A stretch of 36,546 bases of DNA, taken from Candidatus Jorgensenbacteria bacterium RIFCSPHIGHO2_02_FULL_45_20. Its GTDB lineage: Bacteria > Patescibacteriota > Minisyncoccia > UBA6257 > GWB1-50-10. Numbering within the stretch: the first letter of the stretch is position 1; every line of letters begins with the position of its first letter. Both the position numbers and the translations under genes were made by a program. The stretch spans positions 1 through 36,546 of the forward strand of contig MFKJ01000003.1 in NCBI GenBank assembly GCA_001779535.1, read 5' to 3'. Shown here one piece after another: positions 1 through 36,546 of this stretch. The notes below the pieces were generated by a model that saw only the letters and a program-made list of their open reading frames with translations, made no database searches and had not been told where the DNA came from.

Positions 1-101
1 AGAAACAAATTGTCGCCTGTTCAGTTCATGCTACAATGGTCGAAGGCAAACGTCGTAAAAATGCCCATGGAGTCCAGAATAGGGTTGCATTATACATACT
101 G

Positions 102-130
102 TTGACACCCTATCCTTACCGCCTTACTTT
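102..130 (+). promoter_or_regulatory. sigma70-type promoter
   Basis: TTGACA (102-107), 17-nt spacer, TACTTT (125-130), upstream of the ATG at 169. Confidence 0.6.
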
Positions 131-168
131 TAGAAATACGCGCGTGTTATCGCGCGCAGAATAACAAC

Positions 169-738
169 ATGGATAAGATAGTATTTGACGTGGAAACGAA
201 AAACACTTTCGCGGACATAGGCGGAGAAGCGAATATGCACAAGTTTGAAATATCCGTAGCGGCGGCATACTCTTATGACAAGGACGAGTACTATTGTTTT
301 GAAGAACGGGAACTTGACGAGTTGGGAGAAATGATGCGCAAAGCGGGGCTTATTATAGGTTTTTCAAGCAAGCGTTTCGACGTGCCTATTCTGAATAACT
401 ATTTCAAATTCAATCTTGGGGCGGTTCCCCACTACGATATCCTCGAACAAATTGAGAACAAATGGGGGCGGCGGATAAGTTTGGATTTGCTTAGCGAAGC
501 GAATCTCGGAATAAGGAAAACCGGCCACGGGCTTGAGGCCATAGAGTGGTATAAAAACGGGGAAATGGAAAAACTCAAGGAATACTGCAAGCAGGACGTT
601 AAGATAACGAAGCAGATTTTCGACCTTATAAAAGCCCAAAAATATCTGTGGATTCCGCAGAGAAATAATCCGGAAATGGCGAAAGTCGAACTGAAGTACG
701 AGGAAAAAGAACCTGACCCGCAGGGCGCTTTGCTATAA
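169..738 (+). CDS. RNase H-like / DEDD 3'-5' exonuclease domain protein (RNase_H_2/YprB-like)
   Basis: 189-aa ORF with VFDVET (ExoI), FDVPIL (ExoII) and YCKQDV (ExoIII) motifs. Confidence 0.8.
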   Translation: MDKIVFDVETKNTFADIGGEANMHKFEISVAAAYSYDKDEYYCFEERELDELGEMMRKAGLIIGFSSKRFDVPILNNYFKFNLGAVPHYDILEQIENKWGRRISLDLLSEANLGIRKTGHGLEAIEWYKNGEMEKLKEYCKQDVKITKQIFDLIKAQKYLWIPQRNNPEMAKVELKYEEKEPDPQGALL

Positions 739-750
739 TTTAATTAAGAT

Positions 751-849
751 ATGTTTTTGAACCCCAAGAAACACAAAGTGCTTATATTTGTCGTGGTGAT
801 GATTCTCGCGCTTGGAATGATAGTGATGTATATGCCGCTATTTTTTTAG
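751..849 (+). CDS. small single-pass membrane peptide (32 aa)
   Basis: Not in the ORF track. Reads MFLNPKKHKVLIFVVVMILALGMIVMYMPLFF*: basic N-terminus plus one hydrophobic helix, filling the gap between two co-oriented genes. Confidence 0.55.
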   Translation: MFLNPKKHKVLIFVVVMILALGMIVMYMPLFF

Positions 850-861
850 TGGATCGAATTT

Positions 862-2085
862 ATGCGCGACAGGGATGTGTATAAAATAATCTCGGAAGAA
901 TCAAAGCGGCAGGCAAACACGCTTAACCTTATTGCCTCCGAAAACTATGTTTCGAGCGACGTGCTTGAAGCGCTCGGAAGCGTTTTTACGAATAAATACG
1001 CCGAAGGGTACCCGCGCGCGAGGTATTACGCGGGCGGAAAAAATGTTGACGATATCGAAGAATTGGCAAAATCGCGGGCGATGAAGTTGTTCCGTCTTTC
1101 CAAAGCCAAATGGAGCGTTAATGTTCAGCCGTACTCCGGTTCCCCCGCCAACCTTGCCGTATTAAGCGCGCTTATTCCTATCGGTGAAAAGATAATGGGA
1201 ATGTCGCTTGATGCCGGTGGACATCTGACGCACGGCCACAAGGCGAGTATAACAGGGAAACTATGGGAACAGACGCGCTATGGAGTTGACAGGATAAGCG
1301 AAGAAATTGACTATGGCGAGCTTTTGAACAGGGCGCTCATCGAGAGACCGAAATGCATAATAGCCGGAGGAAGCGCGTACTCGCGCATAATTGATTTTTC
1401 AAGGATGCGCACCATCGCTGATGAAATTAACGCTCTGCTTTTCATTGATATGTCGCACTTCGCGGGGCTTGTCGCTGGCGGCTTTTATCCGTCCCCTTTC
1501 AAATATGCCGATGTCGTTATGACGACGACTCACAAGACGCTCCGCGGTCCGCGCGCCGGCGTAATATTTTCAAGAAAAGAATTTTCGGCGGCAATAGACA
1601 GGTCGGTGTTTCCCGGCATACAGGGCGGGCCGCATATAAACCAGATTGCCGCCATCGCCGTAGCGCTTAAAGAAGCCGCCGCGCCGTCATTCAAAAGCTA
1701 CGCCAAACATGTAGTCGAGAACGCTAAAATACTCGCGAATGAGTTGGACGCTTTGGGCTGGAAAATCATCTCCGGAGGAACGGATACCCACCTGTTTTTG
1801 GTTGATACTATGTCGCGCGGCATCTCCGGCAAAACAGCAAGCGATTTACTTGAGGGTGTCGGCGTAGTTGTTAATAAAAATATGATTCCGTTTGACGAGC
1901 GAAACCCGGGCGATCCTTCGGGAATCCGTATCGGCACGCCCGCCATTACAACTCGCGGTATGAAGGAAAAAGAAATGAAAATAATCGCTGGAATCATAGA
2001 TAAAACGCTTGTCAAAAAATCCCGCCGTCCGGAAATCGAATCGCAAGTAAAAGAACTTTGCGGCAAATTTACGATGAAAAATTGA
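862..2085 (+). CDS. glyA: serine hydroxymethyltransferase
   Basis: LIASEN, NKYAEGYP, GGHLTHG, TTTHKTLRGPRAG (PLP lysine), SGIRIGTPA motifs. Confidence 0.98.
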   Translation: MRDRDVYKIISEESKRQANTLNLIASENYVSSDVLEALGSVFTNKYAEGYPRARYYAGGKNVDDIEELAKSRAMKLFRLSKAKWSVNVQPYSGSPANLAVLSALIPIGEKIMGMSLDAGGHLTHGHKASITGKLWEQTRYGVDRISEEIDYGELLNRALIERPKCIIAGGSAYSRIIDFSRMRTIADEINALLFIDMSHFAGLVAGGFYPSPFKYADVVMTTTHKTLRGPRAGVIFSRKEFSAAIDRSVFPGIQGGPHINQIAAIAVALKEAAAPSFKSYAKHVVENAKILANELDALGWKIISGGTDTHLFLVDTMSRGISGKTASDLLEGVGVVVNKNMIPFDERNPGDPSGIRIGTPAITTRGMKEKEMKIIAGIIDKTLVKKSRRPEIESQVKELCGKFTMKN

Positions 2086-2111
2086 CAATTCGCGAGGTGC
2101 CGTAATACAAT
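2082..2111 (+). promoter_or_regulatory. sigma70-type promoter
   Basis: TTGACA (2082-2087), 18-nt spacer, TACAAT (2106-2111). Confidence 0.6.
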
Positions 2112-2123
2112 GAACTAAATTAT

Positions 2124-2231
2124 ATGGACTTCGCGAGTAACCTTTGGACGATTATTCTTTTACCGCTTGCGGCGCGCTTGCTTGTCGCCGCGGGCAACCG
2201 GTCGGAGGTTTTTTGCAGAGGTTCTCGATAA
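2124..2231 (+). CDS. putative leader peptide (35 aa)
   Basis: MDFASNLWTIILLPLAARLLVAAGNRSEVFCRGSR*, just downstream of the promoter and upstream of a terminator-like hairpin. Confidence 0.45.
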   Translation: MDFASNLWTIILLPLAARLLVAAGNRSEVFCRGSR

Positions 2232-2252
2232 AACAAAAGAGGAAGTTTGCAA

Positions 2253-2287
2253 AAAGCCCCCGACAAAAATCGAGGGTTTTGTTATTT
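2253..2287 (+). terminator. leader terminator-like hairpin (candidate attenuator)
   Basis: aaagcccccga-caaaaa-tcgagggtttt followed by gttattt. Confidence 0.55.
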
Positions 2288-2321
2288 AATAACCGAATTA
2301 ATGTTTTTATAGGAGTTGGTT

Positions 2322-2765
2322 ATGTCTGAAATCATACTTTTTACGTTGTCAGATTGTACGAAAAGCATGGAAATTTTCACCGAAATAAATAACAAAGATG
2401 TTATTGGACAGATTTATCTGTCCTCGTTAGAAATTTCCGCGGATTTAATTAAACCGATGTCGGCATGCAAAATTGCCCTTTTTGACAAGCCATTCCCACA
2501 AATAAGAAAGAGAGGAGGAAAAGAATTTAGATATCTTCAACCAAACGCACAAATAGCCCCTATTTGGGCGAAAAGTGCGGATTGGGTAGTTCAAATCTCT
2601 CCTAACATGAAGAACATACGCAGATGTGCATTGCACATCTGTAGTAGTTTTTTACATCATCGAGAAGAGAGAGAAAGAAACGGGTGGTTCCCGTGGGGGG
2701 AAAAGCCCAAAAAAATAGATAAAGACAAACAGGAAGCGCTTGGTAAAACTACAAGCGCTTGGTAA
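2322..2765 (+). CDS. hypothetical protein
   Basis: ORF track 2316..2765; AGGAG at 2311-2315 favours the ATG at 2322; no recognisable motif. Confidence 0.6.
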   Translation: MSEIILFTLSDCTKSMEIFTEINNKDVIGQIYLSSLEISADLIKPMSACKIALFDKPFPQIRKRGGKEFRYLQPNAQIAPIWAKSADWVVQISPNMKNIRRCALHICSSFLHHREERERNGWFPWGEKPKKIDKDKQEALGKTTSAW

Positions 2766-2772
2766 AATCATC

Positions 2773-2808
2773 GTCCCCCGACCCATAAAGTCGGGGGACA
2801 ATCTTTTA
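2773..2808 (+). terminator. intrinsic terminator
   Basis: perfect 10-bp stem gtcccccgac (2773-2782) / gtcgggggac (2790-2799), then a T-rich tract. Confidence 0.7.
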
Positions 2809-2849
2809 TATCTGCCCGCTATTGTTAATCAAGCGCCTGCGCTGTTAAG

Positions 2850-3677
2850 ATGGTTTTAATGATTATAGATGGTAAGAAAATAGCCACAGAGATAATCGAT
2901 AAGCTGAAACAGCTTGAAAAACCGAAGAAATTCCTCGCGGCGTTTTTAATTGGTGAAAATTCGGCCTCCGAAAGTTTTATAAAACAAAAAGAAAAAACCG
3001 CGGCGGCTCTCGGCGTTGATTTCAGGACTTACAAATTTTTAAACGATATATCGCAGGATAAGCTTCGAAAAGAAGCGTTGAAAATAGTATTAGGCGGAAA
3101 ATGCGGCGGTGCCATTGTCCAGCTTCCACTCCCCGCCCACATCAATTCGCAGTATGTTCTGAACGCTATTCCGCGCGAGAAAGACGTTGACGTTCTCGGC
3201 GAACGCGCGCTCGGAGCATTTTACGCCGGACGGAATCCGGCGCTTCCTCCGGCTGTCGGCGCGTTTGAAGAAATATCGCGAGCGGCAAACTATCCGCTTA
3301 ATACTTCGCGGGTTGCTGTTGTCGGTCTCGGTAATTTAGTCGGCAAGCCGATAGCGGTTTGGTGCGCGGGCAAAGTACGGGAACTTTATCTTTTGGATAA
3401 GGGAAGCGACTTCGCGGTTTTGAAGCAGACGGATATAGCGGTGTGCGGCGCTGGAGTCCCCGGACTTATCAAACCGGAAATGTTAAAAGAAACCGCGCTT
3501 GTGGTTGACTTCGGTTACGGCTTAAAGAATGGTAAATTCTCCGGCGATTTCGACTCCGAAAGTTTAAAAATTAAAAATTACAAATTAAAAATTAACTTCA
3601 CTCCCACTCCCGGCGGTACCGGCCCCATTCTTGTCGCGAAACTATTTGAAAATTTTTTCACGCTCGCAAAAGAATGA
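2850..3677 (+). CDS. folD: bifunctional methylenetetrahydrofolate dehydrogenase/cyclohydrolase
   Basis: IIDGKKIA, IVQLPLP, KDVD, TPTPGGTGP motifs; start may be the Met at 2859. Confidence 0.93.
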   Translation: MVLMIIDGKKIATEIIDKLKQLEKPKKFLAAFLIGENSASESFIKQKEKTAAALGVDFRTYKFLNDISQDKLRKEALKIVLGGKCGGAIVQLPLPAHINSQYVLNAIPREKDVDVLGERALGAFYAGRNPALPPAVGAFEEISRAANYPLNTSRVAVVGLGNLVGKPIAVWCAGKVRELYLLDKGSDFAVLKQTDIAVCGAGVPGLIKPEMLKETALVVDFGYGLKNGKFSGDFDSESLKIKNYKLKINFTPTPGGTGPILVAKLFENFFTLAKE

Positions 3678-3736
3678 ATAACCGCGCCGCAAGCGGCGGG
3701 ACATCAGAGCGGGGACTTAATAAAAAATCAGATATT

Positions 3737-4777
3737 TTATTCTACCTCGGCCGGCGTTACTCCTTTCTTCTCCGCCGTTTCTTTTATTTTCTTTTTTATC
3801 GCTTCAAGCGTTTTTTTGTCCTCTTTGAGCTTCAACCGCGCGTTATCGAATCCAACTCCGAGTTTTTCTCCTTCAAACGACAAACTCGCGCCGGCTTTCG
3901 CGATAACGCCGTATTTAATTCCGGTATTCAAAACATCCGACTCATACGAAACACCCTCACCGTACATAATATCGAATTCAGCAATCCTGAACGGCGGAGC
4001 AACTTTGTTTTTTACGACTTTCGCTTTCGTCCTGTTCCCTATCACCTCCTCGCCTTTTTTCACCTGCGCGATGCGGCGCACGTCTATGCGCACCGAACAG
4101 TAAAACTTCAGAGCCATCCCGCCCGGAGTCGTTTCCGGATTGCCGAACATTATCCCTATTTTCATCCGTAGCTGGTTTATGAAAATTATAATCGTGCTGG
4201 TTTTGGCCGCTATCGCCGTAAGTTTTCGGAGCGCCTGCGACAAAAGCCGCGCCTGAAGTCCGATATGCTGCGCGCCCATTTCTCCCTCGATTTCCGCCCT
4301 TGGCGTAAGCGCCGCCACAGAATCCACGACAACAATGTTTATTATTCCGGAGCGTACCACGCTTTCAAGAATGTTCAGCGCCTCTTCGCCGTTGTCGGGC
4401 TGGGAAATGATAAGGTCTTTTACCTTCACGCCTATTCTCGCCGCGTATTCGGGGTCGAGCGCGTGTTCAGCGTCTATGAACGCCGCTTTCCCGCCGCGCT
4501 TCTGAACTTCGGCTATCGCGTGGAGAGCGAGAGTCGTTTTCCCCGAACTCTCTGGCCCGAAGATTTCTATAATTCGTCCTTTCGGCAATCCGCCGCCCAA
4601 AGCCATATCGAGCGAAAACGAGCCGGACGGAACAACTTCTACTTTCGTATGAAGATGATTGCCGAGAGTCATCACGGCTCCCTCGCCAAATCTGGAGCGA
4701 AGCGACTCCATGAGCGACTCTATACTGTCTCCTATCGGTTTACCGTCCGTTTCTTTTACATTTTTCTTTGTATTCAT
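3737..4777 (-). CDS. recA: recombinase A
   Basis: GPESSGKTT Walker [33 protein letters not shown]. Confidence 0.99.
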
Positions 4778-4786
4778 TTTTAGATA

Positions 4787-5491
4787 TTATAATCCGCCGC
4801 CGGATAACTCGCCACTCGTTTCGAATTCCGGAACGATTGCGGGGGCGCTGGTTGCGACTTCAAAGAAAATTCTTTTTTCGATTGTGTATTCCTTGCCGAG
4901 AAATTTTTTCACGTTGAATTTAAGCGTATTAAATCCGGGCGAAAGTTTTATTTCTTTCTCAAAACTCCCGTCGCTCGAAAGATAAATCTGTTCGCCGTTC
5001 AGAATCAAGTCGTTTGTGGGAGGCGTCTTTCCTTTCAGCGTGAAGTTTTCCTCTTTGACTACCATATTGTCTTCCACTCCCGAAAGCGACAGTTCCGGCG
5101 TTCCGAAATACGAATAAAGCCGTACAAAAACATACACCGCCACAATAATTCCCAAAACGGAGAACGCGACAATCTTTTTGTTTAACCGGCGCCTTAGGAA
5201 CATGTTGCCCGGAAGCGTATTACTCGTTCCGGTTTTGCGCACAAAATCAGCATCTTTGAAGTGTTTAATCCAGACCTGTTCACCATCCAATCCAAGCGCC
5301 TTTGATATTTTTATGATGTATCCGTGAAGATATGGGGATGGGGGCAATTCCTCCACGCGCTTTTCGATGAGAAGCGACAAAAAACGGTCGGAAATGCCGG
5401 TTGTTTGCGATAGATAATCAAGCGACACGCCCTTGGCGCGCATCGCTTCAAGTATAATATCGGAGAAACTGTTCTTAAACTCATCTGTCAT
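4787..5491 (-). CDS. RodZ-like membrane protein: N-terminal HTH, one TM helix, C-terminal Ig-like domain
   Basis: HTH_25-like segment (LSQTTGISDRFLSLL...ELPPSPYLHGYIIKISKALGLD), TM helix and beta-rich tail; lies between ftsK and recA; start moved to MTDEF. Confidence 0.75.
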   Translation of the reverse strand: MTDEFKNSFSDIILEAMRAKGVSLDYLSQTTGISDRFLSLLIEKRVEELPPSPYLHGYIIKISKALGLDGEQVWIKHFKDADFVRKTGTSNTLPGNMFLRRRLNKKIVAFSVLGIIVAVYVFVRLYSYFGTPELSLSGVEDNMVVKEENFTLKGKTPPTNDLILNGEQIYLSSDGSFEKEIKLSPGFNTLKFNVKKFLGKEYTIEKRIFFEVATSAPAIVPEFETSGELSGGGL

Positions 5492-5625
5492 AATGACTAT
5501 TTTATCGCGTGAGGGTTTTTGGCACAAGCGCGCGTTTCTTATGTAACGCGAATCTCCCACCATTATAGGCGTGGGCTTCATACCGTGGGGAGACCACATT
5601 CTTATCCGCCGTCTATGACAATTTA

Positions 5626-7743
5626 TTATAACAAAACATCTCTCGGTTTCGCGCCTTCGCCGGGGCCAACTACTCCGCGCTCTTCCATCATATCAAGGAG
5701 TCGCGCGGCGCGGGCATAGCCAACTTTAAGACGGCGCTGGAGTAAAGACGCGGACGCTTTGCCGGCGCTTCTTATGACTTCAACCGCCTCCTCATAGAGT
5801 TCGTCGTCGTCCGCTTTTTCCTCAAATGCTTCAAAATTCGGAGCGTCAAGCGAAGGACGGTCATTTGCTTCCTCAAGCGACGAGCCGTTTATGAAGTCCT
5901 GCGAAAGAGACGGATTATTTTTCTTTATAAATTCAACAACTTTTTTTATCTCATCTTCCGAGATGTACGCTCCCTGAACGCGTTTCGGTTTTGACAATTC
6001 GGACGAAACGAAAAGCAAGTCCCCTCTTCCGAGAAGTTTTTCAGCTCCGGCGGAATCAAGAATCGTGCGCGAATCAACCTGGCTTGCGACTTGAAGAGCG
6101 ATTCGAGTCGTAATATTCGCCTTGATAAGACCTGTTATAACTTCAACCGATGGCCTCTGCGTTGATACGATCAAATGAATGCCAGTCGCGCGCGCCATCT
6201 GGGCGAGGCGGATTATCGCGCCCTCAACTTCCCTCCCGTATGAAGACATAAGATCGGCGAGTTCATCTATCACTATTAATATGTAAGGCAAGTCGCTGTG
6301 GTTTTTGTGATAACTTTTTATATCGCGAGAACCCGATTCAAGAAGAAGCTGATACCTGCGGTCCATTTCCTGTATCGCCCACCTAAGAGAACCAAGCGCT
6401 TTTTTGTTTTCCGTTATAACAGGCGCGAGAAGATGAGGAATGCCGCCGTATACGGACAGTTCGACTCTCTTCGGGTCAACCAATATGAGTCGCAGCGTGT
6501 CCGGTGAATTTTTGAAAAGAATGGACAGTAAAATCGCGTGTAGCATTATTGATTTTCCGCTTCCTGTGGCGCCGGCAACTAAAAGGTGCGGCATTTTGCT
6601 TATATCCTGGAATATCGGTTCGCCGCTTACATTTCTACCGAGACCGAACGTGAGTAAGCTGGATTTTTGAAATTCAGGATAAAGCAATATGCTTCCGAGA
6701 CGCACTATCGCCGCCGCCTTATTGGGAACTTCTATGCCAACGAGCGATTTTCCGGGAATAGGCGCCTCGATTCTTATAGGGTGCGCCGCGAGCGAAAGCG
6801 CGAGGTCTTGATTCAACGCTATGATTTTTGACAAACGAACCCCCTCCGCCGGTTTCAATGTGTAGCGCGTTACGGTAGGTCCGACGTTTATTTCTCCCAT
6901 TTCAACCGATATACCGAAACTTTCAAGCGTGCGCTTTATCATATTCGCGTTCGCGCGCAGGTCGCCTATCGTCGGTTTTTCTATCGTTGAAGAAAGAATG
7001 GAAAGAGGCGGGGCGATGTAATTTTTTATCCGCTTCTGTTTTAATTCCGTTAATTTTTCCGAATCGGTAACAAATTCCGGAATTTCATCACGCGCGCCGG
7101 AAGAACTCTCCCCTCTTTTTTTGTCTCTGGATAATTTCTCCTTGGTATTTTTCTGCGCGTATTCCGGCGTATTTTGCTCCGCGATTTTTTCCTCATCCGC
7201 GTAATTTTCGTAGGCGTCTTTTTTACGGAAAAGCGGAAAGTTTATATTAAGATTCAGCGGACGGTTGAGCGCAACCAAAGACGATATCACGAAAACAATA
7301 AATGTTATAAGAATGGACGCTGGAGTTCCGAACGGCTGTTTTAATTTTCCTGTAAAGCTACCCAACAGTCCCCCATGTCCGTTCGCGATAATGTCTATAA
7401 ACCCGAGCCCGGATATGAAAATAAGAATACTCGCTCCGGCGGTTATCCATATATCGCGCTTGAAGTCGCGTTCTTCGTCCGACAACAATGAAAACGCGAG
7501 TATGAAAAAAATCATGGGGAATAAGAAATACCCCCATCCGAAAAATTTAGTTAACGCATTGTATACCGAATTACCGAACGGCCCCGCCTGTCTAACTCCC
7601 GCGAGCAGGAATAATATTGCTATTCCCAAAAAAAGAACAACCCAAATAGTTTTCAAAATGTCCGGATGAAGAGAATCGGAAATTTTTGCGCTTTGTTTTT
7701 TCACGGCTGGAGTTTCTTTCTTATTTTTTGATTTTTTTGCCAT
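5626..7743 (-). CDS. ftsK: DNA translocase FtsK/SpoIIIE
   Basis: N-terminal TM helices, PHLLVAGATGSGKS, IVIDELADLM, TQRPSV, gamma domain SLLQRRLKVGYARAARL. Confidence 0.98.
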   Translation of the reverse strand: MAKKSKNKKETPAVKKQSAKISDSLHPDILKTIWVVLFLGIAILFLLAGVRQAGPFGNSVYNALTKFFGWGYFLFPMIFFILAFSLLSDEERDFKRDIWITAGASILIFISGLGFIDIIANGHGGLLGSFTGKLKQPFGTPASILITFIVFVISSLVALNRPLNLNINFPLFRKKDAYENYADEEKIAEQNTPEYAQKNTKEKLSRDKKRGESSSGARDEIPEFVTDSEKLTELKQKRIKNYIAPPLSILSSTIEKPTIGDLRANANMIKRTLESFGISVEMGEINVGPTVTRYTLKPAEGVRLSKIIALNQDLALSLAAHPIRIEAPIPGKSLVGIEVPNKAAAIVRLGSILLYPEFQKSSLLTFGLGRNVSGEPIFQDISKMPHLLVAGATGSGKSIMLHAILLSILFKNSPDTLRLILVDPKRVELSVYGGIPHLLAPVITENKKALGSLRWAIQEMDRRYQLLLESGSRDIKSYHKNHSDLPYILIVIDELADLMSSYGREVEGAIIRLAQMARATGIHLIVSTQRPSVEVITGLIKANITTRIALQVASQVDSRTILDSAGAEKLLGRGDLLFVSSELSKPKRVQGAYISEDEIKKVVEFIKKNNPSLSQDFINGSSLEEANDRPSLDAPNFEAFEEKADDDELYEEAVEVIRSAGKASASLLQRRLKVGYARAARLLDMMEERGVVGPGEGAKPRDVLL

Positions 7744-7987
7744 ATGGTTTTGTGTGTGCTTTTAATTAAATGCTAAATTTTGGCAAAATTCAATTTTAAC
7801 CGGACCGGAAATTGTCGCTTAAAATGATATAGATATTTAGGGGGATTTTTCCGCCATAATGTGGAAACGATAAAGACATTCCCCCACCATTGCGGAAAAT
7901 ATTGAAACATCGGCGGCAAGCGGCAGAACTGTACTGGCGGAAACCGTATAAATTCGTTTCTGAACTTATTTTTAGTGATACGATAAG

Positions 7988-8008
7988 TTATCCACATATT
8001 GTGGATAA
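7988..8008. promoter_or_regulatory. pair of inverted perfect DnaA boxes
   Basis: TTATCCACA (7988-7996) and TGTGGATAA (8000-8008). Confidence 0.75.
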
Positions 8009-8146
8009 GTTGGAAGCACTAAGTTGTTGTTTTAAATTTGGTCATAAAAATTGAAAAAACAGGAAAAACTGAAAAACCTGCTTAAATAAAACTCGGAAGC
8101 TGGTAATGCGATGAAACCTACACTTTTGAAAAATGATACACAAAAA

Positions 8147-8162
8147 TGTTTCACGTGAAACA
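8147..8162. promoter_or_regulatory. parS: parS site (ParB/Spo0J binding)
   Basis: perfect palindrome TGTTTCACGTGAAACA. Confidence 0.92.
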
Positions 8163-8223
8163 TTTTTTACAACAAGCTGGTAATGCGATGAAACCTACAT
8201 TTCTTGAAAAACGCACTTGAAAA

Positions 8224-8239
8224 TGTTTCACGTGAAACA
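8224..8239. promoter_or_regulatory. parS: parS site (ParB/Spo0J binding)
   Basis: perfect palindrome TGTTTCACGTGAAACA. Confidence 0.92.
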
Positions 8240-8352
8240 TTTTGAAACAAAAATCGGGGGTCAGAAAATGGTTTTTGAAAGTGTCTTAAATTAGGCAGTA
8301 ATCCACAGGGTCGAACCAAGACCAAGCGGATGATGGGGTGTATAGTTGAGAT

Positions 8353-8745
8353 ATGGTTGAAAAAGACAGCGACGCAAACCGGAAACAATCGCTTGGGAAG
8401 GATGGGGAGGACTATGCCTGTGACATTCTTGAAAGAAAGGGCTATAAAATTATCGAGCGCAACTTCCGGCTCCAGGTAGGAGAGATAGATATAATAGCGA
8501 AAGAACTAAATGGCACGGTCGTTTTTGTGGAAGTTAAAACCGTTGGAAAATTCAGTTTTGGAGGGTTAAAACCGGAGGATAATATGTCGGTGGCAAAAAT
8601 GAAAAAATTCAGGCGAATCGCGTCGCTTTATGCGAACGCACGGAAAGAAATGATAAATGAGAACAGGGGATACAGATTAGATCTTATTGCCTTATCAAAA
8701 GTTGGAAACGATTTTATAGCGAGGCATTATGAAAATGTGGGGTAG
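8353..8745 (+). CDS. yraN: YraN family (UPF0102) PD-(D/E)xK nuclease-like protein
   Basis: LGKDGEDYA, GYKIIERNF, GEIDII, VFVEVKT, RLDLI motifs. Confidence 0.9.
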   Translation: MVEKDSDANRKQSLGKDGEDYACDILERKGYKIIERNFRLQVGEIDIIAKELNGTVVFVEVKTVGKFSFGGLKPEDNMSVAKMKKFRRIASLYANARKEMINENRGYRLDLIALSKVGNDFIARHYENVG

Positions 8746-8797
8746 CTGGAGGTACACGAAAATATAATACATAATATATTATTCTATGTGTCAATGG

Positions 8798-8826
8798 TGG
8801 ACTATTTGCAGATATTGTGGTATAAT
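8798..8826 (+). promoter_or_regulatory. sigma70 promoter with extended -10 for nusA
   Basis: TGGACT, 17-nt spacer, TATAAT (8821-8826) preceded by TGn. Confidence 0.55.
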
Positions 8827-9008
8827 TATAGATAGAGGCGCATGATAACCGAATAACGAATGGTTGCAACATTATAACATTCGTGTAATATAAGATAACC
8901 GTTCCGTTAATTAGCGAGAACGGATGTTTTTTATCCGAATACCGTAATTCGCTTATTTGGCGGTATAGAGTAAGGAGTGATAATATAAACTAATATAAAA
9001 AATAAAAC

Positions 9009-10250
9009 ATGGACACAAAATCATTAACCGCGGCCATCAATCAGATTGCCTCGGAGAAGGGAATATCTCCGGATAAGGTTCTCGCGGCCGTTGAGGTGGC
9101 GATAGCGGTTGCTTATAAAAGGGAGTATAGAAAAAAAACCGAAGTAATCCGCGCCAAATTCGATTTGACTACGGGCGGTATGAATTTCTTCCAGGTCAAG
9201 ACCGTGGTGTCTCCGGATGAGGTGCGGGTAGTAAACGACGCGGAACAAGGTGAATACGAAGAGGAAAAAGGAACCGCGTTAGCGGAAAACAGCGAGGATG
9301 AATCGCTTTTGCCGCGCTATAATTCAGACAAACATATCTTTTTGGAAGAGGCGAAAAAGATAAAACCGGACACAGTGCCAGGAGAAGAAATGGATTTTCC
9401 GCTCGAATCACACGACGATTTCGGAAGAATAGCGGCGCAGACGGCAAAACAAGTCGTGCTTCAAAGTATCAGGGAAGCGGAAAGAAAATCCATACAACAG
9501 GAATTCGTGGGCAAAGAAAGCGAGGTCGTAAGCGGCATTATTCAGCGCTTCGAGAGGGGAAATGTTTACGTTGATTTGGGACGCGCCGTGGGAATCATGT
9601 TCCCGAACGAAAGCATTCCGAGCGAACACTACCGCGTTGGGCAGAGAATGAAGTTTTTCGTACTCGCGGTTCAGGACGATCCGAGGCGTCCGGGAATAGT
9701 GCTTTCGCGCGCGCATCCGAAATTTATCGTTAAACTTTTCGAAACCGAGATTCCGGAAATGGCGGAGGGCGTTGTTGAAATAAAAAACGTAACCCGTGAG
9801 CCGGGAAGCCGCGCCAAAGTCGCGGTTGCCTCGAATAACGAAAGCGTTGACCCCGTAGGCTCGGCCGTAGGCCAGCGCGGTATGAGAGTTATGGCGGTTA
9901 CGAATGAACTGGGTAATGAAAAAGTGGATATCGTCGAATGGTCCGAAGATCCGGAAAATTTCATAGCGAGTTCTCTTTCTCCGGCCAAAGTGAAATCGGT
10001 TGAACTGCTCGCGCGCCGCGAGGCCCGCGTGATTGTCGCCGAAGACCAACTGTCGCTTGCGATAGGAAAAGGAGGGCAGAACGTGCGCCTTGCGGCAAAG
10101 CTCACCGGATGGAAAATAGACGTGCGTTCGCAATCGAATCCCGACGAGGTACAGGAAGGAGGAGTAGCGACCGCGCCGGCGTCTACTGAAACCGTAACGC
10201 CACATGAAGGTTCTTCGGAAACGACAGAAAATAAAAACGTCAAAGAATAA
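9009..10250 (+). CDS. nusA: transcription termination factor NusA
   Basis: [13 protein letters not shown]1 and KH domains ([41 protein letters not shown]); AAGGAG upstream. Confidence 0.98.
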
Positions 10251-10263
10251 TTTTTCAATACCT

Positions 10264-12237
10264 ATGCATTATTTAATTTTTGTTCCGGTTTGCGTAGCGA
10301 TTTTATACGCGGGGTATCTTATCAAGTGGCTTTCAAAACAGTCGTCCGGTAACGACAGAATGGTTGAAATTTCAAAAGCCATTCAGGCGGGGTCCAGGGC
10401 GTATCTTGACCGCCAATATAAAACGGTGGGTATCGTGGCGGCGGCTCTTTTCGTTTTGATAGCGATATTTTTGGGTTGGGTTACGGCGCTGGGATTTTTA
10501 GTCGGCTCGGTTATGTCGGCTGTGGCGGGATACATAGGAATGAATGTTTCGGTGAGGGCAAACTCAAAAACGGCGGAAGCCGCGAGAGGCGGTCTTAAGC
10601 CGGCGCTTTCGCTTGCGTTCAAAGCAGGGGCCGTAACGGGGCTTCTTGTCGTAGCGCTGGGTCTGCTCGCGGTCGCCGGATTTTATTTCCTGTCCGGGGC
10701 GCAGACAGGAGCGCTTGTGGGACTCGGGTTTGGCGCGAGCTTAATTTCTATTTTCGCGCGTCTCGGCGGAGGAATTTTCACCAAAGCGGCCGATGTCGGA
10801 ACGGATATCGTCGGGAAAATAGAAGCAGGGATACCGGAAGACGACCCGAGAAACCCTGGAGTCATAGCCGACAACGTTGGCGACAATGTGGGCGACTGCG
10901 CGGGAATGGCGGCAGACCTTTTTGAAACGTACGCGGTAACCCTGGCCGCTTCCATAATCATTGGCGCGGCGGCAACTTATTCCGGAATCAATCTCCTGTT
11001 TCCGTTTATCATCGGCGGGCTTGCGATTATCGCATCCGTCATCGGAATATTTTTCGTCAAACTCGGCAAGAGCGGGGATATTATGAAGGCGCTGTACCGC
11101 GGACTTGTCGCGTCGCTTGTCGCGTCGGCGGTGCTGTTTTTTATAACGTCAAAAATATATTTCGGCGCGGGCTATATAAAAATATTTATACCCGCATTGA
11201 TAGGACTCGCGGTAACGGTGTTGATGGTTGTAATAACCGATTACTACACAGCCAAAAAGTACCGTCCGGTAAAAAGCATAGCCGAGGCGTCGAATTCCGG
11301 GCACGGCACTAACGTAATTTTGGGGCTTTCCGTGGGGATGGAAGCCACATTCGCTCCGATAATAGTTATTGTTCTCGGGATACTTGGCGCGTACGCAACC
11401 TCCGGAATATACGGCGTAGCGATAGCGGCAGTATCAATGCTTTCGGTTTCGGGGATGATAGTCGCGATTGATTCGTTCGGACCGGTAACGGATAACGCGG
11501 GCGGAATAGCGGAGATGTCGAACGCGCCGGAGGACGTAAGAAAAATCACGGACGCGCTGGACGCGGTGGGGAATACCACGAAAGCGGTAACGAAAGGATA
11601 CGCGATAGCTTCAGCCGGGTTCGCGGCGCTCGTTCTTTTTGCCGGATACGCCGAGGGCTTTTTAGTAAAAGGCGGGAGCGTAAATTTTGACCTTCAAGAC
11701 CCGTATGTTTTAATAGGGCTTTTTATCGGCGGAGCCGTACCGTATCTTTTCGGGTCTATGGTTATGAAATCAGTCGGAAAAGCGGCGGGAACCATAGTTA
11801 CCGAGATAAGAAGGCAATTCAGGGAAATAAAAGGAATTATGGACGGAACGGCGAAGCCGGAATACGGTAAGGCGGTGGATATAGTCACGAAAGCCGCGCT
11901 TCGTGAAATGATTGTGCCGGCGATTTTGCCTATCGCGGCGGTTTTGATAGTCGGGTTCGCGCTTGGATACAAAGCCCTCGGGGGGCTACTTATTGGAACG
12001 ATTATATCCGGACTTTTTGTGGCGCTTTCAATGACCTCGGGCGGAGCGGCATGGGACAACGCGAAAAAATACATTGAAGACGGCAATTTCGGCGGTAAGG
12101 GTTCGGACGCGCACAAAGCGGCAATTACGGGAGACACGGTTGGCGACCCCTATAAGGACACGGCAGGCCCTGCGATAAATCCGCTTATCAAAGTTATAAA
12201 TATAGTTGCCCTGCTTATTGTTCCGTTTTTGCTTTAG
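10264..12237 (+). CDS. hppA: membrane-bound proton-translocating pyrophosphatase, K+-independent type
   Basis: [58 protein letters not shown]; GNTTKA carries the Lys of K+-independent enzymes; start set at MHYLIF after the nusA stop. Confidence 0.96.
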
Positions 12238-12273
12238 GCCATTGCGCGCTTTTACTTGACTCCGCGGTTTTAT

Positions 12274-12753
12274 ATGGAAAAGAAAAATATCATAGATAAA
12301 ATTATCGAAAAACTCGAGAAGGAAATCGAAATTCTTGACGAGGCAGTCGGCTCAATACATCACGCGAGTGTTGAAGCTCCGGGGGCTATGCAGTCGCACA
12401 GCGACACATCGAAATTTCAAAACAAGACATCCGAAGAAAATACAATATTAGCGCTGAATACAAAAAAACAGGAACTCACCGCGATAAAAAATATTCCGGT
12501 TACGGAAAAACCGACCGAAGCGCGGATAGGCGCATGTGTTTTGGTTGACGACAGCGGGATAGAAAAAAGATTTATCATTCTTCCCGGAGGAGCGGGTATA
12601 GAAGCATGGGACAGCGAGACGTTTGACTGCTATACGGCGATAACTCCGGACTCGCCGCTCGGCAAAGCGCTTGTTGGAAAACGCGAAGGGAGTATCGCGA
12701 TGGCAAAAATTGGTTCAAAAGAGAAAAAATTGTCGGTGAAAAAAGTTTGGTGA
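12274..12753 (+). CDS. GreA/GreB-like elongation factor family protein
   Basis: N-terminal coiled coil, C-terminal RIGACV...ITPDSPLGKALVGKREG. Confidence 0.75.
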   Translation: MEKKNIIDKIIEKLEKEIEILDEAVGSIHHASVEAPGAMQSHSDTSKFQNKTSEENTILALNTKKQELTAIKNIPVTEKPTEARIGACVLVDDSGIEKRFIILPGGAGIEAWDSETFDCYTAITPDSPLGKALVGKREGSIAMAKIGSKEKKLSVKKVW

Positions 12754-12881
12754 GCTGATATTGACGTAAAATCAGCGTAGTGTTGTGGTATTTTTTGGCT
12801 TGTTATTTTAAGCGTTTGTGTTGTAACCTGAATCGGCAGTTATTTATTTTTAGTAGTACTTTTAAAAGGAGGATTCGTAAT

Positions 12882-13229
12882 ATGCGGAAAGCGATTAGAA
12901 TTCTGATTAAAATCAGAAAATTCATGGTTATTCTGCGACTTCGCCGTAAGGTGGTTGCTCTAAAGGGGGAGCACTCTATTGCAAACCACCCGGGGATGGT
13001 TGAAAAATTTATCTCGGCCTATGTTGGGCGTAGAAAAATACGCATCGATGTGGGTATGAGCCCGGCGATAAGAGATGCCGGTGAGGATATAAAATATCAC
13101 AGCGTAGCGGCGAAAATAATTTCGTTAGACCCTATGCTGATGGGCGTATCGGCCACCGTGGAGATAAATAAGCAAACATATGTTTGCATAATTTATCCTC
13201 TTGGTGGTGCGTATTTGATAAAACAATAG
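12882..13229 (+). CDS. hypothetical protein
   Basis: ORF track 12780..13229; AGGAGG RBS favours the ATG at 12882; followed by a terminator. Confidence 0.6.
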   Translation: MRKAIRILIKIRKFMVILRLRRKVVALKGEHSIANHPGMVEKFISAYVGRRKIRIDVGMSPAIRDAGEDIKYHSVAAKIISLDPMLMGVSATVEINKQTYVCIIYPLGGAYLIKQ

Positions 13230-13257
13230 ACCCGCTACAAGCGGGTCTTCAACTTTT
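13228..13257. terminator. hairpin between convergent genes
   Basis: agacccgc-tacaa-gcgggtct. Confidence 0.65.
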
Positions 13258-13707
13258 CTAATCAATCTTTATCTTCAATTTCTTTGCTTTCCGTTTTTCA
13301 AGCTTCGGCATTCTGACTATCAGAACGCCGTTTTTCAAAACCGCAGTAGAGTGTTCGGAGTCAACTTCAGAGGGGAGTATTATCGAGCGCGAGAACTTGC
13401 CCCAAAAACATTCCTGGTAAAAATAATCCTTGTCGTTTATCTCTTCTTTACGCGCGCGATGGCCGTGTATGGTAATTGACTCGTTGGTTATGTTTATATC
13501 GAGGTCGTCCGGTTCCACGCCCGCGACGGTTGATTGCACGACTATGTCGTTTTCCGTCTGGTACACGTCAACCGTAAGTTGTCCTTCCATTTCACTTTCG
13601 GCGTCAAACGGGTTTAGAGACGACTCAACCGCGATAGGCACCGGCTCGGATTTAACTTTCGCGAGCTCCATAAAAATATCCTTTGAATTTGTTTTATCGT
13701 TATTCAT
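13258..13707 (-). CDS. small heat shock protein (Hsp20/alpha-crystallin)
   Basis: VDVYQT, AGVEPDDLDI, ECFWGKFSRSIILP, AVLKNGVL. Confidence 0.93.
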   Translation of the reverse strand: MNNDKTNSKDIFMELAKVKSEPVPIAVESSLNPFDAESEMEGQLTVDVYQTENDIVVQSTVAGVEPDDLDINITNESITIHGHRARKEEINDKDYFYQECFWGKFSRSIILPSEVDSEHSTAVLKNGVLIVRMPKLEKRKAKKLKIKID

Positions 13708-13731
13708 ATTTTAAGTATAACACAGGAACAT

Positions 13732-14439
13732 TTATTTTCCGGCGGAAACCCGGATTGTTTTCAATTTCTCGAAATTCCAGAGGACGATGAATAAAATCAC
13801 GACAAGGAACGCGCTCGGATATATGAGCATATCGGCGTTCTGGAAATAAATAATCAGGCGGTTGAAAAAGGCGTGCACGACCGAAGCGAGAATTATTCCG
13901 AAAACAGCGTAAGCGGCTTCGCGCTTTTTCATTATTCCCTTTGCCCAATAATATCCGGCCATTCCGGAAGCGAGCGTGTGAAGCAATGTAGCTCCGACAA
14001 AGCGTATCAGGGCGGTTTCGGTAAGAGACATAATCGGATTCAGACCTCCTGCCATTATGGAGTTCGTAACCACAAATATGTTTTCGACCGTGGCGAATCC
14101 GAGCGCCGCCGCTATCATATAAATCATGGCGTCAACCGGCTCATCAAACGCCTCGTCTTTTCTCACGGTTTTGTACGCCGCTAAGAATTTAAACAACTCT
14201 TCCGCGAAAGCGAATAGCAGAAGAAAAACAAAATAATTTTCCTGTTTGCTTGAAATAGCGTTTTGAACGGCGTACTGGATGATAAAAACAATTGCGCTCA
14301 CGAATACTCCCGCGCTGAAGGCAAAAACCAGCATCCGTTTCGGTTCCGGGTGGCGGTCTTCCTTCTGAAATATGAAAAGCCACACGAGTGCCGGAACGCA
14401 GGCGGTGAAAAATGCCGTGAAAAATAATAATAAAGTCAT
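13732..14439 (-). CDS. prsW: PrsW family intramembrane metalloprotease
   Basis: DRHPEP, AEELFK, LGFATVEN, LLH and HAFFN motifs; multiple TM helices. Confidence 0.88.
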   Translation of the reverse strand: MTLLLFFTAFFTACVPALVWLFIFQKEDRHPEPKRMLVFAFSAGVFVSAIVFIIQYAVQNAISSKQENYFVFLLLFAFAEELFKFLAAYKTVRKDEAFDEPVDAMIYMIAAALGFATVENIFVVTNSIMAGGLNPIMSLTETALIRFVGATLLHTLASGMAGYYWAKGIMKKREAAYAVFGIILASVVHAFFNRLIIYFQNADMLIYPSAFLVVILFIVLWNFEKLKTIRVSAGK

Positions 14440-16697
14440 GAATTTTCCTGAATATTTTCAACCATCAAAAACTCTTTTTTGTCCGTAATAGATAAACGCT
14501 GGTAAATTTCTTCTGTTACGAACGGCACAAAAGGGTGTAGGAGCTTGAGCGATTCCAAAAAAACAAAAGACAAAACCGAAACGGTGAATTTTGCCGTTGA
14601 ATTGCTTTCTGTTTGTAGTTTCGCGGATTCTATGTATGAATCGCAAAAATCATGCCAGAAAAAGTCGTAGAGTTCGTGAAGCACTTTTGAAAACTCAAAT
14701 GATTCAATGCCGCGAGCCGAACTTGTCTTTGCGCGCATAAGGGAATCCATTATTTTTTTGTCCGCCTCCGTGCGCGCCTCCGGCTCCCGGGCGGCGGATA
14801 CGGGAAAATCACCGATTTTTTGGGAAACAAACCTGCCGGCATTCCATATTTTGTTCAGAAATTTTCTTCCGGCGGCAACCGCGCTCTCGTCCCACCGGAT
14901 ATCCTGTCCGCTTGCCTGCCATATCACGCCGAACCGAGTCGCGTCCGCCCCGTATTCATTTATGTATTTTAACGGGTCTATGCCCGTGCCGAGCGATTTC
15001 GACATCCGCTTTCCGTCTTTGGTCAAAACCGTTCCATGAACCAGTATGTTTTTAAATGGAACGGCTCCCATAAACTCGATTCCGGAAAATATCATTCGTG
15101 TGTCCCAAAGATTCAAAATGTCGCGCGCGTTCGCGACAAGGTCTCCGGGATAATAATTTTTTCTGTCTTTTTCCGACAGTCCCGCGAACGGCCAGAGCGC
15201 CGACGAAAACCAGGTATCTAATACATCAGGGGATTGTTCCATTTCGCAATTTTTACAAAACGGACACTCTTTCGGTTTTTCTATTGAAACAACGAAGTTA
15301 TCCGCGTTTTGGATTTTGTTATTTGAATTTTGAGCTTGTTTAGAAATTAGAACTTCGGATTTTGAAACTTCTTCCTGTTTATTTTTACAAAAATAAACAG
15401 GAAGCCGGTGCCCCCACCATATTTGGCGCGAAACCGTCCAATCCCTTATATTTTCGAGCCACGCGGTATACGGTTTTTCGAAATTTTCGGGGTTTATTTT
15501 TACACTCCCGCTTTTTACCGCATCAAGCGCGGTTTTCGCAAGCGGCTCCATTTTAAGGAACCATTGCTTTGAAGGAATCGGCTCTATAGCGTGAGCGCAT
15601 CTGTAGCACACGGAAACGTTATGAACATACAGCTCTTCTTTTTGAAGAAGGCCGGTCGCTTTCAAGTCCTCGACAATTTTCGCGCGGGCATCCGAGGTTT
15701 TCATTCCCGCGTATTTGCCGGCTAATTCATTCATCCGTCCGCGTTCGTCTATAACTTGGACAAGCGGAAGGTTGTGGCGCGAACCGATTTCAAAATCGGT
15801 GAGATCGTGCGCGGGGGTTACTTTAACGACTCCGGTGCCGAATTCGACATCCACCGCCTCGTCGGCTACAACTGATATTTTGTTTTTCTTCTTTGACGGC
15901 GCGTCAAGAGCGCCTTCGGTGGAAAGGGACTCAATTTCAATTTCCTTGCCGACGTATTTTTCGTATCGCTTGTCGCGCGGATTAACCGCGAGTCCGGTGT
16001 CTCCGAATTTTGTTTCCGGGCGCGTCGTGGCAAGCGTGAACGGACCGTAGGTTATGTAATAAAGCGTGGTTGTTTCTTCTTTGTATTCGAGTTCAAGATC
16101 GGACAAGCTTGTTTCACACCTCGGACACCAGCTCACTGTGCGATATCCGCGGTATAAGAGTCCCTTTTTGTAGTAACGGACGAATGCCCCGAGCACGTCT
16201 TTCGAATATGCTTCGTCCATAGTGAATCGCGTTCTTGACCAGTCGCAGGAGATGCCAAGTTTTTTCAATTGTTCGTAGATGATTCCGCCGTATTCTTTTT
16301 TCCATTCCCATACCCTTTGTGTAAACTTTTCACGTCCAAGTTCAAAACGGCTGGTATTTTCTTTTTTAAGCTGTTTTTCCACGACGTACTGGGTTGCTAT
16401 TCCGGCGTGGTCCGTGCCGGGAAGCCACAATGTACGGAAACCCTTCATTCTGTAATGGCGGATAAGAATGTCCGGAGCCGTATTATCAAGAACGTGCCCT
16501 ATATGAAGCGTGCCTGTGATGTTAGGCAGAGGCATATAAACCACGTATTTTTTTTGAGTATCGCTATCGGGTTTGGTACCCGCCAACCCGGCTAACTTGT
16601 CCGGATTAAAATAACCGGATTCTTCCCATTGTTTGTATACGCGTGCTTCAGTATCCTTTGGATTGTAAGCTCCTGAAATTGGTTCCATAAATTCCAT
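14436..16697 (-). CDS. valS: valine--tRNA ligase (short form, no C-terminal coiled coil)
   Basis: PNITGTLHIGH, LPGTDHAGIATQ, GTGVVKVTPAHD, SRQIWWGH, DVLDTWFSS, RMSKS; start at 16697 or 16688 rather than 16805. Confidence 0.96.
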   Translation of the reverse strand: MEFMEPISGAYNPKDTEARVYKQWEESGYFNPDKLAGLAGTKPDSDTQKKYVVYMPLPNITGTLHIGHVLDNTAPDILIRHYRMKGFRTLWLPGTDHAGIATQYVVEKQLKKENTSRFELGREKFTQRVWEWKKEYGGIIYEQLKKLGISCDWSRTRFTMDEAYSKDVLGAFVRYYKKGLLYRGYRTVSWCPRCETSLSDLELEYKEETTTLYYITYGPFTLATTRPETKFGDTGLAVNPRDKRYEKYVGKEIEIESLSTEGALDAPSKKKNKISVVADEAVDVEFGTGVVKVTPAHDLTDFEIGSRHNLPLVQVIDERGRMNELAGKYAGMKTSDARAKIVEDLKATGLLQKEELYVHNVSVCYRCAHAIEPIPSKQWFLKMEPLAKTALDAVKSGSVKINPENFEKPYTAWLENIRDWTVSRQIWWGHRLPVYFCKNKQEEVSKSEVLISKQAQNSNNKIQNADNFVVSIEKPKECPFCKNCEMEQSPDVLDTWFSSALWPFAGLSEKDRKNYYPGDLVANARDILNLWDTRMIFSGIEFMGAVPFKNILVHGTVLTKDGKRMSKSLGTGIDPLKYINEYGADATRFGVIWQASGQDIRWDESAVAAGRKFLNKIWNAGRFVSQKIGDFPVSAAREPEARTEADKKIMDSLMRAKTSSARGIESFEFSKVLHELYDFFWHDFCDSYIESAKLQTESNSTAKFTVSVLSFVFLESLKLLHPFVPFVTEEIYQRLSITDKKEFLMVENIQENS

Positions 16698-16777
16698 TAT
16701 ATCCGCATATGGGGCAAGAAATGAAGATGCCTGACCTGCCTTGCGCGACGGCAAGGCAAAATGGTATAGGTGAATCA

Positions 16778-17830
16778 ATGAGAATACTTGGAATCGAAAC
16801 ATCATGTGATGAAACCGCTATAGCGCTCGTGGATGCGTTCGGGCGCTTGCGCGCTCCGCGCTTCAAAATTATCGTTGCGGAGATTTCTTCGCAGATAGAA
16901 GTCCACAGGCCGTTTGGCGGGGTTGTGCCGAATTTAGCCAAAAGAGAGCACCTGAAAAACATCCCGTTTTTGTATCAGAATATTATTCGAAATTCAATCC
17001 ATGAACCGGCGGACGAAATTCAAAATTCTTTGGATGCCATAGCCGTTACAGTCGGACCCGGACTTGAACCGGCGCTCTGGACGGGAATAAATTTCGCTAA
17101 AGACCTGTACGAAAAACTGAAAAAAGAAAACAAGAATCTGAAAATCATCGGAGTCAATCACCTGGAGGGACATCTTTTCAGCTTTTTATTGCCTCAAAAG
17201 GCAAAAAACATAAAACTCAAAAATGTTTTTCCTGCAGTTGCGCTGATTGTCTCCGGAGGACACACGATTCTTCTTAAAATGGATTCGCTCGAAAAGTGGA
17301 AAAAAATAGGGGAGACGAAAGATGATGCCGTAGGCGAGTCGTTTGATAAAGTAGCAAAGATGCTCGAGCTTCCGTATCCGGGTGGGCCTGAAATAGAGCT
17401 CCTCGCGGCGAAAGGCGACTGCCGAGCGATACTCTTCCCTCGTCCGATGATAAATTCGAAAAATTACGATTTCAGTTTTTCCGGCTTGAAAACATCGGTT
17501 TTATATTATACGCGCGATCATAAAAACGCGCGTAAGGCGGATGTCGCCGCGAGTTTTGAAGAAGCCGCCCTTGACGCGCTTGTGAAAAAAACCGGACGCG
17601 CGGCGAAAGAATTCGCCGCGCGAAGCATTCTCCTTTCCGGCGGAGTCGCCGCAAACAAAAAACTCCACCTTAAATTAAAAGCCGTAAGCCGCGAATTACA
17701 CGTTAATTTTTTCGCCCCTCCTATAAAATTCAATACAGACAATGCCGTTATGATAGCGGGCGCGGGGTATATGGCGCACCTCCGGAAGAAAAACAGGCGG
17801 CTTACGGCTAACGGTAGCTTGGACATATAA
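16778..17830 (+). CDS. tsaD: tRNA N6-threonylcarbamoyltransferase
   Basis: MRILGIETSCDET, VGPGL, NHLEGH, VSGGHT, DDAVGESFDK, FSFSGLKT, TDNAVMIA. Confidence 0.98.
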   Translation: MRILGIETSCDETAIALVDAFGRLRAPRFKIIVAEISSQIEVHRPFGGVVPNLAKREHLKNIPFLYQNIIRNSIHEPADEIQNSLDAIAVTVGPGLEPALWTGINFAKDLYEKLKKENKNLKIIGVNHLEGHLFSFLLPQKAKNIKLKNVFPAVALIVSGGHTILLKMDSLEKWKKIGETKDDAVGESFDKVAKMLELPYPGGPEIELLAAKGDCRAILFPRPMINSKNYDFSFSGLKTSVLYYTRDHKNARKADVAASFEEAALDALVKKTGRAAKEFAARSILLSGGVAANKKLHLKLKAVSRELHVNFFAPPIKFNTDNAVMIAGAGYMAHLRKKNRRLTANGSLDI

Positions 17831-17892
17831 CGCGCATATAAATACTGCGCGGCTTGCGGCGCGGCGCGTCTCTCTGATATATTTCATTACGT

Positions 17893-18285
17893 ATGATACA
17901 GCCGCTTTTTATATTGAGTGATTTTACGTTTCTGATATTGAGAATCGTGTTTGGAATTATTGCGGCGCGCTCGGGAATTTCAGTAATTAAGGCGAGCCGC
18001 GGCACGGACGCGAACAATTTCGCTAAAGTTCTCGGAGCGGCGAGCGTCGCGTTCGGAATGTGCGTTGTTTTTGGGTTTCTCACGCAGCTTTTCGCTTTTT
18101 TGTCAGCCGTGTTGTTTGTCGTTTCGTTTTTTATTAAATACCCGTTGGATACCCCCAAACTCCAATTTGTGAAAACGGGAAGCGCCGACTTCATTATTTT
18201 ATTTTTTGCCGCGGCGCTCGTCATTATGTCCGTGGGCGGCGGGGCATTAACCGCCGACAAGTTTTTCAGGATATTCCTTTACTGA
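17893..18285 (+). CDS. DoxX-like membrane protein
   Basis: LILRIVFG, GFLTQLFA, GGGALTAD; about 4 hydrophobic helices. Confidence 0.65.
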   Translation: MIQPLFILSDFTFLILRIVFGIIAARSGISVIKASRGTDANNFAKVLGAASVAFGMCVVFGFLTQLFAFLSAVLFVVSFFIKYPLDTPKLQFVKTGSADFIILFFAAALVIMSVGGGALTADKFFRIFLY

Positions 18286-18290
18286 TAAAT

Positions 18291-19790
18291 ATGATAAGAC
18301 GTTTTGCCGAAGCGGCTCCGGGAATAGCGGCGTGGTTCACTCTCTTGGTACTGGTTTTATTTTCGTGGAAATTACCAGTTTGGGTTGTTTTTTTCATCGT
18401 TCTTTACGACCTGTTTTGGTTCCTTAAAATCGTCTATTTATCTTTTTATCTAAGGTACTCATTCAATAAAATGCGTAAGTATATGAAAATTGACTGGAGC
18501 GCTAAACTTGCGAAAGAGAAAGGGGAGGAAAGCAAAAAAATAAAGCATCTTATAATTCTGCCGGCGCTTCATGAGCCGTACGAGACAGTTTTTAGATGTT
18601 TAGACAATTTATCGCGCATGCGGTACCGGCTTAAAGACATGTTTGTAATTTTAGCGCTCGAAGAACGCGGCGGGAGCAAAGATATGGAGGTGGGAAAAAA
18701 AATAGAGGAAAAATTCGGCAACACCTTCGGTAAATTTCTCATAACCATGCATCCGGATAAAATTCCAGGCGAACTAGCCGGCAAAGGCGCGAATGATACT
18801 TGGGCGGCGAAACAAGCGGTCGGAAAAATCATCGACACCGGCGCAATCCCGCGCGAAAACGTTATTGTTTCCACATTCGACATTGATACGATTCCCGGAC
18901 ATGAATACTTCTCGCTTTTAACCTACAAGTTTTTAACTGTCCAGAAGCCGGAACGTTCGAGTTACCAGCCGATTCCGGTTTACACGAATAATTTTTACAA
19001 TGTTCCGGTTTTCGCGCGGCTTGTCGGTTTTTCCGGAATGTTTTGGCAAATAATGCAACAGGGACGGCCGGAACAAAACGTTACTTTTTCTTCGCACTCG
19101 ATGCCTCTCCAGGCGCTTATCGAGGTCGGATATTGGAATAGGGGTATTGTATCTGAAGATTCGCGGATATTTTTCCAATGTCTTTTGCATTACGGCGGCG
19201 ACTGGAAAGTCGAGCCGCTCTTTTATCCTGTTTATATGGACGCGGTGGAAGGGACGGGCTTCTGGAACGCGCTCAGGAATTTGTACAGGCAACAGAGACG
19301 ATGGGCGTGGGGAGTTGAAAACCTTGGGTACATCGCGGAAGAGTTCACTAAAAAGACAGATAAGAAACCAGTTCCGCTAAGACAAAAACTTTTTTGGCTA
19401 TGGCATAATTTCGAAGGCAAATACTCGTGGGCGACAAGTTCTTTTGTGATTTTCTTCTTTGGGTGGCTTCCGAATATACTAGGCGGGGATGCTTTTCAGA
19501 TGACTATATTTTCGTACAATCTTCCGGAATTTACGGGTAACATTATACGTGTGGCGACTATAGGCATAGCATCTTCCGCGTTTTTAAGCATGTTTTTCAT
19601 TCCCGGCAGATCCGGCGGGGTTTCAAAGAAACAGAGATTACTTTATTTATTGCAGTGGGCGCTTACACCGCTTACGCTTATGGCATTCAGCGGCGCCCCG
19701 GCGCTTGATGCTTTAACGAGAACGGTTTTAGGCGGGAAATACAGATTGGGATTCTGGAAAACACCAAAGTCGGTAAATGCGGTAGAATGA
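18291..19790 (+). CDS. membrane glycosyltransferase family 2 (processive type)
   Basis: DID, SED and QQRRW motifs, with N- and C-terminal TM helices. Confidence 0.85.
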   Translation: MIRRFAEAAPGIAAWFTLLVLVLFSWKLPVWVVFFIVLYDLFWFLKIVYLSFYLRYSFNKMRKYMKIDWSAKLAKEKGEESKKIKHLIILPALHEPYETVFRCLDNLSRMRYRLKDMFVILALEERGGSKDMEVGKKIEEKFGNTFGKFLITMHPDKIPGELAGKGANDTWAAKQAVGKIIDTGAIPRENVIVSTFDIDTIPGHEYFSLLTYKFLTVQKPERSSYQPIPVYTNNFYNVPVFARLVGFSGMFWQIMQQGRPEQNVTFSSHSMPLQALIEVGYWNRGIVSEDSRIFFQCLLHYGGDWKVEPLFYPVYMDAVEGTGFWNALRNLYRQQRRWAWGVENLGYIAEEFTKKTDKKPVPLRQKLFWLWHNFEGKYSWATSSFVIFFFGWLPNILGGDAFQMTIFSYNLPEFTGNIIRVATIGIASSAFLSMFFIPGRSGGVSKKQRLLYLLQWALTPLTLMAFSGAPALDALTRTVLGGKYRLGFWKTPKSVNAVE

Positions 19791-19828
19791 AAAGTATCGC
19801 GCCGCAGGCGGCGCGATACAGAAAAAAT

Positions 19829-20365
19829 ATGACGGAATACGTTTCAAAAGCAATAGCGCTGGGAGTTTATTTGCGTTCCGAGAAAGATAAAGAGGTGTCA
19901 TTTTTTTCCGAAAAGCTGGGAAAATTTAAAGCAACTCTTGTAAGTGGCGCGAAAATAACATCGAAGTTTTCACAGCACTGCGATGTATTGAATTGCGTTG
20001 AAACGCGTGTTGTTTATAAAAGCAGGTTTACCGTTACCGACGTGCTTTTAGTGAACAGATTTCCGCTGGTTCGCGGGAATATACCAATGCTCAAGCGCGC
20101 TATCATGCTCGCGCACTTTTTGGATAAAAACATGCCCGATTCCGTTCCGGACGCCGTTTTTTGGCATAACTTGTATTCCGGTCTTGATAACGGAATTATT
20201 GACTTTCACAAACATCTTGCGCGCCTGGGGTACGACGCGGAGCACGCTTCGTGTTTTATGTGCAAGTCGCGGAACATAAAAGCGTTTTCGTTCCAAACGC
20301 AGGATTTCCTGTGCGAGGCGTGCGGTTTCAAAATGCGGGGAAATGAAATAGTATTAAATATATAA
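19829..20365 (+). CDS. recO: DNA repair protein RecO
   Basis: OB-fold start (EKDKEVSFFSEKLGK...GAKITSK), LARLGY, CxxC...CxxC zinc finger. Confidence 0.8.
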   Translation: MTEYVSKAIALGVYLRSEKDKEVSFFSEKLGKFKATLVSGAKITSKFSQHCDVLNCVETRVVYKSRFTVTDVLLVNRFPLVRGNIPMLKRAIMLAHFLDKNMPDSVPDAVFWHNLYSGLDNGIIDFHKHLARLGYDAEHASCFMCKSRNIKAFSFQTQDFLCEACGFKMRGNEIVLNI

Positions 20366-20370
20366 TTTTT

Positions 20371-22218
20371 ATGATGCTGAATAATTTTCACAAACCCGCG
20401 TATGATGAATCGTCGGGAAAACAGGCAGATACCGGAAGCGAGTTCGGGGGCTGGGAAAAAGACAATGAACTTTCAAATAAGGGAAGACGCGATAAAACGG
20501 CGTGGAAAAAAATAATACAACGCGGCGTATGGATTATTATCGGAATAGCCGTTATCGCCGCGGGAGCATTTTTTATTTCTCGTCTTGCCAGACGTTCAAG
20601 CGGAGTGATGGTCGAAATTCAGGGCCCGGATTCCGTAAGCAGGGGAGTTCCGTTTGAGATTACCATCCAAGTTGCGAACGACATAGATAGTTTTATAAAA
20701 AATGGCGTGATTACGGTAAATACCACGGATGGGGTCTTGTATGCCGATAACGCGTCCGGAGCGAATCTTATAAAAGAACAAATAGGAGACCTCGGAGGGG
20801 GAAGTTTATCGCGCAAAACACTGCGTTTCCTCTCCGTGGGACCCGCCAATTCGGTGCAAAAAATAACAGCCAAGCTGTCTTTTTCTTCTTTGGGAGCGGA
20901 ATATGAATTAGAAAGAAGCAAAGAGGTTATAATAGGCGAGTCGGCTGTCGGTGTTGAAGTGAAAAAGCCGGAACAAATCGTTTCCGGTTCGAAGTTTAAT
21001 CTTCAGATTGATTATGAGAATAAATCCAATTTTGATTTTTCCGGCGTAGCGATTGAAGTAAAATATCCGTCCGAATTTACGTTTTCCAGCGCGAGCTACA
21101 ATCCGTCGTCTCTCAACAATCACTGGCAATTGGGCGCGCTGAAAGCCCGAACACGCGGAAGCATACAAATAACCGGTTCGCTGGACGCTTCGGAGAAAAA
21201 TTCATTCGATTTTCCGGTCTCTGTTTTTGTGGAATTCTCCGGGCGCGATTATCTGATTGCCGAAGCGACCGGAAACGCGTTCATCGCTCCATCGCCGCTT
21301 TCTCTATCTATTACCGCGAACGGGAGCGATAATTTTACGGCTCGGCAGGGCGAGGAAATCAAATACAGAATAACGTACGAAAATAAAAGCGGCATATCGC
21401 TTGCGGACGCCGTTATAGAAGCGAAAATTGAAGGCGACATGTTCGATGTGAAAACAGTAGGCGGAAACGGGGGTTTTGATTCCCGTTTGAATACCGTAAC
21501 GTGGACGGCGTCGAAAGTTCCGGAATTATCGCTTCTCGACCCCGGCGCATCCGGCTCGGTGGAGTTTTCGGTTCGCCTTTTACCCGCGATTCCGGTTAAG
21601 CGGGCGAGCGACAAAAATTTCACGCTTAAAGTGAGCGTTCGTATGGATTCCCCGTCAGTGCCTTACTATCTTGACGCGGACAAAACAACCGGCTTTGCCG
21701 CTTTGGAGACGAAAATCGCGGGAAGCGCGTCCTTCACGGCAAAGGCGTTTTACCGCGATGCGTCGGCGCAAATCGTGAATTCCGGCGTTTTACCGCCAAA
21801 AGTGAACACACCGACCCGATATACGGTGCACTGGATTATAGAAAACTACGGGAGCGGTTTGAAGGACATCGCTGTGCGGGGATTTCTTGAGTCGGGAGTA
21901 AAATGGACAGGAGTAGTAAAAAGCAACACCGGTTCTGTTCCTGTTTATAATCCGAGAACGGAGGAAGTCGTCTGGACGGTTGATAATATAGAAGCGAACA
22001 GAGGTCTTTTCGGTGATCCAGTGGAGGCCGTGTTTCAGATCGAAGCCGTTCCGAATATAACGCAAGTCGGCAGATACGAACCGCTTGTGAAAGAAGCGAA
22101 ATTCTCTGCGACAGACGCGTTTACGGGCGCGAGCATTTCCGATTCCAGCAAGGAACTGACCACTTCTCTTTCGGACGACAAAACGGTTGGCAGGAATGAG
22201 GGAATAGTAGTCCAATAA
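20371..22218 (+). CDS. membrane-anchored extracellular protein with Ig-like (DUF11-like) domains
   Basis: single TM near the N-terminus; repeated GEEIKYRITYENKS-type beta-sandwich motifs. Confidence 0.7.
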   Translation: MMLNNFHKPAYDESSGKQADTGSEFGGWEKDNELSNKGRRDKTAWKKIIQRGVWIIIGIAVIAAGAFFISRLARRSSGVMVEIQGPDSVSRGVPFEITIQVANDIDSFIKNGVITVNTTDGVLYADNASGANLIKEQIGDLGGGSLSRKTLRFLSVGPANSVQKITAKLSFSSLGAEYELERSKEVIIGESAVGVEVKKPEQIVSGSKFNLQIDYENKSNFDFSGVAIEVKYPSEFTFSSASYNPSSLNNHWQLGALKARTRGSIQITGSLDASEKNSFDFPVSVFVEFSGRDYLIAEATGNAFIAPSPLSLSITANGSDNFTARQGEEIKYRITYENKSGISLADAVIEAKIEGDMFDVKTVGGNGGFDSRLNTVTWTASKVPELSLLDPGASGSVEFSVRLLPAIPVKRASDKNFTLKVSVRMDSPSVPYYLDADKTTGFAALETKIAGSASFTAKAFYRDASAQIVNSGVLPPKVNTPTRYTVHWIIENYGSGLKDIAVRGFLESGVKWTGVVKSNTGSVPVYNPRTEEVVWTVDNIEANRGLFGDPVEAVFQIEAVPNITQVGRYEPLVKEAKFSATDAFTGASISDSSKELTTSLSDDKTVGRNEGIVVQ

Positions 22219-22225
22219 AAAATCA

Positions 22226-23563
22226 ATGACTAAAACAACGGGCGAAACAAAAGGAAAGACGGATATTTTTGAAAATATATATGCTCTGTCAAAGCGGCGC
22301 GGTTTTATTTACCCCGGCTCGGAAATTTACGGCGGTCTCGCGGGCACATGGGATTACGGCCCATTGGGCGCGGAGCTTAAAAGAAACTTAAAAAACGAGT
22401 TTTGGAAGTTCGCGGTGTGGGAAAGAGATGATGTAGTTGGGCTCGACGCGTCCATAATTATGAATCCGAAAGTATGGGAGGCGTCCGGGCACTTAGAATC
22501 GTTTTCCGACCCGCTTGCCGAATGCAAAAAATGTCACCATCGTTTCCGCGCGGATAAAATCAAGGAAAACAAATGTCCCGATTGCGGGGGAGAACTTACC
22601 AAAGCAAAAAAATTCAATCTTATGGTCGAGACGTATCTTGGAGTAATCGAAGACGAAAAGCAAAAAACGTACCTGCGCGGAGAAATAACGCAGGGCGTGC
22701 ACGTTAATTTTAAGAACATTGTTTCGTCAACGCGCGTCAAATTGCCGTTCGGCGTCGCGCAAGTCGGAAAGGCCTTCAGAAACGAAATTACTCCCGGGCA
22801 GTTCACGTTCAGGTCGCGCGAGTTCGAGCAGATGGAAATTCAATTTTATACGAAGCCGGATGCGGATATTTCGATGGAGTGGTTTGAGTATTGGAAAAAG
22901 GAAAGAATGAATTGGTATGTTTCGCTTGGAATGAAAGAACGAAATTTGCGTTTTCACAAGCACGGCAAAGACGAACTGGCCCACTATGCTAAAGCCGCTT
23001 TTGACATTGAATACAACGCGGGCGGAGAGTGGAAAGAGATGGAGGGAATACACAACCGCGGGGACTGGGATTTAAGGCGGCACGGGGAATATTCAAAAAC
23101 GGATATGGCTTATTTTGATGAGGAGACAAAGGAAAAGTTTCTGCCGTGGATTATCGAGACGTCCGGCGGGGTGGACAGAGCTGCGCTTTTCTTCCTGATA
23201 GACGCGTTTTTTGAAGAAAAAACGGGCGACCGTGAATTCAGAATCGTGCTTAAACTACACCCCAAGCTCGCGCCATATAAAGCCGCGGTGTTCCCATTGC
23301 TTGCGAATAAGCCCGAACTTGTAAAACTCGCGCGCTCCATATATAAAGACCTAAAGAAAGAATGGATGGTCGCGTGGGATGAACGCGGAAATATAGGCAA
23401 GCGCTACCGCGCGCAGGATGAGGCGGGAACTCCATTTTGCGTAACAGTTGATTTTGACAGTTTGGAGAAAAATGACATTACTGTCCGCGATAGAGACACG
23501 ATGAAACAGGAAAGAATAAAAATAGGAGAACTAAAAGAGTGGATGAAAGAAAAACTTCAATAG
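22226..23563 (+). CDS. glyQS: glycine--tRNA ligase (alpha2 type)
   Basis: GSEIYGG, WDYGPLG, GKAFRNEITP, FRSREFEQME, IETSGGVDR, IGKRYRAQDE. Confidence 0.97.
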   Translation: MTKTTGETKGKTDIFENIYALSKRRGFIYPGSEIYGGLAGTWDYGPLGAELKRNLKNEFWKFAVWERDDVVGLDASIIMNPKVWEASGHLESFSDPLAECKKCHHRFRADKIKENKCPDCGGELTKAKKFNLMVETYLGVIEDEKQKTYLRGEITQGVHVNFKNIVSSTRVKLPFGVAQVGKAFRNEITPGQFTFRSREFEQMEIQFYTKPDADISMEWFEYWKKERMNWYVSLGMKERNLRFHKHGKDELAHYAKAAFDIEYNAGGEWKEMEGIHNRGDWDLRRHGEYSKTDMAYFDEETKEKFLPWIIETSGGVDRAALFFLIDAFFEEKTGDREFRIVLKLHPKLAPYKAAVFPLLANKPELVKLARSIYKDLKKEWMVAWDERGNIGKRYRAQDEAGTPFCVTVDFDSLEKNDITVRDRDTMKQERIKIGELKEWMKEKLQ

Positions 23564-23571
23564 CGGGTTTT

Positions 23572-23592
23572 CCGCGCCTCGCGCGGGTTTTT
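23572..23592 (+). terminator. intrinsic terminator
   Basis: ccgcgc-ctc-gcgcgg followed by gttttt. Confidence 0.55.
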
Positions 23593-23634
23593 GAATTACC
23601 GGTTGATTTATTGTAGGTTTAATATATCCGGACT

Positions 23635-24903
23635 ATGAACAAGGTATCGCGCATAAAATTAAAAAACGGATTACGTCTTTTGGTGGTGCCGAATCCGGAA
23701 AGCTTGGCAACCACGATATACGTTTTTGTCGCTACCGGGTCGAAATACGAGGACAAAAAGACAAACGGATTGTCTCATTTTTTGGAACATATGTGCTTTA
23801 AGAGCACGAGAAAGCGTCCGCGACCGATAGACATAGCGTCCGACCTTGATGGAATCGGAGCTCAATACAATGCCCTTACAACCCACGAATACACGGGGTA
23901 TTACGCGAAAGTCCAAAACAGCTCGTTTCAAAAAGCGTTTGACGTGATATCCGATTTGTATCTCCACCCCGTTTTTCGGGACGACGATGTAAACACTGAA
24001 CGCGGCGTGATAACTGAAGAAATAAATATGTACGAGGACTCGCCGAAGAGCAAAGTCGGAGAGATTTTTATGGAACTGCTCTACGGCAATCAACCCGCGG
24101 GCAGAAGCGTTTTGGGGACAAAGGAAAATATAGCGAAATTTAGCAAAAACGATCTCATTTCTTACAGAAAAAATAACTATCTGCCATGCTCCACGGTTGT
24201 CGTGATTTCAGGAAAAATAAGTGCTTCCGAAGCGGCATCACTTGTGAAAAAGGAATTTTCATTACTCGCTCGTGGTGAAAAAATGAGCAAGTTGAAGGTT
24301 GTCGAACGGCAGAACTCTCCGGCGGAAAAATTATTTTACAAAAAATCGGAACAGTCGCATCTGATGCTTGGTTTACGAACTTTTCCGGCGGCGGACGAAA
24401 GGCGGTATTCGCTTTCGGTACTTGCGGAAGTTTTGGGAGGCGGTATGAGTTCCCGTCTGTTTAAAAAAGTGCGCGACGAACTTGGAGCGGCGTATTATGT
24501 GAGAGCCGAGACCGACTTTTTCTCCGACCATGGTTTTTTGAGTGTTGACGCCGGAGTGGACCACAGGAAACTGGAAGCGGTTATAGCGGCCATTGTGTCC
24601 GAATTGAAACGGCTAAAAAAGGAGAAGGTGGGCGATATCGAGCTTATAAAAGCAAAAGAGCATCTTATAGGCGACCTGTTCCTTTCTATCGAAACATCTG
24701 ACGCTCTCGGATATTTTTACGGAACGCAGGAGATTATGGATATGAAACCGTCATCTCCTTTTGAAATAGCGCGAAAGATAAGGCAGGTTACATCCGAAGA
24801 CATATTGAAAACTGCCGGCGGCATTGTGAAAAACAACCGGTTGAACATGGCTCTTGTCGGCCCTTTCAAAAACAGAAGTTTTGCTGATATATTGAAAGTA
24901 TAG
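23635..24903 (+). CDS. M16 family zinc peptidase
   Basis: HFLEH inverted zinc motif, LGGGMSSRLF..VR..LG.AY. Confidence 0.93.
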   Translation: MNKVSRIKLKNGLRLLVVPNPESLATTIYVFVATGSKYEDKKTNGLSHFLEHMCFKSTRKRPRPIDIASDLDGIGAQYNALTTHEYTGYYAKVQNSSFQKAFDVISDLYLHPVFRDDDVNTERGVITEEINMYEDSPKSKVGEIFMELLYGNQPAGRSVLGTKENIAKFSKNDLISYRKNNYLPCSTVVVISGKISASEAASLVKKEFSLLARGEKMSKLKVVERQNSPAEKLFYKKSEQSHLMLGLRTFPAADERRYSLSVLAEVLGGGMSSRLFKKVRDELGAAYYVRAETDFFSDHGFLSVDAGVDHRKLEAVIAAIVSELKRLKKEKVGDIELIKAKEHLIGDLFLSIETSDALGYFYGTQEIMDMKPSSPFEIARKIRQVTSEDILKTAGGIVKNNRLNMALVGPFKNRSFADILKV

Positions 24904-24906
24904 GTA

Positions 24907-25926
24907 ATGAGAAATGTTACGTATATAGAATTAAGCTGGCATACACTCTGGAAGGTATGCATTTTTTCGGCGATCATCGCCGTGCTCTACCTCTCTAAAG
25001 ACGCGATAGGAGTTCTTTTCGCGTCCGTTGTCATATCTTTGGGGCTCGACCCGATTGTTTCGTTTCTTGAAAGCAAAAAAGTTCCGCGCATTATCGGTAC
25101 GCTTATTTTGTTTATCACTGTTTTTTTAGCCGTGGCGATAGGAGTATATTTCATCATTCCCATAATAGCGGTTGAAACAAGTTCATTTCTGGAGCACTTC
25201 CACGAATTTATGTCCTCGACTTTCGGTTTCGGTTTTCCGGACAATATCGTTGATGCTCTGACGTTCAGCAAGGACAAAATTTTCAGTTATTTCTCGCTTG
25301 CTGGAATGTCCGTCGCCGAAACAATTTCCAAATTTTCAATAACGATGGCTTTTGTGGCGGCAACGATTATTATGACGTTTTATCTGTCTGTCGAAAAAGA
25401 CGGAACGGAACGTCTGCTTAAAGTTGTTTTACCGGAGTCATACGAATCGCCGGTGCTTAAAGTTTTCGGCAGATTTAAAACAAAAATAAGAAGATGGATG
25501 GCGGCGCAAGCGAGTTTAAGCGCGGTAGTCGGGCTTCTTGTCTGGCTGGGGCTTTGGGCTATCGGAGTCCGCTACGCTTTTGTGATAGGCATGCTCGCGG
25601 CTGTTTTGGAAATCGTTCCGGTTATAGGGCCGGTTATGGTTGGTGTTGTGGCATTCCTCGTCGCCGTATCGGATTCTATGATGCTCGGAGTGTATTCAGT
25701 CGCGTTTTTCTTCGGCGTTCAACAACTGGAAAATCACATTCTTCTGCCGCTTATTATGGGCAAAGGCATGAAGGTGCATCCGGTTGTCGTCTTAATGGCG
25801 CTTCTCGCCGGAGGTAAAATAGCGGGGTTTGTTGGAATTTTACTTGCTGTGCCTATCGCCGTGATAATACAGGAGATATTTGGTTATATAGCCGAGAAGA
25901 AAAACGAGCGGACGCGGCCTAATTAG
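24907..25926 (+). CDS. AI-2E family transporter
   Basis: multi-TM protein with LEIVPVIGP, QQLENHILLPLIMG, VHPVVV, GILLAVP. Confidence 0.9.
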   Translation: MRNVTYIELSWHTLWKVCIFSAIIAVLYLSKDAIGVLFASVVISLGLDPIVSFLESKKVPRIIGTLILFITVFLAVAIGVYFIIPIIAVETSSFLEHFHEFMSSTFGFGFPDNIVDALTFSKDKIFSYFSLAGMSVAETISKFSITMAFVAATIIMTFYLSVEKDGTERLLKVVLPESYESPVLKVFGRFKTKIRRWMAAQASLSAVVGLLVWLGLWAIGVRYAFVIGMLAAVLEIVPVIGPVMVGVVAFLVAVSDSMMLGVYSVAFFFGVQQLENHILLPLIMGKGMKVHPVVVLMALLAGGKIAGFVGILLAVPIAVIIQEIFGYIAEKKNERTRPN

Positions 25927-25936
25927 AAAATATTTT

Positions 25937-27382
25937 ATGAAAAATTTTTATATCACGACGACGCTTCCGTATGTAAACGCACGTCTTCACATCGGGCACG
26001 CGCTTGAATTCGTGCAAGCGGATTTGATCGCGCGTTATCACAAAATAATCGGGGATAATGTTTTTTTTAATACAGGCACCGATGAACACGGACAGAAGAT
26101 ATATGAAAAATCGTTAAAGGAAAGAAAAGACCCGAAAATATACGTGGATGAGTGCGCGATAGAATTTAAGAAAGTGTTGAAAGGTCTTAATATTCTCCCG
26201 GAAGTTAATTTCATTCGCACCACAGACGAGCATCACATAATAGCGGCGCAGGAATTTTGGCGGCGGTGTTTCAAAAACGGCGACATTTACAAACGAAAAT
26301 ACAAAGTTAAGTACTGCGTCGGATGTGAGCTCGAAAAGACCGACTCGGAACTCAAAGACGGAAAATGTCCGCTTCACCCGAACAGAGAAATAGAATTCAT
26401 TGATGAAGAAAATTATTTTTTCCGGTTCTCCAAGTACGCGCAGGCGCTTTTGACGCTTTACAAGAAATATCCGGATTTTGTTGTCCCCGTTAACCGGCTC
26501 ACGGAAATCAAAAATTTCGTCGCGGCCGGGCTTCAGGATTTTAGTATCTCGCGCCTCAAAGATAAAATGCCTTGGGGTGTGCCGGTTCCGGACGACAATA
26601 GCCATATAATGTACGTTTGGTTTGATGCGCTTGTGAATTATATTTCCGCGCTCGAGTGGCCTGAAAACGAAAGAAAATTTGAAGAATTTTGGGGGACAAA
26701 AGAAAATCCCAACGCGCTTCAAATTGCCGGCAAAGACAATCTGCGTCAGCAATCGGCGATGTGGCAAGCGATGCTTCTTTCGGCCGGGTTGCCGACATCG
26801 CGGCAAATTTTAATACACGGCTTTATTAATATAGGCGGACAAAAAATAAGCAAATCATTAGGAAACACCGTTGACTTGCTCGGGCTTATAAACCGGTACG
26901 GCACGGACGCGGTAAGGTTCTGGCTGCTTAAAGAGGTAAATCCTTTCGAGGACGCGGATTTTACCTTGGAAAAATTCAAAGAATCGTATAACGCCAAACT
27001 GGCAAACGGGCTTGGCAATCTGGTAAGCCGCGTGGTGAAGCTCGCGAGAAATTGCGGGGTTGAATTTGTGAAGCCGAAGGAAGACGCAAAGGAACTAAAC
27101 GCGCACGCCGAAAAAATTAATGGGTACAGATTCGGGGAGGCAATGGGCGCGATATGGGAGAAAATTCAGATAACAGACAAGTTTATGCAGGAGCGCGAGC
27201 CGTTCAAAAAAATAAAAACAGAACCGGAAAAAGCGGTTGCCGACATCCGCGAGCTTTTGGAGGGCGTATGGGAAATCGGTGCGTTGCTCAGATCTCTTTT
27301 GCCGGAGACAAGCGAGAAAATACGTGCCGTGGTGGAAAACGATTCAATACATTTAACGCCCATTTTTCCGAGAGCCGCGTGA
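25937..27382 (+). CDS. metG: methionine--tRNA ligase (short, no C-terminal tRNA-binding domain)
   Basis: YITTTLPYVN, HIGH, TGTDEHGQKI, YVWFDAL, KISKS, LANGLGNL. Confidence 0.97.
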   Translation: MKNFYITTTLPYVNARLHIGHALEFVQADLIARYHKIIGDNVFFNTGTDEHGQKIYEKSLKERKDPKIYVDECAIEFKKVLKGLNILPEVNFIRTTDEHHIIAAQEFWRRCFKNGDIYKRKYKVKYCVGCELEKTDSELKDGKCPLHPNREIEFIDEENYFFRFSKYAQALLTLYKKYPDFVVPVNRLTEIKNFVAAGLQDFSISRLKDKMPWGVPVPDDNSHIMYVWFDALVNYISALEWPENERKFEEFWGTKENPNALQIAGKDNLRQQSAMWQAMLLSAGLPTSRQILIHGFINIGGQKISKSLGNTVDLLGLINRYGTDAVRFWLLKEVNPFEDADFTLEKFKESYNAKLANGLGNLVSRVVKLARNCGVEFVKPKEDAKELNAHAEKINGYRFGEAMGAIWEKIQITDKFMQEREPFKKIKTEPEKAVADIRELLEGVWEIGALLRSLLPETSEKIRAVVENDSIHLTPIFPRAA

Positions 27383-27410
27383 AACAACAGCGGGAACACG
27401 CCACAACAAG

Positions 27411-28274
27411 ATGCTTTATTTTGACTCGCACGCGCACGCACATTTTGAATCGTATAAAAACGACAGGGACGAAATGCTCCACCGCGCTTTTGACGCAGGC
27501 GTCGGTATGGTAACCGCGGGAACGCAGGAAGAGACATCCGCGCTCGCGGTTGCGCTCGCGGAAGAATACGCCGCCGAGCCGATATACGCGGCCATAGGAC
27601 TTCATCCGGACCATGCGGCTCCGGCGTCTTTTTATGACGAAGATGAGGGCGTGAGCGAAAAGGCGAAAGAAATAAATGAACGCGGAGAATCATTCGACTC
27701 CGATTTTTATAAGAAACTTGCGGCGAGTTCGAAAGTTGTTGCTGTCGGCGAATGCGGGCTTGATTATTTTCATATTCCAGAAAACAGGAAAGACGAAGTG
27801 AAACATAAACAGAAAGAGGCCTTCATTAGACAAATAGAATTTTCCGTTGATGTTAAGAAACCGCTCATAATCCACTGTCGCGACGCTTACGACGACTTGA
27901 TTCAGATGCTTAACGCGAAGAAATCCGTACTTAACGCCGTGCCGGGTATCATTCATTTTTTTTCCGGAACGCGAGACGAAGCGGAGCAACTTCTTAATAT
28001 GGGTTTTTATTTTTCATTCGGAGGAGTAATTACTTTTCCGCCGAAAAAAGGCAAAACCGATTACGCGCAAATCGTAAAAACGATGCCTATAGACAGGATA
28101 TTAAGCGAAACAGACGCGCCGTATGTCGCTCCGGTGCCGTATCGCGGCACAAGAAACGAGCCGGCATATGTTATTGAAGTGGTAAAAAAACTCGCCGAAA
28201 TGGAAAATATTTCCCTTGAAGAAATGAGAAAATGCATTTTGAAGAATTCGAAATATGTATTTAGAGTAGTGTAA
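27411..28274 (+). CDS. tatD: TatD family DNase
   Basis: DSHAH, GLHP, GECGLDY, IHCRDA, HFFSG, ETDAPY, NEP motifs. Confidence 0.95.
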   Translation: MLYFDSHAHAHFESYKNDRDEMLHRAFDAGVGMVTAGTQEETSALAVALAEEYAAEPIYAAIGLHPDHAAPASFYDEDEGVSEKAKEINERGESFDSDFYKKLAASSKVVAVGECGLDYFHIPENRKDEVKHKQKEAFIRQIEFSVDVKKPLIIHCRDAYDDLIQMLNAKKSVLNAVPGIIHFFSGTRDEAEQLLNMGFYFSFGGVITFPPKKGKTDYAQIVKTMPIDRILSETDAPYVAPVPYRGTRNEPAYVIEVVKKLAEMENISLEEMRKCILKNSKYVFRVV

Positions 28275-28369
28275 AAAAGAACCACAAACTAACAACAGCT
28301 TTTATTTGTCGTTTTGCCAAAAACGTATACGAAGGTTAGAATGTATGCAAAATACGGGTATCAATAAGT

Positions 28370-31357
28370 ATGAAGTATAACTTTTCGGCGATTGAGAAAA
28401 AATGGGCCGCGAAATGGCTCAAAGAAAAAATATACGAACCGGATTTCGGCAAATCAGGAAATAAAAAACGCAAGTTTTATAATCTGATGATGTTTCCTTA
28501 TCCGTCGGCTGAAGGGCTGCATGTGGGGAACGCGTACGCGTTTATTGGAAGCGACATTTACGGGCGTTTCAAGCGTATGCAAGGATATGACGTTTTTGAG
28601 CCGATGGGGCTTGACGGGTTTGGCATACACTCGGAAAATTACGCGCTTAAAATAGGAACCCATCCGTTAAAGCAGTCGGAGGCGTCAGAGAAAAGATTTT
28701 ACGGACAGCTCAAAAACATAGGCAACGGCTTTGCGTGGGATGAGCGCCTCGAGACGTATAAGCCGGAATACTACAAATGGACGCAGTGGATTTTCACGGA
28801 AATGTGGCGGAACGGACTCGCGTACCGCAAAAAACAAGAAGTGAATTGGTGTCCGTCGTGCAAAACGGTGCTGTCGGATGAGCAGGCGGAGGGAGGGAAA
28901 TGCGAGAGGTGCGCGAGCGAAGTCGTAAAAAAAGAGTTGGAACAATGGTTTTTCCGCATCACAAAATACGCAGGCAAACTTTTGAAAAATTTAGACGAGA
29001 TTGACTGGTCGGAAAAAGTCAAAATAGCGCAAAGGAATTGGATAGGAAAATCAGAAGGGGCGCTTATAAAGTTCAAAGTTCCAATATCAAATATCAAAAA
29101 TAAGGAAGAGAGTGAAATTTATTTGGAGGTATTTACAACAAGGCCGGATACGCTTTTTGGCGCGACGTATATGGTGGTGGCGCCGGAACATGAGATAATC
29201 GGCCGGTTGCGAGATAAAATTCAGAACAATAAGGAAGTCGAAAATTATATTTTTAAGTCCAAGAAGAAAACAACCGAAGAAAGAATCGAAAACAAGGAAA
29301 AAACAGGCGTTGAATTGAAAAGTATAAAGGCGATAAATCCCGCGAACAATGAAGAAATTCCGATTTTTGTCGCGGATTATGTTCTTATGGGCTATGGAAC
29401 GGGGGCTATTATGGCAGTCCCCGCGCACGATGAGAGGGATTTTGAGTTTGCAAAGCAGTTCCAACTACCGGTGCGGCAGGTGGTTGCGGAGGAAACAGGC
29501 ATGAAACGCGAAAAAGAAGAACGGCGCGACGGAGTATTTGTAATTGTTTTCGACCCAAATCGGCAAAAGTATGCGGCGGGACGGCAGGAAAACGGGATAT
29601 TGCGATTATTTTCCGGAGGAGCGGATACCGGCGAAAATATGAAAAATAGCGCGCTTCGCGAACTTTCGGAAGAAAGCGGCTTGTATGATTTTCAAAAAAT
29701 GGACGAGATCGGAACAGTATTCGCGCATTACCATAACAGCTTACGAAACGTGAATAGGATTACGAAAGCGGTAAGTTTTCTTGTTGTTTTGAAAAGCGGT
29801 AAGACAAAGCCGGTCAAACTTGAGAAGCATGAAAAGTTCACGCTTGAATGGACAACAGCGGAAGATATGGAAAAAAACTGGGAAGAGCACAATAAAGAAG
29901 GGGATTTCGACCACTGGATAAAATTTTTACGGCAGTCGGTGGGACAATGTATTGAGTTCGGATTCGACAAGAAAAACGACCCAGAGCGGTACAAAACCTC
30001 CGCGTACGAGGGCGATGGCATACTTGTTAATTCGGAAAATTTCACCGGCATGGATTCCGAAAAGGCGCGATGGAAAATCACGGAATTTGTCGGCGGGAAA
30101 AAACAGACACAATATCGGCTTCGCGATTGGCTGATTTCCCGCCAAAGATACTGGGGACCTCCGATTCCCATGATTTTTTGCGAGAAGTGTTCGGTTTCCG
30201 GCAATGGGGAACAAAAAAATATGCCGGGGTGGTACACCGTACCAGAAAGCGAACTTCCGGTGAAGTTGCCAAATATTTTGAATTTCCGGCCGCGGGGTAC
30301 GGGAGAATCGCCTCTTGCGTCTGAAAAAAAGTTTTACGAAACAAAATGTCCGGCGTGCGGAAACGCGGCGCGGCGCGAAACGGACGTTTCGGATACATTT
30401 CTCGATTCCGCGTGGTACTACATCGGATACCTCATGAAAATTTCAAATTTCAAATTTCAAATTAAAGATTCGCGATTTTCTGAAATCGCGCGGCAGTGGC
30501 TTCCGGTTGATGCGTATATCGGCGGGGCGGAGCACTCGGTTTTACATCTTCTTTATGTGCGGTTTGTCGCTATGGCGCTAAAGGATTTTGGGCACATCAG
30601 CTTCGAAGAACCGTTTCCGAAATTCCGCGCGCACGGGCTTTTGGTAAAAGATGGGGCTAAAATGTCCAAGTCGAAGGGGAATGTTGTGAATCCGGACGAA
30701 TACATAAATAAATTCGGCGCGGACACTTTCAGAATGTATCTAATGTTTCTCGCGCCGTTTGAGTGCGGCGGGGACTTCAGAGATGGCGGGATTTTGGGTA
30801 TTTCGCGTTTTTTGGAGAGAGTTTGGAAGATAGGAACGCAAGGCGAGTTTTCGGATTCTCCGGCTTTAGGCGATACCGAACACCTGCTTCACAAAACAGT
30901 AAAGAAAGTCGGTGAAGATGTTGAATCGCTCCAGTACAATACCGCGATCAGCGCGCTTATGATTTTTCTCAATAAATTTGAAAAGACGAAGAACCGTTCG
31001 CTCGAGCATTTCAGGACTTTTCTTCTGCTTTTAGCTCCGTTCGCGCCGTTTGTAGCGGAAGAACTTTGGCAGATGACATTGGGTGAAAATAAATCCGCCG
31101 GTTTTCCGGGGTTCAATTCAATTCACAAAGCGGAGTGGCCGTCGTATGACGCCAAAAAACTTGAAGCGGATTATTTTGTGCTTGCGATTCAGGTGAATGG
31201 TAAAGTTAGGGATGAAATGGAGGTACCAAAAAACATGCCGCAGGGAGAAATAGAAAAACACGCGCTTCAGAGAGAGCGTATACTTAAGTTTATGGAAGAA
31301 AAAAAGCCAAAAAGAATCATATTTGTGCCGGGTAAGATTCTGAACATAGTTTTATAA
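28370..31357 (+). CDS. leuS: leucine--tRNA ligase with inserted Nudix hydrolase domain
   Basis: MFPYPS..GLHVGN, FTTRPDT, GTGAIMAVPAHD, SRQRYWG, KMSKS, IQVNGKVR; perfect Nudix box at 29615-29683. Confidence 0.97.
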   Translation: MKYNFSAIEKKWAAKWLKEKIYEPDFGKSGNKKRKFYNLMMFPYPSAEGLHVGNAYAFIGSDIYGRFKRMQGYDVFEPMGLDGFGIHSENYALKIGTHPLKQSEASEKRFYGQLKNIGNGFAWDERLETYKPEYYKWTQWIFTEMWRNGLAYRKKQEVNWCPSCKTVLSDEQAEGGKCERCASEVVKKELEQWFFRITKYAGKLLKNLDEIDWSEKVKIAQRNWIGKSEGALIKFKVPISNIKNKEESEIYLEVFTTRPDTLFGATYMVVAPEHEIIGRLRDKIQNNKEVENYIFKSKKKTTEERIENKEKTGVELKSIKAINPANNEEIPIFVADYVLMGYGTGAIMAVPAHDERDFEFAKQFQLPVRQVVAEETGMKREKEERRDGVFVIVFDPNRQKYAAGRQENGILRLFSGGADTGENMKNSALRELSEESGLYDFQKMDEIGTVFAHYHNSLRNVNRITKAVSFLVVLKSGKTKPVKLEKHEKFTLEWTTAEDMEKNWEEHNKEGDFDHWIKFLRQSVGQCIEFGFDKKNDPERYKTSAYEGDGILVNSENFTGMDSEKARWKITEFVGGKKQTQYRLRDWLISRQRYWGPPIPMIFCEKCSVSGNGEQKNMPGWYTVPESELPVKLPNILNFRPRGTGESPLASEKKFYETKCPACGNAARRETDVSDTFLDSAWYYIGYLMKISNFKFQIKDSRFSEIARQWLPVDAYIGGAEHSVLHLLYVRFVAMALKDFGHISFEEPFPKFRAHGLLVKDGAKMSKSKGNVVNPDEYINKFGADTFRMYLMFLAPFECGGDFRDGGILGISRFLERVWKIGTQGEFSDSPALGDTEHLLHKTVKKVGEDVESLQYNTAISALMIFLNKFEKTKNRSLEHFRTFLLLLAPFAPFVAEELWQMTLGENKSAGFPGFNSIHKAEWPSYDAKKLEADYFVLAIQVNGKVRDEMEVPKNMPQGEIEKHALQRERILKFMEEKKPKRIIFVPGKILNIVL

Positions 31358-31366
31358 CACTAAACC

Positions 31367-32308
31367 ATGAAAATTTTTGTCATAGTTCTGATTATCATTC
31401 TTATAGTGGCTGGTGTTGTATATTCCGTTGGTAGATCATTCAAAGGAAAGATAAATTTTAACAATCTTTTACTGCTCCGTCCGACAAGCTCCAGACCGGT
31501 TGCGCTTCAACCGGCCACAGGTTCGGAAACGAATGGTGAAAACGGTAGTAAATCAACATCTACATCGGCAAAGCCGGATAAAACCGCGCAAAAAGCAACC
31601 ACCGCGGAACCGGTGCCGCCATCAGGATTCAAGGTTGCGGACCTCTCGCTGTTTTATAAAAAGGTCAGCGTTTCGGGTTTCACGCGGCCGTCGTACACAA
31701 CTTCGAGAGTCGGAAAATTTACGTTACGCACTTCACTTAAAGACGGCGATGAACCGATAGACATTACCGGATGGAAGATAAAAGGAAACCGCGGAGGTGA
31801 AGTTTATGTTCCGCAGGCGATAGCGAACTATACGCCGTCCGCTTCATTCACGAACTCGGATATTATTCTTGGGCAAGGCGGTTCCGTGTCGGTTTACAGC
31901 AACAGAAGCGCGCTCGGCAAGAATTTGCGGCTCAATAAGTGTATAGGGTACCTAAACAACAGATATCTATTTTCTCCGAAACTGCCGTCTAATTGTCCGA
32001 GTATTGATGTTAAACAGTCGGTGACTTTTTCGGGAGAGTGTCAGAGTTTTTTGAAAGCTATAAATAGGTGCGAAGAGCCGTCTGCGGCCGACAAAAACAG
32101 GTTTACCGGTCCGGCGGACGCCGAGTGCAGGACTTTTCTTGACACATTAAACTATGGGGGGTGTTACGAAAAACACAAACTTGATGCCGATTTTCAGTCC
32201 AAGGAATGGAGGGTGTGGCTCGATGACGAAATGCCGTTTGATACCCAGCATGACCGCCTGATTCTTTTTGACAAATCAGGCAAGGTGGTTAATGAGTACG
32301 TGTATTAA
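31367..32308 (+). CDS. exported/membrane-anchored cysteine-containing hypothetical protein
   Basis: N-terminal signal/anchor, S/T/P-rich linker, PIDITGWKI (lamin-tail-like) segment and 6 Cys. Confidence 0.7.
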   Translation: MKIFVIVLIIILIVAGVVYSVGRSFKGKINFNNLLLLRPTSSRPVALQPATGSETNGENGSKSTSTSAKPDKTAQKATTAEPVPPSGFKVADLSLFYKKVSVSGFTRPSYTTSRVGKFTLRTSLKDGDEPIDITGWKIKGNRGGEVYVPQAIANYTPSASFTNSDIILGQGGSVSVYSNRSALGKNLRLNKCIGYLNNRYLFSPKLPSNCPSIDVKQSVTFSGECQSFLKAINRCEEPSAADKNRFTGPADAECRTFLDTLNYGGCYEKHKLDADFQSKEWRVWLDDEMPFDTQHDRLILFDKSGKVVNEYVY

Positions 32309-32412
32309 TCAAGCGCTCCATCCCTTTCGGCTGTGCGGTTACATTCATTACTTTATATCTCCATAGCTTTAGAGAAAGGAATAGTGGAGTTAACGTGGTG
32401 GACGCACACGCC

Positions 32413-32475
32413 GCATAAGTTCAGATACATATATTCTCATCTTTCGATGAGTGCCATATGTATCTGAACTTATGC
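32413..32475. repeat. perfect 20-bp inverted repeat with nested hairpin
   Basis: gcataagttcagatacatat (32413-32432) / atatgtatctgaacttatgc (32456-32475); inner ctcatc-tttc-gatgag. Confidence 0.9.
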
Positions 32476-32481
32476 AACTTT

Positions 32482-32964
32482 TCAGAAGTTTCTTGAAATA
32501 TATTTAGGGACAATACCCAAACTTAAATATCTCTGTTGAATATCTCGTGGTAAATATTTGAAATCTCTGATGCGATGACGGCAGTTTTTACTTCTACATT
32601 CGCAATCCATTTCCCAATCATTTTCATCCATTGTCGTAGAATAATCCCAAGTTATTTCATCGCCCTCATTTATTTTTTCTACCGCTATCAGAAAAACCTT
32701 TTTACTATTAATTTTCAATCCGGTATTAGGACTACACGAATGATTAAAATAATCATCTATACCGCCCGATGGCCCCATATACAAATTTTCTCCTAATTGA
32801 ACATAATGATCTTCGACTCCATTGTAGGGCGTTGGCAATTCTTTATAAGTAAAAAACTTTCCGTGAAATTCAAAAATTATTTCGCCCTTACCGAATTTCT
32901 TAATGGCAAAAACCCCTTTACCATTTTGAGTATTTTTAACGACAAGATTTTTTTCACTTTCCAT
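32482..32964 (-). CDS. SET domain protein-lysine methyltransferase
   Basis: GKGVFA, NHSCSPN, EITWDY and post-SET CECRSKNCR; own ATG at 32964, in frame with the upstream HTH. Confidence 0.9.
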   Translation of the reverse strand: MESEKNLVVKNTQNGKGVFAIKKFGKGEIIFEFHGKFFTYKELPTPYNGVEDHYVQLGENLYMGPSGGIDDYFNHSCSPNTGLKINSKKVFLIAVEKINEGDEITWDYSTTMDENDWEMDCECRSKNCRHRIRDFKYLPRDIQQRYLSLGIVPKYISRNF

Positions 32965-33175
32965 GATATATTTCATTAAATCATCAATTGAAACACCCAA
33001 CCCTTTGGCGATTTTTGCCATGGTTTCAATTGTAGGATTCAGCGTTGCGCCGGACTCAATCTTAATAATTACATTGTAAGCAATATCAGCAAGCTTCGAG
33101 AGTTTATCCTGCGAAATATCCAGTTTTTCTCTGTACTTTTTGATATTCTTCGCAATTGTTGGTAATTCTTTGCAT
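32965..33175 (-). pseudogene. XRE-family HTH regulator, in frame with SET; natural start appears frameshifted
   Basis: IAKNIKKYREKLDISQDKLSKLADI...IESG...NPTIETMAKIAKGLGVSIDDL; the ATG at 33175 is out of frame and there is no stop before SET. Confidence 0.6.
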
Positions 33176-33278
33176 AAATCCTTGGAAAATATTAAACTTA
33201 AATTAGTTTTTATACGGTTAAAGATTATCATACATTCGTATAAGATATAATATTTAAGTGTATTTATGAAAACACTTC

Positions 33279-33297
33279 GTATAAAAATGAGTTGTGC
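33279..33297 (+). mobile_element. attI-like recombination site
   Basis: GTATAAA-AATGA-GTTGTGC has the same geometry as the attI1 core (CCCTAAA-ACAAA-GTTRRRY) and heads the cassette array. Confidence 0.55.
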
Positions 33298-33353
33298 GAC
33301 ATTTGTTCGCGCGCCTAGATAACTTTTTATAACACTATAAATTACTTTATTGT

Positions 33354-33935
33354 ATGGAAGATAGAATTAATAAAATACTCTCTTTTTTGCAGGAGATTGA
33401 AAAATACAAAACCGTTGAAAGAGAAATGTTTTCTTCAAACTTAACTAGAACAGAAAGTGATGCCGAACATTCTTGGCACTTGGCAATGTTTTTGCTTCTC
33501 TTTGAAAAAGAGCTTCCGGAAAATCTAGATATGAAAAGAATGCTGAAACTCGCCTTAATGCACGATTTGGTAGAAATTTATGCAGGAGATACTTTTGCTT
33601 TTGATAAAGAAAATCAAGCCACAAAAAAAGAGCGCGAGTTTCAGTCAGCGAAGAAGCTCTTTTCCCAACTGCCAGAAGATTTACATAAAGAATTTGACGA
33701 TTTATTTAGTGAATATGAAGAAGTAAAAACCTCTGAAGCAAAGATTGTGAAATCTTTTGACAAAATACAACCAATTCTCCAAAATCTTTGCTCTGATGGA
33801 AAATCTTGGAAAAAACACGGCATCACTTTCTCGGATATTGATGAATATAAAAGAAAACACATGGAACACAACGGTTTTGTATTAAAAATATATGAAAAAT
33901 TACTGAATGATGCAAAAAAGAGGGGTTTGATTTAA
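33354..33935 (+). CDS. HD-domain phosphohydrolase (YfbR/HDDC2-like)
   Basis: ESDAEHSWHLA, LMHDLVEIYAGD, SFDKIQP. Confidence 0.9.
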   Translation: MEDRINKILSFLQEIEKYKTVEREMFSSNLTRTESDAEHSWHLAMFLLLFEKELPENLDMKRMLKLALMHDLVEIYAGDTFAFDKENQATKKEREFQSAKKLFSQLPEDLHKEFDDLFSEYEEVKTSEAKIVKSFDKIQPILQNLCSDGKSWKKHGITFSDIDEYKRKHMEHNGFVLKIYEKLLNDAKKRGLI

Positions 33936-33994
33936 CGGCGCGCTCACAAACGCAAGGGGACGCTGCGCTTTCGTCGCTATCGCTCCTCACCCTC

Positions 33995-34096
33995 GTATAA
34001 CAAGGGATAAAAGGAAAATTGCTCGGCTCGCCCCTCACCCAAATTTTTCTTCCACTCCGTTCCAGAAAAACTTCAGACGATGCCGATACGTTAGCT
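33995..34096 (+). repeat. attC-like site 1 (possibly hybrid)
   Basis: GTATAAC...GTTAGCT; stem tcggctcg/cgatgccga with one extra base; inner tttttct/agaaaaa. Confidence 0.55.
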
Positions 34097-34182
34097 GAAA
34101 TATTAAAAAATTCTTTTCGGCCCCTGCGGGGCATTTAATCGGGACAAAATTATTTTTTTATTTTTTTGAACTCAACAAACAC

Positions 34183-35325
34183 ATGAACGAAAAATACATT
34201 CCATCAAAAGAAGAAATAGAGCTAGCTGAAGAAATTGCTGTGGAGGATCATATGACTTCTGAACAAAAAAGTGATTCTGAATTTAGGGTTAAAAACTGGG
34301 AACAAGAGCAAGCGCCCTGGGTTCCATTTGACGATGACGATATTGATGAAAATTTTGAACGTAAGCCAGCTACTCCTGAACAAAAAGAAGATATGGATAG
34401 AAGATTAGCGGAGCTTGCTGACGCTTTCGAGGGTTCAGATATTAATTGGCACATGGACGGTGCTTTGAATGTTTCTTTAATGAATGGTGGATATATTGGA
34501 AATCATAAAGATGTAGATTTATCAATTGAAAAAAACGAACTTGCAAAACTTGAAGCTCAACTGCTCAAAAAAGGATTCGGATTATTTTTATCAAGAACTG
34601 AGGACAAAACAAAAAATAAAGTAATGCGAAGAGCCGGACATGCTGATTTTGCAGATTCAGACACCGAACATATGCTTATTGCCGCAATCGACGAAAATGG
34701 CCAAATCAGGAGAGATAAATCTTTAAATTTTGTTGACACGCATATTGTCGAAAGAAATGCAGACGGGCAAGCGCTTGGAAATTCGGGCGTAGTAATACCA
34801 GATAAATGGACAAAACCTTATCCCGTTGAATTTCAAGGAAAATCAATCAATTTATCACATCCAGGCAAGGTTTTGTATTACAAATTACACCAAGGGCGAG
34901 GTTATGACACTACTGACATCCAACGATTAGTTGAAACTGGAAAGGTTACAGAAGAAGATGTCGCGGATGTAGAAAAAGTATTTGAAAGCGAGTTTACTGC
35001 AAACATTGTACGTGGACGGAAAGTATTTGAGGCGGTTGCAAAACAATTAATGCCAGAAATGAATACCGACCAGATTATTGATGTTATTTTGCAACAGCGT
35101 GAATTAACAAAAGGAGGTGAAGAAGCACGAGAATTTTTTAGGCCGTTTGCACAAAAAATTTTTGAATCAGATGACAAGACAACGGATGCGATGTTAAAAA
35201 TTGGAATTGAATTATTTAAAGTTGAAGAAAAAGATAATCAAAAACGTGAGGAAATTAATCGAGTTAGACAAGCAGTCGTTGACGCGCAAAAATTAAAACA
35301 GATTCGGGAGGAATTAAAAAAATAA
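34183..35325 (+). CDS. nucleotidyltransferase-fold protein (ANT(2'')/Lnu-like N-terminal domain)
   Basis: WHMDGALNVSLMNGGYIGNHKDVDL resembles the W-x-x-GG...H-x-DxD signature; helical C-terminal extension. Confidence 0.6.
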   Translation: MNEKYIPSKEEIELAEEIAVEDHMTSEQKSDSEFRVKNWEQEQAPWVPFDDDDIDENFERKPATPEQKEDMDRRLAELADAFEGSDINWHMDGALNVSLMNGGYIGNHKDVDLSIEKNELAKLEAQLLKKGFGLFLSRTEDKTKNKVMRRAGHADFADSDTEHMLIAAIDENGQIRRDKSLNFVDTHIVERNADGQALGNSGVVIPDKWTKPYPVEFQGKSINLSHPGKVLYYKLHQGRGYDTTDIQRLVETGKVTEEDVADVEKVFESEFTANIVRGRKVFEAVAKQLMPEMNTDQIIDVILQQRELTKGGEEAREFFRPFAQKIFESDDKTTDAMLKIGIELFKVEEKDNQKREEINRVRQAVVDAQKLKQIREELKK

Positions 35326-35393
35326 AAAAATAATTTTGCCCCGATTAAATCTTTTGTCTAACGACAAAAGCGAAAAGAATTTTTTAATACATC

Positions 35394-35468
35394 AGCTAAC
35401 ACGCAATATCCGCAAGGGCTAAGGCCACATCCGCTAAGGCGGACGTCGGATATTGCGAAACGTTATGT
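35394..35468 (+). repeat. attC-like site 2
   Basis: AGCTAAC...GTTATGT with perfect 11-bp stem cgcaatatccg (35402-35412) / cggatattgcg (35447-35457). Confidence 0.75.
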
Positions 35469-35506
35469 GCAATAACTTTTAAGGGTCATACGCTTACTAA
35501 ACAATA

Positions 35507-35923
35507 ATGCGTGAAACTAATATAGTTGAAAAGTTTCTTGCGTCAGTTATCAATGTGGCTGTCGTCGGGATAGTTTTCTTTCCATTTATATTTTCAGATG
35601 TTAGCTCATTGATAAAAAAACTCATTCTCATTGTCATATTTCTGCTTTATAATCTACTTGTTCTTATATTCAACAAGAATAGGTGTATTGGAATGGTGTG
35701 TCTCAGGACAAGGTGGAAAGAAAACTATCCATTTGTTAACCAAGCGATCTATATATTGCTGTACACGCTTAGCTTTTCAACTCTTTTGTTTCATGTATAT
35801 TTCCTGTTCGATTTATTTTTGTTGAATATGATTTTTCTTCAGCTCCCCATGGTGGTATTGAAAAAGAATACCTTGCATGGTTATTTATCTGGCAAGATGA
35901 TTACTGTAAAAACGAGCCCTTAA
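35507..35923 (+). CDS. RDD-like membrane protein
   Basis: hydrophobic helices; KFLASVIN, RCIGM and NTLHGYLSG echo RDD-family motifs. Confidence 0.55.
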   Translation: MRETNIVEKFLASVINVAVVGIVFFPFIFSDVSSLIKKLILIVIFLLYNLLVLIFNKNRCIGMVCLRTRWKENYPFVNQAIYILLYTLSFSTLLFHVYFLFDLFLLNMIFLQLPMVVLKKNTLHGYLSGKMITVKTSP

Positions 35924-35970
35924 AAATTACATCCGACTTTTTAGTTTTGCTGTAATTTAGAGTATAATGA

Positions 35971-36050
35971 GATTAACAATTAAGTAAGAATATTAAGGTT
36001 TTGTGCCTAGAAACCAAAGTGCAGGACTTCAGATATTCTTAACGTTATGT
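35971..36050 (+). repeat. attC-like site 3
   Basis: GATTAAC...GTTATGT with 9-bp stem taagaatat (35985-35993) / atattctta (36033-36041). Confidence 0.6.
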
Positions 36051-36118
36051 GAAATAGCCAGAAATTTCTTTGTTATTTTAGAATTTTTTGGCAATTTATT
36101 TCGGTCGAACATAGCTTG

Positions 36119-36127
36119 TGATATAAT
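36119..36127 (+). promoter_or_regulatory. extended -10 promoter inside cassette 4
   Basis: TG-A-TATAAT, with AAGGA RBS before the ATG at 36160. Confidence 0.55.
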
Positions 36128-36159
36128 TTAAGCGTTTAATAATTATTAAGGAAAAAACT

Positions 36160-36384
36160 ATGTCAGAACAACAAAAAGGTTTTGAAGGAAAACCTGAAAG
36201 TCCTTCGCCAGAAGAAGAAAAAAAGGAATTGTCTTTATCCCCCAATGAAGTGCACACGATGTCATATCTAATAGATAGAGAATTACTAGACTTAAAAAAA
36301 GAAAAGAGACCAGACGATGATGATTATACAAATAAGTTGAAGCAATTATTTTTAAAATTGCAAGGAAGAGAGTTTGATAGCTAA
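36160..36384 (+). CDS. small charged hypothetical protein (74 aa)
   Basis: ORF with RBS, sitting exactly between the inverted arms of cassette 4. Confidence 0.7.
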   Translation: MSEQQKGFEGKPESPSPEEEKKELSLSPNEVHTMSYLIDRELLDLKKEKRPDDDDYTNKLKQLFLKLQGREFDS

Positions 36385-36546
36385 TCTATAAATAAATTGC
36401 CAAAAAATACATTAAGGAAAAGAAATTTCTGGCTACATCACATAACAGCGTGTATCTGGATACGGAAAATTGGCGCAAAAATCAAAAACCCCGATGCAGA
36501 GCATCGAGGTATGATCTCTTCGTTTAGAGTAAATCGAATAGAGTAG

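Follow-up and report, generated by a model that had tools for sequence, protein, structure and literature searches.

An integron-like array of gene cassettes at a contig end of an ultrasmall (CPR) bacterium

What kind of element sets genes in a row and encloses each of them in its own pair of long inverted repeats? The question is raised by a contig end of Candidatus Jorgensenbacteria bacterium RIFCSPHIGHO2_02_FULL_45_20 (hereafter G000), a member of the CPR (Patescibacteria) with a 608 kb, 96.5%-complete assembly. The stretch of DNA analysed here (the window) is 36,546 nucleotides long, and a first-pass annotation had proposed a non-canonical integron-like system at its end. This proposal is supported by covarying L boxes, an attI-like leader, co-orientation of 48/50 cassettes and R' boxes that match the cassette's own R''. 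We conclude that the contig end is an integron-like array of gene cassettes. Beyond this, we hold with moderate confidence a joint explanation in which positions 33215-36546 are the leader-proximal part of a chromosomal CPR cassette array, the arms extend the R'' and R' boxes, and a long folded site forms after excision.

The array adjoins a divergent gene with HTH_3 and SET domains (Pfam; 32482..33231, minus strand), given here as context; all features that follow lie on the plus strand. The attI-like leader (33215..33290) contains two direct repeats of TTCGTATAA (33235-33243 and 33276-33284), ends in GA|GTT and aligns with the leaders of relatives. Cassette 1 (33291..34001) carries an HD-domain gene at 33354-33935 (Pfam HD_3, 5.7e-47), and its right end, of a GC-rich class, has a 40-nt insert before a weak arm (33937-33950) and a weak match to the R'' profile. 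It is followed by junction 1 (34002..34089), a hybrid, poorly folding attC-like site (fold z -1.09) in which L'' (AAGGGATAAAAGG) and L' (CAGACGATGCCG) are mismatched; partners of this L'' and L' are present in other sites. The left arm of cassette 2 (34090..34167) comprises the R' box GTTAGCTGA, an outer arm, a GC hairpin (34120-34132) and an inner arm. Its cargo (34183..35325) encodes a protein of 380 aa that weakly matches the nucleotidyltransferase fold (Pfam Aminoglyc_resit, 4e-08, residues 75-143), and the stop codon of this gene, which was found in 0/60 relatives, lies inside the right arm (35316..35400), itself composed of an inner arm, a small hairpin (35351-35370), an outer arm and an R'' ending in TACATCAGCTAAC. 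Junction 2 (35401..35461) has an attC-like core hairpin with L'' CGCAATATCCG, L' CGGATATTGCG and the spacer AAAC; as single-stranded DNA it folds at -21.8 kcal/mol (z -6.33; equalled by 0/200 shuffles), and it is a member of the 28-junction alignment A3.

Cassette 3 (35462..35976) carries a 138-aa gene of no known family (35507-35923) and has a degenerate right end with borderline arm pairing. The weak attC-like hairpin of junction 3 (35977..36043; fold z -1.38) ends in CTTCAGATATTCTTAAC before GTT and matches the R' profile. Cassette 4 opens with a left arm that we call type B (36044..36101), then about 40 nt conserved with relatives and containing TGTGATATAAT; it encodes a 74-aa protein of no known family (36160..36384), and its right arm (36390..36446) ends in TACATCACATAAC. 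The 5' part of junction 4 (36447..36546), with L'' AGCGTGTATCTGG, is cut by the contig end and matches the R'' profile (E 4.5e-07). Beyond 36509, contigs from three public runs go on with the opening letters of contig C2 of the same assembly. The boundary motif of G000 is confined to the array, with profile matches only in contigs C3 and C2. The stretch itself is present in 20 public runs from 11 studies, as Logan assembled contigs, a type of contig that cannot show circles; gaps in their coverage carry no information on excision. Rfam searches at E up to 5 returned only chance microRNA or sRNA matches.

The inverted repeats reported for cassettes 2 and 4 were reproduced exactly. In cassette 2, 34090-34119 pairs with 35371-35400 at 28/30 positions and 34133-34167 with 35316-35350 at 34/35; in cassette 4, 36044-36071 pairs with 36419-36446 at 26/28 and 36083-36101 with 36390-36408 at 19/19. 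When 33291-36446 was shuffled 300 times with dinucleotides preserved, no inverted repeat had more than 21 matched bases (5/300 shuffles reached 19), a number exceeded by the 34, 28 and 26 matched bases of these arms. Besides, of 16 long-range inverted repeats of at least 20 nt listed across the 608 kb assembly, 3 fall inside the 3-kb array. The pairings claimed for cassettes 1 and 3 fared less well, as their scores (8 and 10) are not above chance alone (non-self 95th percentile 10), but their register is recurrent: pairing begins at left position 12 and resumes past a right-arm insert of 36-40 nt, and five other cassettes of the same right-end class elsewhere keep this register with inserts of 43-66 nt. 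It was also correct that every cassette begins with GTT and that the intact right arms finish in TAAC.

To place these arms in a wider frame, we compared 50 distinct cassettes from 26 loci, identified with site profiles that were seeded with motifs of the G000 array, so that cassettes with very different ends lie outside the sample. Arm extension, taken as at least 16/29 matches over positions 12-40, occurs in 30/50 cassettes and in 90/2450 non-self pairs (3.7%). On folding, the median number of inter-arm pairs is 54 against 8 for non-self combinations, with 32/50 cassettes above the non-self 95th percentile, and end-to-end complementarity reaches 45-75 base pairs in most cassettes. As judged from their sequence, the inverted repeats are outward extensions of the R'' and R' boxes. 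A model in which the right arm of one cassette pairs with the left arm of the next, making each junction a palindrome, was rejected, with 0/18 pairings across the junction.

Across cassettes and loci the arms travel with cassettes and covary, a behavior that the first-pass annotation had put forward for comparison. Its description of the arms as differing between cassettes holds within the window, but arm families recur elsewhere, and they are not cassette-specific in the sense of being gene-specific: in three genomes, type B arms enclose three cargos unrelated to one another, type A arms likewise occur with several cargos, and arm families are common to unrelated cargo in different genomes. 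Small side hairpins within the arms vary in sequence while the hairpin is kept. A 2-nt mismatch beside the R box (left AA vs right CA, that is, AA against TG) was found in 37/50 cassettes, a count that is partly due to ascertainment. It makes the two strands unequal, with T.G and T.T on the bottom strand, and may be a bottom-strand marker like the extrahelical bases and unpaired central spacer of attC; the other stem mismatches are spread evenly over the strands, with 15 G.T on the top and 15 on the bottom.

The junctions have the form R'' (ending in TAAC), L'', a variable center, L', a spacer and R' (starting with GTT), with AAC and GTT invariant in 28/28 junctions from many genomes. In these 28 junctions, 97% of the L-helix cells are paired and 8/11 pairs have changed on both sides; the covariation score is 0.366, compared with 0.153 for shuffles (0/500 reach it) and at most 0.085 when the partners are slid. 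The junctions thus have the imperfect palindrome R''-L''...L'-R' with AAC and GTT that characterizes attC, a site known for its conserved structure and not for its sequence. Here the sequence is conserved too, a trait shared with sedentary integrons. An asymmetric spacer (A vs AAAC) is present, and the 28-junction alignment contains no conserved extrahelical bases or bulge in the L helix. Positions 4-9 of the R core agree with the R'' of their own cassette at 4.82/6 on average (perfect in 24/50), as opposed to 3.50/6 for the R'' of the same junction (perfect in 0/18) and 3.62 for random pairs. The 5' end of a cassette therefore complements its own R'', as with a G|TT crossover, except in 8/30 armed cassettes, in which the arms match while the R cores match at 7/9 or fewer, a combination that a simple G|TT crossover does not predict. 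The longest open reading frame lies on the cassette strand in 48/50 cassettes, which are 322-3413 nt long, co-oriented and mostly single-gene, and the cargo consists of diverse accessory genes, with 62 Pfam families across 62 cassette ORFs.

Which enzyme could act on such sites is suggested by the relatives, whose arrays adjoin a divergent tyrosine recombinase of 270-290 aa. This recombinase is about as close to archaeal XerA as to IntI (141, 139 and 136 bits) and scores 202 bits, in two stretches, on TIGR02249, for which the cut-off is 265. It lacks the additional domain of IntI, with 21 residues where VchIntIA has 64, about 43 fewer. At least 562 species genomes contain it, most of them labelled CPR, and the relatives also have a separate Xer-like gene of 303-337 aa. 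The seed-profile site matches all lie upstream of and divergent from the recombinase (71/71, in 335 kb), with 0 in 639 kb downstream, and iterated profiles detected a site at 39/43 loci with at least 1.5 kb of upstream sequence. The comparison thus establishes how the array is built, how general the arms are, that they covary, and that array and recombinase are linked. The leader of G000 shows homology to the leaders next to the recombinase in four relatives, with which it shares both repeats and the GA|GTT end, and the slot beside the leader where relatives have the array recombinase is occupied in G000 by the HTH-SET gene. The search for an IntI-like recombinase suggested by the first-pass annotation came out negative: the 96.5%-complete assembly of G000 contains no IntI and no array-associated recombinase, and its sole tyrosine recombinase is Xer-like, with 109 bits on TIGR02249 (cut-off 265). 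The additional domain that defines IntI was found neither in G000 nor in the array recombinase of the relatives. With the recombinase missing from the assembly, the G000 array would be a relic or would be served in trans.

Synteny gives a further view of the locus. Past the genes for LeuRS and a lamin-tail-domain protein, four genomes of the same genus and one of the same family have a protease-like gene and no array. The GTTAG-rich repeats in genome G003 are a different repeat. Locus L024 is 98.6% identical to the window over 33606-34401 and then diverges inside the cassette 2 gene; its tail matches nothing in G000, which would fit a rearrangement or a chimeric contig alike.

The first 30-80 nt of a cassette are complementary to the 30-85 nt at its other end. 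In the scheme that we propose, a circle excised at or near G|TT would contain a single long imperfect palindrome (about 224 nt in cassette 2) whose stem includes the crossover point and whose loop is the cargo. The arms would then supply the outer stem of an exceptionally long attC hairpin that arises after excision, and this stem may hold the recombination site in a folded state for a recombinase that does not have the additional domain of IntI. The candidate enzyme is the IntI/XerA-like recombinase of 270-290 aa that stands beside such arrays in relatives. The excised junction of cassette 2 is predicted to form a 224-nt rod with a minimum free energy of -83.0 (top strand) and -89.6 kcal/mol (bottom strand), with z of about -19 to -21, in agreement with the long rod that had been envisaged for the excised circle, while in the context of the array cassette 2 folds at -36.8 and -38.4 kcal/mol. 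Excision as a circle, single-strand folding and the role of the arms are what we infer from these data. Several observations weigh against the scheme: the recombinase missing from G000, the poor folding of junctions 1 and 3, the armed cassettes with poorly matching R cores, the even spread of the other stem mismatches over the strands, and a homologue of the cassette 2 gene that has a left arm only.

The same arms could instead act within the array, where pairing across the gene in single-stranded DNA (e.g., the lagging-strand template) would align the flanking attC-like sites and promote or block excision. The arms start directly at the R boxes of both flanking sites, and each pairs with its counterpart in the cassette and in no case over a junction (0/18), as this idea would predict as well; in-array and circle models are in fact alike in all present data. 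Pairing across the gene would, however, compete with the R''/R' pairing within each junction hairpin and must bridge 0.3-3.4 kb of cargo, and we consider it unlikely.

The history of cassette 2 brings up another explanation, in which the arms have no function and are a vestige of cassette formation or repair, the 5' module having been inversely copied at the 3' end, e.g., by template switching at microhomology. In loci L018-L020 the homologue of the cassette 2 gene is 86% identical and preceded by a near-identical left arm (about 95% by visual estimate), but the right arm is absent, which argues that retention of a cassette in an array does not depend on the arms. The inner part of the right arm of cassette 2 complements the L018 left arm at every position (35/35): it has the GGGGC state of L018, whereas the left arm of cassette 2 itself reads GGGAC. 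Such a copying event is consistent with this, with the start of the arm in a run, AAAAAAATAAA, that it shares with the gene end, and with the association of arm families with unrelated cargo. On the other hand, neutral copies are expected to decay, and in 60% of the 50 cassettes, which come from many CPR lineages, 16-29 positions still match even though the arms of different cassettes are unrelated; moreover, the side hairpins vary in sequence and yet stay hairpins, and the 2-nt mismatch is fixed. We therefore regard a pure copying trace as quite unlikely.

Still less probable, in our judgment, is that the arms are expression modules, the left one combining a terminator or insulator with a promoter and the right one serving as a terminator, or that they pair the 5' and 3' ends of an RNA. 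The GC hairpin followed by T-rich sequence in the left arm of cassette 2, the stop codon and hairpin of its right arm, and the -10-like box (TGTGATATAAT) of the conserved type B left module would fit such a role. This box is, however, located downstream of the left arm, which places the arm outside the cassette's own transcript; the complementarity includes hairpin-free stretches and begins exactly at the R box, and a promoter and terminator scan gave no excess over shuffles (12 vs 11.4 and 2 vs 2.4). That the units are transposase-moved passenger cassettes of the MIC or MITE type is highly improbable. Each gene is indeed bracketed by terminal inverted repeats whose tips are conserved (GTTA...TAAC). 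Arms of different units, however, are dissimilar, with matches in 3.7% of non-self pairs; covarying hairpin sites in one orientation, beside a tyrosine recombinase, always lie between the units; and no transposase was seen among the window genes from 28370 on or, in the top 25 Pfam families, among the 62 cassette ORFs.

Returning to arms that extend the R boxes and act after excision, we tentatively suggest, as a possibility of lower confidence than the scheme itself, that many CPR lineages harbor a sister system of integrons. It would combine a short IntI/XerA-like recombinase without the additional domain, a palindromic site of 150-230 nt, and arms that form a portable chassis (R box, stem, small hairpins, leader and stop codon) for loading new ORFs, and it would preserve the process of cassette building and perhaps also an early stage of the descent of integrons from Xer-type recombination. 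The origin of cassettes is a long-standing question, and one arm pair around unrelated genes points to a reusable frame, which makes this origin testable by comparison. The definition of integrons is touched as well: the extra integrase domain is held to be necessary, yet arrays with all other hallmarks adjoin a recombinase that has no such domain. This is the case in at least 562 species-level genomes, the majority from a radiation without integrons reported in the literature searched. That search, on integrons or attC in CPR, Patescibacteria or Parcubacteria and on integron-like recombinases, retrieved no description, and supplementary taxon lists could include such genomes; the excerpted texts of PMC9668308 and PMC9024848 do not mention CPR. 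Contigs end at the recombinase in 32/80 cases on its 5' side vs 3/80 on its 3' side, and the arrays are probably the reason why many CPR contigs end there, so that the accessory gene content of CPR genomes is likely under-assembled. If the proposed scheme is true, a recombinase acting on long, easily designed hairpins could serve as a tool.

Several known systems share parts of this architecture. In mobile insertion cassettes and MITEs, passenger genes lie within inverted repeats and the unit itself carries no mobility gene. The array shares both traits; its arms are nevertheless non-uniform and its units stand in tandem, separated by recombination sites, instead of being scattered copies with uniform repeats. 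The pdif modules of Acinetobacter plasmids lie between 28-bp XerC/XerD sites that alternate in orientation, and they depend on the housekeeping Xer, and CTX-type phages use a folded single-strand attP. As in Xer/dif/pdif systems, the modules are bracketed by inverted site halves and the array recombinase is as near to archaeal XerA as to IntI; the R' box TTATGTGAAAT also resembles what we take to be the XerD-binding arm, a lead only. Unlike pdif, the sites are hairpin palindromes of 60-220 nt in one orientation, and relatives have a dedicated second recombinase. CALIN are clusters of attC sites without an integron integrase, according to the excerpted text of PMC9024848. G000 resembles them in having a site array and no integrase in its assembly, but it retains an attI-like leader, and its sites were defined by their own profiles, not by the IntegronFinder attC model.

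The closest comparison is with classical and sedentary chromosomal integrons. IntI is defined by an additional domain around patch III (excerpted text of PMC9668308, citing Messier and Roy 2001), whereas the CPR recombinase does not have this domain and falls below the integron-integrase threshold. The first-pass statement that the end-to-end pairing of classical cassettes is limited to about 7 bp agrees with the excerpted text of PMC5027507, and against this literature value the CPR cassettes pair over 45-75 bp, with the crossover inside the palindrome. The CPR hosts, the L helix without conserved extrahelical bases and an array in G000 without a recombinase are further differences. As in sedentary chromosomal integrons such as the Vibrio VCR arrays, on the other hand, an attI-like leader, in the relatives with a divergent recombinase gene beside it, precedes co-oriented, mostly single-gene cassettes, the sites are similar within a lineage and the accessory cargo is diverse. 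Finally, like classical integrons, the array has sites of the R''-L''...L'-R' type with AAC...GTT, and the first bases of each cassette complement its own R''.

The window spans contig C3 in full, one of 31 contigs in a 608-kb assembly (G000; completeness 96.5%), and the array occupies its 3' end. By their Pfam matches, the genes upstream of the array encode a LeuRS, a lamin-tail-domain protein and, on the opposite (-) strand, an HTH_3-SET protein (32482-33231). From 33291 onward, four co-oriented genes encode an HD-domain protein (cassette 1, 33291-34001), a 380-aa protein weakly matching a nucleotidyltransferase (cassette 2, 34090-35400), and proteins of 138 and 74 aa matching no known family (cassettes 3 and 4, 35462-35976 and 36044-36446). 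In the LeuRS (28370-31357), residues 385-509 are an inserted NUDIX domain, which is absent from the LeuRS (808-849 aa) of four same-genus relatives and one same-family relative, one of which has a separate 228-aa ORF matching the inserted part; NUDIX genes were also found among the cassette cargo. A perfect hairpin of 20 bp (32413-32432 with 32456-32475) separates the lamin-tail-domain gene from the end of the HTH-SET gene; its core (CAGATA/TATCTG) is similar to the L boxes of the junctions between cassettes.

These junctions are attC-like sites. All cassettes start with GTT, the preceding cassette ends in AAC, and a hairpin lies in between. Junction 2 (35401-35461) folds as ssDNA at -21.8 kcal/mol (z -6.3); poor folds were obtained for junctions 1 and 3, and junction 1 is a hybrid, with L'' and L' from different partner types. 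The boundary motif ACGTTAKSTGMAATA is present in three copies in the array and, in that form, nowhere else in the genome, and 11 of the 400 other genomes searched in this order have it (reversed control, one match in 401 genomes). At several of the matches elsewhere, a left end GTTAnnnGAAAT... has its pairing partner, a right end ...ACATCnnnTAAC, several hundred nt downstream, and profiles of the junction's two sides alternate regularly along these loci. In an alignment of 28 short junctions from many genomes, on which the pair counts were taken, AAC and GTT are invariant, 97% of the cells of the L''/L' helix are paired, and 8 of the 11 pairs vary in both partners. Covariation scored 0.366 vs 0.153 when shuffled (0/500 reach 0.366), and slid partners score at most 0.085. 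In the same alignment, the two segments of the site that end in AAC are each preceded by ACATC or ACTTC (R'', ...ACATCnnnnTAAC; L', ...ACATCAGATATGCCGAAAC), and the site thus has an internal direct repeat.

The long inverted repeats (arms) that the first-pass annotation had described at both cassette ends were recovered for cassette 2 (28/30 and 34/35, around the 380-aa gene) and cassette 4 (26/28 and 19/19, flanking the gene of 74 aa). When the region was shuffled 300 times with dinucleotides preserved, the longest inverted repeat had at most 21 matched bases, and 19 were reached in 5/300; of the 16 long-range inverted repeats of at least 20 nt listed across the assembly, three are in the array. 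On each side of cassette 2, a small hairpin (34120-34132; 35351-35370) parts the two arm segments, so that pairing would form a four-way structure. For cassettes 1 and 3 the description stood in part: the pairs score 8 and 10, where the 95th percentile of non-self pairs is 10, and on their own do not rise above chance, but both resume at left position 12 after a right-arm insert, like other cassettes with GC-rich right ends. A 17/17 inverted repeat (35568-35584 / 35714-35730) also lies within the cassette-3 ORF. On other contigs of the assembly, C25 has a 69-nt perfect inverted repeat (181-249 / 2312-2380) around ~2 kb, and C26 (19266 and 20039) and C28 (16698 and 17422) have 39-42-nt perfect palindromes in two copies ~750 nt apart.

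Consecutive R' and R'' sites delimited 52 cassettes, or 50 from 26 loci after removal of two exact duplicates, with window cassettes 1 and 3 below the detection threshold and outside this set; the figures are descriptive, because related cassettes are non-independent. In 30 of the 50, left positions 12-40 agree with the reverse-complemented right end of that cassette at 16 or more of 29 positions, compared with 90 of 2450 non-self pairs and 0 of 18 pairs across one junction. When the two ends were folded with a linker, the median number of inter-arm pairs was 54 vs 8 for non-self ends, and 32/50 exceeded the non-self 95th percentile. Within the GC-rich right-end class (n=15), pairing restarts at left position 12 after a 36-66-nt right-arm insert in seven, window cassettes 1 and 3 among them. 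In right ends of this class (e.g., 33951-33990 in the window and 5920-5990 at locus L041 of another genome), the insert lies between the R'' box and the arm, and its sequence is similar to that of the junction centre's 3' half (...GCTACGCTACGG...). In 37/50, the left end has AA at positions 10-11 and the reversed right end has TG, a count due in part to ascertainment, since both motifs were present in the seeds. Agreement of the variable R-core bases is 4.82 of 6 with the cassette's own R'', vs 3.50 with the adjoining R'' and 3.62 for random pairs, and this match to the own R'' is the classical sign of a G|TT crossover.

The arms, earlier described as cassette-specific, are not specific to the gene: the same arms flank unrelated cargo in other genomes. 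The cassette 4 arms (type B) are nearly unchanged in two other genomes, where the cassettes are 434 and 730 nt long and their cargos cannot be aligned. The cassette 2 arms (type A family) also flank two-gene cassettes and a 165-aa protein that has only the first 36-41 residues in common with the cassette-2 protein. In contigs from public runs, arms of type A or type B are joined around different content; unitigs break at junctions in four public runs, and the depth at junctions in run X1 is up to 555 vs ~17-20 in genes. The arms covary, in that positions varying among the genomes that share them vary in both arms. That the arms travel with the gene is true of the left arm and not of the right one in an 86%-identical homologue of the cassette-2 gene (loci L018-L020 in other genomes), which has kept the left arm (identity ~95% by eye, vs 80% over the whole alignment) and has an unrelated 3' region. 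The right arm in the window complements the homologue's left arm at 35/35 positions, and its own left arm with one change. The cassette-2 gene was found in 0/60 relatives. In 48/50 cassettes, the cassette strand carries the longest ORF, and the cargo comprises 62 ORFs and 62 Pfam families, including methyltransferases, Fic/DOC, NUDIX, hydrolases and transporters.

The attI-like stretch ahead of cassette 1 (33215-33290) is alignable with the recombinase-proximal leaders of four relatives, and contains two direct repeats TTCGTATAA and the terminus ...GA|GTT. The gene beginning four bases from the first leader repeat is the HTH-SET gene and not a recombinase, and no member of the array recombinase family was detected in the G000 assembly. 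The HTH_3 + SET fusion (32482-33231) holds the exact position of the relatives' array recombinase. The array probably continues on contig C2 (1-6400), as suggested by profile hits at 5079-5866 (attC-like sites 5079-5243 and 5774-5866) and by contigs from three public runs, which extend beyond window position 36509 with the letters opening C2.

At L041, the gene for a 271-aa tyrosine recombinase is divergent from a leader with eight cassettes, after which come large genes on the other strand. In each of five genomes with such sites, there is a recombinase of this type (275-291 aa) and a second, weaker-scoring Xer-like gene; the recombinase abuts the array or a contig end in four, and only weak sites come after it in the fifth. 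Identity among these five is 43-69%, and 31% to the sole G000 recombinase. Against solved structures, the family scored 141 and 139 bits with archaeal XerA, 136 with VchIntIA and 80 with XerD. The VchIntIA match consists of two stretches, with 21 query residues where the integrase has 64, indicating that the IntI additional domain is absent from the array recombinase, and the integron-integrase model gave 202 bits (cut-off 265). The family includes at least 5775 proteins at E 1e-40 or better, with generic names only, in at least 562 species genomes. The 80 record titles listed are mostly of CPR lineages, with a minority of Gammaproteobacteria, Bdellovibrionales, Pseudomonadales and Actinomycetota; members also occur in records labelled Altiarchaeales archaeon, Gammaproteobacteria, Bdellovibrionales or Actinomycetota (e.g., among loci L053, L059 and L071). 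At the best 80 loci, all 71 seed-profile hits were upstream of and divergent from the recombinase (335 kb), and none was downstream (639 kb). Iterated profiles detected a site in 39 of the 43 loci with at least 1.5 kb of upstream sequence, and two or more in 26. A contig end lies within 700 nt of the recombinase on its 5' side in 32/80 loci vs 3/80 on its 3' side.

We infer that the cassettes are excised as circles. Excision of cassette 2 at G|TT would make the right arm, junction 2 and the left arm contiguous, and this junction is predicted to fold into a 224-nt rod of -83.0 (top) or -89.6 (bottom) kcal/mol (z ~-19 to -21), vs -36.8 and -38.4 kcal/mol in the array context. On the top strand the fixed mismatch consists of A.A and A.C, on the bottom strand of T.T and T.G; for classical attC sites, PMC5027507 describes G:T mispairs as favouring the recombined bottom strand. 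Based on the circle-junction fold and the fixed mismatch, we think that the arms form the outer part of the stem in an unusually long attC. The IntI additional domain holds the folded site, and the arms may compensate for the lack of this domain in the recombinase. Against the outer-stem reading stand the homologue of the cassette-2 gene without the right arm, the other stem mismatches, which have no strand bias, and 8 of the 30 armed cassettes, in which the arms match and the R cores do not, as is not predicted by a single G|TT crossover. Mismatched R-core bases 4-8 despite matching arms are seen, among others, in the L041 cassettes at 6078, 6818 and 8347.

The attC-like covarying junctions, the leader homologous to those of relatives and the co-oriented cassettes support the initial view of a non-canonical integron-like cassette system. 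Full-text searches on integrons or attC in CPR and on integron-like recombinases yielded no description of integrons or such arms in CPR, nor did the text portions of PMC9668308 and PMC9024848. As in chromosomal integrons, the cargo is an accessory pool; as in sedentary ones, the junctions are conserved in sequence too (e.g., CACCCAAATTT at their centre). In its working the system would resemble an integron, but it fails the integrase test by which integrons are defined, and its palindrome differs in length and placement.

Follow-up and report, generated by a model that had tools for sequence, protein, structure and literature searches.

The stems that close the cassettes of an integron-like array in Candidatus Jorgensenbacteria bacterium RIFCSPHIGHO2_02_FULL_45_20 are broken at a fixed offset, positions 10–11, and the same defect recurs in otherwise unrelated stems of diverse CPR lineages. 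The array extends from position 33232 to about 36462 of the window (the whole 36,546-nt stretch of contig MFKJ01000003.1 analysed here), and the best explanation is that it represents a type of integron-like cassette array widespread among CPR bacteria (Patescibacteria), here in a copy that lacks the integrase. A putative role of the mismatch in recognition or strand choice is well supported by comparison among these loci, and the fixed helix defect is probably read by a compact IntI-like recombinase, for which it would mark the folded site and favour the bottom strand.

Organization of the array

The array begins with an attI-like docking site (33232–33290, plus strand), the two-motif layout of which matches that of the stretch separating the recombinase gene from the first cassette in related loci. 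A copy of its direct-repeat motif, ACATTCGTATAAGATATAA, is located at 33232–33250, and an L-arm plus spacer, CACTTCGTATAAAAATGA, at 33273–33290, immediately 5′ of the first crossover G at position 33291. The place where the recombinase would be is occupied by an HTH-SET gene on the minus strand (32482–33231). Four cassettes follow on the plus strand, and all of their arms are non-coding and flank each ORF. Cassette 1 (33291–34001) carries an HD-domain gene (33354–33935), and cassette 2 (34090–35400) carries a 380-aa nucleotidyltransferase-like gene (34183–35325; PF10706, 34 bits). Cassettes 3 (35462–35937) and 4 (36044–36446) carry a 138-aa membrane-type ORF (35507–35923) and a 74-aa ORF (36160–36384), respectively. 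Both non-coding arms of cassette 4 are near-identical to those of the first cassette in two other genomes; the ORF differs from that of cassette 4 in L033, which is the only complete one of the two, as the L005 sequence ends ~50 nt into the ORF.

The cassette-end sites are also on the plus strand. Site 1 (34002–34089) is a chimeric attC-like core, which preserves the CCCAAAT/ACTTC motifs and the 5′ half but in which L′ (34075–34089) is not complementary to L″ (34003–34015); community contigs from four public runs continue past position 34074 with a complementary L′. Site 2 (35401–35461) is a 61-nt branched hairpin flanked by TAAC and GTTA (top strand, −19.4 kcal/mol; bottom strand, −21.1 kcal/mol). 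Cassette-end region 3 (35938–36043) contains a hairpin core (L″, TAAGAATAT; L′, ATATTCTTA) and an ACTTC arm, and a G–C pair takes the place of the L-box mismatch (CCAAAGT/ACTTC). Only the start of a fourth cassette-end site, the L″-like AGCGTGTATCTGG, was found at 36447–36462, and because no CCCAAAT/ACTTC motifs occur downstream, the array probably ends here. A terminator-like hairpin is located on the minus strand at 36510–36488. In the four public runs, contigs break at the cassette-end sites, where the depth is 500–800 vs ~6–21 in the cassette bodies, and the contig joints over cassettes 2 and 4 rest on short sides (24–42 nt) at 90% likeness and may derive from other organisms.

The rest of the array was sought on the other contigs of the window's genome, and none was found. 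When four genomes of the same genus and one of a neighbouring genus were compared with the window, the DNA similarity ended near position 32310; the neighbouring gene in G003 maps within another contig, and no insertion boundary could be drawn. Neither a cognate recombinase nor a remnant of one was found in the assembled genome, the only Xer gene being one beside rpsO with 32% identity. With no cognate recombinase in the assembled genome, the feature survives here as a relic and can have no activity.

Mismatches in the cassette stems of the window

The arms of cassettes 2 and 4 are inverted repeats of 28–30 nt, the sole two mismatches of which are at positions 10–11, where AA faces CA. In cassette 2, the left arm (GTTAGCTGA-AA-TA, from 34090) and the right arm (TA-CA-TCAGCTAAC, ending at 35400) are 93% complementary over 30 nt (34090–34119/35371–35400), with 34099–34100 opposite 35390–35391, and a further arm pair (34133–34167/35316–35350) is 97% complementary. 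The left arm of cassette 4 (GTTATGTGA-AA-TA, from 36044) and its right arm, ending at 36446, are likewise 93% complementary over 28 nt (36044–36071/36419–36446), with 36053–36054 opposite 36436–36437, and a second arm pair is formed by 36083–36101/36390–36408. The AA/CA mismatch in these two stems, which had been predicted by eye from the sequence, was verified by the alignment of the arms, with no other mismatches, although some of the predicted coordinates were off by as much as 3 nt (position 35462 is the R′ G, and the TAAC of cassette 2 ends at 35400).

The original prediction also placed AA opposite CA at the same offset from the G in cassette 3. In this cassette, the left arm of which starts at 35462, AA (35471–35472) does face CA (35930–35931), but the offset holds only in the register set by the outer stem (TAACTTTTAAGGG vs CCCTTAAAAATTA, 12 of 13 paired), because the end of the right arm is degenerate: its terminal 9 nt are non-complementary (TCCGAC) and lost. 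Cassette 1 breaks after nt 9 exactly as first described. Its left side, at 33291, reads GTTGTGCGA-CA-TTTGT..GCGCGCC, and its right side consists of GGCGCGCTCACAAA (33937–33950), a 42-nt module (33951–33992), and TCGTATAAC (33993–34001). A 9-nt inner stem is thus followed by CA (33300–33301) opposite the 42-nt insert and then by an outer stem (33302–33315/33937–33950).

Recurrence of the defect in CPR loci

A pattern search in 61 relatives matched nine genomes, with 14 real vs 14 control matches, and was therefore mostly attributable to chance; G053 was the sole informative genome and led to the recombinase. Through this compact IntI-like recombinase, 135 related loci were mined. These loci and the window were searched for GTT..AAC pairs with at least five of six bases paired at positions 4–9 and at least 11 of 13 at positions 12–24, with positions 10–11 left unconstrained. 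Non-redundant sets were counted, anchor-based counts were used, and reversed sequences served as controls.

The search yielded 50 non-redundant pairs, compared with 29 in the reversed-sequence controls. Positions 10 and 11 were both unpaired in 36 of the 50 real pairs, whereas both were paired in 26 of the 29 control pairs. Among the 41 GTTR-type cassettes, pairing was found in 33–41 cassettes at positions 1–9 and in 34–41 at positions 12–23, but in only six at position 10 and two at position 11, and both positions were unpaired in 35 cassettes. The mismatch positions in this larger set of GTT..AAC cassettes were thus not random, with 39 of the 41 unpaired at position 11. The 39 defect-bearing cassettes span 32 loci from different CPR classes, and their outer stems and genes are unrelated, so the proposition that a fixed-offset defect occurs in otherwise unrelated stems extends well beyond the window. 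The metagenome loci (set B) alone provided 19 new non-redundant pairs, of which 13 were of the R′ type by eye, and all 13 were mismatched at position 11. Two of the 41 GTTR-type cassettes were fully paired at positions 10–11: one in L030, the 30-nt arms of which match perfectly, and one in L114, a 249-nt pair that is nested within another cassette and looks like a chance match. Positions 10–11 were also fully paired in a gene-less mini-hairpin in L033.

The type of break seen in cassette 1 is not unique to it either. In 16 further cassettes of the related loci, two nucleotides face a 41–82-nt insert and the outer stem picks up again at left position 12. These modules end in CTCACCC or TCGGG and are related across loci.

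Conserved arm, L box, and strand bias

When the cassette-end sites were located from their inner motifs alone, independently of arm pairing, 73 matches were obtained on the expected strand (71 after the removal of duplicates) vs five on the opposite strand. The conserved arm in these sites is 11–12 nt long (GTTRnnnG-A/C-A-A-T), with A11 in 69 of the 71 sites and T12 in 61, and the defect therefore lies inside the putative recombinase-binding arm, at its outer end, rather than beyond the R box on the gene side, as had been supposed. Watson–Crick pairing across the 71 sites was found in four sites at position 10 and in four at position 11, compared with 50 at position 8. Positions 5–7 were paired in 33–41 of 41 cases within one cassette vs 27–40 of 71 between neighbouring cassettes, and the predicted crossover is left of position 4.

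In the L box, L″ and L′ are complementary in the 71 sites, though their sequences vary. CCCAAAT occurred with ACTTC in 47 sites (and with ACTTT in two), and CCCATAT with ACATC in 19, with one exception, and a constant A·C mismatch in this half-site adjoins the covarying pair. No 1-nt bulges of the classical type were found in the sites, which instead have a fixed mismatch in each arm, together with a bulged hairpin and TCACCC in L″.

The unpaired features differ between the strands. The base opposite A11 was C in 44 of the 71 sites, forming A·C on the top strand and a T·G wobble on the bottom strand, and among the remaining stem mismatches on the top strand, A·C (16) outnumbered G·T (4). The folded sites were more stable as the bottom strand in 66 of 71 cases (−22.6 vs −19.7 kcal/mol; Wilcoxon p 1e-12), as were the arm pairs in 36 of 39, with a modest advantage of ~1 kcal/mol for the arms alone. 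In about a third of the sites (22 of 71), the base opposite A11 was G, which is a mismatch on both strands, and therefore the wobble is not the whole explanation.

The recombinase of the related loci

The related loci consist of a divergent recombinase gene, a docking site, and cassettes in one orientation. An R′-type arm was found within 230 nt upstream of the recombinase gene in 34 of 44 loci; three of these 34 arms, at 5–33 nt, look spurious, and five of the 10 misses have <125 nt available. The recombinase family is very large: when 8,000 candidates were scored, at least 4,409 protein clusters matched at E ≤ 1e-60.

The best solved relative of the recombinase is VchIntIA (2A3V, the VchIntIA–VCR structure; E 1e-49). 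The alignment falls into two pieces (residues 9–167 and 193–270), with 25 residues vs 68 in IntI4, and the match to TIGR02249 is also in two stretches and scores 226 bits against a cut-off of 265. With XerA and XerC-like structures, the recombinase aligns without a break over its whole length. As judged from these alignments, the recombinase is without the IntI-specific domain, the one that binds extrahelical bases. Messier and Roy, as cited in PMC9668308, place this additional domain around patch III of the integron integrases.

Possible role of the defect

In the proposed mechanism, each cassette opens with a recombination site's 3′ arm (G|TT-R-nnn-G-A/C-A-A-T) and closes with a 5′ arm (mostly A-C-A-T-C-nnn-T-A-A-C). 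A cassette's own arms would meet only in the excised circle, closing an R-box stem that would continue into the cassette-specific outer stem. Positions 10–11 would form the outermost part of a Xer-like, 11-nt arm bound by the recombinase and are kept non-Watson–Crick, as A·A plus A·C on the top (coding) strand and as T·T plus the T·G wobble on the bottom strand; in many cassettes, a conserved 41–82-nt module is bulged out at these positions instead. The second half-site (L box) shares the A·C/G·T feature at the corresponding arm position. The defect would tell the folded site from duplex DNA and favour the bottom strand, a task that classical IntI performs by means of the extrahelical bases and the extra domain. 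A structural or strand-choice role is suggested by the top-strand A·C/bottom-strand T·G pair, the bias towards the bottom-strand fold, the L-box mismatch, and a recombinase without the IntI domain.

An unlikely alternative is that the mismatch is a by-product, which the enzyme ignores: the 3′ arm (..AAT) would be kept as a duplex binding arm at the docking site and the junctions, and the 5′ arm (..ACA..) would differ from it, avoiding a second inverted duplex site and long perfect palindromes. Both arms are conserved in sequence (AAT or CAT on the left, and the complement TGT on the right in 33 of 41 GTTR-type cassettes), so the mismatch could follow from two constraints, and L′–spacer–R′ on one strand resembles a complete duplex core site, with the docking site laid out alike. 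However, what stands opposite the left arm differs from class to class (ACA, GGG, CCC, or a 41–82-nt bulge), whereas the non-pairing is constant, and therefore the defect is conserved rather than one sequence. The L box has the same defect next to a covarying pair, and the covariation of the 5′ and 3′ halves and the strand-specific wobble bias both indicate folding as a single strand. Nor is it at all probable that the 9/10 boundary is merely a junction for the accessory module, with the 2-nt mismatch a residue of the module's absence. Left-arm positions 10–11 are near-invariant (A11 in 69 of 71 sites) with or without a module, and a neutral scar would drift to pairing in stems that are otherwise 90–100% paired, even if the module is exactly at this seam in 16 cassettes and in cassette 1 of the window, with the outer stem back at left position 12, and the modules of different loci are related to each other.

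The arms, being non-coding and on both sides of each ORF, might instead pair in transcripts (5′/3′ UTR pairing, processing, or termination), with the mismatch as a processing determinant, but this is very improbable: the sense-strand defects are A·C and A·A, not G·U, and the wobble bias favours the antisense strand. No Rfam family matched, the scan giving only two microRNA-model matches far below the threshold on a palindrome at 32408–32478, and promoter- and terminator-like sites were not enriched (12 promoter-like sites vs 11.9 expected). Chance, or the recent common descent of the window's cassettes, might be considered for a window with just three to four cassettes, but is refuted by the 39 cassettes in 32 loci of several CPR classes with unrelated outer stems and genes and by the reversed-sequence controls, which were paired at positions 10–11 in 26 of 29 cases.

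Beyond the reading of the defect as a mark of the folded site, we tentatively suggest, with rather less than even confidence, that these loci represent a large, undescribed integron-like branch in the CPR, in which a recombinase without the IntI domain reads a fixed non-Watson–Crick pair at positions 10–11 of an 11-nt arm in both half-sites. Our literature searches found no description of this system. Integrons are the textbook case of recombination via folded single-stranded DNA, and their capacity for it is credited to the IntI domain and the extrahelical bases; here a very large recombinase family follows the genetic logic of integrons without that domain, at a site with another sharply conserved structural mark. 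If true, a bottom-strand G·T/T·T or a bulged module would mean that fold and strand recognition was solved otherwise than by extrahelical bases, which would offer a handle on the evolution of structure-specific recognition from an Xer-type enzyme. A conserved non-coding chassis with a circle-only outer stem could allow the enzyme to distinguish free from arrayed cassettes, and different ORFs in one chassis would hint at how new cassettes arise. Arms common to different ORFs also bear on the open question of the origin of integron cassettes. For annotation, the 12-nt arm pair with the fixed mismatch provides a practical signature of cassette boundaries in CPR genomes.

Comparison with known systems

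Xer/dif sites have two 11-bp arms around a fixed 6–8-bp central region and act as duplex DNA, and Xer-mobilised modules include the pdif modules of Acinetobacter plasmids. Like these sites, the CPR sites have 11-nt arms in inverted pairs, the sequence of which resembles a XerD-type dif arm, and the CPR recombinase can be aligned over its full length with structures of XerA and of XerC-like proteins. Unlike in Xer/dif (fixed at 6), the L′–R′ arm spacing is 7–10 nt and varies between sites, and the sites are long covarying hairpins; unlike pdif modules, the CPR cassettes are without flanking inverted complete duplex sites. A pdif-module or duplex Xer-site reading was rejected on the grounds of the variable spacing and the covarying hairpins. 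When the window's genome was searched for a dif-like site sharing these arms, one match was obtained, inside a 629-aa ORF, and was judged to be chance.

Classical attC sites are recombined by IntI as a folded bottom strand and contain an R box, an L box, extrahelical bases, and an unpaired central spacer. Like classical integrons, the CPR system combines a divergent recombinase and a docking site with an array in which the cassettes all face one way and mostly hold a single ORF. As in integrons, the cassettes end in AAC/GTT triplets, with a predicted G|TT crossover, and the start of each cassette complements its own end. Like attC, the CPR site is an imperfect hairpin of two inverted half-sites with strand-dependent unpaired features and a more stable bottom strand. 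The window array is also similar to CALINs (attC clusters without an integron integrase) in having cassette-end sites and no cognate recombinase in the assembled genome, but unlike CALINs, it retains a docking-site-like region, and its sites depart from the classical attC type. In classical attC sites, the extrahelical bases act in strand selectivity (PMC5027507). The CPR recombinase, unlike IntI, is predicted to be without the IntI-specific domain, and its sites differ from attC in the length of the conserved arm (11–12 nt vs 7) and in the core, which folds into a branched, three-way hairpin and bears conserved CCCAWAT and ACWTC motifs. Unlike those of attC, the CPR cassettes have 12–60-nt outer stems that can be closed only in the circle, and where attC has two or three extrahelical bases near L″, the putative mark in the CPR lies outermost in each arm and consists of a fixed mismatch or wobble or, alternatively, of a large bulged module.

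Array in the window and its acquisition

The window, which represents the entire contig (C3) of a 608-kb, 31-contig CPR-type genome, ends in a series of four co-oriented units with a single ORF each, which fills its final 3.3 kb. Every unit opens with GTT(A/G), closes with (T)AAC, and has ends that form an inverted repeat; neighbouring cassettes are separated by hairpin cores of 61–106 nt. The cassette gene products include an HD-domain protein and a nucleotidyltransferase-like protein (PF10706, 34 bits); a family search gave no match for the two remaining ORFs. The first cassette-end site (34002–34089) is chimeric: it matches a common community site up to 34074 (..AACTTC), beyond which its L' strand of the L box is unpaired with its L'', while community contigs past 34074 carry the complementary L' (as loose contig ends). 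In four public metagenome runs, the summed contig depth was 70–800 at cassette-end sites vs about 6–21 in cassette bodies, and contigs broke at these sites (33976–34127, 35952–36103, and 36408–36546). The cassette-end sites and arms of the window are multi-copy in the communities sampled. Palindromes of the form GTT(T/C)CACGTG(A/G)AAC recur as inverted pairs at 8148–8238 and in several copies in the related loci L027 and L039; they have no relation to the cassette arms and appear to be a repeat family of their own.

In a relative genome (G053), the left arm seen in cassette 4 directly adjoins a divergent gene for a 271-aa tyrosine recombinase. With this recombinase as the query, 57 loci were found in genome contigs, nearly all labelled as Patescibacteria/CPR lineages, together with 78 in metagenome contigs, and of 8,000 scored candidates, at least 4,409 protein clusters matched at E ≤ 1e-60. 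Among solved structures, 2A3V, the integron integrase of Vibrio, came closest (E 1e-49), but the alignment was interrupted at the IntI-specific domain, with 25 residues in place of the 68 of IntI4, whereas alignments with XerA and XerC-like structures were unbroken. The score against TIGR02249 was 226 bits, under the cut-off of 265; some family members carry the NCBI name 'site-specific tyrosine recombinase/integron integrase'.

A docking region upstream of the recombinase, common to the related loci, contains a TTCGTATAA-type motif twice, the final copy being followed by ..AAACGA|GTT. In the window, it occupies 33232–33290, and an HTH-SET gene takes the place of the recombinase. No remnant of the recombinase family was found in the genome of the window, which has only a Xer gene beside rpsO; among the relatives searched, the recombinase occurred in 3 of 60 and was absent from all 36 same-family genomes, and the DNA match to five closely related genomes, four from the same genus and one from a neighbouring genus, stops at about position 32310. 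The array is therefore a copy that was acquired and is now without an integrase. A perfect 19-nt inverted repeat (CATAAGTTCAGATACATAT and its complement) at 32414–32475 closely follows the HTH-SET gene; similar in sequence to the docking-site repeat motif, it may mark the distal boundary of the acquired element or serve as a terminator.

Cassette 4 (36044–36446) and the first cassettes of L033 (3340–3826, minus strand) and L005 (1551–1721) have nearly identical non-coding arms: the 5' arms match over about 95 nt, a stretch that contains a TGTGATATAAT-type -10-like box, and the 3' arms over about 55 nt, as judged from L033, whose cassette is the only full-length one. The ORFs of the window and L033 did not align, and the L005 sequence stops some 50 nt after the start of its ORF; the arms seem to form a conserved 'chassis' in which cassettes hold different genes.

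Mismatch at positions 10–11 of the arms

The original prediction described a 2-nt mismatch at positions 10–11, counted inward from the cassette end, with AA facing CA at the same offset in cassettes 2–4. In cassettes 2 (terminal arms, 34090–34119 and 35371–35400, 30 nt, 93%; second arm pair, 34133–34167 and 35316–35350, 35 nt, 97%) and 4 (36044–36071 and 36419–36446, 28 nt, 93%; second pair, 36083–36101 and 36390–36408, 19 nt, 100%), the terminal arms are mismatched there and nowhere else, with AA on the left and CA on the right, so the mismatch is real. In cassette 3 (from 35462), AA/CA is still in register with the outer stem, and the shared offset holds to that extent, whereas complementarity is gone in the final 9 nt. 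Cassette 1 (33291–34001) breaks after nt 9 as described, its 9-nt inner stem being followed by CA opposite a 42-nt insert and then by the outer stem.

We searched 135 loci and the window for GTT...AAC pairs lying 60–5000 nt apart, with at least 5/6 of positions 4–9 and 11/13 of positions 12–24 paired and positions 10–11 free. This yielded 50 non-redundant pairs, compared with 29 in reversed-sequence controls. Both positions were unpaired in 36 of the real pairs, position 11 only in seven, and neither in seven, whereas both were paired in 26 of the 29 controls. Requiring a GTTR start left 41 pairs, the nine GTTT/GTTC pairs dropped being seemingly unrelated inverted repeats. In these 41, positions 1–9 were paired in 41, 41, 41, 41, 41, 33, 40, 37, and 41 cases, position 10 in six, position 11 in two, and positions 12–23 in 34–41. 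The triplets at positions 10–12 (left arm/right-arm complement) were AAT/TGT (28), CAT/TGT (5), AAT/AGT (3), AAT/AAT (2), and AAT/TGC, AAT/CGT, and CAT/CGT (one each). Lack of pairing at position 11 was seen in 39 cassettes, 373–1924 nt long, from 32 loci; the mismatch exceeds chance in this larger set. The metagenome loci alone contributed 19 new pairs, of which 13 were R'-type by eye, all 13 mismatched at position 11. Among the 41 GTTR-type pairs, two were complete at 10–11: one in L030 and one in L114, the latter nested and seemingly a chance hit. L033 (reverse complement, ~9660–9750) also contains a gene-less mini-cassette, whose 12-nt arms are perfectly paired around a short loop, including positions 10–11. 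After it comes a site formed by a simple 19-nt GC hairpin in place of the branched core, so these arrays also hold a second and simpler type of site (L033, also L051).

Sites were also located from inner features (CC[CA][AT][AT]AT, A[CA][TAG]T[CT], and a 9-nt L''/L' complement with at most one mismatch) between flanking AAC and GTT, with the rest of the flanks unused. On the expected strand, 34 were found in the first locus set and 39 in the second (37 new), vs one and four on the opposite strand. Over 71 sites, the 3' arm read G T T A(56)/G(14) n n n G(51) A(44)/C(18) A(57) A(69) T(61), and the complement of the 5' arm read G T T A n n n G(68) A(51), T35/C19/G13/A4, G44/C22/A3/T2. In this array context, Watson–Crick pairing occurred at position 10 in 4/71, 11 in 4/71, 8 in 50/71, and 12 in 33/71, and position 11 was a top-strand A.C (bottom T.G) in 44/71. 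The original interpretation holds in part but needs one amendment: the defect does not lie on the gene side of the R box, as had been proposed, but inside an extended arm of 11–12 nt. Since positions 5–7 pair far better within a cassette (33–41 of 41) than between neighbours (27–40 of 71), the predicted crossover lies at G|TT, as in integrons.

Second half-site and bulged modules

The 3' half of the site, A-C-W-T-C-nnn-T-A-W, 7–10 nt, and G-TT-R-nnn-G-A-A-A-T, consists of two inverted 11-nt arms, and the outer end of the first (L) arm pairs with AWAT of CCCAWAT. These elements covary: CCCAAAT occurs with ACTTC in 47 sites (and with ACTTT in two) and CCCATAT with ACATC in 19, with one exception and two other forms. 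Because the constant A.C mismatch directly adjoins this covarying pair, the defect is present in both half-sites, at a distance of one or two positions from the outer arm end.

The right arms fall into those with ACATC, which form the 2-nt mismatch, and those with ..CTCACCC-TC or ..TCGGG-TC. In the latter, a perfect 12-nt outer stem resumes from left position 12 past a 41–82-nt right-arm insert in 16 of 36 candidate pairs, and that of cassette 1 resumes likewise (10/12 paired). The inserts are mutually related and fold weakly. Left-arm bases 10–11 are thus opposite a mismatched dinucleotide or else a module that bulges out, and in these classes are never paired.

The module is a conserved pyrimidine-rich stretch of 41–82 nt (..ACG(C/T)TGC(G/A)CT(C/T)TC.., ending in CTCACCC or TCGGG) located exactly at the 9/10 seam, in the window (33951–33992) and in L037, L043, L044, L050, L051, L057, L063, L068, L091, L106, L111, L114, L117, L120, L130, and L137; its 3' end is similar to the L-box bulge. 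A second recurrent module occurs in many left arms (window 34090–34132; L021, L026, L029, L038, L041, L051, L058, L063, and L066): a TTCTTTT run and, after it, a small GC hairpin whose loop is of the CTATCGC or CTTCGC type.

Strand bias and possible role of the mismatch

When the site and its 13-nt arms were folded with DNA parameters, the bottom strand was more stable in 66 of 71 cases and equal in one (means, -22.6 vs -19.7 kcal/mol; Wilcoxon p 1e-12); with the arms alone joined via a linker, it was more stable in 36 of 39 (-17.5 vs -16.6 kcal/mol; p 4e-6). Mismatches elsewhere in the stems were top A.C in 16 cases vs top G.T in four, with 27 of other kinds. Because the bottom strand folds more stably and top A.C exceeds top G.T, these results speak for a folded bottom DNA strand and disfavour a sense-RNA structure; that the mismatch is an RNA element is accordingly very improbable. 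Chance can practically be dismissed, given the controls.

We consider it fairly probable, judging from the sequences, that the defect is a structural mark within the recombinase-binding arm, which would serve folded-site recognition and strand choice, as originally suggested, and would replace the extrahelical bases that are read in classical IntI by the domain absent from this enzyme. The conservation and position of the defect, its presence in both half-sites, the strand bias, and the missing domain are observed, and from them we infer that the enzyme reads the defect. Against this reading stand the small energy bias, the rare pairs complete at 10–11, and the G opposite A11 in 22/71 sites, which leaves no wobble on either strand. 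Alternatively, the two arm sequences may each be conserved separately, with the mismatch as a by-product, or the mismatch may be an 'anti-site'; both arms have a consensus of their own, the same defect recurs in the L box, and we regard this explanation as unlikely. It is less probable still that the mismatch is the seam or scar of an inserted module.

Comparison with known systems

In the open-access literature searched, including PMC11386340 and PMC13323075, we found no account of integrons or integron-like arrays in CPR, and the portion of PMC9024848 covered does not mention CPR. The folded bottom strand that the present results favour is also the one used in classical integrons (PMC5027507). 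IntI is defined by an additional domain in PMC9668308; the CPR system works like an integron, yet its recombinase lacks that domain. The CPR sites depart from classical integron sites in five features: arms of 11–12 nt, the fixed mismatch, branching of the core, bulged modules, and outer stems borne by the cassettes.
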